This document shows, one piece after another, positions 1 to 64,000 of a DNA stretch of 64,000 nt. Below the pieces are notes generated by a model. That model searched no databases. It worked only from the letters and a program-made list of their open reading frames with translations, and had not been told where the DNA came from. Positions within the stretch are counted from its first letter, which is position 1. Each line of letters begins with the position of its first letter. The position numbers were made by a program, and so were the translations under genes. Source of the stretch: Deltaproteobacteria bacterium (lineage in GTDB: Bacteria > Myxococcota_A > Polyangia > Fen-1088); the NCBI GenBank assembly GCA_033763315.1, contig JANRKS010000006.1, forward strand, positions 160,001 through 224,000, read 5' to 3'.

Positions 1-389
1 GGTGGATGGCCGGCCATCCGCGTTCCGGAAAAACCGAGAGCGCGGGACTTTTCGCTGTTGCGTCGCAACAGCGCGGGCACGCGCGCCAGATCCATGGCCG
101 TGTGGCCATAAACGTCGTGGGGCGAAAACAGCGCCAACTGTTGGGACGCTAGCAACGCGCCCGCATTCCAGCCTTCAGTGGCGATGGCTTGCAGCATCAC
201 GCCATGAAGTTCGTGGGGCGCGGCCAGCAGCACGCGCTCGTTGCGTTGCAGTCCGGCCGCAGCGTATTGCACTAACACCGTGGTGCGCGCTTCGTCCGTG
301 ACGAACGGCATGCACACGTGATCCCCGGGGCCCACGCGGTGAACCTCTGTTCCCGCCAGGGCCACCGACCCTTTTTGATAACCGTCCAT
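1..389 (-). CDS. MEDS (DcmR sensory) domain protein, 3' end beyond window edge
   Basis: Hand translation from ATG 389: MDGYQKGSVALAGTEVHRVGPGDHVCMPFVTDEARTTVLVQYAAAGLQRNERVLL...QLALFSPHDVYG...RALGFSGTRMAG. Open to position 1. GDHVC, GL-x2-NERVL and GFxGxR fit the MEDS pattern. Confidence 0.75.
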   Translation of the reverse strand, partial: MDGYQKGSVALAGTEVHRVGPGDHVCMPFVTDEARTTVLVQYAAAGLQRNERVLLAAPHELHGVMLQAIATEGWNAGALLASQQLALFSPHDVYGHTAMDLARVPALLRRNSEKSRALGFSGTRMAGHP

Positions 390-524
390 GTTCCCCCCAA
401 TGGCGCACGTTTTCCCCGCAAAAGGGGACCCCGCCGCCAACCATACAGAACTGCCTCGCTGCCTATTTAACTCGGTTTGGTCAGCCCACGCCAGTTTAAC
501 AGAACCAAATCTGACGCCCGGTCG

Positions 525-974
525 CTACCTCGGAAACTGACGAGCCGCTGAATCCAAAATGCCATTAACGAACGGTGCCGCTTCGGCGGTTCCGTAACGT
601 TTGGCAAGCTCAATGGCTTCGTTGATCACCACCTGCGTCGGTACGTCCAGGTGATACCGAAGCTCGTAAAAAGCTAAGCGTAAGATGCAACGGTCGACGC
701 GTGTCATGCGCTCCACGCGCCAGTTGCGCGATACCTGCCCCAACCCCTCGTCAAGCTTGGCACGCTCACGACCCACGCCCACAACCAGCTTCATCACCCA
801 ATCGCGCTCGATGGGCTCTCCGCTGCGCATGATCGCGTTCTCGTCTTCCACGGCACCAGAGAGCTCAGAAAAATAAAGCGCGGCAGCGCTGTCCGCCGCC
901 AGTTCGGGATTGGCGTCGAGCTTGAATAAGATTTGAAGCGCGATTTCTCGCGAGCGTCGACGAAGGCCGGCCAT
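525..974 (-). CDS. nusB: Transcription antitermination factor NusB
   Basis: RRRSREIALQILF, VDRCILRLA, VVINEAIELAKRYG, FVNGILD; lies downstream of ribH. Confidence 0.97.
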   Translation of the reverse strand: MAGLRRRSREIALQILFKLDANPELAADSAAALYFSELSGAVEDENAIMRSGEPIERDWVMKLVVGVGRERAKLDEGLGQVSRNWRVERMTRVDRCILRLAFYELRYHLDVPTQVVINEAIELAKRYGTAEAAPFVNGILDSAARQFPR

Positions 975-1001
975 TGTGTCTGTTCTAAAAAGCCACGTGA
1001 T

Positions 1002-1487
1002 CTACTTGGCGAAAGCCGTGGCGTAAAGCTGCGCCATCTCAACAACCACCATCGCCGCGTCGAAACCGCGGTTGCCCGCTTTGCTTCCGGCCCGCTCTAT
1101 AGCTTGCTCCATGTTTTCGCACGCCACAATGCCATTGCCCACGGCCACTTTGCCTTCGGCGGCAATCGCAGCCACGGCGGCGGTGGCTTGGCCCACAACG
1201 AGATCGAAATGCGGCGTGGCCCCGCGGATCACAACGCCTAAGCAAACGATGCCGTCGAAGCGGCCACCATCGGCAATGCGGCGGGCGATGCCCGCGATCT
1301 CGAAGGCGCCCGGGCAGCGAAAGATCTGCAGATCTTGTTCTTTGGCGCCGGTGCGCACGAAGGCATCCACAGCACCGTCCAGCAAGCGGTCAACCATGAA
1401 GTCATTGAAGCGAGACGCGACGATCGCGAATTTGCGACCAACGGAGGAAAGTTGGCCAGCGTGAGTTTTAATGAGGTCGTTCGGCAT
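1002..1487 (-). CDS. ribH: 6,7-dimethyl-8-ribityllumazine synthase
   Basis: AIVASRFN, PGAFEI, LGVVIRGATPHFD, QAIERAG.KAGNRG. Start moved to ATG 1487. Confidence 0.96.
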   Translation of the reverse strand: MPNDLIKTHAGQLSSVGRKFAIVASRFNDFMVDRLLDGAVDAFVRTGAKEQDLQIFRCPGAFEIAGIARRIADGGRFDGIVCLGVVIRGATPHFDLVVGQATAAVAAIAAEGKVAVGNGIVACENMEQAIERAGSKAGNRGFDAAMVVVEMAQLYATAFAK

Positions 1488-1519
1488 GAGATGACTTTCG
1501 TAAGAGTAACGCCTGGGGG

Positions 1520-2680
1520 CTAACCTTGCGAATCGCGCAACGAAACCACGGTCGCGGCGGGCCGGCTGCCCACGCACTCCACCACCTGCATGCCAAAGCC
1601 ATCAAGCCCGGCGATGCGGCGAGGGTTGTTTGTGAGCAAACGTATCTTGCCCACCCCAAGGTGAGCCAACACTTGAGCACCCAGCCCGAAATCACGTAAC
1701 GGTGCCTCGGGTTGTTCATCGCTCTTGATGGCTACACCCGTAGGTGTTTTCGCAGGCAGGTCCCGCAGCCAGGTTGAGGTTGTGGGCGGAATGACATACA
1801 GAAACACGCCGAAACCAGCCTCTTCGATCGACCGCATCCACACCGTGGGCGACGGATCGTTGCCAGGCACCGCAGCGCCAAACACGTCTCGCAACGCGGA
1901 CGCGGTTTGCACCCGCACCAGCGTTGGGTGATCCGCTTGCGGCTGGCCCAAGACCAATGCCAGATACTCGGTGGCATCGACGTCCGTTTGATAACGAATG
2001 GCCCGCCACCCTCGGCGGCCTTCGCCCAACGCAAGCGGTGCCTCGGCCACACACCGCACCAGCAGTTCTTTGTCCAAACGGTATTGAATGAGGTCCGCGA
2101 TCCGCACAATCCCCAATTCGTGTTTGTCGGCAAAGTCTTCCAAATCGGGGATGCGCGCCATTTCGCCGTCTTCCCGCATGATTTCGCAAATCACGCCTGA
2201 TTCGGCGCGGCCTGCCAAACGGGACAAATCAATGGCTGCCTCGGTGTGGCCCGAGCGCACCAACACGCCGCCGCGGCGAGCGCGCAAGGGGAACACGTGG
2301 CCCGGCGCCACCAGGTCTTCACCACGCGTTTTCGGATCCACAGCCACGCGAATCGTATGCGCCCGCTCAGGCGCGGAGATGCCGGTGGTGACGCCGTCGC
2401 GGGCATCGATGCTCACCGTAAACGCCGTGCCTCGCTGTGATTGGTTGTTGGGCGTCATCATCGGCAGGCCCAACGCATCCACGCGATCTTCGTTCATCGC
2501 CAAGCAGATGAGGCCGCGGCCGTGGGTGGCCATGAAGTTGATGGCTTCGGGCGTGATCAGATCCGCCGCCATGGTCAGATCGCCCTCGTTCTCGCGGTCT
2601 TCGTCGTCAACCACGATCACCATGCGTCCCGCGCGGATTTGTTCAAGGGCTTGGGGGATGGTGAGCAGTCTCTTAGGCAC
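1520..2680 (-). CDS. ribB: DHBP synthase RibB fused to a degenerate GTP cyclohydrolase II-like domain (RibBX type)
   Basis: VDDEDRENEGD, AFTVSIDA, PGHVFPL and GHTEAA are intact. The C-domain keeps DFGLGAQVL/RLLTNNP but lacks the Zn-binding Cys. GTG 2680 follows GGAG. Confidence 0.9.
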   Translation of the reverse strand: MPKRLLTIPQALEQIRAGRMVIVVDDEDRENEGDLTMAADLITPEAINFMATHGRGLICLAMNEDRVDALGLPMMTPNNQSQRGTAFTVSIDARDGVTTGISAPERAHTIRVAVDPKTRGEDLVAPGHVFPLRARRGGVLVRSGHTEAAIDLSRLAGRAESGVICEIMREDGEMARIPDLEDFADKHELGIVRIADLIQYRLDKELLVRCVAEAPLALGEGRRGWRAIRYQTDVDATEYLALVLGQPQADHPTLVRVQTASALRDVFGAAVPGNDPSPTVWMRSIEEAGFGVFLYVIPPTTSTWLRDLPAKTPTGVAIKSDEQPEAPLRDFGLGAQVLAHLGVGKIRLLTNNPRRIAGLDGFGMQVVECVGSRPAATVVSLRDSQG

Positions 2681-3353
2681 GGTTCGTTCTCCGTTTGGCG
2701 CGCGTCGGTGAGGGTTGTGGCGTGTCCCGGGACTCAAGGTAGAGGCTGGTCACGCGGATCACATGTTTGGCCATGAGATCCGTCTCGATATTGACACGGT
2801 CATGCGGGCAAAGCTCGCCCAGGGTCGTCATGGCCAGGGTGTGGGGAATGAGCATCACTTGAAACTGGCGGCCTTTGACCCAATTGATGGTGAGGCTGAC
2901 GCCGTTGATGGCCACGGAGCCTTTCGGAATCACGGCCTTCGCGAGGGCCGCGGGCAGTTGAACCACGAGCTCGTGCGCCTGCCCCACGGCCTGGCTCTTC
3001 TTAACGACGCCCTGGCCGTCCACATGCCCGGAAACCATGTGCCCGCCTAAGGAATCGCCCAGCCGCAAAGCGCGTTCCAGGTGCACCCTTTGCCCCACCT
3101 TGAGCGCCTGCAAAGTTGTGATGGCCAGCGTCTCCGGCCCCAAATCGGCGGTGAACAAAGTGCCAGCGCGCCGCTTTTGCTTTACCGGTGTTTTGCTGGT
3201 GATCGTCAAGCACACGCCATCGACGGCCACGCTTGCGCCCAGGCCCAGTGCGGTCAAATCCAACGTGGTGAAGACCGCTAGCCGGGCCACGCCGTCCGTG
3301 CGCGGCTCGATCGCGGTGACTTCGCCCAAGTTTTCAATGATGCCGGTAAACAC
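2673..3353 (-). CDS. ribE: Riboflavin synthase alpha chain
   Basis: N-terminal (M)FTGII at GTG 3353; GASVAVDGVCLT, LGGHMVSGHVD, KGSVAINGVSLT. Confidence 0.95.
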   Translation of the reverse strand: MFTGIIENLGEVTAIEPRTDGVARLAVFTTLDLTALGLGASVAVDGVCLTITSKTPVKQKRRAGTLFTADLGPETLAITTLQALKVGQRVHLERALRLGDSLGGHMVSGHVDGQGVVKKSQAVGQAHELVVQLPAALAKAVIPKGSVAINGVSLTINWVKGRQFQVMLIPHTLAMTTLGELCPHDRVNIETDLMAKHVIRVTSLYLESRDTPQPSPTRAKRRTNRA

Positions 3354-3393
3354 GCGTCGAAGAATGTAGGGGGCGGGGCAGGGGTGCGCAAAA

Positions 3394-4569
3394 TCATTTG
3401 CGACGGCGGCCCGCCGGCGCCACGTCCGCCGTGACGAGCAGATCGGGCCCAAGCGGCGTGAATTGCAGGTTAGACAACGGCAGCAGCGCGTCCGTGCCCA
3501 GCCCGCGCCCCGTAACCACCGGTACGCCGCCGCCCGCGAGTTTCGGCGCAAAAAACGCGGCCACCCGGTCCACAAGGCCAGCCGCAACAAAAGCGGCGTG
3601 AACGTGGCTGCCGCCTTCGACCAACAGAGATTGCACCCCGCGCTTGGCCAACACGCGCACTGCGGGGCCCAGGGCCACGCCGTGCGTTCCTGGGGGCACC
3701 AAGGCAACCTCCGCACCGGCGGCTTCCAGCGCCCGCCGACGACGTGCGAACGCCGCTCGCGCGGCCTTTTCAGGCTCGGCAGCCAGCAACAACGGGGGCG
3801 GCACTCCCTCAGCCTTGGCCAGCAGCCGTGCCGAAGGAGGCGTGCGCAAGTGCGTGTCCAGCACCACGCGCAAGATGGCGTGGCTACCTCCGGGGGGCAG
3901 CCGTTTTGCGCGCACAGTGAGTTGGGGATCGTCAGCCAGAACCGTGCCGTGCCCCACCAAAATGGCGTGGTGTTGCGCGCGCAGGCCGTGTGCGTACGCC
4001 AGGGCCGCTTTGCTGGTGATGGCGAGCGGCGCGCGTCCCTTGCCTACCTCGGCGTTTTCCTGACCGATGACACCATCCAACGTGGCCGCGTATTTCAGCG
4101 TCACCAACGGCCGTTGGTGCTCTATCCAGCAGAAAAACGCCCGGTTGATCGCTGTGCATTCGTCCTGCAGGCACCCAACGTCAACGCGGATGCCGGCCCG
4201 GCGCAAGCGTGCGATGCCGGCGCCATTCACAACAGGGTTGGCGTCGCGGCAGCCCACCACCACCCGCGCCACTTTGGCCGCAATCACCGCGTCGGTACAG
4301 GGACCGGTGCGGCCCGTATGGCAGCAAGGTTCCAGCGTCACGTATAAAGTTGACCCTTGCGCCGCGCTGCCCGCAGCACGCAGTGCCTCCGCTTCAGCGT
4401 GTGGTTTGCCGGCCCTGCGGTGATACCCGGTGGCCACCACGCGCGTGCCCTTGACCACCACGGCCCCCACCGCAGGGTTGGGCGTTGTGCGACCTAGCGC
4501 CTTGCTTGCGTGCAGCAAGGCCAGCTGCATGAAGCGCTCGTCTTTGTTGGGGGTAAGGCGCGTCGGCAT
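3394..4569 (-). CDS. ribD: Bifunctional deaminase/reductase RibD
   Basis: PNPAVGAVVV, HAE, LYVTLEPCCH...PC, ADDPQLTVR, LLVEGG. Confidence 0.96.
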   Translation of the reverse strand: MPTRLTPNKDERFMQLALLHASKALGRTTPNPAVGAVVVKGTRVVATGYHRRAGKPHAEAEALRAAGSAAQGSTLYVTLEPCCHTGRTGPCTDAVIAAKVARVVVGCRDANPVVNGAGIARLRRAGIRVDVGCLQDECTAINRAFFCWIEHQRPLVTLKYAATLDGVIGQENAEVGKGRAPLAITSKAALAYAHGLRAQHHAILVGHGTVLADDPQLTVRAKRLPPGGSHAILRVVLDTHLRTPPSARLLAKAEGVPPPLLLAAEPEKAARAAFARRRRALEAAGAEVALVPPGTHGVALGPAVRVLAKRGVQSLLVEGGSHVHAAFVAAGLVDRVAAFFAPKLAGGGVPVVTGRGLGTDALLPLSNLQFTPLGPDLLVTADVAPAGRRRK

Positions 4570-4575
4570 GCGGCC

Positions 4576-5112
4576 TTAGGGCTTCGAAGGCTCACCACTG
4601 GAACTGGAGGCACCTTCAGAAGCGCCGGGCCCCGCCGGGGAGCCATGTTTCTCCCCCTTGCTCGCCTGCATCAGCCGTTGCACCTCGTTCATCAATTCGC
4701 CCAGATCCTTGAACGAAAGGTAAACGGAAGCAAAACGCAGGTAGGCCACTTCATCGAGCCGGCGCAGGGTGGACAACACCGCGTCCCCAATCTTGGACGC
4801 CACCACCTCTTTTTCGCCCAAATCCTGCAGAGTTTTTTCAATCTCCTCGATGGCCTTGTCTTGGGCTTCGATGGAAACGGGGCGCTTTTCGCAGGCCTTG
4901 CGCACGCCCGCCTGCACCTTGCTGCGGTCGTAGGGTTCGCGCCGCCCGTCCTTCTTGACGATGAGCGGCATCTCCTGCTCGACGCGTTCATAGGTCGTGA
5001 AGCGTCGGTTGCACGTGGCGCACTCGCGGCGGCGACGGATCACCTGGTCGCCATCGCTGGGACGGGTGTCAACCACGCGGTCTTCTAAGGCCGAACAAAA
5101 TGGACAACGCAT
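4576..5112 (-). CDS. nrdR: Transcriptional repressor NrdR
   Basis: MRCPFC...IRRRREC..C..RFTTYE zinc ribbon, ATP-cone, VAYLRFASVY. Confidence 0.97.
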   Translation of the reverse strand: MRCPFCSALEDRVVDTRPSDGDQVIRRRRECATCNRRFTTYERVEQEMPLIVKKDGRREPYDRSKVQAGVRKACEKRPVSIEAQDKAIEEIEKTLQDLGEKEVVASKIGDAVLSTLRRLDEVAYLRFASVYLSFKDLGELMNEVQRLMQASKGEKHGSPAGPGASEGASSSSGEPSKP

Positions 5113-5165
5113 TGTCGAGGAGTGTGGGCAAGGTACTCGGTTCGTGCGCTATCTTCTAGCCCCCA

Positions 5166-6152
5166 ATGAGCGAACTACGATTGACAGTCAATGGCGCCCC
5201 CGAAACCGCACCTCTGGGCGCCACCGTGGCAGACCTTTTGGTGCGCATGGGCATTGACCCCTCCCGCGTGGCCATTGAACGCAACGAAGACGTGGTCCCG
5301 CGCAAAACGTGGGCCGAAACCCCTTTGCACGAAGGCGATCGCGTTGAGATCGTGGCGTTCGTGGGCGGTGGCAGCGATGGCCCCGCCGATCCGTTGGTGA
5401 TTGCGGGCCGTGCGTTTAAGTCTCGTTTGTTGATTGGCACCGGCAAGTACAAGTCGATCGAAGAAACCCGCCAGGCCATCGCGCTGTCAGGCGCGGACAT
5501 CGTGACCGTGGCCCTGCGCCGCGTGGATCTGACGCCGGGCAAGCCGAACGTTTTGGACGCCATCGATCGCAGCCGCATCACGATTTTGCCCAACACCGCG
5601 GGCTGCTACACCGCCGAAGACGCCATCCGCGTGTGCCGTTTGGCGCGCGAGTTGGGCGTGGGCGACATGGTGAAGCTCGAGGTGATCGGCGATCCCGATA
5701 CGTTGTTTCCCGATGGCGAGGCCACGCTGCAAGCGGCGAAGGTGCTGGTCAAAGAAGGCTTCATCGTCTTGCCCTACTGCATGGATGACCCGATTTTGGC
5801 GCGGCGGCTGCAAGACGCAGGCTGTGCAGCCGTGATGCCGTTGGCCGCTCCGATTGGTTCAGGCTTGGGGATCCGCAACCCGTATAACATCCGCATCATT
5901 CTCGAAAAGGCGACGGTGCCGATCATCGTCGACGCCGGCGTGGGCACCGCCAGCGACGCCGCCGTGGCGATGGAATTGGGCTGCCAAGGCGTGCTGATGA
6001 ACACCGCGATCGCAGGGGCACGTGATCCGTTGCTAATGGCCGAAGCGATGCGCGACGCTGTGCTCGCAGGGCGCAAGGCCTTCCGTGCGGGGCGCATCGC
6101 TCGCAAACTCTACGCCACGGCGTCTTCACCTGAAGAAGGCGTAATCGAGTAA
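5166..6152 (+). CDS. thiG: ThiS-ThiG fusion (sulfur carrier plus thiazole synthase)
   Basis: N-terminal ~68 aa ThiS (VAIERN..VVPR..W...[13 protein letters not shown]), then ThiG ([38 protein letters not shown]). Confidence 0.95.
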
Positions 6153-6156
6153 CGCT

Positions 6157-6810
6157 GTGGCGGCGCCGCACGTTTACGTGATCACGGACCGTCGGGTCAC
6201 GGGTGGCCGCTCGCTGCCTGCCGTGATCGAATCCGCGCTGGCGGGCGCCGCTGCCGTTAAAGACGTGCGCATCGCCGTGCAGCTACGTGAGAAGGATTTG
6301 GGCGGTGCCGCCTTGTACGAACTTGGGCAGCAACTCAGGCCGATCACGCAGCGCTATGGCGCCGCCCTATTCATCAACGGCCGCGTCGATGTGGCGTTGG
6401 CGTGTGGGGCCGATGGCGTTCATTTGGGCGAAGGCGCGCTGCCCGTGGGGGTGGTTCGGCAGGTGGCGCCGGGCCTGCGCGTGGGTCTGTCCACGCACAC
6501 GGTGGCCGACGTGCAGAACGCGCAGCGCTTGGGCGCCGACTTTGTGGTGTTTGGCCCCGTCTTCGCCACGCCCAGCAAGGCCGCTTTTTTGGCGGCGCGC
6601 GGGCTTGATGAACTGAGTGCGGCTGCAGCCACGCCGATTCCCGTGCTGGCGTTGGGCGGGGTCGAAACGCAGAATGTGGCGGCGTGCGCTGGGCATGGCG
6701 CGTCGGGTGTGGCCGTGATTCGGGCGGTGCTTGCCAGCGCGGATCCAGGCGCGGCGTTGCTGGCGCTGCTGCAGCGGTTCCAGTCGTCTCGTGTGGCTGA
6801 CAGCGTCTAG
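6157..6810 (+). CDS. thiE: Thiamine-phosphate synthase (ThiE/TenI family)
   Basis: VQLREK, DGVHLG, GLSTH, FGPVFATPSK, ALGG; 4 nt after thiG. Confidence 0.85.
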   Translation: MAAPHVYVITDRRVTGGRSLPAVIESALAGAAAVKDVRIAVQLREKDLGGAALYELGQQLRPITQRYGAALFINGRVDVALACGADGVHLGEGALPVGVVRQVAPGLRVGLSTHTVADVQNAQRLGADFVVFGPVFATPSKAAFLAARGLDELSAAAATPIPVLALGGVETQNVAACAGHGASGVAVIRAVLASADPGAALLALLQRFQSSRVADSV

Positions 6811-6930
6811 CTATTTCGCTTGACGTCCCTCCGTGAACGCCTAACTTTCCCCGCCGAGGGTGTGGGTCTTGTCACGACCTGCAGGGGTAGGTGGTTTTTG
6901 TCCGATTGGAGGAGGAATGATGTGACGGCA

Positions 6931-7134
6931 ATGGGTAAGGTGAAGTGGTTCAGCAACGTGAAGGGGTTTGGGTTTATCGAGCGAGATGATGGCGCCGACG
7001 TTTTCGTACATCACAGCTCGATTCAGATGGAGGGGTATCGTTCGCTGAAAGGGGGGCAACCGGTCGAGTTTGAAGTCATCGACGGTCCCAAGGGCCCGCA
7101 AGCGCAGAACGTGCGACGCACCGGCAACGCCTAG
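6931..7134 (+). CDS. cspA: Cold-shock protein
   Basis: [30 protein letters not shown]; GGAGG upstream. Confidence 0.95.
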
Positions 7135-7151
7135 GAAGCTCCCCACGAGAA

Positions 7152-7186
7152 CCCGGGGCCGGTCTGCTTGTTCGACCGGCTTCGGG
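7152..7186 (+). terminator. GC-rich hairpin after csp (possible terminator or stability element)
   Basis: CCCGGGGCCGGTC / GACCGGCTTCGGG stem; no U-tract. Confidence 0.4.
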
Positions 7187-7223
7187 GCTGCTTCGACACC
7201 CCAAAAAGAATTTTTCGTTCGCT

Positions 7224-7250
7224 TAGATCTTTTCGCCGGGGCGTGCGTTC
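7224..7250 (+). promoter_or_regulatory. Candidate ECF-sigma promoter
   Basis: TAGATC-N16-CGTTC with a T-tract after the -35 and an A/T-rich tract at 7203-7215; about 20 nt before ATG 7271, upstream of an ECF sigma gene. Confidence 0.45.
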
Positions 7251-7270
7251 AACGTCTCAGGAGATAGACG

Positions 7271-8209
7271 ATGAACAACGAACGACGCACGGTGATGAAG
7301 TTGTCCTTGGGTGCTCTGGTTGCGGCCGCCGCCTGCGCCGCCCCTCAAAGTTCGATGGCTGGTGCTCTGCGCGATCAAGCGGGGCCCTACGAGATTGAAG
7401 TGTTGGTGGACGGGCAGCCGTTGAACACTTACTCCCACCGTGGTGAGACGTACGTTATGGGCCAAAAGGGTGAGCGCTATGTCCTCCGTGTTCACAACCG
7501 TTCATACCGCCGTGTAGAGGCGGTGGTGACGGTGGACGGCCTCGACGTCATCGACGGCAAGCCAGGCTCCGTGCAGAAACGCGGCTACTTGGTGCCAGCG
7601 TGGGGCGCGGTGGACATCGACGGCTGGCGGTTGTCGGCCGCTCAAGTGGCGGCGTTTCGCTTCTCTTCCGTGGCGGCCTCGTACGCGGGCCGCATGGGCC
7701 AGCCTCGCAATGTGGGCGTGATCGGCGTGGCCATGTTCCCCGAACGCGTGGTGCGCCCGCTGCCTCGCCCCGTCATGCCTTACCGCCGTCCGGCCCCTCG
7801 TCCTTACGACGACGCCTATGGTGGCTTGCAAAAGAGCGAAGCCGAAGCGCCACGGGCCGCCGCACCTGCCTCGCCTGCCAACGAAGCTTTGGCGGACGCC
7901 GATGGCCGCGCGTCAGGTGGAGCCCCGGCGAAGTCTGCGGAACGAAGCCGAAACCGTCCCGGGTTGGGCACCCAGTTTGGCGAACAAGTGGATTCCGATG
8001 TGCACGAGGTGGCGTTTGAACGCGCCAACGCCAGCAACCCCAGCGTCGTGTTTGGCGTCCGCTACAACGACCGTCGCGGGTTGGTGGCGATGGGTATCGA
8101 CGTGGACGGTGATCGCGCTTGGTCTGACGCCAACCTACGCCGCACAGCCGAACCATTTCCAGCGTCGTCGGGCTTTGCTCGGCCGCCGCGTGGCTGGAAT
8201 GGTGAATAA
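7271..8209 (+). CDS. Exported hypothetical protein
   Basis: AGGAG SD and signal peptide. Blocks GERYVLRVHN, VDGLDVIDG, GYLVPAW, IDGWR, SYA..MGQPRNVGVIGVAMF and GLGTQFGE resemble an uncharacterised family recalled from myxobacteria and xanthomonads. Confidence 0.8.
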   Translation: MNNERRTVMKLSLGALVAAAACAAPQSSMAGALRDQAGPYEIEVLVDGQPLNTYSHRGETYVMGQKGERYVLRVHNRSYRRVEAVVTVDGLDVIDGKPGSVQKRGYLVPAWGAVDIDGWRLSAAQVAAFRFSSVAASYAGRMGQPRNVGVIGVAMFPERVVRPLPRPVMPYRRPAPRPYDDAYGGLQKSEAEAPRAAAPASPANEALADADGRASGGAPAKSAERSRNRPGLGTQFGEQVDSDVHEVAFERANASNPSVVFGVRYNDRRGLVAMGIDVDGDRAWSDANLRRTAEPFPASSGFARPPRGWNGE

Positions 8210-8305
8210 CGTCCTCGTGAAGAGCGAGCGAAGCAGGGGGCGCCGCGACCAAACCGTCACGGTGCCCCTGTTCAGCGTAAAGCAATTAGGCGACGATAAC
8301 CGCGG

Positions 8306-8926
8306 ATGACCGACGAGGCCCTCATGCAAGCGTTCCAGATGGGCGACGCCAAAGCTTTTGCCACGTTGGTGCAACGGCACGAGACGAAGCTGTGGAATTT
8401 CTTGCGCCGTTATGTGGGCGATGCCGCCACCGCCGAAGATTTGCTTCAGGATGTTTTCATGCGCGTGTTGGCTCATGCAGCCGAATGGACGCCTGCCGCG
8501 AAAGTGACGACGTGGATGTACACCATCGCTCGCAACCTCTGCACCGATCATGCCCGCCGCGCCGTCCATCGCCACGCGGTTTCGCTGGATGGCGCGCCCA
8601 CCGCACGCATGACACAAGAGGATTCGGGTCCGGTTTTGGTTGAACGCTTGGCGGGGCCCGATCTTGGAGGCGAACACAACGTGTCCACCGCCCAGATGGT
8701 CAAAGAGCTGGATGTTGCGTTGGCCGCGTTGCCAGAGGAGCAGCGCGAAGTTTTCTTGATGCGTGAAGTGATGGATCTATCGTTCGCTGAAATTGCCGAA
8801 GCGGTGGGCGCTTCGGTACCCACTGTGAAAAGTCGTATGCGCTACGCACTTGAACGGTTGCGCGAAGCTTTGGTCGCCTTTCGCGAATCAGGCACACACA
8901 GCGCGGTTGTGCAGGTGCAGCCATGA
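8306..8926 (+). CDS. ECF RNA polymerase sigma factor
   Basis: AEDLLQDVF, WMYTIARNLCTD (region 2); LPEEQREVFLMRE..LSFAEIAE..G....TVKSRMRYA (region 4). Confidence 0.95.
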   Translation: MTDEALMQAFQMGDAKAFATLVQRHETKLWNFLRRYVGDAATAEDLLQDVFMRVLAHAAEWTPAAKVTTWMYTIARNLCTDHARRAVHRHAVSLDGAPTARMTQEDSGPVLVERLAGPDLGGEHNVSTAQMVKELDVALAALPEEQREVFLMREVMDLSFAEIAEAVGASVPTVKSRMRYALERLREALVAFRESGTHSAVVQVQP

Positions 8927-10143
8927 CGCGCATGCCGTTGACGGAAGAGAGTTTCCGCGATCAAGCGATCGATTACCTGGATAACCTGCTGAGCGAAGAA
9001 GATCGCGCGGCCTTTGAGGAGGCGTGTCGAAAGAATCCTGTATGGGCCACGTACGTTTCCGAACTTGGCACCACATGGCGGCGTGCGGGGCGCTTGTTGC
9101 AACAGGCACAGGAAGCAGCGCCTGCGCGCGTGATGGCGCACGTTATGGCGGAGGCTGAAAAACGCGCCGCAGTGCTGGCCGCCACCACGGTGCCAACGAT
9201 GCCCGCCGTGCAAGCGGCGCGGCCCGCGCGCGATCTGTGGTCAGTGGTGAAAGGCTGGTTCGCTCGGCCTTGGCTGGCACCTGTCTTGGTGGCCACGGCC
9301 GCGGTTGGGTTCTATGTGTTTTCGCAGGAAAGCTGGAAGTCGGCCCGTCCGCAATCAATGGCCCTGGATCCTGTGCAGCAGGAGGTGGCAAAAGAAGAAT
9401 CCGTTGATCCGCAGGTGGGGCCTGGGGCGGCGAGGTCGTCTATGAATCCGAAGGAAGCGCTTGCCGAGCGAAAGGCAGACGCTGTTGTTGAACGAAGATC
9501 GCACGCGCGTGGCGGCGTGCCCGCCAAAGCCGCTGACAGGCGGGCCATGAAACCAGCCGCCCGCAAAGCCAAGACGCAAGAGCGGGACGACGACACGCTT
9601 GGCGGTCTCCTTGACGAAGGGCCTGCCGCAGGTTGGGGATCTGGCAAAGGCGAGGGTTATGCAGCGCCACCCTCGGGCTGGCGTGGGTCTGCAGAAAAGA
9701 AGGTGGCTGCGGATGGCGTGAACCAGATGCCAGCACCGCGGCCGGAGCCGACGGCCGAGGCACCCAAACGCGTGCCGGCGCCGTCAAGCGGCGGCAGCGC
9801 CGGCGCGCGCGCGCCTTCTCTCTCCGCTGCGCCACCGCCCTTGGCCGCTGCACCACCCCCCGCCGCCGCTCCGGCGCCCCCCGCCGCCGCACCGGCCTCG
9901 CCCGCGCAAGGGTTCATGCGAAACAGCGAAGCGGAGGAAGCGGCGCCCTCAGACGCCGAGAATGCGAAGGCGCCCGCGTTGTCGCGTGCCGATCTGCTGC
10001 AAAAAGCGGCCTTTGCCGAAACGAATGGCGACTGGCAGAGCGCGGTGCAAACCTACCGCGAACTGCTGCGGCGTTTTCCTCACGATAAAGACGCCGCTCG
10101 CTGGAAACAACGCCTGGTCACGGCCAGCTCACACCTGCGCTAA
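8923..10143 (+). CDS. Membrane anti-sigma factor with Pro/Ala-rich linker and C-terminal TPR-like helices
   Basis: ATGA overlap with the sigma gene. N-terminal DYLDNLLSEEDRAAFEE is ASD/zf-HC2-like but lacks HxxxCxxC. One TM segment; C-terminal GDWQSAVQTYRELLRRFP. Confidence 0.8.
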   Translation: MTRMPLTEESFRDQAIDYLDNLLSEEDRAAFEEACRKNPVWATYVSELGTTWRRAGRLLQQAQEAAPARVMAHVMAEAEKRAAVLAATTVPTMPAVQAARPARDLWSVVKGWFARPWLAPVLVATAAVGFYVFSQESWKSARPQSMALDPVQQEVAKEESVDPQVGPGAARSSMNPKEALAERKADAVVERRSHARGGVPAKAADRRAMKPAARKAKTQERDDDTLGGLLDEGPAAGWGSGKGEGYAAPPSGWRGSAEKKVAADGVNQMPAPRPEPTAEAPKRVPAPSSGGSAGARAPSLSAAPPPLAAAPPPAAAPAPPAAAPASPAQGFMRNSEAEEAAPSDAENAKAPALSRADLLQKAAFAETNGDWQSAVQTYRELLRRFPHDKDAARWKQRLVTASSHLR

Positions 10144-11153
10144 ACGTTCACGCGGTTGATGTCGAGCGTTCCTTGCGCTTCATCCCACTGCACATCCAAC
10201 GTGCCGCGCGGTTGCTCTTGCAAACAAGCCGCCGGTTGCACGGACGCCATTCGCACGGCTTCATCAAACGAAACGCCCGCGTACTTCATCACCAACGCCA
10301 CGGCGCGGTTCATTGTGAGCGCCGAGCCGGCCAAGCGACCATCATCTGTGCGGCTGGCGCGGCCGTGGGCGTCCAGTGCCACGTCGATGTCGCCCAAGGT
10401 GTAGCGCCCCGGTGCTTGCCCGGCCGCGGCCATCGCGTCGGTGACCAAGACCGCGCGCCCTGGCGTTTTGGCGCGCACCATGATCTTCACGCTGTTTGGC
10501 TCAAGATGGTGCCCATCCACAATCAATCCCGCGGTCAATTGATCGGCACCAAGCTGTTGCCAGATCACGTTGTCATACCGGGGCAGGGTGCGCGCTGTGG
10601 CGTTGCCTAAATGCGTGCTCATGGTTGCACCCGCCGCCACGGCGTCGCGCACTTGTTGGCCGTTGGCATTCGAATGACCAATGGCCACCACCACACCCTG
10701 GGCCACAGCGAATTCAATCAAGGCGAGCGCGCCCGGCATTTCCGGCGCCAACGTCAGCAAGCGCACGCGACCCTGCGCGGCGTCTTGCCGGCGTTGAAAA
10801 TCATCTATGGCGGCAGGTTGCACCAAGGGCTTCGGGTGGGCGCCGCGCGGTCCATCAGCGCCGTTGATGTAAGGCCCTTCAAGATGAAAGCCCGCGACGG
10901 ACGGCAGCGACGTGTGTAACCACGGCCTCACGCACGCGGTGAAATGTTCGACCGTGCACGTGATGAACGTCGGCAAAAACCGGGTGACGCCGGTGGCCGC
11001 CATGGCCGCGGCCGCGTGGGTCAACGCCTCTGCGGAAACTCCGGGCGTGTTGAAATCCACGCCTGCGAAACCATTGACCTGCAGATCGAAAAAACCAGGG
11101 ACCAAAGCGGTGTGCACAGCGCCTTCACTTTGAGGCACGCGGCGGTCTTGCAC
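10140..11153 (-). CDS. nagA: N-acetylglucosamine-6-phosphate deacetylase-like amidohydrolase
   Basis: PGFFDLQVNG, HLEGPYI..GAH, TLAPE, GHS, THLGNA, DGHH, VTDA, LAGS. Start may be GTG 11117. Confidence 0.85.
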   Translation of the reverse strand: MQDRRVPQSEGAVHTALVPGFFDLQVNGFAGVDFNTPGVSAEALTHAAAAMAATGVTRFLPTFITCTVEHFTACVRPWLHTSLPSVAGFHLEGPYINGADGPRGAHPKPLVQPAAIDDFQRRQDAAQGRVRLLTLAPEMPGALALIEFAVAQGVVVAIGHSNANGQQVRDAVAAGATMSTHLGNATARTLPRYDNVIWQQLGADQLTAGLIVDGHHLEPNSVKIMVRAKTPGRAVLVTDAMAAAGQAPGRYTLGDIDVALDAHGRASRTDDGRLAGSALTMNRAVALVMKYAGVSFDEAVRMASVQPAACLQEQPRGTLDVQWDEAQGTLDINRVNV

Positions 11154-11163
11154 AAGCGCTGGC

Positions 11164-11892
11164 TCAGTTCACCACGATGCCACTTAACGTCGAGTTGTTT
11201 TCGTCACAGGCGTTTTTGCCCGAGTTGCATAGCTCCGGAGGCACCACATTGTTGGTTACACCCGTGGGAATCAGCTCTGGCGTTGGGCCCAACACGACTT
11301 CGAGCACCACATTGGTGCGCCCATCCGCCGCTGTGCCTTGCGATCGCACAAGCACCGTGTTGTTCGTGTCGATCGTATAGTTTCCTTGTCGCAAATCAGA
11401 GGCATCGTTGCGGATCCAAACGGTGTACGTGCCCATGTTCGTGGCTGTCGGCGCGTTGCCCGTGCCCACGTCCCGGCCAAAGGTGGGCGGCGGATAAGCC
11501 ACGTTCAGCAGTGGCACGCCCGCTTGATCCACCATCACGGCCCCCACGCCATTGGGTTGCCCCGTCACCGGATCCACTTGTGTCGGCACCCGATCGCTGC
11601 CTGGATTCAAGCCGCCAAGCACCGTTGGCAGATCAGGCGCCACCGGATCGTTCAAGATCGCGCGCGCCCTCTCGATGCCCGCCTCGGCCACGTACAAAGC
11701 GTTGCTGCGCAAGTTCACGTTCGCGCTCATCTGCAGGTTGCCGTTGGTCAACCATAAGGCGGTCATCCCCAACCCCATCAGCGTGACCAGCACCATCATC
11801 ACCACGATCAAGACGGCGCCCCTGTCGCGCACGCGCGCCGCAGGCGGGTCCACGCCCGCCTTCCATGAACGGGATCTGCACAGATCGATCAT
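11164..11892 (-). CDS. pilX: PilX-like minor pilin, paralog 2
   Basis: Class III signal RDRG|AVLIVVMMVL without Glu5; ALYVAEAGIE motif; start overlaps the paralog 1 stop (ATGA). Confidence 0.85.
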   Translation of the reverse strand: MIDLCRSRSWKAGVDPPAARVRDRGAVLIVVMMVLVTLMGLGMTALWLTNGNLQMSANVNLRSNALYVAEAGIERARAILNDPVAPDLPTVLGGLNPGSDRVPTQVDPVTGQPNGVGAVMVDQAGVPLLNVAYPPPTFGRDVGTGNAPTATNMGTYTVWIRNDASDLRQGNYTIDTNNTVLVRSQGTAADGRTNVVLEVVLGPTPELIPTGVTNNVVPPELCNSGKNACDENNSTLSGIVVN

Positions 11893-12587
11893 TGCGCCAC
11901 GACGCCGTATTGTGTGGAATTGTTGTCATCGCAGGCGTTCTTGCCAGCGTTGCACAGCACGGGAGGCGGAGGCCCACCTGCGCCCGGCATGTTGGCCGCC
12001 GCCGGTGAAGGGCCCAAGCTCACTTCCAAAACCACCGAGGTTCGACCATCACGGGCCACGCCACGTGAACGCACCACAACGGCGCTGTTGCCGTCCACCA
12101 AGAACTGGCCGCGCCGCAGTTCAGGCGCGTCGTTGCGGATCCAGACCGTGTATGTACCCATCGTCTCGGCGGTGCTCGTGGACGCCACACGTCCGAACGA
12201 TGGCGGCGGGTAAACCACGTTCACGAGCGGCAGTCCAGGCGTGGCGATGGGATCAGGGACGTTCATCATCACGGCGCCGATTCCATTGGCCGCGCCCGTA
12301 ACGGCATCCACCAACGTGGGCACATTGTCCAACGGGTGTGTGGAACCCGCAAGCAGCACAGGCATGTTTGGCGGCGTAGGCCCGTTGAGGATCGCGCGCG
12401 CTTGTTCAATGCCCGCTTCGGCCACGTAAAGCGCGTTGGCGCGCAAATTCACATTCGTTCCCACTTGCAGGTTGCCGCTGGTCATCCACAACGCCGTCAT
12501 CCCCATGCCCATCAGAACGAGCAGCACCATCATCACAACAACGAGGACAGCACCCTGATCGTTTCTGCGTTGTGGTTGTGAAAGCAT
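11889..12587 (-). CDS. pilX: PilX-like minor pilin, paralog 1
   Basis: NDQG|AVLVVVMMVL without Glu5; ALYVAEAGIE; ATG 12587 lies 10 nt after the pilW stop. Confidence 0.85.
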   Translation of the reverse strand: MLSQPQRRNDQGAVLVVVMMVLLVLMGMGMTALWMTSGNLQVGTNVNLRANALYVAEAGIEQARAILNGPTPPNMPVLLAGSTHPLDNVPTLVDAVTGAANGIGAVMMNVPDPIATPGLPLVNVVYPPPSFGRVASTSTAETMGTYTVWIRNDAPELRRGQFLVDGNSAVVVRSRGVARDGRTSVVLEVSLGPSPAAANMPGAGGPPPPVLCNAGKNACDDNNSTQYGVVAQ

Positions 12588-12597
12588 GACTTCGCCC

Positions 12598-13815
12598 CTA
12601 GTTCCGTGGAAACACGGTTGTGCTGATCGTGCGATGACGGAACATATCGAAAGCGCCCGGGATGCCATCTTCGACGGCCGGCTTGCGGTTGTTGGGCAAC
12701 CCTCGCAGGTTCTCGTCGGGCGCCAAAGAACGCGCGAGCAAAGTGACGCGAATGGCTTGCGGGCGGTTGCAACCGTTCACGGGCGGTACATCGCCGGCAA
12801 TGTTGTATGTCCACTCGTCCAAGGTGCTTGGATCTTCGATCAAGGTGCCGTCCGCAGGCGTGCCCACGGCGGCACCACGCAAGTCGCACGCGAAGGCCAC
12901 CTGCAAATCTTCGATGCCCTCGGCCAACGTTTGGGGGGGCAAGGTGGGATTGTCGAGGCGGGTCATCTCTAGAACGGGCGTACCGCCGACGGGTGCATTG
13001 ATGGCAAACCGCACCCAGTTCAATTGACCGAAGTTGCGAATGCCGGCGTTTGTCGCGTCGTAGGCGAAGGGCACCATCGGCGCCAAGTTGGCCGTGGGAT
13101 TCCAAAGCGATCCGGCGCTTAGCGTGTCGAGCAGGTTTGTGCCCGCGGTGATACCAACGATCTGCAGCAGCGTGCACCCGCGATCGAAGTTGCCGGACAG
13201 AGGGATGGCTGTGTTGTCGACGAGCACGATGAACTCGTTGTTGCGAAAAGCCGTGGTCAGGCCAGCCGCTGTGTTGATGGTGGATCGAGGCGTACCCACG
13301 GGCACAGTGGAAGCCAAGCGCGCGTCTGCGAAATTGCCGGAGGTGCCTACGCCGTAGGCCACAATGATGGCGTCGGGCGCGCCATTGGCGCCGTTTTGGA
13401 TCCACAAAGGCGCGATGCGCGCCGCGCCCGTGCCGTAAAACGGCGTGGCGTTGACGAGCGCGGCGTTCACGAACGCGCGCAAGCCTGTGGCAGGCGGCGT
13501 GTTGCCGGGCCCACTGACAGGGGGAGGATCGCCATTGTCAGCTCCGATGCCGTCTGAGTCAGGGCGCACACAACCCACCATGCCCGTGCCGGCCGCGCGC
13601 AAGTTGCGCGTGATGGTCTCCATCGCGGCCCACAAGTTTTGTTGAATGTTCAACAGTTTGGTCTGCGTTTCGTAAACCTGTTTTTGACCCGCAAAGAACA
13701 AGAAGGTTGAGCTTGTGACCAGCCCCGCGATCACCATGGTGACCAACAGTTCAACCAAGGTGACGCCAGCGTCTTTTTGCCAGGCGCCTGCGTTGACCCG
13801 ATGGCGTTTCACCAT
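12598..13815 (-). CDS. pilW: PilW-like minor pilin
   Basis: DAG|VTLVELLVTM; RNLRAAG; C-terminal LAEGIEDLQV, AIRVTLLARS, TTVFPRN. Confidence 0.88.
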   Translation of the reverse strand: MVKRHRVNAGAWQKDAGVTLVELLVTMVIAGLVTSSTFLFFAGQKQVYETQTKLLNIQQNLWAAMETITRNLRAAGTGMVGCVRPDSDGIGADNGDPPPVSGPGNTPPATGLRAFVNAALVNATPFYGTGAARIAPLWIQNGANGAPDAIIVAYGVGTSGNFADARLASTVPVGTPRSTINTAAGLTTAFRNNEFIVLVDNTAIPLSGNFDRGCTLLQIVGITAGTNLLDTLSAGSLWNPTANLAPMVPFAYDATNAGIRNFGQLNWVRFAINAPVGGTPVLEMTRLDNPTLPPQTLAEGIEDLQVAFACDLRGAAVGTPADGTLIEDPSTLDEWTYNIAGDVPPVNGCNRPQAIRVTLLARSLAPDENLRGLPNNRKPAVEDGIPGAFDMFRHRTISTTVFPRN

Positions 13816-14255
13816 TCTTTCCTCCGCTCAACGTCGAGGCGCACCACCTTTGGCATGCCGCTGTCCAAGTTGTAGGTGATGGTCACCGAGATGTCGTAGG
13901 GCAGACCCGCGCCCGTGTTCAGCACACGCCATTGCCGCGCCCAGCGGTTGGTGGGCGACTGAGCGCCGACCCGCCCGTTCACATCCAAGTATTCGATGGC
14001 GCTCCAGTTGCCGGTGGCGCGTGGCAAAAGCATATCGACCACCGGAGGCCCGCGACGGGTCACGCGTGCGTTGAACTCTTCGATGGATTGCGAAGCCAGT
14101 CGCATGGCGATCTGGCCATCGTTTGCGTTTTGCGTGGACGAAAGAACCGTTTGCTGAATGGCGAGGGTTCCCATCAAGCCGATCATCGCCAGCAAAATGG
14201 CAATCATGACCTCCACCAAGGTAAAGCCTGCCGAGGCTTTGCGCTGCCGAGCCAT
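13809..14255 (-). CDS. pilV: PilV-like minor pilin
   Basis: SAG|FTLVEVMIAI; about 148 aa; lies between the fimU- and pilW-like genes. Confidence 0.85.
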   Translation of the reverse strand: MARQRKASAGFTLVEVMIAILLAMIGLMGTLAIQQTVLSSTQNANDGQIAMRLASQSIEEFNARVTRRGPPVVDMLLPRATGNWSAIEYLDVNGRVGAQSPTNRWARQWRVLNTGAGLPYDISVTITYNLDSGMPKVVRLDVERRKEW

Positions 14256-14257
14256 GT

Positions 14258-14884
14258 TTACCGACCCTCCCGCAACTGGACGTAACCGGTGAGGGCCGTG
14301 ACGTCGATGCGTGCGTTGCGAAAAGGATGATTGGCGGGAAGTGTGGAGTTGCGTATCCAAATGAACGCGGGTGTCCATTGCGGTTGGCCCACAACCTGAA
14401 TCCCGCCCAACGTCGTGAATTGCACTTCAACCATCGTGGCCGTGGTCAACACCGGGCCCGAGGGCGCGGTATTTGTGGTGGTCACGTCTAAAATTTCCAC
14501 GCCGTTCTTCGCTTGCAGCACGCGGATCACCGGATCCGTGGTCAGCGGCAGAATCGGCGGATCGCCCAAGGCCACACCGGGCCGGGCGATGCGAAACTCC
14601 ACGCGGTCGCTGAAAAAATACGCATGCACGGGCAGGCGTTCCGCCACGGCTTCGTTCTTTGAACGTTGCAGATCCTTCGCCAAGGACCCCGTGAACCCGC
14701 GCACATCAGACTCTTTGCGGTCACCCGTCATCATGGGCGCGGCGACCGCCGCCAAAATGCCCACGATAACCACGGTGACCAACAGCTCGATCAGCGTGAA
14801 GCCACTGTCGCCGTCGGCAGACCTGTCGCTCGCCCTCTTAGTAGATCGATGGTTTTGCCGTCTGGAGCGTGGCGTTGCGTGCAT
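14258..14884 (-). CDS. fimU: FimU/FimT (GspH)-like minor pilin
   Basis: DSG|FTLIELLVTVVIVGILAAVAAP; DLQRSKNEAV; FTTLG; C-terminal TGYV. Confidence 0.85.
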   Translation of the reverse strand: MHATPRSRRQNHRSTKRASDRSADGDSGFTLIELLVTVVIVGILAAVAAPMMTGDRKESDVRGFTGSLAKDLQRSKNEAVAERLPVHAYFFSDRVEFRIARPGVALGDPPILPLTTDPVIRVLQAKNGVEILDVTTTNTAPSGPVLTTATMVEVQFTTLGGIQVVGQPQWTPAFIWIRNSTLPANHPFRNARIDVTALTGYVQLREGR

Positions 14885-14909
14885 GAAGGGAAAACCCCAA
14901 TTCCCCTAT

Positions 14910-14925
14910 TGCAAGTCGGCAGCCA
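14910..14925 (-). promoter_or_regulatory. Sigma54 -24/-12 promoter of the minor pilin operon
   Basis: Minus strand TGGCTGCCGACTTGCA = GG-N10-GC with TTGCA, 25 nt upstream of the fimU ATG. Confidence 0.65.
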
Positions 14926-15097
14926 CGGCTATGACTTAAGGATATTCGTGCCTTGCGCGTCTCATGCGCCTCTAAACCGCCGCGCAAGTGACAATTTTGG
15001 GCCGGCAGTCGGCTTTGACTGCGCAAATTCGTTCAGGGCGACAACGTCCGAGGTGTGCGCTCATGCCGGCCCGTCACACACGTTTACGCGGGCGCCC

Positions 15098-15838
15098 TTA
15101 GAGCTTCTTCGCGATGTCCTTGCCTGCGGCGCGATCCAAGTACCAGGTTGTGTTGCCCGCACGCGGGTTAATGCGTGCGGCGGGAAACTTCTCACGCCCC
15201 GGCACGCGCCCGATGATGGTGGCCAGCATGTTGGCCTTGTTGGCGCCTGTGACCACAAAGGCAACATGCGACGCGGCGTTGATGAGCTCGTAAGTGAACG
15301 ACACGCGCTTTTGCCCTGTGCTGGGATGAGACGCCACCCCGCACAGTTCGTTCGCGGCTTGCAGCTCCTGCTCGGGAAACAGCGATGCGGTGTGACCGTC
15401 GTCGCCCATGCCCAGCAACACCCAATCAAACCGCGGGAGGCCGCCCCTTTGGCGCTCCACAACGTTGCGAATCTCGTCGGCATAACGCGCCGACTCGGCC
15501 TCGGGTGCGTTCTCTCCAACGATGCGATGAATCTGCTCGGCGCGAATCGGCACATGGTTCAGCATCACTTCGCTTGCCATGTGAAAGTTGCTGTCTGCCG
15601 CGTTGGGAGGCACGCAACGTTCATCGCCCCAAAACAGCTCCAAGCAGTGCCATGGCATCTCGTTCACGAATTCCGGGCCGGACAGATGCTGGTAAAGCAG
15701 CTTGGGGGTGGTTCCGCCTGACAAAGCCAATGCAAACCGACGCTGCGCCGAGGCCGCCAGGCGGGCCGCGGCCACCAAATCATGAGCGACACGTTTGGCC
15801 ACCGTGTCCGCGTCCTTCGCGATGACAATGTTCTCCAT
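15098..15838 (-). CDS. pgl: 6-phosphogluconolactonase
   Basis: ALSGGTTP, FWGDERCVP, SN, LLGMGDDGHTASLFP. Start set at ATG 15838. Confidence 0.95.
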   Translation of the reverse strand: MENIVIAKDADTVAKRVAHDLVAAARLAASAQRRFALALSGGTTPKLLYQHLSGPEFVNEMPWHCLELFWGDERCVPPNAADSNFHMASEVMLNHVPIRAEQIHRIVGENAPEAESARYADEIRNVVERQRGGLPRFDWVLLGMGDDGHTASLFPEQELQAANELCGVASHPSTGQKRVSFTYELINAASHVAFVVTGANKANMLATIIGRVPGREKFPAARINPRAGNTTWYLDRAAGKDIAKKL

Positions 15839-15929
15839 TTCGCGGCGCCTAGTCTCACACGACCCGCCGTGTTTTGCACGCAAGCACACGCCGACCCCAG
15901 CGGGGGGACGGCCCCGTCGCCATCGAGGC

Positions 15930-16925
15930 TTATGGCCGGGGTCCCGCAGCCTTGCGAAGGCGATCCGCCACGGCCAGGCCGAGGCCCTCCGGCAGCGGCA
16001 GTGTGGTCAAGGCCACGTGGCAGCCCCGCTCGTCCACTTCCCGCAAAGCCGCGTACAACCGCTGCGCCGCGCGTGCTGGATCCGAAGGCAGCGCGATGGC
16101 AACCACGCCTGGGGGCCAGTCGGCCTGTGTGTCTTCCGTCAGCACAGCCACCCGCAGGCCTTGCGCCGCCAAAGTGGCCGCTTCGCTCACCAACTCGCGC
16201 GGTGGCACCAACCGCACCGGCGCCTCGGGCGCGTAGTGCGATTCCAATTGGCCAGGCGCGCGCACCGTCTCGCTGCGGCGCTCGAACACGGGCTGCCCCG
16301 CCACCCGCGAAAGCTCAGCCAACGATACGCCCCCCGGCCGAAGCACAGCCGCCACACCCGCCTCGGGATCAACCTGCGACACATCCACGATCGTAGATTC
16401 CACACCCACGTCGCAGGGACCGCCGTCCAAGATCAAATCAACCGCATCGCCCAGGCTTTGTGCCACGTGTGCCGCCGTCGTGGGACTGACGCCGCCAAAC
16501 CGGTTGGCCGATGGCGCCGCAACCCCTGTCCCCAGCGCCCGAATCAAGCCTAGGGCCACCGGGTGCTTAGGAACGCGCAGAGCCACTGTGTCGAGCCCGC
16601 CGGTCACAGCGGTGAGTGTGTTCGGGTGCCGCCGAACGATCACGGTGAGCGGTCCGGGCCAAAACGCGCGCATGAAGGCCTGCGCCACATTGCTAAGGTT
16701 GATCGCCCAGGTGTGCACTTGATCGAGGTCGCTTAGGTGCACAATCAACGGGTGCGTCGAAGGTCGGCCCTTCGCAGCGAAGACGCGCGCCACAGCCGCG
16801 GGCTGGGTGGCGTCGGCGGCCAGCCCGTAAACTGTTTCGGTGGGCATGGCCACAAGCCCGCCCGCGCGCAGTGTCTCAGCCGCACGTGCAATGTTTTGGG
16901 GGGTGGGGGGCAGGATCGTGGCCAT
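15930..16925 (-). CDS. tsaC: Threonylcarbamoyl-AMP synthase (Sua5 type)
   Basis: PTETVYGL, AKGRPS.HPLIVH, FWPGPLT, AAPSANRFG, APGQLESHYAP, C-terminal SUA5 domain. Confidence 0.95.
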   Translation of the reverse strand: MATILPPTPQNIARAAETLRAGGLVAMPTETVYGLAADATQPAAVARVFAAKGRPSTHPLIVHLSDLDQVHTWAINLSNVAQAFMRAFWPGPLTVIVRRHPNTLTAVTGGLDTVALRVPKHPVALGLIRALGTGVAAPSANRFGGVSPTTAAHVAQSLGDAVDLILDGGPCDVGVESTIVDVSQVDPEAGVAAVLRPGGVSLAELSRVAGQPVFERRSETVRAPGQLESHYAPEAPVRLVPPRELVSEAATLAAQGLRVAVLTEDTQADWPPGVVAIALPSDPARAAQRLYAALREVDERGCHVALTTLPLPEGLGLAVADRLRKAAGPRP

Positions 16926-17004
16926 AGCCGGGGCAACTTTGCCGGCCTAATGTGACGTCTTAGGCATCGAAAGTCGAGCGGACCATCTGCTATTGTGCGC
17001 CGCC

Positions 17005-18237
17005 ATGGCACGGATCAATGAGCACTACCGCAAGCTTGCAGCTGGTTACCTGTTTCCCGAGATTGGCCGCCGTGTAAAGGCGTTCTCAGAGGCGAACCCG
17101 AGCGCCCGCATCATTCGCTTGGGCATCGGCGACGTCACAGAGCCTTTGGCGCCCGCGATCATTGAGGCGATGACCGAAGCGGTGGCTGAGATGGGCAACC
17201 GCAGCACCTTCAAAGGATATGGCCCCGAGCAAGGTTACGGCTTCTTGATCGACGCCATCCGCGAGCACGACTACGCCAGCCGTGGCGTGGCGATTGCCGC
17301 CGATGAAGTGTTTGTCTCGGATGGCAGCAAGTGCGACAGCGCCAACATTCAAGAGATCTTCGATATGGGTGCGCGCATCGCGGTCACGGATCCTGTGTAC
17401 CCTGTTTATGTCGATTCAAACGTCATGGCTGGGCGCACGGGCGCCAACGACGGCAAGGGCCGCTACGAAGGCTTGGTTTACCTTGACGCCAACGAAGGCA
17501 ACGGCTTCGTGCCCGCGCCACCCAATGAAAGGGTGGATCTCGTTTACCTGTGCTCCCCAAACAACCCCACGGGGGCGGTGGCCACGCGCGAGCAACTCAC
17601 AGCGTGGGTCAACTGGGCGAACCAGAACGGCACGGTGATCGTCTTCGACGCTGCCTATGAAGCCTTCATTCGCGACCCGAAGTTGCCTCGCTCGATCTAT
17701 GAGATCCCTGGCGCCAAGACGTGTGCGCTTGAAATGCGCAGCTTCTCAAAGCGCGCCGGTTTCACCGGTGTGCGTTGCGCCTTCACCGTGGTTCCCAAAG
17801 AACTGGTGGGCACCACCGCCAGCGGCGAAAAGGTGCCGTTCAACACGTTGTGGTCGCGTCGTCACACCACAAAGTTCAATGGCGCCTCCTACATTGTGCA
17901 AAAGGGCGCGGCAGCGGCATACAACCCCAAAGGCCTGGCGGAAACGCAGGCGCAGGTGGCGTTCTACATGGAGAACGCCCAACTGCTGCGCGAAGGCTTG
18001 TCACGCGCGGGCTTCAACGTGTTTGGCGGTGAACACGCGCCTTACATTTGGATGAAGACGCGCAACGGCGTTGCGTCGTGGGACTTCTTTAACACCTTGC
18101 TCGAAAAAGCGAATGTCGTGGGCACGCCTGGCTCTGGCTTCGGGGCGGGCGGCGAAGGCTACTTCCGCTTGTCGGCGTTCAACAGCCGGCAGAACGTGTT
18201 GGAGGCGCTCGACCGCATTCAAAAAGCGTTCGCCTAA
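17005..18237 (+). CDS. dapL: LL-diaminopimelate aminotransferase
   Basis: [56 protein letters not shown]. Confidence 0.95.
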
Positions 18238-18258
18238 AACCAAAACACTCTCTCCAAT

Positions 18259-18288
18259 GGCCTCGTAGCTTCGGCTGTGGGGCCTTTT
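18259..18288 (+). terminator. Rho-independent terminator after dapL
   Basis: GGCCTCGTAGC-TTCG-GCTGTGGGGCC-TTTT. Confidence 0.75.
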
Positions 18289-18338
18289 CGCATTCTGTTT
18301 CGCAACCGCCACGGCGGCTTAGGCTACTGTGCTGGTTG

Positions 18339-19070
18339 ATGTTCGCGTTTGTGGTCTCTGTCGCCTTTTGGCTGTTCGTTGTCGCAACGTCGCTGCTGCT
18401 GTTTCCAGTGGTCCTGTTGCTGTGGAGCCTCACCGCCTGGTGGGATCGCCGCCGCGTGGCGGTTCACCAGTTCACATGCTTTTGGGCTTCGCTTTACACC
18501 TGGTGCAACCCGTTGTGGCGGGTGCAAGTGCAAGGGCGTGAGCATATGGCGGCCGGCAAGGCATACATCATGATCGCCAACCACAGTTCCTCGGCCGACA
18601 TCTTCGTGCTTCATCGCCTGTTTCGTCACTTCAAGTGGGTGTCGAAGGCCGAGAACTTTCGTGTTCCGTGCATCGGCTGGAACATGCGGCTTAACCGCTA
18701 TATCGCTTTACGCCGCGGAGACAAGGAAAGCGTCATGGCGATGCTGCAAGCGTGCCGCGACAACCTAGCGGCGGGCAGCTCGGTGATGATGTTCCCGGAA
18801 GGCACGCGCTCGAAGACGGATGAGTTGCGGCCATTCAAAGCCGGCGCCTTCGAGCTGGCGAAGGAGCTGAAGGTCCCGCTCTTGCCCATTGTGTTGATTG
18901 GCACCCGCAGGGCTTTGCCCAAACACGGCCTGTTGTGTGGCCGTGCTCGCATGCTCGTGCGCATTTTGCCGCCGGTGCATCCTGCGGCGCTTGCTGAGCT
19001 GTCACCGCTTGCGGCCGCCGATCAGGTTCGAGCTTTGTTTGTAGAGCAGCTTTCGCAGCCCGCGCAATAA
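18339..19070 (+). CDS. Lysophospholipid acyltransferase (PlsC family)
   Basis: NHSSSAD (HxxxxD), FPEGTRS, FKAGAF; N-terminal TM segment. Confidence 0.9.
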   Translation: MFAFVVSVAFWLFVVATSLLLFPVVLLLWSLTAWWDRRRVAVHQFTCFWASLYTWCNPLWRVQVQGREHMAAGKAYIMIANHSSSADIFVLHRLFRHFKWVSKAENFRVPCIGWNMRLNRYIALRRGDKESVMAMLQACRDNLAAGSSVMMFPEGTRSKTDELRPFKAGAFELAKELKVPLLPIVLIGTRRALPKHGLLCGRARMLVRILPPVHPAALAELSPLAAADQVRALFVEQLSQPAQ

Positions 19071-19097
19071 AAAGCCCCGCAGCCTTGATGCGGGGCT
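19066..19097 (-). terminator. Terminator hairpin between convergent genes
   Basis: AGCCCCGCA-N7-TGCGGGGCT with an A-tract on the left, which is a U-tract on the minus strand. Confidence 0.75.
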
Positions 19098-19112
19098 CAA
19101 CGACCTAAAACG

Positions 19113-19310
19113 TCATCGTTCCTGTAAGCCAAGCTTCATTCGCCAGCGCTGCAACTCCGGTATTACCGCTGCGTGTTCAACCGGATCCCGCGCCGCCAAT
19201 TGTCCCAACTTCGATATCAAGGCGCTTGCTTCGTCTAAGTCTCCGCCAAAGGCATAACGCCGTAACTCGTGCCTTATGCGGACCAGCTCACGAACCTCTC
19301 GATAGTCCAT
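19113..19310 (-). CDS. Small hypothetical protein, 65 aa
   Basis: Strong SD AGGAGGAGG 4 nt before ATG 19310; helical sequence MDYREVRELVRIRHELRRY...; followed by a terminator. Confidence 0.7.
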   Translation of the reverse strand: MDYREVRELVRIRHELRRYAFGGDLDEASALISKLGQLAARDPVEHAAVIPELQRWRMKLGLQER

Positions 19311-19446
19311 GCAACCTCCTCCTGAGCGAATCGACAAGAATAAGGATGCCAGTTCATTGTTTCCGACGCATTTCGCGATGGAAAATTCTTGCGTCGATCG
19401 CTGTGGACTGATGTGACGAACGTCTCGTCGCCGCTGGCCGGGAAAC

Positions 19447-20802
19447 TTACGGAACGATCTTCCGAGCTTCCATGTAGAAGCGTTTCTCTTCCGCGTCGCC
19501 CATGCTGAACGCTTTGCGCGGCAGCACGCCATCAATCACAACTGTTTTGAACAGGTCGTGTTTCGGAATCGGCGGCAAGAAGAAGCCAATGTGTCCTGGC
19601 TTGCGCCCCAGATCTTCCACAACGGCTTCTCCGTGCACGTAATCGATCGACGCCTGCTTATGCGCGGCCAGGTAGCCATCAAGGAACGGCTGCAGCGTGC
19701 CCACGGCCAAGGTGTGCGGGGGCTTCTTGAACTCCAGCAGCGAAAACCCATTTGCGTCCGCGTAGGCGATCAACGTTTCGCCGCGCGCTGGCTTTAGACA
19801 CCTTTGGATCACTTCAGGGCCACCCGCCGTGCGGCGGTAGCCAGGATCCAGCCCCAGAAAGTGCGTGTCCATCATCGTGAGAAATGCCGTGGGGTCGACG
19901 CCAAACAACACGCGATGAATGGGCTCAAACTCGAGCCCGGCGTCGTGCACATTCACAAGTTCAACCAGCGCGTAGCGCGCGGGGTGATCGCCTAAAGCGT
20001 CCGCTGGCCGCCCGGCCTTGGTTTCTTCCCAAATGCCCTTCGCGGTCGCCAAGGAATGGTTGCCATCGCCCATCGCATACAAGAACACGCCGCGCTCACG
20101 CGTGCCGTATTTGTCTTCCATCTGGTCCAAGGTTCCCAGTTTGGCCAATCGCTCGGCAATCCCCTCGATCGCGTTCACGTCGTGAATCGAAAAGCCACGC
20201 AGATGGCCGCCGCCCTCCATCAACTCGAAATCATAACGAGGCGGCCCGACCGTTTTGAACAAAGGTTCGATCACGGTTTTGTGAGGGTCATCAATCAACA
20301 CCATGATGTGCGGCAATTCGATCGCCGCGTGGCGACGGATCTCCATGCGCGGCGGCAACCGCTCAACGATCGTGCCTTCGGTGGCGCGAATCAATGACGT
20401 GGCGCCGGGGCGGAAGTCGTAGCGCTCGAGATCCAACGCCACCACGAGTCCCCGACGGATGCGGTCCGGGCGCGTACGACGCTCCACCAGCATGAAGCCC
20501 GGTGCTTCTTCCGCCAAAACGCCGTCTTTCAGGTAAGCGGCCATGGTGGCGTTGATCTCGGCGATGCGGGCGCCCGTGTCGGGCTTGTCGAGGTAAACCT
20601 CGGGCAGCGTTACCTTGAGGGTCGACGGTTTATCCGCCACCCGCGCTTCCACGCGTTGCCAGTACTCAGGTTGCGACGTGTATTGATCGCATGCCACCAC
20701 GGCCCACGTCTGCAAGGAGACGTCGGAACGAGGCAAGAGCAGAGAGGGCAGGCCGAGGCCCACGTGAGCGAGGGCAGAGGAGGGGGCGTTTTTCGAGGGC
20801 AT
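19447..20802 (-). CDS. DUF1015 family protein
   Basis: WAVVACDQYTS, IRATEGT..ERLPPR, ELPHIMVLIDD, AMGDGNHSLATAK, FEPIHR, LPRKAFSMG....KRFYME. Confidence 0.88.
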   Translation of the reverse strand: MPSKNAPSSALAHVGLGLPSLLLPRSDVSLQTWAVVACDQYTSQPEYWQRVEARVADKPSTLKVTLPEVYLDKPDTGARIAEINATMAAYLKDGVLAEEAPGFMLVERRTRPDRIRRGLVVALDLERYDFRPGATSLIRATEGTIVERLPPRMEIRRHAAIELPHIMVLIDDPHKTVIEPLFKTVGPPRYDFELMEGGGHLRGFSIHDVNAIEGIAERLAKLGTLDQMEDKYGTRERGVFLYAMGDGNHSLATAKGIWEETKAGRPADALGDHPARYALVELVNVHDAGLEFEPIHRVLFGVDPTAFLTMMDTHFLGLDPGYRRTAGGPEVIQRCLKPARGETLIAYADANGFSLLEFKKPPHTLAVGTLQPFLDGYLAAHKQASIDYVHGEAVVEDLGRKPGHIGFFLPPIPKHDLFKTVVIDGVLPRKAFSMGDAEEKRFYMEARKIVP

Positions 20803-20861
20803 GAGGTCCTTTTGCTATCACAAAACCCGGCGGGCCCCATAGCGGCTGAAAGCAGCTTGTG

Positions 20862-20943
20862 TGCGAGGAGAGGGACTCGAACCCTCACGTCTTTCAACAC
20901 TGGAACCTAAATCCAGCGCGTATACCAATTTCGCCATCCTCGC
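20862..20943 (-). tRNA. tRNA-Leu (anticodon TAG), CCA not encoded
   Basis: GCGAGGATGGCGAAATTGGTATACGCGCTGGATTTAGGTTCCAGTGTTGAAAGACGTGAGGGTTCGAGTCCCTCTCCTCGCA: 7-bp acceptor stem, CTGGA/TCCAG anticodon stem, long variable arm, GTTCGA T-loop. Confidence 0.96.
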
Positions 20944-21011
20944 GGCGTGAGATTTCAATGGGTTACGATACCACGCGCGATTTGTCGAGAGGATGGCCGC
21001 CGATCGGTTGT

Positions 21012-21239
21012 TCAGCGTCCTGGATCCGGCCCGCCGAGGCCTTCTTCAGGGAAAGCGTCTGTGTACGCTTCTGCCTTGCCAAGCGACCCTTTGCCAAGGC
21101 GGTTCGGCACATCTGCGCGGCCTTGTCGGCGCCGATGTGTTCGCCCCCGCGAATCTGTTCCGCCCATCGTCTCCTTCGCCGCGAAATACCCGAGGACCCC
21201 GAAAAGCCCCCACACAACCACATTCTTTACCTTCACCAT
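21012..21239 (-). CDS. Small single-TM hypothetical protein, 75 aa
   Basis: MVKVKNVVVWGLFGVLGYFAAKE...: purine-rich SD-like tract and a near-consensus sigma54 box upstream. Confidence 0.55.
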   Translation of the reverse strand: MVKVKNVVVWGLFGVLGYFAAKETMGGTDSRGRTHRRRQGRADVPNRLGKGSLGKAEAYTDAFPEEGLGGPDPGR

Positions 21240-21272
21240 TGCGCCCGCCCTTTCTGTACGCGTCGCAAGCAT

Positions 21273-21289
21273 TGCGATCCGCGTGCCAG
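21273..21289 (-). promoter_or_regulatory. Sigma54 -24/-12 promoter
   Basis: Minus strand CTGGCACGCGGATCGCA, one mismatch to YTGGCACG-N4-TTGCW. Confidence 0.7.
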
Positions 21290-21400
21290 CGCCTCCGTTT
21301 TGGCCGGGTTAACGATAACCGTGCTGTGGCGTAACTTCTTGCGGTCAAAAGGCGTGCCTTCGGGTAGATTCTGGGTAATTCGACTCACCTTGGGTTACGG

Positions 21401-22207
21401 GTGTCACCGAAACGGCTAACGCAGGGAACGCGCTTCCCACTTTTCGTTCGTACGGGGTTCTTCTTAAGGGGAGCCTTTACCGTGCAGATGGCGTGCGCAA
21501 TTCTTTCGACAGCCTCAAGCCTGGCCGGATGCGGCGACGGACTTTTCGAGCCCGCGGCCGCCAGCCGTCCCGACAGCGCGGCCCCCGCTGACGGGGATCA
21601 ATTCGTTATGACGGGCGGCAGGGACGGCCGGGACGCTGCCGCAGACGCACAACCTTCAACGGTGACCGCTGAGATTGGGTTCAAGGCCACGTCAGTGGCT
21701 CTTGGCCCCGCGGCCGTAAACTTTGTGGACGGGACGTACAAGGACAAGACGAACGTCACACTCGAGTGGCTCGAAGTGGCGGATGTGAAGGTAAGAGGCC
21801 CTTACGGCCGCATCCTTCGCGTCACTTTCGACGCCGTTCCACAGCCCAAACCTTCGGTCAGCATCGACGTAGGCGCGCTCGTACAGACCTCCGGGTCGGA
21901 GCCAAACCTTCGTGCGATCGCGAACGCCTTGGTCATCGCGAGGCTGCAGGACCAAGATCCAAAGCAATGGATTAAGTTGTCCAAGCAACTGCCCGCGGAA
22001 GACGATGGCCTCAGCGTGAGAATCGTCGCTCTGGATTATCCGCTCGCAACGACGTCGACCGGCAAATGGACCGTATCATTTGCGATCCTATTGAACTGCG
22101 ATGCACCGGATGCGGCTTGCTCGCAGTCTGACCTGATGTCGTGCGAGAAGCGGTGTTCCGCCGAACGGCCTGGGTACAACTGCTCGATGAGTAGGCTTTG
22201 CCAATGA
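21401..22207 (+). CDS. Putative lipoprotein with Cys-rich C-terminus
   Basis: Lipobox LAG|C; beta-rich middle; 7 Cys in the last ~36 aa; stop overlaps the next ATG. Start uncertain (21401, 21482 or 21488). Confidence 0.7.
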   Translation: MSPKRLTQGTRFPLFVRTGFFLRGAFTVQMACAILSTASSLAGCGDGLFEPAAASRPDSAAPADGDQFVMTGGRDGRDAAADAQPSTVTAEIGFKATSVALGPAAVNFVDGTYKDKTNVTLEWLEVADVKVRGPYGRILRVTFDAVPQPKPSVSIDVGALVQTSGSEPNLRAIANALVIARLQDQDPKQWIKLSKQLPAEDDGLSVRIVALDYPLATTSTGKWTVSFAILLNCDAPDAACSQSDLMSCEKRCSAERPGYNCSMSRLCQ

Positions 22208-23793
22208 AGTGCCGCGCGCTCGTCATTGCCGCCTCTCTCTCGCTGACCTTCCTCCTGCCGCTAGGTGCCCACGCCCAATCCTCAGAGGAAGTCCGCTTCG
22301 CGTTGGTGGTGGGCAACAACAAGGGTGATGCGCCCGAGCGGTCGCTGCAATACGCAGAAGAAGAGGTGAGCCGCCTCGCCTCTGTGCTGCAAGCCCAAGG
22401 TGGCTTCGCGCACGTGCAGCTGGTGCAAGGCCACGATCGGGCCACATTGGAAGGCGAACTTCGCAACATGCGCACGCGCATAGAGGCCGCACGCGCCGCC
22501 GGGCAACGGACGCTGTTCATGTTCTACTACTCAGGCCACGGCACCAAGGATGGCCTTGAGCTTGGCGACACGATGTTGCCGATGCGCGATCTGCGGCAAT
22601 ATCTGGAATCGCTGCAGGCTGACGTTCGCTTGGCCTTCGTTGATGCCTGTCAATCAGGCGCGCTCACCGGCGTCAAAGGTGGCCGCCGCGCGCCGGCTTA
22701 TGAGATTCGCTTGGCCGACGCCGGTGCTGTCAGCGGTTTGGCCATTGTGACTTCGTCCACCGCGAATGAGCTTTCTCAAGAATCCGATGAGCTCCGTGGT
22801 TCGTTCTTCAGCCACAACATCATGGCCGGCCTCCGCGGTCTGGCCGACTCATCAGGCGACGGCCAGATCAGCCTCAGCGAGCTTTACGATTACACCTTCA
22901 AGCGCACCCTTGCGTTTACCGCCGCCAGCTTGGTGGGCAGCCAACATCCCACGCGCGATCTGCGTTTGTCGGGTGCCGGCGACGTGATCTTGGCGCGCAT
23001 CCGCCCCGGTGACGCGCGGCTCATCTTCCCCAAAGAGCGCTCAGCCACCTACGCCGTGATCAACAACGGGCAGGTTATGGCGGAGATCAACACCAGCCCA
23101 CGCGATTCGTATTACCTTGGTGTGCCCGCGGGCCAATACCGCGTCGTGCGCCGTACGCTTGATGGTGTCAGCGAACGAACGTATGCGTTGGCGGCGGGCA
23201 GCCATTCCGCCATCGAGCCCGAAGGCATGAACCCCGTGCTGGCGCAGGCGTTTCAGCGCAAGAAGGGTGGCGACTTGGATGTGATCGCGGGCGCGTGGCT
23301 GCGCAACGAAGTGAGCGCGTACGTGTCTGGTTACTCGCCTCACGTGGATGGCACAAGCTCCGTTATTCCCTCCGTGGGTGTGGGCTATGCCTTTGACCTG
23401 GGGCGCCTCGCGCTTGAAGCCCGCGTCGACCTGTCGTCATTCACAAATACCTCAATCAACACCCCTGCGGCCGAATCGGAGCATTTGCGTGCGGTGCCCA
23501 TGATGAACGCGCTGTGGAATCTGTGGCGCGCCCGGCACGTGGCTTTGCGTGTGGGCCCAAGCGTTGGCATGTCCGTTGAACGGCAGACCCAAGACACGCG
23601 CGCCAGCCAATCATTTGGCTTCATCTACGGAGGCCTAATAGACGCGGCAATTCCGTTGGCCCCGCGGTTTGCAATTGCGGTCACGGGGTTCGGCGGCGGG
23701 GAAACTTATAAATACCAGAACGACACGGGTGACGCCGATTTGAAGACCGTGCTCCGCGTTGGGGTCTCTTTAGGCGGACGACTAGCCTTTTAG
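22204..23793 (+). CDS. Exported caspase-like (peptidase C14) protease with C-terminal beta-barrel
   Basis: Signal peptide ...AHA; RFALVVGNN, LQYAE, FYYSGHG (His), FVDACQSG (Cys), SQESDEL.GSFFSH...GLRG.AD, QHP; amphipathic C-terminal strands ending GRLAF. Confidence 0.88.
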   Translation: MKCRALVIAASLSLTFLLPLGAHAQSSEEVRFALVVGNNKGDAPERSLQYAEEEVSRLASVLQAQGGFAHVQLVQGHDRATLEGELRNMRTRIEAARAAGQRTLFMFYYSGHGTKDGLELGDTMLPMRDLRQYLESLQADVRLAFVDACQSGALTGVKGGRRAPAYEIRLADAGAVSGLAIVTSSTANELSQESDELRGSFFSHNIMAGLRGLADSSGDGQISLSELYDYTFKRTLAFTAASLVGSQHPTRDLRLSGAGDVILARIRPGDARLIFPKERSATYAVINNGQVMAEINTSPRDSYYLGVPAGQYRVVRRTLDGVSERTYALAAGSHSAIEPEGMNPVLAQAFQRKKGGDLDVIAGAWLRNEVSAYVSGYSPHVDGTSSVIPSVGVGYAFDLGRLALEARVDLSSFTNTSINTPAAESEHLRAVPMMNALWNLWRARHVALRVGPSVGMSVERQTQDTRASQSFGFIYGGLIDAAIPLAPRFAIAVTGFGGGETYKYQNDTGDADLKTVLRVGVSLGGRLAF

Positions 23794-23810
23794 TCCTAGT
23801 TGTATCTTCC

Positions 23811-23823
23811 TAAGTCATTGAAA
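23811..23823. promoter_or_regulatory. IHF-like site in an AT-rich intergenic region
   Basis: Reverse complement TTTCAATGACTTA versus WATCAA-N4-TTR (one mismatch). Confidence 0.35.
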
Positions 23824-23940
23824 ATATTGTAAAATGCGTGGATTGTCCGCGCTCGGGCCGCGGTTTTGGTTATAACAAACGAGCCTTTGCCTCTTTCACA
23901 GGGGCGCTCGTCTCTCCAGTTTGTTCAGGGAGTAGTAACC

Positions 23941-25500
23941 ATGAAGACCTTTTCCGTTTCGCGTCGACAGGTGTTGCGAGGAGCCGGCGGCGTAAGCATC
24001 GGGTTGCCGCTTTTGCCATCGTTGTTCCCGCGGCGTGCAGATGGCGCCGAGCCAAGTCTGAACGGCGATAAGTTCTTCGTCGCGGCCGCCACCCAACACG
24101 GGGCCATTGGCGAAGGCAGCATGTATCCGGCGGCCAATACGCTCACGCAGTCGCGGGAGATCAACCCGGGACACATTGCGAAGTTTGGTGCGTTGTCATC
24201 GCAGATCTCCGGCAACGATCGCGTGGTGTCAGGGGTGTTGCGAGCGCCGTCTGCAAAGTTCACCGAGCGCCTCGTCAGCCAGATGAACGTCATGCGTGGC
24301 TTTGAGATCCCGTACTACATAGGCCACCACACCGGCGGCCACCTGGGTCACTTCGGCCGCAGCGATCAGGGGCCGAAGAATCTGGCTCCGTTCGCCACCA
24401 TCGATCAGGTGATGGCGTGGTCGTCCAAGTTCTACAAGACCACCAATGGCATCAAGCAGCGCGCCATCGTGACCGGCCAGGACTTCCACGGCATGTCGTG
24501 GAGCTGGTCCAATCCCGCCGCTCAAAGCGGCTCCATCCAAAAAGTGCAGGTCGAGAACAACTCACTCGCGCTGTTCGACAAATTGGTTGCCGGAGGCATG
24601 ACAAAGCCCACCACACCGTCGGCTCCGCCGCGCAAGCCGATCGTCGATCGGGTGATCGAAAATTACCGCAGCCTCAAGAACAGCAACCGCCGTCTTTCCA
24701 AGGACGACAAAACACGCTTGGATGATCATTTGGGCCGCCTGGATGAGCTGCAACGTCGCGTGAATACCACCGACGTTGTCGCCATGAGCGCCTCGTGCGG
24801 TGAATTTAAAAAGCCCGGCGAAGGCTCAAGCACGAATGGATCGTTGGACGGGCCCACAGCCGCCACAAAGTTCTTCACGCTCCTGAACGAGATCGTGGCC
24901 ATGTCGTTTGCCTGCGGCACCTCCCGCGTCGCCACCATCTGGATCCACAGCCCGTTTGCTGATTACTCGGGCAGCTGGCACCAAGACACGGCTCACCAAT
25001 GGCAAAACGCCGATGCGCAAGCGCGCCTCGTGGGCGGCCTCCGCACCACGTTCTCAAATGCCATCCTGGATCTGGCCGCGCGGCTTGATTCCATCGAAAT
25101 CGCGCCGGGCCTCACAATTCTGGATCAGGGCCTGTTCCAGTGGACGCAAGAGTCGGGCTGGGCCACCCACGACGCGCAGGACATGCCAATCGTCACGTTT
25201 GGCAAAGCCGGCGGATACCTGAAAACAGGCCAATTTGTGGACTTCCGGAACCTCGCGTCCGCGAAGGCCCACCTGGATATCTTCGGCCTGCAAAAGCAAT
25301 ACACGGGGCTTTGGATTCGGCAGTGGCTGGCCACCGCGTTGCAAGCGATGGGCATTCCGCCGGCGGACTTTGAGAAGAATGGCAAGACCGGCTACGGCGA
25401 TGCTTTCTGGTCTTCGGGCTACGACAAGGCCGTTCACAGCAACGTGATCAACCGCGCCAGCGATCCCGTTCCCCTTGTGACCAACGCCGCGTCTGTTTAA
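23941..25500 (+). CDS. DUF1552 family protein
   Basis: SRRQVLRGAGGVSIGLPLL leader, TIDQV, RLSKDDKTRLDDHL..L.ELQRR, FACGTSRV, WHQ..AH, GKAGGYLKTG; GGAG SD. Confidence 0.85.
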   Translation: MKTFSVSRRQVLRGAGGVSIGLPLLPSLFPRRADGAEPSLNGDKFFVAAATQHGAIGEGSMYPAANTLTQSREINPGHIAKFGALSSQISGNDRVVSGVLRAPSAKFTERLVSQMNVMRGFEIPYYIGHHTGGHLGHFGRSDQGPKNLAPFATIDQVMAWSSKFYKTTNGIKQRAIVTGQDFHGMSWSWSNPAAQSGSIQKVQVENNSLALFDKLVAGGMTKPTTPSAPPRKPIVDRVIENYRSLKNSNRRLSKDDKTRLDDHLGRLDELQRRVNTTDVVAMSASCGEFKKPGEGSSTNGSLDGPTAATKFFTLLNEIVAMSFACGTSRVATIWIHSPFADYSGSWHQDTAHQWQNADAQARLVGGLRTTFSNAILDLAARLDSIEIAPGLTILDQGLFQWTQESGWATHDAQDMPIVTFGKAGGYLKTGQFVDFRNLASAKAHLDIFGLQKQYTGLWIRQWLATALQAMGIPPADFEKNGKTGYGDAFWSSGYDKAVHSNVINRASDPVPLVTNAASV

Positions 25501-26117
25501 AGGCCAAGCGCCAAAGGATCCTCGCCAGGCCGTGTGTAGCCGCGCAAGCGCGCCTTTGTGGCGTGCAGGCCGCCCATATCCATGGCGGAGAACTCAATGA
25601 CGACGGGGCCCACGCCAGGCGCATAGCTGGTGCGGGTCCGTCGGTCGGGGTTGTCGCGCACCTCTTGCACAGTCACGCAGCCTTCGAACTTGCCCGCGGG
25701 CGTATCGATCGTTTCATTCCAACCGACGACGGTGGCTTGCCCACCTTTGACGGGCCAGGCTGCCTTGGCCGACAACGGCGCTTTGAGCACATAGTCGGCG
25801 GCGCCACGCGGATCTGGACGAAGGATGCCGTCGGGCTTCACCTCATATTCAAGCAGCTGATCGCCGCCCGCCACGAGCGCCCGCGCGCCTTCCCGCAAGG
25901 TCACCGCGAAGGTGGCCAAGATCGCCTCACCGTCTTGGTCAACGTCGTAGGCCCACTTCCACCCGGGCTCCAGGGGATAGTAGGCGGACGGGGCCGTTGG
26001 GGCCGCCGCCTTGGTTGAAGCAACAGGCTGAGGACCAGCGGCGCAGGCCGAAAGAGCGCACACCGCCAGTGCCAGCGCCAGGCGCGTGTTCTTTGTGTTG
26101 TGAAATTGCACCGTCAT
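25497..26117 (-). CDS. Putative lipoprotein
   Basis: LALALAVCALSA|C lipobox; YYPLEPGWKWAY, ETIDTPAGKFEGC, YAPGVGPV. Confidence 0.75.
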   Translation of the reverse strand: MTVQFHNTKNTRLALALAVCALSACAAGPQPVASTKAAAPTAPSAYYPLEPGWKWAYDVDQDGEAILATFAVTLREGARALVAGGDQLLEYEVKPDGILRPDPRGAADYVLKAPLSAKAAWPVKGGQATVVGWNETIDTPAGKFEGCVTVQEVRDNPDRRTRTSYAPGVGPVVIEFSAMDMGGLHATKARLRGYTRPGEDPLALGL

Positions 26118-26311
26118 GAGCAAGCTCCGATGAAAGGAGTCTACACCGCGGTGCATGGCGAATCCTGGCCGCCTGCCAACGGCGACAAAAAACTCTGGCA
26201 AACCGTCAATTCCCTCGAATTTCTGAGCCTGCATCTGCGCGGAGTGCCCAGAAACCAATGACTTGGAGCTGGTCTGCAACTTGCTAGAGTTAGCGAATTG
26301 AGCCCCTGCTG

Positions 26312-27214
26312 ATGATCTCCGCCCGCCGTTTCGCCCAAAGCATCGCCATCAAGTTGCCCCTGCAACTGGCGTTGGGGCTGCTATTGACGGCCACGGTCTG
26401 GGCAGCGCCGGCCGCAGATTCCGTGACCACGCGGCAGGAAGTGCAGGCGTTGCAGGCGCAACTCGCTCGCGTCAACGCTGAGATCAAGGCCTTGAAGGCG
26501 GCGCCCCGCTCCTTATCGGTGGATTATCGCTTGCGCCAGGATCTCGCCGATGCCGAGGCCCTGGCCCGAAAGCTCACCGAAGCCGAGGCCAAAGTGCGTT
26601 CCGCCCGAAGCCAACCGGAGGCTGCACCCAAGATGGCTCCCGAGCCCACAGCGCAGGCAACGGATGGTCCGGCAGAGCTGGCCGCCAAGGCCGATATCTT
26701 GCTGGATCAAGCGCAAAAGCTAACCATGCAAGCCGACCGCATTGAGGCGCGCGCCGAGCGCGAGCGGGTCAGAGGCACCTTGCGCGCGCGCACCCGCCAT
26801 TTGGAACAAGACCCCTTCGTGACTTTGGAAGGTGCCAAGCGTTCCGTGGTGTTGTCACGCACGGAAACGAAAACCACCACGCTCACGGGCAATGACACAT
26901 CAACGAAGACGCCCGAAAGCGCTCCGGCCGGCGATTTCGCGGCGCCCCCGGCCAGCCCCGGTGTTGCGGGCTCCGCCAATGCTCCGCCGCGAACCAATCT
27001 CCCGCCCCCCGAACCCACCACGGTGACCACAACGTCCGTGTCCTTGTCTTTTCGTGCGTTGCTGGACGCCCGCGCGCTGGCTGAAGTGGAACGCATCGAG
27101 CGTTCAGGCGATCCCCAAGCGCAGGCCAAAGCTTTGGCCGCCGCCGTGGCTTCGCTGCGAAAACAAGCGCGTGAGTTGCAGGGCAAAGCGGCTGCGTTAC
27201 GCAACACGAAGTAG
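26312..27214 (+). CDS. Exported coiled-coil hypothetical protein
   Basis: Signal peptide (TVWA); Ala/Leu/Gln/Glu heptad helices around a Pro/Thr linker. Confidence 0.7.
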   Translation: MISARRFAQSIAIKLPLQLALGLLLTATVWAAPAADSVTTRQEVQALQAQLARVNAEIKALKAAPRSLSVDYRLRQDLADAEALARKLTEAEAKVRSARSQPEAAPKMAPEPTAQATDGPAELAAKADILLDQAQKLTMQADRIEARAERERVRGTLRARTRHLEQDPFVTLEGAKRSVVLSRTETKTTTLTGNDTSTKTPESAPAGDFAAPPASPGVAGSANAPPRTNLPPPEPTTVTTTSVSLSFRALLDARALAEVERIERSGDPQAQAKALAAAVASLRKQARELQGKAAALRNTK

Positions 27215-27245
27215 CGGCGCCGGAAGCTGCTAATATCCGCGTCGC

Positions 27246-28418
27246 TTGCAGCCCCTGGTGTTCAGATCGCGCGCGCGTAAACCAAGCGACAGGGCAGGGG
27301 CTTTGGTCTTCGCGGCGTGGGCTCTCGTGCCCTCGCTTTGCGGGGCCGCGACACTGTCGGTGCGGTCCGAAGTGGGCGGCGAATACGATTCCAACCCGAG
27401 CCGCGTCGAAACGGTGGCAAACGACGACTCGATCACCGGGGAGAGCCCGTCACCCAGCACCGGCGGGCGTGCGCTCATCGGCGGAGAATTCAACGCACGC
27501 CTGGCCTCGCGAACGGTGCTGACGCTGTCGGGTCGGGCCGCTGGTCGTGGCTATCTCGATCGTGCCGCGAGCCGCGAGCGGGTTGGCATCCTCTCGGGCA
27601 CAGCCAGCTTGCTGCAGCTGGTGGGGGCATCGACCCGCGCTTTGGGCGGCGTGGCGTATTACGACGCCTACCAAGATACGCGCCCTGAATCGCGCGACTT
27701 TCGTTCCACAAGCCCGTCGCTTTCGCTGCTTCACCCCCTGGGCCCGGGGCGACTGTCAGTGACGGGGGGCTACCGCTGGTTCGTGTTCAAACCGGCGCCT
27801 GTGTTGAACTTCGCTGGCCCCACGGCGGCAGCGGCCTACAAAGTGGATCTAGGCGGTGAACGCGAAGACGATGACGACAGCGCCGAGTGGGAATTCATCA
27901 CAAGCGTTGCTTACGAACGTCGAGCCTTCGAGGCGTTGCGGTGTGTGAAAGAGGATGATTGCCCGCCCGCCACACCCGCGGGCCTGCGCAACGACAACTT
28001 TGCCCAAGCGGGCATCGACTTCGTTCGCACCGGCGATTTCCTGTTAGGCGCCGGAGCCGCGTTTCAGATCAACGCCTCCAACAGCTTCCAGGAAAGTCTG
28101 CGGCGGGGACTGGCACACGTGGAGGCCACGTTTTTGCTGCCTTGGGCCCTCTCGCTGGCCACCCGTGCAGAACTCATTTGGACGTCGTTTGAGAACGCCG
28201 TGCCCGTCCGTCGCGATCCTGTGTCGGGGTTGCCGCTGGCCAGCATCGAGGACGAGGGACGCAGCACGTTTCGTGTGGAATTGATGCGGCCGCTTGGCGA
28301 CAACGTTGATCTTTCGCTCCGCTGGATAGGCTACACAAATGCAATTGGCGGCGGACCTGTTCAGTACCGCCGCCAAGTGTTGCTGCTGCAAGCAGGCGTT
28401 TCGCTGAATCTGCTCTAA
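27246..28418 (+). CDS. Putative outer-membrane beta-barrel protein
   Basis: Signal-like segment, GGEYDSNP, alternating amphipathic strands. Start uncertain. Confidence 0.7.
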   Translation: MQPLVFRSRARKPSDRAGALVFAAWALVPSLCGAATLSVRSEVGGEYDSNPSRVETVANDDSITGESPSPSTGGRALIGGEFNARLASRTVLTLSGRAAGRGYLDRAASRERVGILSGTASLLQLVGASTRALGGVAYYDAYQDTRPESRDFRSTSPSLSLLHPLGPGRLSVTGGYRWFVFKPAPVLNFAGPTAAAAYKVDLGGEREDDDDSAEWEFITSVAYERRAFEALRCVKEDDCPPATPAGLRNDNFAQAGIDFVRTGDFLLGAGAAFQINASNSFQESLRRGLAHVEATFLLPWALSLATRAELIWTSFENAVPVRRDPVSGLPLASIEDEGRSTFRVELMRPLGDNVDLSLRWIGYTNAIGGGPVQYRRQVLLLQAGVSLNLL

Positions 28419-29827
28419 TTCATCCGGTAGCCAGCCGTGATGAGCGCCCCCATGTAGCGATCTGTGGCACCCCCGGCAACGTTGGCGTCGTCCGATTTGG
28501 AGTTCATCGAAATGCCGTAGCTGCGTGCCACAAAAGCCGCGCGCACCTCCAAGCCCGACATCAGGAAGGCGAGCGGAACCGCAAGGCCCGCGCTGCCCTC
28601 AGTGGCGGCGGCGGTGGCATTGGGGAATGTATCGGTAAAGGCGCCCATGCTCAGAACGTGGTCGTAACCAAAGCTGCCAAACAATGCCACGGGTCCCAGG
28701 CCATAACGGGCGCCCACGACGGCGCGCACCATGCTGTACTCGGCTGCGGGCACATTCGAGAACACGTCGTTGCCGTTGGCCGTGGCTTTCTCGTCCAATT
28801 TGAACGTGTGCATCGCGTAGGCCGCCAGAAGGTTCAACTCCAGGTTGCCAAAGTGAAACTTGCCCTTCGGCCCCGCAAAAAAGCCCATCGAGGACGTCCC
28901 GAATGTGGCGTTGCCCCGCGCCGAGGACAACCCGACGGTGAACTCACCGCCCGCAGACAACCCGATGTTTCGGGTGAAGAAATAATCAAGGGCCAAGGCA
29001 ACGGCAGGCGCCACAGGATCGGTGTTGTACTGTTGGCCGTCGCCCGCTTTTTTCTGGTTGTACGTGAAGTCGCGGCTGTAGATGAGCGCGCCCACCGCCA
29101 GATCCAATCCCTTCCAACCAACGCCAGGTGCCTCTGGCTCTTCGGCCTTAGAGGCCTTCGCCGCCACCCCTGTGGGTTCCGCGTCCTCGTCCTCATCCTC
29201 GTCGGCTTTGTCCGCGGCTTCTTTCTTTTCCGCCTTGGCCGCTTGCTTCTCTTCCTCGCGTTCCTCTGCCTTGGCAGCCTTTTTCTCTTCTTTGGCCTCG
29301 GATTTGGCAGCCTTTTTTTCTTCTTTCGGCTCGGCTTTGGGCTCGGCCACAGCCACTGCCGCCGCGCCGCCTCCGCCGCCCGCACCCAGCAATTCGCTCA
29401 GCGCCTTCTTCAACTGCTTGTCCAAGGCCGCCGACAACTGAGCGGCGTTCTTGCCGGTGAACACTTTTTGGCCAAGCTTTTTGCCGTCGCTGTCTTTGAC
29501 AACGAGTGTGGCTGTGGGCTTTTTGCCCTTCACCGTGCCACGCACGAAGTGCGACGCCCCGAGCTGCTTTGCCACGGCTGTGTAGGAATCGGACGCCTGC
29601 ATCAAACCCAAGTCGGCCTCGGTGGCGGCCAGCTTCTTGTCAGTGATGACATCAACGTCGAGGTCTTTTAACGCCTTCTTAACCTGATCGCGAAAGTTCG
29701 CCGACCCACTGCCGTCGAACTGTTCCACCACCACTTTCGTGGCGGCGGCGGCTTGGCCCATAGATGCGGCGGTCACAGCGGTGAGAACAAAAGCTGAGCC
29801 AACCAGGGCTCGGAGTGCGCGGAACAT
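28415..29827 (-). CDS. Outer-membrane protein: N-terminal alpha/beta domain, Lys/Glu/Ala linker, C-terminal beta-barrel
   Basis: AGGAG SD at ATG 29827; signal peptide; EEKKAAK repeats; barrel strands ending ITAGYRMN. Confidence 0.75.
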   Translation of the reverse strand: MFRALRALVGSAFVLTAVTAASMGQAAAATKVVVEQFDGSGSANFRDQVKKALKDLDVDVITDKKLAATEADLGLMQASDSYTAVAKQLGASHFVRGTVKGKKPTATLVVKDSDGKKLGQKVFTGKNAAQLSAALDKQLKKALSELLGAGGGGGAAAVAVAEPKAEPKEEKKAAKSEAKEEKKAAKAEEREEEKQAAKAEKKEAADKADEDEDEDAEPTGVAAKASKAEEPEAPGVGWKGLDLAVGALIYSRDFTYNQKKAGDGQQYNTDPVAPAVALALDYFFTRNIGLSAGGEFTVGLSSARGNATFGTSSMGFFAGPKGKFHFGNLELNLLAAYAMHTFKLDEKATANGNDVFSNVPAAEYSMVRAVVGARYGLGPVALFGSFGYDHVLSMGAFTDTFPNATAAATEGSAGLAVPLAFLMSGLEVRAAFVARSYGISMNSKSDDANVAGGATDRYMGALITAGYRMN

Positions 29828-29913
29828 AATCACTCTCCTTGCGGCGTGTTTCGCCAACGGGACGGGGCCAGGGTGGAGCGGGCCAAACCCGTTTTGTTTA
29901 TGCGAGCTTGAAA

Positions 29914-30005
29914 CCCAAGTCAAGGCAACGAGTTGCGCGCGACGGTTAACAATGAACGCGTTCACATGTGGGCGCAAACTTTCGGGAGATCACCATTGAC
30001 TTGGG
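29914..30005. promoter_or_regulatory. Divergent sigma70-like promoters with a central palindrome
   Basis: TTGACTTGGG on both strands (29914-29923 minus, 29996-30005 plus); TGAACGCGTTCA at 29953-29964. Confidence 0.5.
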
Positions 30006-30092
30006 GGGTGGGCGTCCCCAAGAATGGCCTCCCGAGTTGATGATCCACACGAACGAAACTCGGACCTTGCACATTTGCGCTGCGAACGATAA

Positions 30093-31802
<1,710 letters not shown>

Positions 31803-31973
31803 CCTCTCGCGTGGGGTCACGGAAACGTCCGTAACCCTCTGGGTGCGGTGTTGGGGACACGGCTGCTAGCAATAGATGTACCAGGGCGCATTTCAGCCCT
31901 TTCGGCCTGGGTGGCGTGGTGTTAGTTTAGGGGCAGCGAACGTTTGGTTCGCCCAGGTCGGAGCGCAACATCG

Positions 31974-33491
31974 ATGTCGATGGAGATAAAGCAACAGCTG
32001 AAGCTGTCCCAACAACTGGTGATGACGCCCCAGTTGCAGCAAGCCATCAAGCTTCTGCAGCTGTCACGGGCAGAGTTGGTGGACATGGTGCGGGAGGAGT
32101 TGTTGGAGAACCCGGTCCTCGAAGACCAGGTCGACACTTCTGCCGAGCACGGCAAGGGAGGGATGTCGGAAGACTCTATCTCCGCGGAACAGGCCTCGGA
32201 TATGGCCGCCGAGCGGGTGGGCGAAACCGAGATGCCGATGGGCACGGCGCCCGACCGCATTGATGCCCCTGCCACCGAAGTTCAGGTGGAAACCACCTCG
32301 AAAGAGGCGGTGGACGATTTTGACTGGGAGGGCTACCTCGCCAGTGAGGCCGCGGCCGCGCCCATGCCGGCCAACCGCCCCGCCAGCTCCGAGGACATGC
32401 CGTCGCTGGAGGCAAACCTCACGCGCGGCACCAGCCTGTTCGACCACCTTGAATGGCAGCTGAAGTTGTCGCGCCACTTCACCCCGCAAGAAGAGGCTGT
32501 GGCGCTGCTGATCCTGGGTAACCTGACGGCCGACGGGTACTTGGATGCGCCCTTGGACGAGATCGCCGAAGAGTCGGGCGTGACGCTGGAGGAGGCCGAG
32601 GCCATTTTGAAGAAGGTGCAGGAGTTCGATCCGCAAGGTGTGGGCGCCCGCAACCTGCAAGAGTGCCTGCTGATTCAGGCCCGGCACATCGGGGCCGACG
32701 ATGACGTGGTGGTAGGCATCATCACGAAACACCTCGGAAACATCGAAAAGCAGAACTACGCGGCCATCGCCAAAGATCTCAACGAGCCGCTCGATGAAAT
32801 CTACGAGGCCGCCAAGGTGGTGCGCGGTTTTGATCCGAAGCCTGGCCGTGGTTACAGCGCCGAGGAGCCGTCCTACATCACGCCCGACATCTACGTGCAC
32901 GAGGTGGGCGGGCAATACTTCGTGGTGGCCAACGACGACGGCTTGCCGAAACTGAAAATCTCGGACTATTACCGCTCGGCGATCGCCGGGGGCAACCAAG
33001 CGAAAGAATACATCCAAGAGCGCCTGCGGAGCGCTCAATGGTTGATTCGATCGATCCAGCAGCGCCAGCGCACAATCGTTCGTGTGGCCGAATCGATTTT
33101 GAAGTTCCAGCGCGAGTTCTTCGAGAAGGGGCCGGCGTTTCTGCGCCCGCTGATTCTTCGCGACGTGGCCGAAGACATCGGCATGCATGAATCTACGGTG
33201 TCGCGTGTGACGACCAACAAGTACATCCACACACCGCAAGGCATCTTCGAGCTGAAGTATTTCTTCAACTCGGGAATCGCACGATCAGACGGAGATGATC
33301 TGGCCTCGGAAGCTGTGAAGCTGAAGATCAAACAAATTGTTGGCTCAGAAGATCCCAAAGCGCCTCACTCCGATCAGAAGATCGTCGAGATTTTGGCAAC
33401 CCAAGGCATCGAGATCGCCCGGCGCACGGTGGCCAAATACCGCGAGCAACTGCGTATCTTTCCCAGCAGCCGGCGCAAAGTTCTCTATTAG
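31974..33491 (+). CDS. rpoN: RNA polymerase sigma-54
   Basis: TPQLQQAIKLLQL, HESTVSR, ELKYFF, RpoN box ARRTVAKYRE. Confidence 0.98.
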   Translation: MSMEIKQQLKLSQQLVMTPQLQQAIKLLQLSRAELVDMVREELLENPVLEDQVDTSAEHGKGGMSEDSISAEQASDMAAERVGETEMPMGTAPDRIDAPATEVQVETTSKEAVDDFDWEGYLASEAAAAPMPANRPASSEDMPSLEANLTRGTSLFDHLEWQLKLSRHFTPQEEAVALLILGNLTADGYLDAPLDEIAEESGVTLEEAEAILKKVQEFDPQGVGARNLQECLLIQARHIGADDDVVVGIITKHLGNIEKQNYAAIAKDLNEPLDEIYEAAKVVRGFDPKPGRGYSAEEPSYITPDIYVHEVGGQYFVVANDDGLPKLKISDYYRSAIAGGNQAKEYIQERLRSAQWLIRSIQQRQRTIVRVAESILKFQREFFEKGPAFLRPLILRDVAEDIGMHESTVSRVTTNKYIHTPQGIFELKYFFNSGIARSDGDDLASEAVKLKIKQIVGSEDPKAPHSDQKIVEILATQGIEIARRTVAKYREQLRIFPSSRRKVLY

Positions 33492-33644
33492 CCAACCCGT
33501 TTGGCGTCGTCATTGCTCCAGTCGCGCGCAGAAAGTGGCGATACCCTTTACAATTGTTCTGGAAAAAACTGGCCCACGGGAGTAAACACCGACGCGCCTG
33601 GTCTCTCGTGGTCCCAAGTGCCGGGTCGATTCCTCGGAGTGTCT

Positions 33645-34334
33645 ATGCAGGTCACCACCACCTTCCGTCACATGGAAACGTCTCAGCCGGTTCGCCAGCA
33701 CGCCTTAGAACGGCTGGAAAAGGTGAGAAAATATTTTACGAAAGAGCCGCTGTCGGGACACGCGGTGTTCTCGGTTGAGAACAACCACCAATACACGGCT
33801 GAATTGCAGATCACCCTGCCCAACGGCATGTTGGTGCAGGCACGTGAAACCACTGAGGACATGTACTCCTCGATCGATTTGGCGGGCGCCCGGCTTGAAC
33901 GCCAGGTGCGACGCTGGAAGGATCGGATTAGCGACCACAAGCCTCATGGCGGCCCAAGCTTCGCGGTGAAAAACCGCATCTTCTCTGCGGAGGGGATGCA
34001 CGGCCCCTACGACAAGAAGCACAACGGCAAGGCCCATGCGAAGGCAGACGCCGAGCTTCACAGCGACGGCCACAACCCGCCCGTTGCTGCAGGGAAGGCT
34101 CCCGCCGCCCCGGCGGCGCCCCCAATTAACGTGGTGCGCGAAGAGACGTTTACGGCACGCTCCATGCGGGTGGACGACGCGGTTATGCAGCTGTCGCTCC
34201 TTGAAAGCGACTTTCTTGTTTTCAGTGATGTCGAATCGGGTTTGATTTCCGTCGTTTACCGTCGTAAAGACGGCAACTACGGCTTGATCGACACCGGGGC
34301 AAAAGTTTCAACGGCTTCTGCCGAGAACGCATGA
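33645..34334 (+). CDS. hpf: Long ribosome hibernation promoting factor
   Basis: TFRHME, DMYSSID...LERQVRR.K, C-terminal M.VDDAVMQL...VVYRRKDGNYGLI. Confidence 0.93.
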   Translation: MQVTTTFRHMETSQPVRQHALERLEKVRKYFTKEPLSGHAVFSVENNHQYTAELQITLPNGMLVQARETTEDMYSSIDLAGARLERQVRRWKDRISDHKPHGGPSFAVKNRIFSAEGMHGPYDKKHNGKAHAKADAELHSDGHNPPVAAGKAPAAPAAPPINVVREETFTARSMRVDDAVMQLSLLESDFLVFSDVESGLISVVYRRKDGNYGLIDTGAKVSTASAENA

Positions 34335-34419
34335 GCAGCGCAGGTTCGCCATGGGTGCAGTTCAGGCAGACACTTTCACCACTTCTACAACTCAGCCTAA
34401 CCAGCCTAGAAAAAGCTGC

Positions 34420-34881
34420 ATGAAGGTCACCGACTTTCTGAGACCGGAAATGGTCATTGCCAGCCTCGCCGCCACATCGAAGGCGCAGGTGCTGCAAGAG
34501 ATGTCCGAACATGTGGCCAAGAACCAAGCGGGCATCGAAGCTCCGCGGTTGAGGAAAGTGCTGGAGGACCGTGAGTTGTTGGCCTCCACGGCCATCGGCG
34601 ACGGCATCGCAATCCCCCATGGCAAGCTGGAATCGATTCCCAATTTGATGGGCGTGCTTGGTCGCTCGCAAGCCGGGCTCGAGTTCGATTCAATCGACGG
34701 CAAACCGACGCACCTCGTATTTATGCTGGTGGCGCCGCTCAACTCAGCGGGCGTTCATCTGAAGGCCTTGGCGCGTTTGTCACGTTTGTTCCGCGACGCC
34801 ATGTTTCGGCAGCGCCTGGTGGAAGCCACCGACGCGGCCGCCATGTACGACGTCATCTGCGAAGAAGACGCCAAGTACTAG
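34420..34881 (+). CDS. ptsN: PTS EIIA(Ntr)
   Basis: RE.LASTAIGDGIAIPHGK, FDSIDGKP, HLKALARLSR. Confidence 0.93.
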   Translation: MKVTDFLRPEMVIASLAATSKAQVLQEMSEHVAKNQAGIEAPRLRKVLEDRELLASTAIGDGIAIPHGKLESIPNLMGVLGRSQAGLEFDSIDGKPTHLVFMLVAPLNSAGVHLKALARLSRLFRDAMFRQRLVEATDAAAMYDVICEEDAKY

Positions 34882-34969
34882 CGTGGCGCCCTCACCGCGG
34901 TAGCAGATTGTTGCTGCGGCCTTTGTGTGTGCTCATGTTACAGTCGGCCACAGGAACGGAGCCATTGGC

Positions 34970-35956
34970 GTGAAGATCCCTCCTGGTCGTACTCCTCAAT
35001 TAACCGTGCGAGCGCTCCTTAGCGAGGCTTCCGGTTTGCGCATGGTTTTGCTGGCCGGTGAGTCCGGCTTGTCGAGGCCCGTCACCGTGAGCCGCATCCA
35101 AAAGCCAGGTTTGGCGTTGGCCGGCTTTGTGCGGCAGGTGCACCCTGAGCGCGTCCAGGTTCTAGGGGCGACCGAGATTTCATACTTGGCCAGCCTGCCC
35201 GAACAGGAAGCCCGCCATGGCATCGAGACCCTGATGACACTTGAGCCGGCCTGCGTGGTCGTCACAAAGGGGCTCGACGTTCCGAACGACCTTTTGCAGT
35301 CGGCCGATCAGCGCAACGTCCCGCTGCTGCGCACCTCTTTGGTGTCGTCGGTGGCGATTGAAATGCTGCAGACGTTCCTTGAAGGCCAGTTGGCGCCGTC
35401 GGTGAGTTTGCATGGTGTTCTGCTGGACGTGCTGGGTGTGGGCGTGTTGCTTTTGGGCAAAAGCTCGGTGGGCAAAAGCGAAACCGCGCTTGAGCTCGTG
35501 ATGAAGGGCCACCGCCTCGTGGCCGACGATCTGGTGGAAATTCGTCGAACGGCACAAGATCACCTGATCGGTTGGCCCTCGGAACTCATCAAACATCACA
35601 TGGAGATCCGGGGCCTCGGCATCATCAACATCAAAGACTTGTTTGGTGTGGCTGCCGTGCGCGAAGAAAAGAAGGTGGAGTTGGTGATCGAGCTTCTGAA
35701 CTGGGACGAAGCCGACGCCAGCGATCGTTTGGGTCTTGAAGAGATGGTGTTTCCCATTTTGGATGTGCCCGTGCCGTTGTTGCGCTTGCCGGTTAGCCCG
35801 GGCCGCAACGTCAGCGCCGTGGTCGAGGTGGCGGCGCGCAACCGGCTGCTGCAGGTGCAGGGGCACCATTCAGCGCGCGAGTTTCAAGAGAAGCTGGATC
35901 GGGCGTTGGCCGTGGCGATTGCGGGCAAGCACCACCACCGCGAGTCCATCGAATGA
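34970..35956 (+). CDS. hprK: HPr kinase/phosphorylase
   Basis: PGLALAG, LHGVLL, GKSSVGKSETALEL, HRLVADD, EIRGLGII, PGRN. Confidence 0.95.
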   Translation: MKIPPGRTPQLTVRALLSEASGLRMVLLAGESGLSRPVTVSRIQKPGLALAGFVRQVHPERVQVLGATEISYLASLPEQEARHGIETLMTLEPACVVVTKGLDVPNDLLQSADQRNVPLLRTSLVSSVAIEMLQTFLEGQLAPSVSLHGVLLDVLGVGVLLLGKSSVGKSETALELVMKGHRLVADDLVEIRRTAQDHLIGWPSELIKHHMEIRGLGIINIKDLFGVAAVREEKKVELVIELLNWDEADASDRLGLEEMVFPILDVPVPLLRLPVSPGRNVSAVVEVAARNRLLQVQGHHSAREFQEKLDRALAVAIAGKHHHRESIE

Positions 35957-36816
35957 AGGTTGTTCTGGTGACGGGCGTCTCGGGCGCCGGCAAAACAACC
36001 GCGGTTCATGCGCTCGAGGATTTGGATTTCTACTGCGTCGACAACTTACCCATGCCGTTGGTTCAGCGGTTCGTGGAGTTGTTGGCCGGGCGGGCCGACA
36101 TCAAACGGGCGGCGTTGGTCACCGATGCGCGCAGCGGTGAGTTTCTAGCGGGCGCTTCGGGTGTGCTGGCCGAACTGCGCAAGACGGGGCACGACGTCGA
36201 GGTGTTGTTCTTGGATGCGCCCGACATCGTGCTGTTGCGCCGCTTTTCTGAAACACGGCGGCGGCACCCGCTGTCGGGTGTGGACATCCGCGCGGGCTTA
36301 CAGGAAGAGCGACGCCGCCTGGAAGAGCTGCGCCAAGAGGCCACATCCGTCATCGATACGGGAACCCTCACGGTGCACATGCTGCGGGCCTTGGTGCTTG
36401 AGCACTATGCCCAAAGCGACGGCCGCTTGGCGCTTACATTCTTATCGTTCGGTTTCAAACACGGGCTGCCCGTGGAAGCGGACATTGTTCTGGACGTCCG
36501 GTTTTTACCGAACCCGTTCTTCGTTGAGGCGCTCTCCGCGCTGACGGGACAAACCGAAGAGGTGCGCCGCTTCGTTCTGGATCGGCCCGAAGCGCAGGCT
36601 TTCATCGAGCGCGCCGAGAGCCTGCTGCGCCTGTGCCTTGAAGGCTTCTCCAGGGAAGGCAAGTCATACGCTACGGTTGCCATCGGCTGCACAGGTGGGC
36701 GTCACCGTTCCGTGGCTTTGGTGGAAGAGCTCAGCCGTCGCGTCAGCGGGCCCGATAACCAAGTGGAAGGCCTTGGCGTGGTCACGGTCCGGCACCGGGA
36801 TATGAGCAAGACCTGA
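35953..36816 (+). CDS. rapZ: RNase adapter RapZ (YvcJ family)
   Basis: TGVSGAGKT, CVDNLP, RRFSETRRRHP, SFGFKHG, DVRFLPNP, GCTGGRHRS. Confidence 0.96.
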   Translation: MKVVLVTGVSGAGKTTAVHALEDLDFYCVDNLPMPLVQRFVELLAGRADIKRAALVTDARSGEFLAGASGVLAELRKTGHDVEVLFLDAPDIVLLRRFSETRRRHPLSGVDIRAGLQEERRRLEELRQEATSVIDTGTLTVHMLRALVLEHYAQSDGRLALTFLSFGFKHGLPVEADIVLDVRFLPNPFFVEALSALTGQTEEVRRFVLDRPEAQAFIERAESLLRLCLEGFSREGKSYATVAIGCTGGRHRSVALVEELSRRVSGPDNQVEGLGVVTVRHRDMSKT

Positions 36817-36888
36817 TCAGCGCCTCACGGGCTTTTTGCAGCTCGCAACATCTGCGCCGCGCTTGTTCATTGGTGTACAATGGTCGCC

Positions 36889-37341
36889 ATGTCCAGCGCG
36901 GCCAGCAAACCCAAAGTGGGGATCGTGGTTGTCACCCACGAGGGTGCGGCAGAGGCGTTGGTGATGGCGGCGCGCGCGCTGTTGGGGAATTTGCCTGGCG
37001 TCGCGGCGGTTACTTGCGCGATGGCCGACGCCTTTCCCACCCTCGTCGATAAGATCGCGCGCGGCTGCCAGTTGGTCGATGAGGGCGTGGGCGTGGTGAT
37101 GCTGGTGGATCTGCACGGCTCATCACCCTTTCACGCTTCAATGTCGCTGCTTGATGGCACGCGCGTGGCCGAGATCTTGTGTGGTGTGAATTTGCCTATG
37201 TTGATCAAGGTTTCCACGATCGACCGCACGCGCTTGACCCCCACGCAGATCGCGGAAGCCCTGCGTGACATCGGCCGCCGCTCCATCCGGATCGGATCGG
37301 AACTCACTGGACGCATTTCCTTAAGCGAGAAACTGCCATGA
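36889..37341 (+). CDS. PTS EIIA, mannose family
   Basis: GIVVVTH, VDLHGSSP, GVNLPML. Confidence 0.88.
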   Translation: MSSAASKPKVGIVVVTHEGAAEALVMAARALLGNLPGVAAVTCAMADAFPTLVDKIARGCQLVDEGVGVVMLVDLHGSSPFHASMSLLDGTRVAEILCGVNLPMLIKVSTIDRTRLTPTQIAEALRDIGRRSIRIGSELTGRISLSEKLP

Positions 37342-37640
37342 CCAACGAAACATCTGCCCCAAGCCGCGTCCTGAAGATCCGCAATAAGCTGGGCATGCAC
37401 GCACGCGCCGCCGTGAAATTCGTGCAGTTGGCCAGCAAATTTGAAAGCGAGATCTTCGTCGAGAAGGACGGCGATCAAGTCAACGGCAAGAGCATCATGG
37501 GGCTGCTCACCTTAGTGGCCGCCTACGGCATGGAGATCAAGCTCTCAGCCGAAGGGCCCGACGCCGCCGTGGCGGTGGACCAGTTGTCGGCGCTTGTCAG
37601 CAGTGGGTTTGAGGAGGGAGTGGTCGACACGGATGCGTAA
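37338..37640 (+). CDS. ptsH: Phosphocarrier HPr
   Basis: NKLGMHARAA (His15) and GKSIMGLL (Ser46). Confidence 0.96.
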   Translation: MTNETSAPSRVLKIRNKLGMHARAAVKFVQLASKFESEIFVEKDGDQVNGKSIMGLLTLVAAYGMEIKLSAEGPDAAVAVDQLSALVSSGFEEGVVDTDA

Positions 37641-39402
37641 ACTCACGGGCGTTGCCGCGGCGCCTGGCGTAGCCATGGGCCCCGCCCACCTGTTTGGGTG
37701 GCGTATCGAGGTGCACGAGCGGCGCGTGGAGCCGAGCGAGGTGCCCGCTGAGCTCGCGCGCTTTGATCAAGCGTTGGCCGAGTCCGACGCGCAGTTGGCC
37801 CGCATTCAGGCCCAAATCGCCCAAGCCGAAGGTGACGTTCACCAGGATTACCAGATCCTTGAAGCCCACCGGCTGATGTTGAAGGACGCGCACTTGGTGG
37901 AAGAAGCCAAGCGCCTGATTCGCGACGATAGCGCAGCCGCCGAGTGGGCGGTGCGTGTGGCGCTGGACCGGATTCGCGCGGTGTTCGATCGCATCGAGGA
38001 TCCTTATTTTCGCGAACGCCGCAGCGATATTGATGCCGTGGGTGAGCGCCTCTTGCGCAACCTGCTCGAACTTCTGGATCCCGCGCAGCGCGAATACCCA
38101 CCCGGCGCCATCGTGTATGGCCACGACCTTTCCCCGGGCGACGTCACGCAGCTAGGGCGCAAGGGCATGGGCGGCTTCTTCTCGGAGGCGGGCGGCAAAA
38201 CTTCGCATTCCGCGGTTGTGTCGCGCGCTTTGGGCTTGCCTTTGGTGGTGGGCGTGCACGACATCGGCGTGAACTTGCGCGCGGGCGTCAATGTGGTGGT
38301 GGATGGCACGCGCGGCGAGGTGATCCTAGATCCCGACGCCGCCACGCTTCGCCACTATGCCGAACGCGCCACGCGCGAACGCGCACGCACAGCCTACCTG
38401 CACACGCTGCGCGCTGAGCCGCCTGTCACGGCTTGCGGAACGCACATTCACTTGGCGGCGAACGTTGAACTTTTGGAAGAAGTGCCCGCCGCCGTCAACA
38501 ACGGCGCCGAGGCGATCGGCTTGTTCCGCACAGAGTTTCTCTACATCGAGCGGCCGGATTTGCCCTCCGAACAAGAGCAATATGATCACGCTGTCACCGC
38601 GATGCGCTTGCTCGGCGAACGCGAGGCCACCTTCCGCACGCTTGATCTGGGGGGCGACAAGTTAAGCCCTTCGGTGCGCATTCCAGCGGGCGCCAATCCG
38701 GCTTTGGGTCTGCGTTCGGTGCGGTTTTCGCTGTGGCAACGGGCCGTGTTCAAAGACCAGTTGCGGGCTTTATACCGCGCCGGATCGAAGGGCCGCGTGC
38801 GCATCCTGTTTCCGTTGATCTCGGGCGTGGGTGAACTGCGGGAGGTCAAAGCGATCTGCCAAGAGGTGTGCCACGATCTGCAGCGCGACGGGATCGAACA
38901 CAATCCCCAGATCCCTCTGGGCGTGATGGTTGAAACGCCTGCCGCCGCTTTGATCTCTGACATGTTGGCGCGCGAGTGCGATTTTCTCACCATCGGCACC
39001 AACGATCTCATTCAATATTCTTTGGCCGCCGACCGGCAAGACGAACACGTGGCGTACCTTTACCAGCCGCTGCATCCTGCGATCATTCGTTCGATTCGCA
39101 TGGTGGTTGATGCGGCCCGTGCGGTTGGCAAACCTGTGGCCATGTGTGGCGATATGGCCGGCGATCCGTACCTCACCTGCGTTTTGCTGGGCATCGGCTT
39201 TCGCGATCTATCCATGTCGCCGCAACAGATACCCCTGCTCAAATCGATCGTTCGCGGTACGCGGCTTTCAGAGGCGGAAGCGCTTGTGCGGTCAATCGAA
39301 AAAATGCCAACCGCCAAAGAGGTGGAAAACGTCGTTTTCACAGAAATGAAGCGCATTTTCCCAGATTTGGCAGACCCAGACACCGGCGCCGCCGTGGCGT
39401 AG
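37633..39402 (+). CDS. ptsI: PTS enzyme I
   Basis: GGKTSHSA, GLFRTEF, RTLDLGGDK, NPALGLR, GVMVETP, IGTNDL, CGDMAG. Confidence 0.96.
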   Translation: MRKLTGVAAAPGVAMGPAHLFGWRIEVHERRVEPSEVPAELARFDQALAESDAQLARIQAQIAQAEGDVHQDYQILEAHRLMLKDAHLVEEAKRLIRDDSAAAEWAVRVALDRIRAVFDRIEDPYFRERRSDIDAVGERLLRNLLELLDPAQREYPPGAIVYGHDLSPGDVTQLGRKGMGGFFSEAGGKTSHSAVVSRALGLPLVVGVHDIGVNLRAGVNVVVDGTRGEVILDPDAATLRHYAERATRERARTAYLHTLRAEPPVTACGTHIHLAANVELLEEVPAAVNNGAEAIGLFRTEFLYIERPDLPSEQEQYDHAVTAMRLLGEREATFRTLDLGGDKLSPSVRIPAGANPALGLRSVRFSLWQRAVFKDQLRALYRAGSKGRVRILFPLISGVGELREVKAICQEVCHDLQRDGIEHNPQIPLGVMVETPAAALISDMLARECDFLTIGTNDLIQYSLAADRQDEHVAYLYQPLHPAIIRSIRMVVDAARAVGKPVAMCGDMAGDPYLTCVLLGIGFRDLSMSPQQIPLLKSIVRGTRLSEAEALVRSIEKMPTAKEVENVVFTEMKRIFPDLADPDTGAAVA

Positions 39403-39421
39403 GGCAGGGGATGGATCCGAT

Positions 39422-41020
39422 ATGCCGAGCCTTAGCCTCAGGAAAGCCGTGTCTAAGCTGAAGCTTGCGCTCTTCATCGGCGTGATCGGCGCCGGTGGGT
39501 GTTTGCCGGATCCCGTGCCGATCGAGGGCAAGCAACTGTTTGCCGGCCGCGACATCGAGAACATGTCGTTCATCAAGGTCGCCGGCAAAACGCACGTGCT
39601 GTTTGAAACCCGTCTGTCGTTGCCCACGGCGGTGGCGAGTGGCCTGATGGATATGTGGACGGTGCCACTCGATGGCTCGGCACCGGCGAAGCGCTTCTTT
39701 GCTGGACGTGTGGAAGGCGATTGGGGCCTGATTGGGCTTGGTGGTGACGTGCCCCAATATTGGGTGGCGCGCAATGAGCGCACGGTGTCGGTTGCGCAAA
39801 GAAGCGTGCGGGTGACGGACGCGATCCGCGTGGATGTCAACGGCAACGTGCTTGAACAAGTGCGCGACGTCTTTCAATTCAGCCGGCAAGCGGATGGTTT
39901 GGTTTTTCGGCGGCCAAGCGCGAACGGCGCGGTGTTGGCGTACCACTACCGCAACAAAGCGGGCCTTGAACGCGTGCTCGACGATCTCACCGGTGGGGTT
40001 ACTTTTTCGGGCGCTGGCCTTTACTACGTGGGCGGGCCGGACCTCACTCTTTACTGGGTGCCCAATCTCATGGCGCCGGCTGAGCCCTTGCGTGCCGGCG
40101 TGACGCGCAGCCGGTTCCTGGGTGACAACCTGGCCATCATGACGGTGCCAGAGAACGGCAAGCCTGTTGACGTTCTGGTTGATTTAGGCCGCAAAACCGA
40201 GCGTAAACTGCCGGGTGCTCGCATTTGCTGCTGGCTGGACGTGGGGGCCAACCGAGACATTTGGCGCTACGCCGAGTCACGCAACGGAATGATGCCGGCC
40301 GTCTACCACGAGTACAACTACCGCACAGGTGAGCATCAGGAGCGACCGCTACCGGCGGCCCTCACAGATCTGATTCGGATCGTGCCGCGACCGAACAGCG
40401 ACGCGTCTTTGTTGTTTGATAGTGCTGGCAACCTGGCGATCGACGATCCCGCACGCGAGCCACGTGCCTTTTCGATACCTTTGCGAGCGCCGTCCCCAAG
40501 GTTTTCAGACGATGGCAAGTTCTTACTTTACGTTCGACCCACGTCGCAGGTGCCGTCGCCCGAGGGGCCTCTGTTCATTCAAGACTCAGACTTCGCGGCT
40601 CCAGAGCGCCAGGTATCGCCATTGGGCACCACGCTCCTGTTGAGCAGCTTCTTCACACTTGAAGAGCCGGCGCCGCCTTTGGTTGTGTTCTGGGCGCGCT
40701 TCGGCAAGGGTGCCAGTGACTTGTATTTCGCGGATTTCACCCAGCCTATGGTGACCCGCGTGGCTGAATCCATCCGCGACGTTTCCGTCACCCGCGAGCG
40801 CGTTGTGGGCATCGTGCGCACGTCGTTGCAGGATTTGGTGGGCGACTTGGTGATCAAGGATCTTGTCCTTGGCACAGAGACGATCGTTGGTCGCAGCGTC
40901 GACAGTTACATTCTCACCGACGACAGCAAACGCAACCTGCTGCAAATGGTGTATGTGCTTCGAACGCGCAAAACGGCCGACGTTGAAGGCCTTTGGCTTG
41001 CGGAGCTGCCACCGCCGTGA
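39422..41020 (+). CDS. Putative lipoprotein, beta-propeller-like
   Basis: LALFIGVIGAGG|C lipobox; beta-rich repeats; PRFSDDGKFLLY resembles PD40/TolB blades. Confidence 0.7.
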   Translation: MPSLSLRKAVSKLKLALFIGVIGAGGCLPDPVPIEGKQLFAGRDIENMSFIKVAGKTHVLFETRLSLPTAVASGLMDMWTVPLDGSAPAKRFFAGRVEGDWGLIGLGGDVPQYWVARNERTVSVAQRSVRVTDAIRVDVNGNVLEQVRDVFQFSRQADGLVFRRPSANGAVLAYHYRNKAGLERVLDDLTGGVTFSGAGLYYVGGPDLTLYWVPNLMAPAEPLRAGVTRSRFLGDNLAIMTVPENGKPVDVLVDLGRKTERKLPGARICCWLDVGANRDIWRYAESRNGMMPAVYHEYNYRTGEHQERPLPAALTDLIRIVPRPNSDASLLFDSAGNLAIDDPAREPRAFSIPLRAPSPRFSDDGKFLLYVRPTSQVPSPEGPLFIQDSDFAAPERQVSPLGTTLLLSSFFTLEEPAPPLVVFWARFGKGASDLYFADFTQPMVTRVAESIRDVSVTRERVVGIVRTSLQDLVGDLVIKDLVLGTETIVGRSVDSYILTDDSKRNLLQMVYVLRTRKTADVEGLWLAELPPP

Positions 41021-43281
41021 AAATCGCCTTCGCTGTTGTGCTTGCTGTTGCGTTCGGCGTCTTTGGGACCGCGGGGTTTGCCCAGGAAACGGCTGACGCT
41101 GGCACGGGTGACGCTGGCGCCCTTGATGGCGGTGACGATGCCGCCGTGACGCCGTCGCTCGCGCCACCGGTGGCGCCGCCCGTGGAAGAGGCGTTGGTCA
41201 CCATTCGCGCCCGCATTCTTGGCAAAGGCGGCAAAGAGCCTCTGGTGGGTGCCGCCGTGGCTTTTGGCATGCAAGTGATTGCGGAGGCCGATGAAAGCGG
41301 CCGCGTGGAATTGGCTTTGCCTCCGGGCACGCATCGCCTGCAAATCCAGCAACCCGGCTATGAGCCCCTTGACGTCATTGTCGAAGCCCGGCGTGGCCGC
41401 TCAATGAGCGACGAGACACTCATTCGTCTTGCGCCACGGCTTGTGGGCCAACGCTATGAAACCGTGGTGGTGCCTCCCGATCCGCGCGCGTCCCGCTTGT
41501 CGCTGCGGCAAGAGGAGCTCACGCGCACGCCCGGCACACTGGGCGATCCGCTGCGTGTTATCGAAGTGTTGCCCGGCGTTTCACAAGTGGTGTGGCCGGC
41601 AGCGATTTACACCGTCCGCGGCGCGAACCCGGGCAACACGGGATTTTTCCTCGATGGCGTGCGGTTGCCCTCGCTTTATCACTTCGCGCTTGGTCCATCG
41701 GTGATCCACCCCTTCTTCATCGAACAAGTCGACTTTTACCCAGGCGGGTACCCAGCGCGGTATGGCCGCTACGTCAGCGGCATTGTGAACGCCAAGACCA
41801 CGCAACCCAAAGTCGACCGCGCCCATGGCTCTGTGGACGTGCGTTTATTGGATGCGGGAGGCATCGTGGCGGCGCCTCTCAACGGCGGGCAGGGGAGTGT
41901 GGCCATCGCCGGCCGTGTGTCTTACACGGGCCTGTTGCTTTCGCTGCTGTCACCCGACTTCACGTTCAATTATTGGGATTACCAAACCCGCTTCGAACAC
42001 AAGCTGGGTCCGGGGCGCTTCACCTTGTTCGTTTTTGGCTCGGGCGATCACCTTGGCCGCAAAGACAAAACCAAGCAGGATCTGTTCGCCGATATATCCA
42101 CCCATCGTTTGATGTTGCGTTGGGTGGGCGCCTTGGCCAAAGGCCGCGCCGAAGTGTCCACCGTGGTGGGTCGGGATTCGTCCTCCACATTCATCCCCGA
42201 GCTTAACAACTTGCCGGTGGCCGTTAAGTCGCTCGTCAGCACCACACGCGTGGGCTATGAGCAACCGCTGGCCGCCACCTTGGACGTGGAGGCCGGCGGC
42301 GACGTTGAGGTCCAAGCCTTCGATCCGCAGGCCGTGGCCACACCGCTGCCGCAGCAAAACCTTTTAACCAAACGCACCTCGTTGCTGTCGGGGGCTTACG
42401 CGGCGCTGATTTACCGCCCCGCCGAGTGGCTATCGATCGCGCCAGGCCTTCGCTACGACCTGCTGGCCCAAGAAGGCGTCACCCGTTACGAGCCCGGCCC
42501 GCGTTTGAACATCCGCGCCCGCGTCGGGCAAAACACGTGGCTCAAAGCCGCCGCTGGCCGCTTCGTGCAGCTGCCAAGCTTACCGGTGTCGGTGCCAGGA
42601 TTTGAGAACTTCGGGCTTAAGTCCATTGGCGCCCAACGATCGCTGCAGGGCTCCCTGGGCGTCGAGACGACGCTGCCGTGGGCGCTTACGCTGGACATGA
42701 CTGGCTTTTACCAGCGCCTGCGCGTGAGCGACTTGGCGAGCATTTTCACGTATGAGGTGCAGACCAACCTGCTCGAACTGCGCGAGGGACGCAGTTACGG
42801 GGCCGAGTTCCTGCTTCGACGGGACGTCTCAAAACAGTTTTATGGCTGGGTGTCTTACACACTTTCGAAGAGCGAGCGCGTGTACCCGCCTTTGAACACC
42901 GTCGCGCCTTCGGACTGGGACCAACGGCACATCCTCAACCTCGTGGCCAGCTATCGCATCGGACGCGGCTACCAGCTGGGTGGACGCGTTCACTACAACA
43001 CCGGGCGTCCTTACCCGATCTTCAACGAATCGTCCCTGGCGTCGTCACGGAACGCCGGGCCCCCCATCATTTACGGCAAGCTGCCAAACTTCTACCAGTT
43101 CGACGTCCGCTTCGACCGACGCTGGGTATTCGACCGATACACGCTCGACTTTTACCTCGAGATTATCAACACCACGCTCAGCGAACAGGTGTTCGACATG
43201 AAACGACGCTCGGATGGCTCCATCGATCGCGTCGGCTTCCGAATTGCGTTGCCCTCCCTCGGCCTACACGCCGAGTGGTAA
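41017..43281 (+). CDS. TonB-dependent receptor with N-terminal carboxypeptidase-regulatory-like domain
   Basis: GTGA overlap; EPLVGAAV..PGY; plug PGT.GDPLR...LPGV..VRG; YPGGYPARYG; GRSYGAE, GWVSYTLSKSER; ends in W. Confidence 0.9.
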   Translation: MKIAFAVVLAVAFGVFGTAGFAQETADAGTGDAGALDGGDDAAVTPSLAPPVAPPVEEALVTIRARILGKGGKEPLVGAAVAFGMQVIAEADESGRVELALPPGTHRLQIQQPGYEPLDVIVEARRGRSMSDETLIRLAPRLVGQRYETVVVPPDPRASRLSLRQEELTRTPGTLGDPLRVIEVLPGVSQVVWPAAIYTVRGANPGNTGFFLDGVRLPSLYHFALGPSVIHPFFIEQVDFYPGGYPARYGRYVSGIVNAKTTQPKVDRAHGSVDVRLLDAGGIVAAPLNGGQGSVAIAGRVSYTGLLLSLLSPDFTFNYWDYQTRFEHKLGPGRFTLFVFGSGDHLGRKDKTKQDLFADISTHRLMLRWVGALAKGRAEVSTVVGRDSSSTFIPELNNLPVAVKSLVSTTRVGYEQPLAATLDVEAGGDVEVQAFDPQAVATPLPQQNLLTKRTSLLSGAYAALIYRPAEWLSIAPGLRYDLLAQEGVTRYEPGPRLNIRARVGQNTWLKAAAGRFVQLPSLPVSVPGFENFGLKSIGAQRSLQGSLGVETTLPWALTLDMTGFYQRLRVSDLASIFTYEVQTNLLELREGRSYGAEFLLRRDVSKQFYGWVSYTLSKSERVYPPLNTVAPSDWDQRHILNLVASYRIGRGYQLGGRVHYNTGRPYPIFNESSLASSRNAGPPIIYGKLPNFYQFDVRFDRRWVFDRYTLDFYLEIINTTLSEQVFDMKRRSDGSIDRVGFRIALPSLGLHAEW

Positions 43282-43431
43282 TTGCCCTGCGTGAGCTGTT
43301 TTCGTGTGTCCGGCAGGGGTTGCCGGCAATTTCCATCGCGTTTCCAAGGGCCTAACGAAACTGCGCAGAAATTTCGTGAGGAATAATCCTTGATTTTCTG
43401 CCCTGCGCAGGACTATATCCCGGCCTGCGAA

Positions 43432-44085
43432 ATGTCGCTCTTGTTTCGCCCGAAATATAATCACCTGGCACGTCTTGGCCTGATCCTCGCAGCATCGGCA
43501 GTGGCGGGCGGTCTCAGCGCATTGCTGATATACGTCCGTACTCCCATCGCTCGAGGAATGCAGGATCCGGTCGAGCAGCCAATTCAATTTGACCACCGGC
43601 ACCACGTTCGTGACGTTGGGATCGATTGCCGCTTTTGTCACCAAACGGTCGACAAATCCGCGCATGCAGGGATCCCGCCCACGCAACTGTGTATGAACTG
43701 CCACTCACAGATTTGGAACGGCAGCCCCATGCTGTCGAAGGTCCGTGAGAGCTTCCTGGAGAACAGGCCAATCGTCTGGACCAAGGTGAACGATGTCCCG
43801 GACTTCGTTTACTTTAACCACTCGATTCACGTGAGCAAAGGCGTTGGCTGCGTCACCTGTCACGGCCGCGTCGATCAGATGGCTGCGGTTGAAAAGGCCA
43901 AGCCGCTGACCATGGGTTGGTGTTTGGATTGCCACCGAAATCCGGCGCCTAACCTTCGCCCTGTTGAAGAGGTTACGAACATGGAGTGGACCCCACCGGA
44001 AGGCGATGCCGAGACCAGTGGCAAGGCGCTCGCCGAGCGCTACGACGTCCACACCCGGACCAGTTGCACCACGTGTCACCGATGA
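43432..44085 (+). CDS. actA: Alternative complex III pentaheme cytochrome ActA
   Basis: One TM segment plus five CxxCH (CRFCH, CMNCH, CVTCH, CLDCH, CTTCH); PDFVYFNHS.H. Confidence 0.93.
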   Translation: MSLLFRPKYNHLARLGLILAASAVAGGLSALLIYVRTPIARGMQDPVEQPIQFDHRHHVRDVGIDCRFCHQTVDKSAHAGIPPTQLCMNCHSQIWNGSPMLSKVRESFLENRPIVWTKVNDVPDFVYFNHSIHVSKGVGCVTCHGRVDQMAAVEKAKPLTMGWCLDCHRNPAPNLRPVEEVTNMEWTPPEGDAETSGKALAERYDVHTRTSCTTCHR

Positions 44086-47000
44086 GTTCCGACCACCGTA
44101 CCCCCGCAAACAATCACGAGCCAAAGAGCGGCAACGCTTCAGGCTCTTCCCCTGCTCGCCGATCGTCACTTCCGATCGCCGGCCAAGCGCTTCCTCCTAC
44201 GAAGAAGCTTTGGCGCGGCGAAGAGGAATTGGTAGGCGGCCCCGAAGTGGAACAAGCCGCCCGCCAGGAATTCCCTGACGGAACGGACACGATGACCGAC
44301 GACGTCTCTCGTCGCGGCTTCGTGCAGCTGCTCGGCACCAGTTTGGCTGTGACAACGACGGCCTGCTATCGGCCTCGGCAAAAGATTGTTCCTTACGTCA
44401 AGCGCCCGCCTGAGGTGACGCCGGGCAACTCGCTTCACTTCGCCACCAGCGTGAACCACGAAGGGTTCGGCTTCGGCGCGTTGATCGAGAGCCACGAGGG
44501 CCGCCCCACCAAGCTTGAGGGCAACCCTGACCACGTTGATTCTTTGGGCGCCGCTGGCACCAAGGATCAGGCCTACATTCTCAGCCTTTACGACAACGAT
44601 CGCGCTAAGTCAGCCCGCCTCAATGGCCACCCGGCCGATTGGCGAGACGTGTGCGGTTTCGTCAAAACGCTGGTGGATGCCGGCGCGAAGAACGGCGGCG
44701 CTGGCGTTCGCTTTTTGGTTGAGCCCAGCACATCGCCTTTGATTGGCGATCTGCGCGCGCGCATTTTGGCGAAATTGCCGGCCGCGAAATTTGTTTCGTA
44801 CTCAGGCCTGGCCGATGACGCCGCGGTTGATGGGGCGAAGCTGGCCTTCGGGCAACCGCTCGATACACGTCACGACCTCACGAGCGCCAAGGTGATCGTT
44901 GCCCTCGATTCCGACTTCATGGAAGAAGGCATCGAGAACATTCGCTTGCAACGTCAGTTCGCGCTTGGCCGTGAGCCCGGCGAGAACATGAACCGCCTTT
45001 ACGTGGCCGAGCCCACGTTCACCATCACGGGCGCGTCTGCGGATCATCGTTTGCGTCTGCGCGGCAGCGACATCGTTGCCCTGGCGCAGGCTTTGACCTC
45101 TGAACTGTCCAAGCTTTTGGGCCGCGACGTTTTGGGTGGTTTGGCGGATCTGCCGCTGGCCCGCGCTGGCGTCACTGTGGATCCAAAGTGGGTGCAAGCG
45201 CTCGCCAAGGATTTGGCGCGCAACCGCGGCCGTTCCGTAATTCTGGTGGGCCGCCGCCAACCGGCGTTTGTCCACGCGTTGGCCAACGCGATGAACTTTG
45301 CCTTGGGCAACGTGGGCACCACCGTAAAATACGTCACGCCCTTACGGCACGACGCCTACGCTGGCATTGAGCCACTGCGCGCCTTGGCCGAAGAGATTGC
45401 TGCGGGCAAGGTTGAAACCTTGTTTATCGCCGCACAGAACCCAGTCTTCAGCGCTCCGTCCGACTTCAAGTTCGACAAGCTCTTGGCTCGTGTTCCCAAC
45501 ACGCTTTACTGGGGCCTGTACGACGACGAGACGGCGAAGGTGGTTCGCACGTTTGTGCCCGCCGCTCACCCGCTTGAGTCGTGGGGAGATCTGCGCGCGA
45601 GCGATGGCTCGGTTTCGTTGGTGCAGCCGCTCATCGAGCCGCTCTGGAGCGCGGTGACCGAAGTGGACTTCCTCGCTGCCGTGCTCGAAGAGGGCCAGGT
45701 GGGTTCTCACGAGCAACTGCGCGCTTATTGGTCGAAACGCGCCGCTTCTGAGAATTTGCTCGGTACCCTTGGTTTCGAGCTGCAGTGGGAAAACTGGCTG
45801 GGCAAGGGCATCCTGGCGGACACCAAAGCGCCATCCGCACCTGCGGTGTCGCTTGACGGAGCCGCCCTGGCGGCGGCGTTGCGACCACAGTTACCAAGCC
45901 TTGCCAAGGAAGCCGGTCTTGAGTTGGCTTTCGTGTTGGATTCGAAGGTGGCCGACGGCCGCCATGCCAACAACGGTTGGTTGCAAGAGCTTCCACACCC
46001 CGTCACCAAGATCACCTGGGACAACGCCGTCTTGTTGTCGCACGCCACGGCCTCCCGTCTGTCGCTCAAGACGGCCGATATCGTTGAAGTATCGCTTGGC
46101 GATCGCAAAGTGCGCGGCCCTGTGTATGTGCAACCCGGCCAAGCCGAAGAGTCAGTCACGGTGGCTTTGGGGTATGGCCGCACGGCGGCGGGCTCCGTTG
46201 GCACGGGTGTGGGCTTTAACGCCAACATCCTCCGCGACAGCACGAACCCATGGTTCACCACGGGAGTGCAGATCGAAAAGGTCGGCAAGGATTACCCGTT
46301 CGGTATCACGCAAACGCACTGGCGCATGGAAAACCGTGAGCCCGCGATTGCCGCCACCGTTAAGGAGTTCGAAGACCACCACTCACGCGTCCACCACCTG
46401 CTTGAGGAAGGGCGCGAGCCTTTGCCGCAAATCCACAAGCCGTGGGACTACAGCAAAGAGGCGTACAAGTGGGGTATGGCGATCGATTTGAACAAGTGCA
46501 CGGGCTGCGAAGCCTGCATGACCGCTTGTCAGTCTGAAAACAATATCCCGATCGTTGGGCGCGAGAACGTTCGCATCGGCCGCGAGATGCATTGGATTCG
46601 CATCGACCGCTACTACGAAACCGACGCTGGCTACAGCGACGACTTCTACAAGGACATGGCCGATCCGAAGGTGGTTGTGCAGCCGATGGCTTGCCAACAC
46701 TGCGAAACGGCTCCGTGCGAATACGTTTGCCCCGTGAACGCCACCGTTCACAGCGACGAAGGCCTCAACGAGATGGTCTACAACCGCTGCATCGGCACGC
46801 GTTACTGCGCCAACAACTGCCCCTATAAGGTTCGACGCTTTAACTACCTCGATTTCCACGGGGATCCCCCCGAGGTGGGCAAAATGCGGCACAACCCGGA
46901 CGTCACAGTCCGCGCCCGCGGCGTCATGGAGAAGTGCACCTACTGCGTGCAGCGCATCGAGCGCGCCCGCATTGATTCGCGCATCGAAGGTCGCTCGATC

Positions 47001-47201
47001 GTCGATGGCGAAGTCAAGTCGGCTTGCCAGCAAACCTGCCCCACGGGCGCCATCACTTTCGGATCGCTTCACGATCCCGACTCGGCCGTGTCAAAGGCCC
47101 ACGCCAGCGAACGTCGCTACAGCGTGCTTCACGAAATCAACACCCGGCCGCGAACGGTTTACCTGGCACGCGTGCGCAACCCCAATCCGGAGCTCGCATA
47201 A
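44082..47201 (+). CDS. actB: ACIII ActB (molybdopterin-oxidoreductase-like plus Fe-S domain)
   Basis: Tat SRRGFV...TAC; GRPTKLEGNP; CTGCEACMTAC, CQHCETAPC..VC, CIGTRYCANNC, CTYC...CQQTC. Confidence 0.93.
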   Translation: MSSDHRTPANNHEPKSGNASGSSPARRSSLPIAGQALPPTKKLWRGEEELVGGPEVEQAARQEFPDGTDTMTDDVSRRGFVQLLGTSLAVTTTACYRPRQKIVPYVKRPPEVTPGNSLHFATSVNHEGFGFGALIESHEGRPTKLEGNPDHVDSLGAAGTKDQAYILSLYDNDRAKSARLNGHPADWRDVCGFVKTLVDAGAKNGGAGVRFLVEPSTSPLIGDLRARILAKLPAAKFVSYSGLADDAAVDGAKLAFGQPLDTRHDLTSAKVIVALDSDFMEEGIENIRLQRQFALGREPGENMNRLYVAEPTFTITGASADHRLRLRGSDIVALAQALTSELSKLLGRDVLGGLADLPLARAGVTVDPKWVQALAKDLARNRGRSVILVGRRQPAFVHALANAMNFALGNVGTTVKYVTPLRHDAYAGIEPLRALAEEIAAGKVETLFIAAQNPVFSAPSDFKFDKLLARVPNTLYWGLYDDETAKVVRTFVPAAHPLESWGDLRASDGSVSLVQPLIEPLWSAVTEVDFLAAVLEEGQVGSHEQLRAYWSKRAASENLLGTLGFELQWENWLGKGILADTKAPSAPAVSLDGAALAAALRPQLPSLAKEAGLELAFVLDSKVADGRHANNGWLQELPHPVTKITWDNAVLLSHATASRLSLKTADIVEVSLGDRKVRGPVYVQPGQAEESVTVALGYGRTAAGSVGTGVGFNANILRDSTNPWFTTGVQIEKVGKDYPFGITQTHWRMENREPAIAATVKEFEDHHSRVHHLLEEGREPLPQIHKPWDYSKEAYKWGMAIDLNKCTGCEACMTACQSENNIPIVGRENVRIGREMHWIRIDRYYETDAGYSDDFYKDMADPKVVVQPMACQHCETAPCEYVCPVNATVHSDEGLNEMVYNRCIGTRYCANNCPYKVRRFNYLDFHGDPPEVGKMRHNPDVTVRARGVMEKCTYCVQRIERARIDSRIEGRSIVDGEVKSACQQTCPTGAITFGSLHDPDSAVSKAHASERRYSVLHEINTRPRTVYLARVRNPNPELA

Positions 47202-47203
47202 CC

Positions 47204-48613
47204 GTGTTGTCCGGCCACAAAGATACACTCGACCCGCGCCCCTTTATCGAAGGGGAGCAAACCGACAAGTCGCTCAACGACAGCTTGCTGCACCACGTTT
47301 TGCGTGGGGCCGGCAAGGGCTGGTGGACGCTGTTCACCATCGCGTTGTGCTTGTTAAGCGTCCTGGGCGTCTCGCTCGGTTGGACGTTGTACAAAGGCAT
47401 TGGCGCCTGGGGTAACAACCAGCCCGTCAGCTGGGGCTTCGGCATCATCAACTTCGTTTGGTGGATCGGTATCGGTCACGCTGGAACGTTGATCTCGGCC
47501 ATCTTGTTGTTGTTCCAACAACGTTGGCGCACGTCGATCAACCGCTTTGCGGAAGCCATGACCTTGTTTGCCGTTATGTGCGCCTTGATCTTCCCGGTCA
47601 TGCACACCGGCCGGCCTTGGTACGCGATTTATTTCTTGATGCCTTACCCGAGCGTCAACGCCATCTGGCCGCAGTTCAAGAGCCCGCTGATGTGGGACGT
47701 GTTCGCGGTCTCCACGTATTTCACGATTTCGCTGTTGTTCTGGTTCTTGGGCCTTGTGCCCGACTTGGCTTCGCTGCGCGATTCCGCCAAGAGCAAGACG
47801 AAGAAGTTCGTCTATGGTTTGTTCGCCTTGGGCTGGCGCGGTTCGGGGCGCCACTGGGCTGAGTACAAGTGGGCGTACCTTTTGTTGGCCGGTCTGTCCA
47901 CGCCGCTGGTGCTATCGGTGCACAGCATCGTGTCCTTCGACTTCGCCGTGTCGGTGATGCCCGGTTGGCACACAACCATCTTTCCGCCTTACTTCGTCGC
48001 CGGCGCCATCTTCTCGGGCTTTGCGATGGTTATCACGTGGCTTGTGCCTGCCCGCCACTACCTGGGCCTCAAGCACGTTGTAACGATGCGCCACCTTGAG
48101 AACATGAACAAGGTCATCTTGGCCACGGGCATGATGGTGACCTACGGCTACGCGATGGAGCACTTCATCGCCTGGTATTCGGGCAGCCCTTACGAATTCG
48201 GCATGTTCTTCCACACCCGCCAGCGAGGTCCGGCTTCGGGAATCTACTGGTTGATGGTGTTCTGCAACTGTGTGGCGCCCCAGTTCTATTGGTTCAAGTC
48301 GCTGCGCACCAACTTGAAGTTCATGTGGATCGTATCGATCTTTGTGAACATCGGCATGTGGTGTGAGCGCTTCATCATCGTCGTCACCTCATTGCACCAA
48401 GATTACTTGCCAAGTTCGTGGGGAGATTTCTCTCCGACTGTCACGGACGTGGGCCTGTACATCGGAACAATCGGCCTGTTCTCCACGCTGTTCCTGCTCT
48501 TCATGAAGTTCATCCCCGCCGTTGCTCTCACCGAGATCAAGGAATTGCGGCACGAGCTTGAACATGAGGCGCATGCCGAACAGGGCGGGCACGCCGCTGG
48601 GGGAGCGCACTGA
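47204..48613 (+). CDS. actC: ACIII ActC (NrfD/PsrC family)
   Basis: NFVWWIGIGHAGTLISA, WRTSINRFAEAMT, HTGRPW, SPLMWD, SVHSIVSFDF, PGWHTTIFPPYF. GTG 47204. Confidence 0.93.
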   Translation: MLSGHKDTLDPRPFIEGEQTDKSLNDSLLHHVLRGAGKGWWTLFTIALCLLSVLGVSLGWTLYKGIGAWGNNQPVSWGFGIINFVWWIGIGHAGTLISAILLLFQQRWRTSINRFAEAMTLFAVMCALIFPVMHTGRPWYAIYFLMPYPSVNAIWPQFKSPLMWDVFAVSTYFTISLLFWFLGLVPDLASLRDSAKSKTKKFVYGLFALGWRGSGRHWAEYKWAYLLLAGLSTPLVLSVHSIVSFDFAVSVMPGWHTTIFPPYFVAGAIFSGFAMVITWLVPARHYLGLKHVVTMRHLENMNKVILATGMMVTYGYAMEHFIAWYSGSPYEFGMFFHTRQRGPASGIYWLMVFCNCVAPQFYWFKSLRTNLKFMWIVSIFVNIGMWCERFIIVVTSLHQDYLPSSWGDFSPTVTDVGLYIGTIGLFSTLFLLFMKFIPAVALTEIKELRHELEHEAHAEQGGHAAGGAH

Positions 48614-49170
48614 TGAGCCACGGCGATTCATTCAAAGGCCGCCGCTTCGTGTTGGCCGAGTTCGAAACCAGCGATGCGCTGTTGGAGAGCACGACCACCT
48701 TGCGGGAAAAAGGCTTCAAGAAGCTGGACACCCACACGCCGTACCCCGTGCACGGCATCGAAGAAGCGCTCGGTCTAGGGCGCCCCTTCATTCCGAAGAT
48801 CGTGTTGTGCTTCGCGGTCCTGGGCATCATCACTGCCTACTCGATGATTCACTACATGAACGTCATCGACTGGCCCATCAACGTTGCCAACCGGCCGATC
48901 CACGCGCCGCCGGCCAACATCCCGATCACCTTCGAGTTGGCCGTTTTGTTCGGTGGCTGCTCGTCCTTCTTCGGCGTCATGTTCTTGATGCGTTTACCCA
49001 AGCTTTATCACCCCGTGTTTCAATCTGACCGGTTCTGCGAGAAGGCCAGCGTCGATGGTTTCTTCTTGTCCGTAGAAATGCCTCACGACGGTGACGCCGT
49101 GGCGGTGCAAGCGGCAATCAAGGACCTTGGCGCTTCACACATTGAAGTGATCGATGAGGTGGAGCGATGA
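48613..49170 (+). CDS. actD: ACIII ActD (DUF3341)
   Basis: LAEF, HTPYPVHG, PITFELAVL, LYHPVF. Confidence 0.92.
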   Translation: MSHGDSFKGRRFVLAEFETSDALLESTTTLREKGFKKLDTHTPYPVHGIEEALGLGRPFIPKIVLCFAVLGIITAYSMIHYMNVIDWPINVANRPIHAPPANIPITFELAVLFGGCSSFFGVMFLMRLPKLYHPVFQSDRFCEKASVDGFFLSVEMPHDGDAVAVQAAIKDLGASHIEVIDEVER

Positions 49171-49769
49171 TTCGCCAACTTCTTTGGGGGGCCTTGGGCC
49201 TCAGCCTGATGTCGGGCTGCCTCGACGAGGATCTGCTGAACCCGATGGCAAGCCGCCAGCCGAAGTTCGCCCCTTACAAACAGACCGAACAATACAAAGA
49301 CTCGCTGCAAATGCGCAGCCCCCCCGAGGGCACTGTGCCAGTCGAGCGCATCACGCTTAAGCCGGGGATGACCACCGGCAAAGTGAACACGCCTGAAGGG
49401 CCGCGCTATGTCACTGCGTTCCCGCTCACGGTCGACAGCAACCTGCTGGAGCTTGGTCGCAAGCGCTACAACATTACCTGTGGCACTTGCCACGGTGCCC
49501 TGGGCGATGGCGACAGCATCGTGGGCCGGCAAATGGCTCTGAAGCCCCCGCCTTCGCTGCACGACTTTGCTGACCGTCCCCCGGGCTACATTTTCGACGT
49601 CGCAACCCAAGGGCACGGCCTCATGGCGGCCTACAACGCCGAACTCAGCGTGAAAGAACGTTGGGCGGTTGTGGCCTACATTCGGGCTTTGCAGCTTGCA
49701 CACCAAGGCACGCTGGATGATGTGCCAACCGAAAAGCGCGCGTCTCTTGCGCAGGAGTCTCACCAGTGA
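49167..49769 (+). CDS. actE: ACIII monoheme cytochrome c lipoprotein ActE
   Basis: MSG|C lipobox, PPEGTVP, CGTCHG, RWAVVAYIRALQ. Confidence 0.92.
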   Translation: MIRQLLWGALGLSLMSGCLDEDLLNPMASRQPKFAPYKQTEQYKDSLQMRSPPEGTVPVERITLKPGMTTGKVNTPEGPRYVTAFPLTVDSNLLELGRKRYNITCGTCHGALGDGDSIVGRQMALKPPPSLHDFADRPPGYIFDVATQGHGLMAAYNAELSVKERWAVVAYIRALQLAHQGTLDDVPTEKRASLAQESHQ

Positions 49770-50977
49770 GCGGCTCGCATCAAAGTACTGAAGTGAAAGT
49801 GAACAAATTCCAGGGCGGCAAATCCTGGATGACCAATGCGGCCATTGTGGGCCTGTTGGGCACCGGCGCCTCCGTGGCTACGATGCTCACAGGTTCGCGC
49901 CCCGCGCAATTCAGCTACCTGTTCGGCTTTTGCTACTGGGCTGGCATCGCGTTTACTTCGCTGCTGCTCCTGATGATCTTCCACGCCTTTAGGGCAAAGT
50001 GGATGACGGTTCTTCGCCGTCCGCTTGAGGCGATGGCCACCACGGTGGGCATCTTCTTGGTGTTGTTCATCCCGATTGTGGTCGTACTTAAGTCATTGTT
50101 TCCCTGGGTGGAACCCGATCACGCCCGGTTCAGCGAGCACGCCCTCCACCTGCTGGAGCACAAGAAATCGTATCTGAACAGCACGTTCTTTATCGTGCGC
50201 GGGTTTGGCTACTTCGTCATCTCGGCCATCATTGCCAACCTGCTGTTCGGCTGGTCCACAAAGCAAGACGCCACGGGCGACGCCGCTTTGACGGGCAAGG
50301 CACGCAAGCTGGGCACGGGCGCGATTCCCTTGATGGCGTTTGTTATCACCTTCGCAGGCTTCGACTGGCTGATGAGCTTGGATCCCACGTGGTTCTCCAC
50401 GATGTTCGGCGTTTATTACTTCGCGGGCAGCATGCTCTCGACGTTCGCGCTGCTCATTCTTGTGTGCTGGCGCGCCCAGGGCGCGGACCAATTCACGGCT
50501 TACGTCTCGCCTGAGCACTTGCACAATTTGGGCAAGCTGTTGTTCGCGTTCACGGCTTTTTGGGGCTACATCGCTTTCTCTCAGATGATGTTGATCTGGA
50601 TGGCGGGCCTGCCTGAAGAGACGCCGTTCTTCATCTTGCGTATGAAGGCACCTTGGGCTTACTTCAGCGTCTTCTTGGTGGTGGGGCACTTCTTGGGGCC
50701 TTTCTTCATGCTGCTGTCGAGGGGCCGCAAGCGCAGCATCACTCGCTTGGCGCCTTTCGCCGTTTGGGCTTTGTTCGTCCACGCGGTGGATATGTACTGG
50801 TTGATCTTCCCCGCCCTGGATGAAGCAAATGCTTCGTTTCATTGGGCCATCATCACCAGCTTCGTCGGCATCGGTGGTTTGACCATCGCAGCTGCCATCT
50901 GGCGCATTCGTGGCCAATACACCATTCCGGTGAAAGACCCGTTCTTGAACGTATCGTTGAGGTACCGTCAGCCATGA
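49766..50977 (+). CDS. actF: ACIII ActF
   Basis: Multi-TM; RRPLE, FDWLMSLDP.WFSTMFG, GKLLFAF..FW.Y..FSQ..LIW. Confidence 0.92.
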   Translation: MSGSHQSTEVKVNKFQGGKSWMTNAAIVGLLGTGASVATMLTGSRPAQFSYLFGFCYWAGIAFTSLLLLMIFHAFRAKWMTVLRRPLEAMATTVGIFLVLFIPIVVVLKSLFPWVEPDHARFSEHALHLLEHKKSYLNSTFFIVRGFGYFVISAIIANLLFGWSTKQDATGDAALTGKARKLGTGAIPLMAFVITFAGFDWLMSLDPTWFSTMFGVYYFAGSMLSTFALLILVCWRAQGADQFTAYVSPEHLHNLGKLLFAFTAFWGYIAFSQMMLIWMAGLPEETPFFILRMKAPWAYFSVFLVVGHFLGPFFMLLSRGRKRSITRLAPFAVWALFVHAVDMYWLIFPALDEANASFHWAIITSFVGIGGLTIAAAIWRIRGQYTIPVKDPFLNVSLRYRQP

Positions 50978-51546
50978 GCGATTCCTCTCATCACAACGAC
51001 CCGCACAAACCCCACATCACGACGGAGGATCCGAACGCCGGCGTGAATGCGAAGCTCATCGTCGCGGTGGGCGCGGTGTCACTGATTGCCTTCATCGCCT
51101 CAGCGATTGTTGCCTACATCATGCTTGTTCGTGATGAGAAGACCATCGCGTCGGCGGGCCCACAGAACCCAACGGAACAGTTCCGCAAGCGCAAAGAGAT
51201 CGGCATCGTGGACTTCGTTCATTACGACGCTGACGATCGTTTGCCGACCCTGCGTTCCGACTTGGCGGCGAAACTCAACGGTTATAGCTGGGTGGACAAG
51301 TCAAAAGCGAAGGTGCGTTTGCCAATCGCTGAAGGCATCAAGCGCGCGATCGCCGAGGCCGCCAGCGGCGCCGCCATCGGTGAGGCGAACGCCAAGGTTG
51401 AACACGAACCCAAGGTTCCCCGTTTGACGTTGGCCGAGGCCATTGCCAACCCGGCGGCGGCACAAGCGGCTGCGGCCGCGAAGGCGCCACCGAGCGACAA
51501 CTCTGTTCCTAAGCCCACTCCGACGCCAAAGGCGGAGGTCAAGTGA
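50974..51546 (+). CDS. actG: ACIII ActG-like single-TM protein
   Basis: TM segment then LNGYSWVDK...VRLPI; lies between actF and sco. Confidence 0.75.
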   Translation: MSDSSHHNDPHKPHITTEDPNAGVNAKLIVAVGAVSLIAFIASAIVAYIMLVRDEKTIASAGPQNPTEQFRKRKEIGIVDFVHYDADDRLPTLRSDLAAKLNGYSWVDKSKAKVRLPIAEGIKRAIAEAASGAAIGEANAKVEHEPKVPRLTLAEAIANPAAAQAAAAAKAPPSDNSVPKPTPTPKAEVK

Positions 51547-52466
51547 AGCATTCCTTTCTTGCCAAGTGCGCTCGCGCGTCGTCCCTCGTGGCGATTGCAG
51601 GGGCGTGCCTTGGCTTGACCGCGGGCCACGCGATGGCCAGCGGCTACAACGGGCATTACAAGCCCGCGCCCATCATTGGAGGCGGTGAGGGCAACGTTAA
51701 GTCGCAAGACATCGAACCGGTGGAGAACCTCGGTCAGTCGGTGCCTGCAAACCTGGCTTTCGTTGACGGGCACGGCAAATCTGTGGCGCTGTCGAACGTT
51801 TTAGGGCAGGGCAAACCCGTTCTTGTGACCATCGGCTATTACACGTGCCCGATGTTGTGCAACCTCGTGCACGAGGGCCTTGCGAAGAGCTTGAAGAAGG
51901 CTGGCCTGGTTTTGGGCCGCGACTTTCTGGGCTTCTCGGTCAGCGTTGACCCGAAGGAAGATGCGAAGTCCGCCAACACCAATCAAGGGCGCCTCTTGCG
52001 CAGCATTGGCGTTGAACAGCCTGCGTTGTGGCCCTTTCTGATGGTGCCAGCGGGTGCAGGCAGCGCGGATGGCCAAACCGGCCCAGCGAAGGAATTGTCC
52101 GAGAGCTTGGGCTTTCGGTATGTGTACGACAAAGAATCAAAACAGTTCGCGCATGCGGCCGTGGCGTTTGTGCTCACGCCGGAAGGGAAGATCTCTCGTT
52201 ACCTCTATGGCGTTGATTTTGATCCACGGGATCTGAAGTTTGCGTTGGTTGAGGCTGGCGGGGGCCGGGTGGGAACGACGCTGGACCGAGTGCTGCTTTC
52301 CTGTTTCAAGTACGACCCCATGACCCACAAATACACGCCCTTTGCTTTCGGATTCGTCCGGATTGGCGCCTTCTTGAGCTTCGTCGCGTTGGCGAGCTTG
52401 TTGGCCCTTCTGTGGCGAAAAGAGCTCCAAATTCGCCAGCTGAATAAGGCGCGGAGGACCGCATGA
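51543..52466 (+). CDS. SCO family copper chaperone
   Basis: YYTCPMLC, FAHAA, SRYLYG, C-terminal TM segment. Confidence 0.9.
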   Translation: MKHSFLAKCARASSLVAIAGACLGLTAGHAMASGYNGHYKPAPIIGGGEGNVKSQDIEPVENLGQSVPANLAFVDGHGKSVALSNVLGQGKPVLVTIGYYTCPMLCNLVHEGLAKSLKKAGLVLGRDFLGFSVSVDPKEDAKSANTNQGRLLRSIGVEQPALWPFLMVPAGAGSADGQTGPAKELSESLGFRYVYDKESKQFAHAAVAFVLTPEGKISRYLYGVDFDPRDLKFALVEAGGGRVGTTLDRVLLSCFKYDPMTHKYTPFAFGFVRIGAFLSFVALASLLALLWRKELQIRQLNKARRTA

Positions 52467-53510
52467 TCATCGATTTCTTCAATGACCTGTTCCGGCGGTT
52501 TCTGTGGCTGCCCGAGCAAGCGTCGACCTTCGCGGTTCGCGTGGATCGACTGCACTACTTTGTCGCCTTCGTAACGATCGTTGCTGCCCTTGGTTGCGGC
52601 TTTGCTGCGGTCTACTTCATGTTCAAGTACCGGGAGCGCAAGGCCTTCGCTTCAACGCCCTTGGTGAACCCGAGCGGACGCTTCGAGGCAATTGTGGTCA
52701 CGGTGCCTCTCATCATCTTTATGTCGTGGGTCTTCGTGGGCTACCGCGACTTCATCTGGGCGTCGACGGCTCCCGCCGGCACGATGGACGTGTATGTCAC
52801 CGGAAAAAAGTGGATGTGGCACTTTGCGCATCCCGATGGCCCCAACGAAAATGCCGTGCTTCACGTTCCCGCCGGGCGCCCCGTGCGCTTGCTGATGACC
52901 AGCCGTGACGTGATTCACTCGTTCTTCGTGCCCGAGTTCCGCATCAAACAAGACGTGGTGCCCGGTCGATATAGTGAGACCTGGTTCGAGGCGAAGAAGC
53001 CGGGACGCTACACCATCTTTTGCACCGAATTCTGCGGCACGTGGCATTCGCAAATGATTGGTGAAGTGGTGGTTCTGGCGGCTCCTGAATTCGATCGCTG
53101 GAAGGAACGCCTGCGCATCGGAAATCTGCCTGACAAGCAGGATGCGAGCAGCACGGAAGGTTCGGCCACTGAGTTTAAGAACGATCTGTTGTCATACGGC
53201 CGTCGCGTGGCTTCTGTCCAAGGGTGTTTCAAGTGTCACACCACGGACGGTACGCAACACATCGGCCCCACCTGGACCGACCTCTATATGAGGAAGACCC
53301 AGTTGGAATCGGGAGACACCATTGTGGCTGATGAGGGATACCTCACCGAATCAATGATGGAGCCCTACCGAAAGATGGTTAAGGGTTACGCGCAGGTGAT
53401 GCCTTCCTACCGCGGGAAGATGTCGGCACCGGAAGCTGCGGCCCTGGTTGAATTTATCAAGTCTCTCCGGACCGATCGCCTGGAGAACCTGAAGTCTAAG
53501 GACCCTGCAT

Positions 53511-53530
<20 letters not shown>
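52463..53530 (+). CDS. coxB: Cytochrome c oxidase subunit II with fused cytochrome c (caa3 type)
   Basis: DVIHSF, CTEFCGTWHSQM CuA site, C-terminal CFKCH...MP. Confidence 0.95.
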
Positions 53531-55161
<1,631 letters not shown>

Positions 55162-55175
<14 letters not shown>

Positions 55176-55818
55176 AGCGGCCCACTCTGCCCACAATCCC
55201 TATCTTGCGCACCACTTTGATACGATGGAGCAGCAGGACCACGCTGCTCGCCTCGGCATGTGGTTGTTCCTGGCAACGGAAGTGCTGTTGTTCGGAGCCT
55301 TGTTCCTGGGCTACACGGTTTACCGGTGGATGTACCCACAGACCTACCAGGAATGCGCAAACCTCTTGAGCATTCCTATGGGTGCCACCAACACGGTGGT
55401 CCTCATCACCAGTAGCTTCACGGCGGCCTGGGCGTATCACTCGATCAAGGTGAACCAGATCAAGAAGGGCTTGGCCCTCTTGGCGATCACGATCCTGTTT
55501 GCCTGCGCGTTTCTTGTGATCAAGTACTTCGAGTACAAGCACAAGTTCGACGTGGGCGAGCTTCCTGGCAAGTGGTACTCGTACGAAGGGTTGCAGGCGC
55601 CAGGTGCGAACCTGTTCTTCGCCGTGTACTTCTTGGCCACCGGTCTACACGGTCTGCACGTTGTCATCGGTATGACCGTGTTGAGCATCATCGGCTACCG
55701 CACCATCAAAGGCCGTTACCACAGCGGTAACTACGTGGGCGTTGAGCTCGGCGTGCTTTACTGGCACTTGGTCGACTTGGTTTGGATTTTCCTTTTCCCG
55801 CTGCTTTATTTGATCTGA
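55162..55818 (+). CDS. coxC: Cytochrome c oxidase subunit III
   Basis: GMWLFLATE, NTVVLITSS, TGLHGLHV, YWHLVDLVW. Confidence 0.95.
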
Positions 55819-55825
55819 AGGCGGA

Positions 55826-56206
55826 GTGACGAACTTGTCCACGAAAGCTCAAGAATCTCATCACGAAGACCACGGCATCGGCCGGTACGTAGCCGTCTTC
55901 GCTGTTCTGCTGGTGCTCACAGGCGTGACCGTGTGGACCGGCGAAATGAACTTTGGCAACTGGAACATCATCATCGCGATGGCCATTGCCATTGTGAAGG
56001 CCTCACTGGTGGTGTTGTTCTTTATGCACCTGTGGGATGAAGGTCCCGTCAATCGTTTGATCTTCGTCGTTTCGGTCATCTTCGTGGGCGTGCTCATCTT
56101 GTTCACCTTTGGTGACTTGATGTTCCGCATCCCCGGTTTGTTGCCGAACTTCATCCAGGCCGACGACGTGCCCAAGGTGATGCACGCACCGCACGGCGGC
56201 CACTAG
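55826..56206 (+). CDS. coxD: Cytochrome c oxidase subunit IV (caa3)
   Basis: LLVLT, KASLVVLFFMHL; 3 TM segments. Confidence 0.9.
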   Translation: MTNLSTKAQESHHEDHGIGRYVAVFAVLLVLTGVTVWTGEMNFGNWNIIIAMAIAIVKASLVVLFFMHLWDEGPVNRLIFVVSVIFVGVLILFTFGDLMFRIPGLLPNFIQADDVPKVMHAPHGGH

Positions 56207-56224
56207 AGGCTGCTTGCACTGCAC

Positions 56225-56258
56225 AAAGGGCTCCAGGAATGGGGCCTTTTTGCTTTTT
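56225..56258 (+). terminator. Rho-independent terminator of the act-cox operon
   Basis: AAAGGGCTCCA-GGAA-TGGGGCCTTT followed by TTGCTTTTT. Confidence 0.75.
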
Positions 56259-56337
56259 GGACGCGACCCGCACAGGGCCCGTTCGGGCGTGTGAGTTTTC
56301 TGGGTCCCGCGGGCGTCTCATGGTTATGCTTGAGGCC

Positions 56338-57210
56338 ATGCGATTTGGACGGATTGCGACCGTGGGGTTGTTGGCATTGGGGCTGTGTACCGGAGCCGGG
56401 GTGACAGCTGCTCACGCCGATGACGCCGCCACCCATTACAACTTGGGCCTACAGCTCAAACGAGACGGCGACGTGCCGGGGGCCATCGCGGAGGTTCGCA
56501 AAGCCATTGCGGCGCGCCCCGACTACGCAGCGGCGCACTTTACGCTGGGCAACCTGATGCGGCAGGCAGGGCATTTGGAAGAAGCCGTGGCTTCTTACCG
56601 AAAGACGGTGGAGCTGGCCCCCAAAATGGTGGAGGCCCAAGGCAACTTGGGCACAACCCTGGTGCGGCTCGGGCAGGTGGATGAGGGCATCGCTGTGCTT
56701 GAGAAGGCGTCCGCCATCGACGACAAGGCCGCGTTTGAATCGCTGCTGAGCTTGGGCGCTGCCTACCGCCAAAAGGGGCAGTTCGATAAGGCGGTTGCGG
56801 CTTTAGAGCGGGCCGTGAAATTGAAGCCCACGGACGCACAGGCGTGGACGAATCTGGGCGTCGCCAAGGCCCGCACGGCTGACAAGGCGGGCGCCGTGAC
56901 GGCGTACAAGAAGGCGGTGGAGCTTGAACCCACCAACGGCGCGTTCTGGTTCAACCTGGGCACCGCTCACCGACGTATGCAGAAGACGGATGAAGCGATC
57001 GAGGCCTACGAAAAGGCCGTGAGCCTAGATCCGAACGTGGCTGGCGCTTATTACGATCTCGGTGTTCTTTACGCACAAGATCGTGAGACGCAAAAAGCCT
57101 TGGCGGCGTTCAAAAATTACCTGCGCGCTGGGGGCAAGGGGCTTGCCGCGAAGGACAAGCAGGACGCCCAAGAGCGCATCAGCGCGCTTGAGGCGTCCTT
57201 AAAGAAGTAG
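56338..57210 (+). CDS. Exported TPR protein
   Basis: Signal peptide (AAHA) and about seven TPRs (HYNLG, HFTLG, GNLG, LSLG, WTNLG, WFNLG, YYDLG). Confidence 0.9.
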   Translation: MRFGRIATVGLLALGLCTGAGVTAAHADDAATHYNLGLQLKRDGDVPGAIAEVRKAIAARPDYAAAHFTLGNLMRQAGHLEEAVASYRKTVELAPKMVEAQGNLGTTLVRLGQVDEGIAVLEKASAIDDKAAFESLLSLGAAYRQKGQFDKAVAALERAVKLKPTDAQAWTNLGVAKARTADKAGAVTAYKKAVELEPTNGAFWFNLGTAHRRMQKTDEAIEAYEKAVSLDPNVAGAYYDLGVLYAQDRETQKALAAFKNYLRAGGKGLAAKDKQDAQERISALEASLKK

Positions 57211-57217
57211 CTAGCTG

Positions 57218-59134
57218 TTAGAACTGGATGCCGAAGAACGCCCGCAGCACCTGAGCGGTTGAGGCGTCCTGTTTGACAGGCCAAGGCTGCATAGTGTCGC
57301 TCGACGAGGGGCGATCGAGGCCCGCCATGGGGAACAACACAGCCCAGGTGAGGCCGGCATAGAAGCCATCGGCGGGATTCCGGTAGGTTAGCCCCAGGTT
57401 CGTCTCAAGGCCGAGGTTTCTGGAGTTCCCGGGCGTGCCCTGCGAGGAGGCCGCCATGCTGTAGATCACGGCGCCGTTGATGCCCAATTGCTTTTGTTCC
57501 GCCAGGTTGAGCCAATAAGCCAGTTGCGGCTTGAGGTAGATGGCGTTCGTCACCGTGCCCAAGATGCGACGGAATAGGATCTGATCCACGTGGTATTCGG
57601 GTGAAAAGCGAAAATCAGTGATTGAGCGATCGCCCGGTTGTTGTTGCACCGACCGCCACCGGTAATTCAGATACGTGTTCGGGTTCTCCATGTTGCCCCC
57701 GATTTGTGGCTCAGCCTTGTCACCTGTGGCTCCACCGGTCTCAAGACCCAAAAACAAGGCGTTCTTGAACAGGCTGAGATCGCTGGCAAACACCCAGCCC
57801 AACTGCCGCAAGTTGAGTTTCTTGTTCAACGAATCAGCCGTCAAAGACCCCGCGTCTTCGATCCGACCTAACACCGCGTTGCTCTCGAATTCAAGCGTCA
57901 GCGCCTTCCAACCCAGCTTGAACCAGACGCTGGGGATGATCGCCATCGCGCCCACGTGAACGAAGTTGGTGCTGGTGCCGTTGGCCAACTGTGTGGGCGT
58001 GAACGCGCCGTCAGCCAGGGGCACGCTGGGGGTGCCGCCAGCGGGGTTTCGCGACGCCTTGTCGGTGCTGCGGTAAACGGCTTGCACGCCATAGTTCAGC
58101 GCCACTTCACCGCGGCCCGCTTCGGAGCGGAATTGCTCGTCGGTTTGCAATTTTGTGATCGAGGCCATCAACTGCAGCGTGTCGTCGCGCTGTGAAAGAT
58201 CGAGTGGGATGTTGCCGCGGTCGATGGTGCCCAAGTTCGTAGCGTTGGCGGTTAACCCTTGTGAGCCGTAATCCCAGGACACGGAGACGTCGTGGCCCCA
58301 CAACTTTGACATCACCATCAATCGATCAACGTTGGTGCCGCCGTCACAGTCGAGGCAGCGGCCGGCATTGAACATCATGCCGCGGCCAAAGTGCCAGGGC
58401 ATGCGGCCGAACTTCAGCGTGCCGAACTCGGTGTCAACTTCACCCCAGGCGCGTTTTGCGCGGACGCTTGAAACATAGCCGTTTTGGCCGATTTCGGGCG
58501 GATCTTGGCTGTTTGATAACACCGCATCTGGCGAGATGCCGTTGCGTGCTTCCAGGCGATCGGTGCGCACCAACGAATCCGGCGTGGAGCCCGCGATCGT
58601 GTTGTCCAACACGTCGATCTGCGCCAACACCCGCACTTGATCTGAAACGTTGATGGTTGGCTCAAGCCGCAAACGCATGTTCGCGGAGCCTAGATTCTTC
58701 TGCCCGCAATCCGCCCCTTTGCCACAGTCGAGGGGGCGGGGGAAGGGCGGGGTGGCAACGATCTGATTGCCCTGCTCCATGTAGCCCTGGCCCAGGTGCA
58801 GCTTGCGGAACCAATCCGCGCGCATGCGGTAATAGCCATCCAGTTCAAGCACCTGCGTGCGGCGGCGAGCGGCTTCCGACAGCGGCGCCAATGGCGCGTT
58901 CTCGTCGTCGTCTTTGTCTTTGTCGGGTGCCGCCTCGGCCGGGCCCTCTTCTTTGTCGTCGCCACCAGCGCCTTGTGGGGGGCGCATGCCACCACCCGGA
59001 GACATGCCAGGCATCATGCCGCCACCTGCGGGGCCACCGTATTGGGCGAAAGCAGGCGCTACGCCCAGCAGGCCACAAATGGCAAGCGAGGCAACAAACA
59101 CGCCCAGTTTACGGGCAGGCATCACAGACTTCAC
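57218..59134 (-). CDS. TIGR04551-like myxobacterial outer-membrane protein
   Basis: ELDGYYRMR, ANMRLRLEPTINVS, QIDVLDN, KRAWGEV, FGRMPWH.G, CLDCD, F.FSPEYHVD.IL.R, TNAIYLKP, terminal F. GTG 59134 overlaps the mce stop. Confidence 0.8.
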   Translation of the reverse strand: MKSVMPARKLGVFVASLAICGLLGVAPAFAQYGGPAGGGMMPGMSPGGGMRPPQGAGGDDKEEGPAEAAPDKDKDDDENAPLAPLSEAARRRTQVLELDGYYRMRADWFRKLHLGQGYMEQGNQIVATPPFPRPLDCGKGADCGQKNLGSANMRLRLEPTINVSDQVRVLAQIDVLDNTIAGSTPDSLVRTDRLEARNGISPDAVLSNSQDPPEIGQNGYVSSVRAKRAWGEVDTEFGTLKFGRMPWHFGRGMMFNAGRCLDCDGGTNVDRLMVMSKLWGHDVSVSWDYGSQGLTANATNLGTIDRGNIPLDLSQRDDTLQLMASITKLQTDEQFRSEAGRGEVALNYGVQAVYRSTDKASRNPAGGTPSVPLADGAFTPTQLANGTSTNFVHVGAMAIIPSVWFKLGWKALTLEFESNAVLGRIEDAGSLTADSLNKKLNLRQLGWVFASDLSLFKNALFLGLETGGATGDKAEPQIGGNMENPNTYLNYRWRSVQQQPGDRSITDFRFSPEYHVDQILFRRILGTVTNAIYLKPQLAYWLNLAEQKQLGINGAVIYSMAASSQGTPGNSRNLGLETNLGLTYRNPADGFYAGLTWAVLFPMAGLDRPSSSDTMQPWPVKQDASTAQVLRAFFGIQF

Positions 59135-59556
59135 GATGAGGGATCTCCTTCTAAACACTGGCAAAGCTCGAACAACACCCCGCCGGTGGCGCGGGGATGA
59201 ATGAAAGCCACAAGGTGCCCGTGGGCACCCACGCGAGGGGTTTCGTCGACGAGGGCAACGCCCGCGGCTTTGAGGCTGGTTAATGTGCTGGCCAAGTCTT
59301 CCACTTCAAGGCTGATGTGGTGCATGGCGGTGCCGCGGCGATCAAGAAACCGCCCGAGCGCTTCATTGCCGGCGGGCGCGATGAGCTCCACAGCGGTTTC
59401 ACCTTCAGCGGTTTGCAAGAAGCACGTGTTGGTTTTTTGGTTGGCCACAAGCTCGTCTTGGCTGCTGTTAAGGCCCAAAATGGACAAAACGCTGCGCCCT
59501 TCGTCCAGCGTCGGGACGGCAATAGAGACGTGGTTGATCCGTTTAACCTTCACCAT
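59131..59556 (-). CDS. mce: Methylmalonyl-CoA epimerase
   Basis: INHVSIAV, VELI, MHHISLEVED, GAHG..VAFIHP..TGGVL.EL. Confidence 0.9.
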   Translation of the reverse strand: MVKVKRINHVSIAVPTLDEGRSVLSILGLNSSQDELVANQKTNTCFLQTAEGETAVELIAPAGNEALGRFLDRRGTAMHHISLEVEDLASTLTSLKAAGVALVDETPRVGAHGHLVAFIHPRATGGVLFELCQCLEGDPSS

Positions 59557-59623
59557 AACCGGGTGGCCGGGTTGTGGGGCCGGACCTTAGCACGGCAACC
59601 CCGCGCGCGGCGCAGGATGACAT

Positions 59624-60733
59624 ATGATGATGACCGTGACCACGCTAGGAATTCGTCGCTCTTGCGGGCAGCTCTTCTCTCTGGGATTTGAAGGCACGGC
59701 GGCACCCGCTGCCTTGTTGGCGCGCATACGCGCGGGCGAGGTGGGCGCGGTGATGTTATTCCGGCCCAACGTCGAAACTCCCGCGCAAGTGGCGGGCCTG
59801 GTGGGCCGGCTGCGTGAGGCCGCGCACGCCGATGCGCCGCTCGTGGTTTCTGTGGATCAAGAAGGGGGCCGCGTGCAGCGCTTGCGAAGCCCACTCACCG
59901 AATGGCCACCCATGGGAATCGTGGGCTTAGAGCCCGATCTGCAGCGGATCGAGACCGCAGGCGCGTTCCTGGGCGCTGAGCTTGCGGCGCTGGGCATCGG
60001 TTGGAACCTTGCGCCTGTTTTGGATGTACACACGAACCCAGCGAACCCCGTCATTGGCGATCGCGCCTTCGCCACCACAGCCGAAGGTGTGGCGCGCGCC
60101 GCGATCGCGTTTTGGAAGGGGCTTCGCAAAGCGGGCGTGGCAGGGTGCGGAAAACATTTTCCCGGCCATGGCGACACGCACCTTGATTCGCACCACGATT
60201 TACCAATCGTCGAACACGATGAGGCGCGTTTGCGTGCGGTGGAACTGGCGCCCTTCGTGGCAGCCGTGGCGGCCGGTTTTCCCGCGTTGATGACAGCGCA
60301 CGTCGTTTATCCCGCCTGGGACAAAGATGTTCCCGCAACGCTCTCGAAGCGGATCGCCACGGACCTGCTTCGTCACGAGCTTGGCTTCAAAGGCCTTTTG
60401 GTCTCAGATGATCTGCAAATGAAGGCTGTGGCCGATCGCTACAGCACGCGCGATTTGATTATCGAATCGTTGCTGGCGGGCGTGGATCACTTTCTGATAC
60501 GCGGTCCCGAGGATCGGCAGCGTGAAGCATACGAGGCGTTGGTGACCGCGGCCGAAGGCAACGCCGCCGTGGCCGCACGTGTGAACGAAGCGGCCGCGCG
60601 TGTGGCGGCTTTCAAGCAAACGATTCAGGTGGGCCTGCCCTTGCCCGGAGCCATGTTGCCTTCGGTGTTAGGCACACCCGCCCACAAGGCGCTGGCGGGG
60701 CATTTCCGCAAGTTGGCGGACGCGCCGTCCTAG
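59624..60733 (+). CDS. nagZ: Beta-N-acetylhexosaminidase (GH3)
   Basis: DQEGGRVQR, APVLDV, KHFPGHGDTHLDSH, SDDLQM. Confidence 0.94.
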   Translation: MMMTVTTLGIRRSCGQLFSLGFEGTAAPAALLARIRAGEVGAVMLFRPNVETPAQVAGLVGRLREAAHADAPLVVSVDQEGGRVQRLRSPLTEWPPMGIVGLEPDLQRIETAGAFLGAELAALGIGWNLAPVLDVHTNPANPVIGDRAFATTAEGVARAAIAFWKGLRKAGVAGCGKHFPGHGDTHLDSHHDLPIVEHDEARLRAVELAPFVAAVAAGFPALMTAHVVYPAWDKDVPATLSKRIATDLLRHELGFKGLLVSDDLQMKAVADRYSTRDLIIESLLAGVDHFLIRGPEDRQREAYEALVTAAEGNAAVAARVNEAAARVAAFKQTIQVGLPLPGAMLPSVLGTPAHKALAGHFRKLADAPS

Positions 60734-61764
60734 GTCACGGTCCACGAGCCGGCGTCAAGCAGCTGCTGCAGCGTCTTCTTGTTGCCCTTGGTGGCGGCAT
60801 CAACCTGTTCGTTCATCATGCGGTCATAGCTTGGGCGCTCGGCCGAGCGGAACACGCCGATGGGCACAGGAAATTCCGGGTGTCGCAGGCGGCTCACGAT
60901 GAGCGACAACACTTCGTTCGTTTCGTCGTGCACCAACAACTTATCTTCGCCATACGTGGCCACGTCCACGATCTGCGGCCGCATCGACGCATCAAGCGCG
61001 ACGCCTTTTTCGCCGTTGGCGCCAAAGCGCAGCGGTTTGCCGTGCTCCATCGCCAAGACGTGATCGTCTTTGGTGCTCTTGTCGGTCATGTAATCGAAGG
61101 CGGCATCGTTGAAGATCGGGCAGTTTTGATAGATCTCCACGAAGGCCGTGCCTTGGTGTTGTGAGGCGCGCTTGAGCGTCTCCGCGATGTGCTTAACGTT
61201 CACGTCCACCGTGCGCGCCACGAACGTTGCGCCCGCACCTAGGGCCACGCTGACGGGATCCAAGGGGTAATCCACCGAGCCGAGCGGCGTGGACTTGGCC
61301 TTTTTGCCCAGCGGCGACGTAGGGCTGTATTGGCCTTTCGTCAAACCGTAGATCTGGTTGTTGAACATCAAGATCTTCACGTCAACGTTGCGGCGAAGCA
61401 CGTGCAGCAAGTGGTTGCCGCCGATCGAAAGGCCATCGCCATCGCCCGTGACCATCCACACGGTGAGATCGGGGCGCACCGCTTTGATGCCCGTGGCCAC
61501 CGCCGGCGCGCGGCCGTGAATGCTGTGAATGCCGTACGTGTTCATGTAGTAAGGAAAGCGACTGGAGCAGCCGATGCCGCTGACAAACACGATGTTCTCG
61601 CGCGAGATGCCAAGCGACGGCATCAGCTTTTGCACCTGCGCCAAGATGGCGTAATCGCCGCAGCCTGGGCACCAACGGACGTCTTGGTCCGACGTGAACT
61701 CTTGCTTCGTTTGCCCCGTGGGATCGGTGTGAACGACGTTTGGGTATACCGTTTGGGTGGGCAT
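60730..61764 (-). CDS. korB: 2-oxoacid:ferredoxin oxidoreductase beta subunit
   Basis: WCPGCGD, SGIGCSSR, HGRA, GDGD..SIGGNH, NN.IYGLTKGQ. Confidence 0.93.
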   Translation of the reverse strand: MPTQTVYPNVVHTDPTGQTKQEFTSDQDVRWCPGCGDYAILAQVQKLMPSLGISRENIVFVSGIGCSSRFPYYMNTYGIHSIHGRAPAVATGIKAVRPDLTVWMVTGDGDGLSIGGNHLLHVLRRNVDVKILMFNNQIYGLTKGQYSPTSPLGKKAKSTPLGSVDYPLDPVSVALGAGATFVARTVDVNVKHIAETLKRASQHQGTAFVEIYQNCPIFNDAAFDYMTDKSTKDDHVLAMEHGKPLRFGANGEKGVALDASMRPQIVDVATYGEDKLLVHDETNEVLSLIVSRLRHPEFPVPIGVFRSAERPSYDRMMNEQVDAATKGNKKTLQQLLDAGSWTVT

Positions 61765-63612
61765 TTAGTTGGCCTCGAGCAGCGAAGTGATGGCCTTGGC
61801 GATCTCGGTTTCCCGAAACGGCGTGCCTTGGATCTTTGTGTGACTGTGAATGGGTTGGCCGGGGTAACGGTTGCGCAGCAGCACAGACAGCTGCCCCAGG
61901 TTCATTTCAGGCACCATCACGCGCTTGAAACGCTTCATGATGTCTTCCAGATCGTTGGGCAGTGGGTTGAGGTGTTGTAACTGAACGTGGCCCACCTTGT
62001 GACCGCGCAGTTGCACACGGTGAATGCCGCCAGCGATCGAGCCATAGGTTGAGCCCCAGCCCAGCACCAACAGATCGCCTTCCTGAGCGCCTTCCACCAG
62101 TGTGGGCGGCAGGCTGTTCGCCACGCGCGCCACTTTCTCAGCGCGCAGGCGGCACATCGCTTCGTGGTTGGGGCCGTCGTAGCTGATGTTGCCGGTGAGG
62201 TTTTCTTTTTCGATGCCGCCCACGCGGTGTTCAAGGCCGGGCGTGCCGGGTATCGCCCACGGGCGCGCCAAATTGTCGTCGCGCAGGTAAGGCTTAAAGC
62301 CTTCCGTTTCGGTGCGGAACTTCACCGGGATCGGCGGCAGCTTGCTCACGTCTGGCACGGGCCATGGCTCAGCGCCGTTGGCCACATAACCATCGGTCAA
62401 CAAGATCACCGGCGTCATGTACGTAACCGCGATGCGCGCGGCTTCGATGGCCGCGTGAAAACAATCGCCAGGCGTGCGGGCGGAAAGCACAGGCAGGGGG
62501 CACTCGCCGTTGCGGCCAAACATGGCTTGCAACAGATCCGCTTGCTCCGTCTTCGTGGGCATGCCGGTCGAAGGGCCCGCGCGCTGCACGTTGATCACCA
62601 CCATGGGCAATTCAAGCATCACGGCCAGGCCGATGGCTTCGGCTTTGAGCGCCATGCCGGGCCCGCTCGTGGTCGTGGCGGCCAGCGCGCCAGAATAGGC
62701 GGCGCCCACGCACGCGCACACGGCGGCGATTTCATCTTCGGCCTGCAAGGTGCGTACGCCCATGTGCTTCATGTTCGAAAGCATGTGAAGCACATCGGAG
62801 GCGGGCGTGATTGGGTACGATCCCAAGAACAGGTTGAGGCCTGTCAACTCAGAGGCCGCCATCAGGCCCAAGGCCAACCCTTCGTTGCCCGAAATGTTGC
62901 GGTATTTGCCGGGCGCGATCTCCGCTTTGCGAACTTCGTAAGCGTGGTCGAACATCTCGGTGGTTTCGCCGTAGTTGAAGCCGGCCTTGAGCGCGGCGAG
63001 GTTGGCCTCGCTTAAGGTTTTGTCGCTGAACTTACGTTGGATCCACGAGATCGTGGCGTCCATGTTGCGGCTGAACAGCCAGTAGACGATGCCCAACGCG
63101 TAGAAGTTTCGGCAGCGGGTGGCGGCGCGGTGATCAAGTTTGAACTCGCGCACGGCGGCCAACGTTTGGCCCGTGATGTCCACCTTGAACAAGCGATAAG
63201 CGCCGACGATGTTGCTATCGAGCGGGTTCTCTTTATAGCCCGCGCGTTCCAAATTCTTGGCGTTGAAGGCCTCGCTGTTGACCAGCAAGATGCCGCCTTC
63301 TTTGAGATCTTTCAGATTGCGTTTGAGCGCCGCCGGGTTCATCGCCACCAACACGTCAAGCACGTCGCCGGAGGTAAATACGGCGTTGCTTGAGAAGTTG
63401 ATTTGGTAGCCCGATACACCCGCGAGGCTTCCGGCCGGCGCGCGAATCTCGGCGGGGAAGTCTGGCAACGTCGATAAATCGTTGCCCGCAAGTGCGGTGG
63501 TGGACGTAAATTGTGTTCCCACAAGCTGCATGCCGTCGCCCGAGTCTCCGGCGAACCGGATGGCAACAGAATCTACCTGCTCGTGGGGTTTGCCTGCGGC
63601 GGAAGTACCCAT
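61765..63612 (-). CDS. korA: 2-oxoacid:ferredoxin oxidoreductase alpha subunit (gamma-alpha fusion)
   Basis: FAGDSGDGMQL, FPAEIRAP, YPITPAS, QAEDEIAA, TSGPG, QRAGPSTG. Start set at ATG 63612. Confidence 0.93.
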   Translation of the reverse strand: MGTSAAGKPHEQVDSVAIRFAGDSGDGMQLVGTQFTSTTALAGNDLSTLPDFPAEIRAPAGSLAGVSGYQINFSSNAVFTSGDVLDVLVAMNPAALKRNLKDLKEGGILLVNSEAFNAKNLERAGYKENPLDSNIVGAYRLFKVDITGQTLAAVREFKLDHRAATRCRNFYALGIVYWLFSRNMDATISWIQRKFSDKTLSEANLAALKAGFNYGETTEMFDHAYEVRKAEIAPGKYRNISGNEGLALGLMAASELTGLNLFLGSYPITPASDVLHMLSNMKHMGVRTLQAEDEIAAVCACVGAAYSGALAATTTSGPGMALKAEAIGLAVMLELPMVVINVQRAGPSTGMPTKTEQADLLQAMFGRNGECPLPVLSARTPGDCFHAAIEAARIAVTYMTPVILLTDGYVANGAEPWPVPDVSKLPPIPVKFRTETEGFKPYLRDDNLARPWAIPGTPGLEHRVGGIEKENLTGNISYDGPNHEAMCRLRAEKVARVANSLPPTLVEGAQEGDLLVLGWGSTYGSIAGGIHRVQLRGHKVGHVQLQHLNPLPNDLEDIMKRFKRVMVPEMNLGQLSVLLRNRYPGQPIHSHTKIQGTPFRETEIAKAITSLLEAN

Positions 63613-63691
63613 GGTCGCGGTGGTGAGGAAGCGCGTTCTTAGCGCAACCATGTGTGCACTGCAAGAACACGCAACCGCGGAACCCTTGTGT

Positions 63692-64000
63692 TTATGCGGG
63701 CTTTGTGAAACCGCGCAGACCTTGCGGCCGACGGCGCAGCGTGACGAGTGATTCAGCCAGGAGCAACGCCATGAGCGCCATGGCCACCCCATGCCATAGC
63801 GGCACCTTATGCTTGGGCCGCGTGGCCTGGCCGTCGCCCCTGGGCGTGCCCGCGTCGGCGGCGCGCGTGGCTGGGTTGGATTCCTGCGGATCGAGGTTGA
63901 CGACGAAGGTGCGGTTGGGATCTTCGGTGCGGTTGGCGTCGGCCGCCATCCCCGCGCGCACGTGGTACACGCCCGGCACCAATGTATCGGTGAAGGGCAC
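63692..64000 (-). CDS. C-terminal fragment of a membrane-anchored protein (BatA/VWA-associated type)
   Basis: PGVYHV...FVVNLDPQES...PLW...LLLAE TM tail; 5' part lies outside the window. Confidence 0.6.
   Translation of the reverse strand: MPFTDTLVPGVYHVRAGMAADANRTEDPNRTFVVNLDPQESNPATRAADAGTPRGDGQATRPKHKVPLWHGVAMALMALLLAESLVTLRRRPQGLRGFTKPA

Follow-up and report, generated by a model that had tools for sequence, protein, structure and literature searches.

Caspase homologues are abundant in myxobacteria; to our knowledge, those linked to sigma factor genes are all without a tested function. In the envelope-stress pathway DegS-RseA-RseB-RseP, an anti-sigma factor that spans the membrane once is the target of a periplasmic site-1 protease, and a further periplasmic protein or lipoprotein takes part as regulator; RcsF is an outer-membrane lipoprotein sensor. 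DegS is a serine protease bearing a PDZ domain and is not tethered to the outer membrane, and the accessory proteins of its pathway are unrelated to those considered here, whereas the enzyme described below is predicted to have a cysteine caspase fold.

Operons of sigma-70-family and metacaspase genes have been described in Myxococcus xanthus DK 1622 and other Deltaproteobacteria (Asplund-Samuelsson et al. 2012, PMC3501461). As far as its available text goes, that report mentions no barrel, anti-sigma DUF4384-like domain or lipoprotein partner and includes no functional test. In the DdvA-DdvS system of M. xanthus, a transmembrane anti-sigma factor of the zinc type, DdvA, holds an ECF sigma factor; the periplasmic CHAT domain of DdvA has been proposed as the site-1 protease acting before RseP (PMC11506125). 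In the craspase of type III-E CRISPR, the caspase-like Csx29 (TPR-CHAT) cleaves Csx30 bound to the sigma factor RpoE, and some C-terminal domains of Csx30 are DUF4384 (10.1101/2022.08.17.504292). The ZU5 superfamily includes the ZU5 domains of ankyrin, UNC5 and PIDD, the FIIND of NLRP1 and CARD8, and GAIN (PMC3482391).

Here we describe a locus of an uncultured Polyangia myxobacterium within a stretch of 64,000 nucleotides (the window, to which coordinates refer; features are on the plus strand unless stated otherwise). Two genes, proposed to form an operon, encode a lipoprotein (gene 1) and a caspase-like protease (gene 2). The locus is most likely a stripped-down form of a common gene set that normally carries a sigma-factor switch. 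As in the operons of PMC3501461, that gene set encodes a C14 caspase homologue with a sigma factor in myxobacteria, and the window caspase is orthologous to its caspases; unlike in those operons, the sigma/anti-sigma genes of the window's organism are unlinked and a gene for a ZU5-like lipoprotein is coupled instead. With DdvA-DdvS the gene set shares an ECF sigma factor, a zinc-type transmembrane anti-sigma factor and a proposed periplasmic protease of the caspase family for site 1, but the protease of DdvA is of the TPR-CHAT type and fused to the anti-sigma factor, whereas gene 2 encodes a separate C14 protein, predicted to be tethered to the outer membrane by a barrel, and is unlinked from sigma/anti-sigma genes. 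The likeness to craspase lies in a caspase-family protease that would cut a sigma-binding inhibitor (as proposed here) and in DUF4384, which the anti-sigma factors of the gene set weakly match; as described, craspase is cytoplasmic, RNA-guided and of the CHAT type, and has no membrane barrel or lipoprotein. The core of gene 1 would share the beta-sandwich fold of the ZU5 superfamily, whose animal ZU5/FIIND members act upstream of caspases; unlike those proteins, the gene 1 product lacks UPA and death-fold domains as well as HFS and CxH motifs, and it is predicted to be lipid-anchored and periplasmic. Literature searches on Myxococcus metacaspases with ECF sigma factors, and on Peptidase_C14 with anti-sigma factors and barrels, found no description of the barrel or the lipoprotein of this gene set.

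The coupled genes and their products

Gene 1 (21482..22207; 241 aa) was delimited from its open reading frame, the collection's own call and the family alignment A5. Its stop codon (TGA, 22205-22207) overlaps the ATG of gene 2 at 22204, which bears out the ATGA-coupled pair reported in an earlier note on this DNA. Gene 2 (22204..23793; 529 aa) encodes a putative caspase-like protease of family C14 that would be exported and that also comprises a beta-sandwich and, at its C-terminus, a barrel, as indicated by Pfam, a structural model, Foldseek and an alignment. The start of gene 1 at GTG 21401 (268 aa), as the earlier note had it, is doubtful: the collection's annotation begins gene 1 at GTG 21482, for a product of 241 aa, GC3 of 21401-21481 is 0.59, and DNA conservation with relatives continues upstream of 21401, beyond any ORF. 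Because of the codon bias and this upstream conservation, we favour 21482 over 21401. A Shine-Dalgarno-like AAGGGGA lies 10 nt before GTG 21482; the basic n-region of the signal peptide is absent from this start and present from GTG 21401. The less GC-biased codons previously attributed to gene 1 proved a marginal difference (GC3 0.70, versus 0.72 for the caspase gene and 0.72-0.76 for neighbours).

The region 21340..21481, 5' of gene 1, is probably a conserved non-coding leader or regulatory region, judging from block-wise DNA conservation with the related loci L087 and L001 and the GC3 of 0.59. It contains the palindrome GGGAACGCGCTTCCC at 21424-21438; an Rfam search of the leader gave no match, and no covariation was found in it. 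A candidate ECF-type promoter 5' of gene 1 (GGAAC...CGT with a 19-nt spacer) was rejected, its -10 element not being conserved in L087, and no promoter motif common to the operon and the unlinked sigma factor was established. At 23847..23873, 54 nt past the caspase stop codon, a consensus scan picked out a hairpin of terminator type with TTTTGGTTAT after it; with 6 such sites in the scan versus 3.8 expected in shuffles, this hairpin is weak when taken alone.

A gene for tRNA-Leu (anticodon tag; 20861..20943, minus strand; ARAGORN) forms the upstream boundary of the locus and holds the same position in the relative L001, with which the window shares the gene order DapL-like, DUF1015, tRNA, lipoprotein, caspase. 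The neighbours of the locus are aminotransferase, DUF1015, tRNA and DUF1552 genes. The idea of an island was dropped on gene positions and ORF sizes: tRNA-Leu has the pair on its 5' side, with no integrase-size ORF in between.

The product of gene 1 begins with a signal peptide (21482..21532) ending in the lipobox L-A-G-C. The lipobox consensus is [LVI][ASTVI][GAS]C after a hydrophobic stretch, and Cys17, the predicted lipidated residue, is at least 90% conserved across 12 family members and followed by a conserved motif, G-x-G-L-F/Y. The lipobox supports the earlier assignment of gene 1 as a lipoprotein. Next come a Pro/Asp/Ala-rich linker (residues 18-55; 21533..21646), modelled as disordered with pLDDT <50, and a core (residues 56-205; 21647..22096) for which AlphaFold2 gave pLDDT values mostly of 86-96. 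The best Foldseek matches of the core were the ankyrin ZU5 structures 3kbu/3f59 (E 4e-3, probability 1.0). VIA-align to ankyrin ZU5 yielded Z scores of 9.4 (rmsd 3.6, 127 residues aligned), 9.1 (2.8, 126) and 8.8 (2.9, 118), followed by GAIN, CARD8 FIIND and UNC5b; the stated background of this method is Z 7-8, and a Z of about 9 lies near it and counts as moderate evidence. In the closest ESM Atlas clusters, Pfam ZU5 was assigned to 51% and 31% of members. There is therefore moderate evidence, from predicted structure, that the core is a ZU5-like beta-sandwich, and the loose ZU5 resemblance claimed earlier is borne out by fold.

At the level of sequence, Pfam and NCBIfam gave no matches to gene 1, none of the 12 family members matched any Pfam entry, ZU5 (PF00791) included, at E values up to 1, and a PDB profile search with the family returned nothing relevant. 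The HFS autocleavage motif of PIDD-type proteins is absent from the gene 1 sequence, as had been stated. A C-terminal CxH motif as given in PMC3482391 was likewise not found: the residue two positions after C206 is never His, and the family has no invariant His or Ser. The Cys-rich tail (residues 206-241; 22097..22204; alignments A1, A5 and A6) has six Cys and not the seven previously counted, a number reached only by including the lipidated Cys. C206, C213, C234 and C240 are invariant in the family, C221 and C225 are at least 90% conserved, and within the window's clade none of the six varies. We also considered gene 1 as a remnant of an anti-sigma periplasmic domain; profile-profile comparison of the families detected no relation.

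The N-terminus of the gene 2 product, MKCRALVIAASLSLTFLLPLGAHA followed by Q, resembles a Sec signal peptide as judged by eye, in agreement with the earlier assignment. Pfam Peptidase_C14 (PF00656) matched residues 31-214 (E 2.7e-14; 53.8 bits versus a cut-off of 21.4), and Pfam, invariant columns, AlphaFold2 and Foldseek together delimit a caspase domain at residues 29-256 (22288..22971). The His/Cys dyad is intact as described: His112 (codon 22537-22539) and Cys149 (22648-22650), which lie in SGHG and DACQSG motifs, are the same in all 58 homologues aligned. The AlphaFold2 model (mean pLDDT 81.8) comprises the caspase domain, a beta-sandwich (262-336) and eight long strands (368-528). Foldseek related the caspase domain to Sf-caspase-1, procaspase-7, MALT1 and Yca1 (E 2e-7 to 7e-7), and the modelled domain accordingly has a caspase-hemoglobinase fold; by sequence, the closest solved structure is metacaspase-9, at an E value of only 0.009. 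C-terminal to Cys149, in the caspase inter-subunit region, is a conserved basic loop, VKGGRRAP (157-164), and the model has a low-pLDDT loop at 158-174. The D147-A-C149 motif, taken with the GGRRAP loop, prompts a guess that the enzyme may favour a basic P1 residue. The small beta domain noted earlier was modelled as an Ig-like beta-sandwich (residues 262-336; 22987..23211; strands at pLDDT 85-94), and Foldseek gave long alignments of gene 2 to the caspase-Ig3 part of MALT1.

The last part of gene 2 (residues 368-529; 23305..23790) is a predicted 8-stranded outer-membrane beta-barrel. In the AlphaFold2 model, the eight strands (368-528) have pLDDT values of 78-97 in 10-residue blocks. Foldseek matched them to OmpA (9fzc/9fzd), NspA (1p4t), Ail (3qra) and OmpW (2f1t) at E values of 2e-7 to 3e-6, with target TM-scores of 0.59-0.71. 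The terminal F529, the aromatic residue of a beta-signal, is at least 90% conserved. Residues 350-529 matched no Pfam or NCBIfam entry and so fall in no named OMP family. The modelled strands, the structural matches and F529 agree with the barrel-like, Phe-ending C-terminus reported before and suggest an OmpA-like barrel.

Sigma-linked orthologues and the unlinked pair

We surveyed the genes upstream of caspase-barrel orthologues, which were located at 27 places in 25 of the 61 family genomes. An anti-sigma gene lies directly 5' of the caspase gene at 24 of the 27 places and is preceded by a sigma gene wherever the contig reaches. The sigma proteins gave matches to Sigma70_r2/r4. In the anti-sigma proteins, an H-x3-C-x2-C motif is invariant, and they also show a hydrophobic segment and the weak match to DUF4384. 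The same strand also carries a Sigma70_r2 match just upstream of each of the 10 paralogues in the source genome, and at 5 of these 10 loci an anti-sigma gene between sigma and caspase was detected by profile. A lipoprotein gene of the A5 family, to which gene 1 belongs, stands beside the sigma gene at 10 of the 24 sigma-linked places; 11 such places have no A5-type gene within ~2.3 kb, and none of the 10 paralogue loci of the source genome has one. The full-length identity of the window caspase is 48-55% to the caspases of these cassettes versus 30-38% to the paralogues of its own genome, and by this measure it is orthologous to the former.

The earlier note had called ECF sigma/anti-sigma genes absent. 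This holds for the DNA adjoining the pair, where there is no ECF sigma gene (within the window, Sigma70_r2 is matched no closer than 8366-8563, ~13 kb upstream), but not for the genome, in which an orthologous pair resides on another contig. A search of the source genome with the anti-sigma profile found G000:C24:7607-8422 at E 1.1e-97, versus 3.5e-18 for the next match. The protein encoded there is 44% identical to an ortholog-linked anti-sigma factor, and its gene is directly preceded by a sigma gene and not followed by a caspase gene. The congener G002 shows the same unlinking. Because the orthologous sigma/anti-sigma pair is still present on another contig, the lack of such genes at the window probably reflects a secondary loss of linkage rather than a different kind of system. 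Secondary unlinking makes a signalling role for the pair likelier than one in kin or prey interaction or in defence.

Ortholog-linked anti-sigma factors end in an invariant LLRRP. The unlinked anti-sigma factor on C24 ends in LLARP, which could reflect relaxed coupling; that of G002 keeps LLRRP. The GGRRAP loop of the caspase and the LLRRP C-terminus of linked anti-sigma factors count in favour of the mechanism proposed below. The gene 3' of the unlinked pair (C24:6091-7461) encodes a lipoprotein with an SGL beta-propeller; considered as a homologue of the genes downstream of cassette caspases, it showed no homology to them. Profile-profile comparison of the caspase family with the anti-sigma family detected no relation.

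Role of the lipoprotein

The lipoprotein is directly coupled to the caspase gene only in the source genus and on two metagenome contigs (G000, G002, L087 and L088; metagenome contigs were scanned with the caspase alignment), and the window's clade is set apart at 99/99 support in the family tree. The ATGA-type overlap is kept at all four readable loci of the clade (window, L001, L087 and L088). Together with same-family lipoproteins at 10 further places in the orthologous caspase cluster, this shows the pairing to be conserved. The description of gene 1 as a variable lipoprotein also stood: in the same pairs, lipoproteins are 27-31% identical versus 80-83% for the caspases. One explanation of these facts is a protease-inhibitor pair, in which the lipoprotein is a periplasmic inhibitor or chaperone that silences the tethered caspase, the coupling sets matching amounts, and fast evolution tracks the protease surface or escape from competitors. 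The conserved coupling and an upstream gene evolving far faster than the enzyme fit this explanation, and a disulfide-rich tail would be typical of stable periplasmic binders. However, a caspase surface conserved at 80-86% opposite a lipoprotein conserved at ~30% would be odd for a tight, specific inhibitor, and the 11 cassettes and all 10 source-genome paralogues manage with no A5-type gene; we regard this explanation as unlikely. A complex prediction for the caspase and Ig-like part (26-350) with the mature lipoprotein (18-241) scored 0.00 against a mark of 0.32 and speaks neither for nor against binding.

The long, disordered linker and the compact, conserved six-Cys terminal module would also suit a substrate or pro-peptide, processed by the caspase, for example in the linker or before the tail, to release a signalling or antagonistic peptide or domain; ZU5-superfamily domains often lie beside processing sites (PMC3482391). 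Yet the family shows no conserved motif in the linker, basic or otherwise, at which cleavage might be expected; HFS and CxH motifs are likewise lacking, and a lipid-anchored protein would have no evident export route. Such processing is, in our estimate, quite unlikely.

Rapid divergence of the lipoprotein may instead be read as the mark of an arms race, with the lipoprotein as receptor or decoy and the caspase as a defence or programmed-death effector degrading envelope proteins upon phage attack or kin conflict. The DdvA-DdvS system controls a defence island (PMC11506125), and gene 2 matched the PADLOC caspase model (E 3.6e-5) and NCBIfam caspase_w_EACC1. The former match is weak and the latter under its cut-off (66.9 versus 140 bits), no defence genes were found among the neighbours adjoining the pair, and the enzyme is predicted to be periplasmic and tethered, not cytoplasmic, so that we consider such an effector very unlikely.

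The gene 1 family is not exclusive to the sigma/anti-sigma/caspase cassette: at 11 loci, there is neither a sigma nor a caspase gene within 1.5 kb of the family member. This, and the patchy association of the lipoprotein with the cassette, would fit a gene merely left beside the caspase when the sigma/anti-sigma genes were lost from between them, but it is highly improbable that the four-base overlap, the conserved leader, the reading frame and the six tail Cys would have been kept without a functional link while the lipoproteins diverged to ~30% identity.

The most likely reading is a signalling cassette that has become unlinked from its sigma genes, in which the lipoprotein would be the regulator or sensor. 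We tentatively propose, somewhat short of an even chance, that the pair is such a derivative of an envelope proteolytic signalling cassette and that its caspase serves as the site-1 protease. The gene 2 product would be exported by Sec and its C-terminal 8-stranded barrel inserted in the outer membrane; because an even-stranded barrel has both ends in the periplasm, the caspase and Ig-like domains would be held there on a flexible tether of ~20 residues. In the lipoprotein, a disordered linker would lead to a ZU5-like beta-sandwich, and the tail would be rich in disulfides. The common cassette from which the pair would derive comprises, in order, genes for a ZU5-type lipoprotein (in some cases), an ECF sigma factor, a zinc-type transmembrane anti-sigma factor whose periplasmic domain weakly matches DUF4384, and the caspase-barrel protein. 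In the source genus, the sigma/anti-sigma pair would have moved elsewhere in the genome, with lipoprotein and caspase becoming translationally coupled. The tethered caspase, as a regulated periplasmic (site-1) protease, would cut the periplasmic part of the anti-sigma factor in trans and release the sigma factor, and the fast-evolving lipoprotein would be the input or regulatory subunit gating the protease. It is from comparison and modelling that we infer the topology, protease activity and substrate of the pair and the role of its lipoprotein.

A bolder version, which we think very doubtful, makes the ZU5-like lipoprotein a periplasmic 'tripwire': an agent from outside (phage, predator, prey or a kin factor) would damage, bind or degrade its fast-evolving domain and thereby unleash the caspase, which would cut the unlinked anti-sigma factor in trans. 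If true, this would be a bacterial envelope counterpart of the ZU5/FIIND/PIDD-to-caspase logic of animals, and the partnership of ZU5 and caspase would be older than animals.

By separating protease and lipoprotein from the sigma switch, the locus reveals the genes that remain linked once the cassette has come apart, and it puts the lipoprotein forward as a true partner of the protease. With its two genes it is also a compact system for asking if a caspase tethered to the outer membrane serves as site-1 protease across the periplasm. The occurrence of a ZU5-like fold together with a caspase in a bacterium would also bear on the origin of the cell-death signalling modules of animals.

Lipoprotein gene and caspase-barrel gene of the window

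The genes for a ZU5-like lipoprotein (gene 1) and a caspase-barrel protein (gene 2, 22204-23793), both on the plus strand, share the four bases ATGA: the TGA of gene 1 lies at 22205-22207 and the ATG of gene 2 at 22204, in agreement with the coupling described in an earlier note on this DNA. The G+C content of the region (~60%) is similar to that of its surroundings. Upstream of gene 1 the minus strand carries a tRNA-Leu gene (20861-20943), and the ~450-540 bp between the two contain no convincing ORF. A terminator-like hairpin (23847-23863, followed by TTTTGGTTAT) is located 54 nt past the stop codon of gene 2, and the next gene downstream encodes a DUF1552 protein. Among named relatives, L001 stands closest to the locus; it is a contig from an uncultured member of the Polyangia (congener genome G002). 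L001 has an additional ORF of ~142 aa (3384-3809) between the tRNA-Leu and lipoprotein genes, with no Pfam match and no counterpart in the window.

The start of gene 1 had been placed at 21401. Judged from the sequence, this start is doubtful, because the GC3 of 21401-21481 is 0.59 (0.70 in the remainder of the gene), block-wise DNA conservation with L001 and the metagenome contig L087 upstream of GTG 21482 extends beyond any ORF, and an AAGGGGA site precedes that GTG. The weaker codon bias ascribed to gene 1 proved marginal (GC3 0.70 vs 0.72). In the non-coding DNA at 21340-21481, blocks are kept between the window and L087, less so L001; the lipoprotein-coding part shows only ~30% protein identity. 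This stretch, which contains a palindrome (GGGAACGCGCTTCCC) plus a possible hairpin covering the Shine-Dalgarno site, may be a promoter/operator or a structured leader; the gene 1 leader showed neither an Rfam match nor covariation.

The gene 1 product has no Pfam or NCBIfam match. A word-based search found one relative and an exhaustive profile search 14 at E <= 0.001; two repeat proteins among the 14 were discarded as spurious, and 12 members, the window's protein included, were kept as the A5 lipoprotein family. Family members share a lipobox Cys followed by G-x-G-L-F/Y, a linker that is disordered and rich in Pro and Asp, a core rich in beta structure and a tail rich in Cys; in the window's protein this tail has six Cys rather than the seven first counted. 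In an AlphaFold2 model (mean pLDDT 77.8; core mostly 86-96), the core appears ZU5-like at the fold level, because three comparisons point to ZU5, as the earlier note had loosely suggested. Foldseek placed ankyrin ZU5 domains at the top (E ~4e-3, probability 1.0), followed by UNC5b and GAIN domains. VIA-align, independent of Foldseek, also ranked ankyrin ZU5 first, with Z values (9.4, 9.1, 8.8) only slightly over the tool's stated background, ahead of CD97 GAIN (8.2), CARD8 FIIND (7.3) and UNC5b (6.6). In the nearest ESM Atlas clusters, 51% and 31% of members carry Pfam ZU5. Across the family there is no HFS motif, as had been reported for gene 1, and no invariant His or Ser; from these sequences we do not propose autoproteolysis.

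The gene 2 product (529 aa) matches Pfam Peptidase_C14 (E 2.7e-14) and, under the model cut-off only, NCBIfam caspase_w_EACC1. More than 290 full-length homologues (~515 aa) were found, the named ones from Polyangia or other Myxococcota. The catalytic dyad, at the codons named in the earlier note, is intact: no substitution of His112 (SGHG) or Cys149 (DACQSG) occurs among 58 aligned homologues. By eye and general rules, on which the assignment of signal peptides and topology relied, the N-terminus (MKCR...GAHA|Q) was judged a Sec-type signal peptide. The AlphaFold2 model (mean pLDDT 81.8) has four parts: residues 29-256 form a caspase domain, 262-336 a beta-sandwich, 348-365 a tether of low confidence and 368-528 eight long strands. 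With Foldseek, the first part matched caspases, MALT1 paracaspase (caspase plus Ig) and yeast metacaspase, and the last part the 8-stranded barrels OmpA, NspA, Ail and OmpW; a conserved Phe closes the chain, which bears out the barrel-like C-terminus seen earlier. Because an even-stranded barrel has both ends on the periplasmic side, the model suggests a protease suspended beneath the outer membrane. The caspase family also has a conserved VKGGRRAP loop, in the position where caspases are usually processed.

Gene context of the caspase orthologs

Of 61 same-family genomes searched, 25 contain orthologs of gene 2, at 27 places in all; identity outside the genus is 48-55%. The DNA upstream of the caspase gene was examined at all 27. 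Directly 5' of it in 24 places lies the gene for a 250-280-aa anti-sigma protein with an invariant H-x3-C-x2-C, a hydrophobic segment and a C-terminal domain weakly matching DUF4384; wherever the contig extends that far, this gene is preceded by an ECF sigma gene (Sigma70_r2/r4 match). Only the window and L001 lack the pair and have a lipoprotein gene directly coupled. The remaining place, in the relative genome G009, was counted as neither. It is the most distant ortholog (L032/L085, on G009:C82; 43% identity), with one 523-aa ORF running from a sigma-like N-terminus into caspase-barrel sequence, which could reflect gene fusion, a frameshift or faulty assembly. Two metagenome contigs (L087 and L088, caspases 80% identical) retain the coupling and the ATGA overlap. 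Among the loci read, direct coupling occurs only in these four; the 24 places have the anti-sigma gene instead. In the window's own genome (G000), a same-strand Sigma70_r2 match lies immediately upstream of each of the 10 paralogous caspase genes; the absence of sigma/anti-sigma genes noted at the window's locus is the exception.

Of the 24 sigma-linked places, 10 have an A5-family gene next to the sigma gene (5 same strand, 2 divergent, 3 on short contigs breaking within the sigma or anti-sigma gene); in 11 none lies within ~2.3 kb, and 3 were not scorable. The family also occurs at 11 loci without a sigma or caspase gene inside 1.5 kb. Across the class, 29/301 genomes carry it, most of them in the window's own family, where it occurs in 20/46. 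This distribution suggests that the lipoprotein belongs to the cassette neighbourhood. In the lipoprotein tree, the window's clade (8 rows) stands apart from the other 20 rows with support 99/99; the tree omitted L052 (partial), P0123 (same protein as L035), the repeat proteins P0131 and P0132, and P0128-P0130 and P0134, which are close to tree proteins from loci L036-L038. The lipoprotein is variable, as anticipated: its identity to the L001 and L087 proteins is 27% and 31%, where the caspases share 83% and 80%.

Other lipoprotein genes were seen near cassettes. At four G000 paralogue loci (L016, L020, L021, L023), a lipobox-bearing ORF follows the sigma/anti-sigma/caspase-barrel module; some have C-G-D-G or C-G-D-P at the lipidated Cys, like gene 1, and the A5 profile finds none of them. 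In one genus, a conserved ~620-740-aa lipoprotein ending in ...NTTPVWDMI(T/S)IPP...PI(Y/F) is encoded upstream of the cassette (L064 80-1963, L065 2629-4500, L071 187-2121, L082 417-2276), with or without a ZU5-type lipoprotein gene.

The unlinked sigma/anti-sigma pair and a possible relay

Employing the cassette anti-sigma profile, we found a match at G000:C24:7607-8422 (C24, another contig of the same genome) with E 1.1e-97, the second-best being 3.5e-18. The protein and a cassette anti-sigma factor share 44% identity, within the range among orthologues. Its gene has a sigma gene before it and an SGL beta-propeller lipoprotein gene, rather than a caspase gene, after it, and G002 has an unlinked pair too. 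By sequence comparison, the partner sigma/anti-sigma orthologues of the window's caspase reside elsewhere in the genome. Within this locus (L033, 6091-9267), the lipoprotein has 456 aa, and immediately before the sigma gene there is a tRNA-like sequence. The window itself also has, ~13 kb upstream of the gene pair, a sigma gene of ECF type (Sigma70_r2 at 8366-8563) whose end overlaps the 406-aa ORF that follows it, the two together covering 8306-10143; this looks like a separate sigma/anti-sigma-like pair, and the sigma gene is not the cassette orthologue.

What is established is the architecture, the conservation of the neighbourhood and the presence of an unlinked orthologous pair; confidence in these structural elements is much higher than in the functional side of the following model. 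The cassette would serve as a relay in the envelope: the anti-sigma factor would be cut first on its periplasmic side, by the tethered caspase, and intramembrane proteolysis would then free the sigma factor; in the window's genus the relay would act in trans, and the lipoprotein, as an input or gating subunit, would have remained with the protease. By analogy the relay is plausible, because the craspase protease Csx29 cuts the sigma-binding Csx30, some of whose C-termini are DUF4384 (10.1101/2022.08.17.504292), and the M. xanthus anti-sigma factor DdvA carries a CHAT domain in the periplasm, for which a role as built-in site-1 protease has been proposed (PMC11506125). The anti-sigma tail reads LLRRP in six aligned cassette orthologues and G002, and LLARP in the G000 copy; a motif link to the VKGGRRAP loop is suggestive only. 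Alternatively, the lipoprotein could be an inhibitor or a substrate of the caspase, the pair could be a defence effector, or the two genes could be merely adjacent. We hold the whole relay model, gating lipoprotein included, tentatively, as falling a little short of probable.

Sigma-factor/metacaspase operons were noted in 2012 in M. xanthus and other Deltaproteobacteria, without functional work in the available text (PMC3501461). Searches of freely accessible papers and the main text of preprints turned up none that describes the anchoring barrel, a ZU5-like lipoprotein as partner or a form unlinked from the sigma gene. The main new result is the gene context of the caspase orthologs in relatives: the association of sigma and metacaspase genes is known but uncharacterised, and the sigma-unlinked, lipoprotein-coupled form of the window is a new variant of it.
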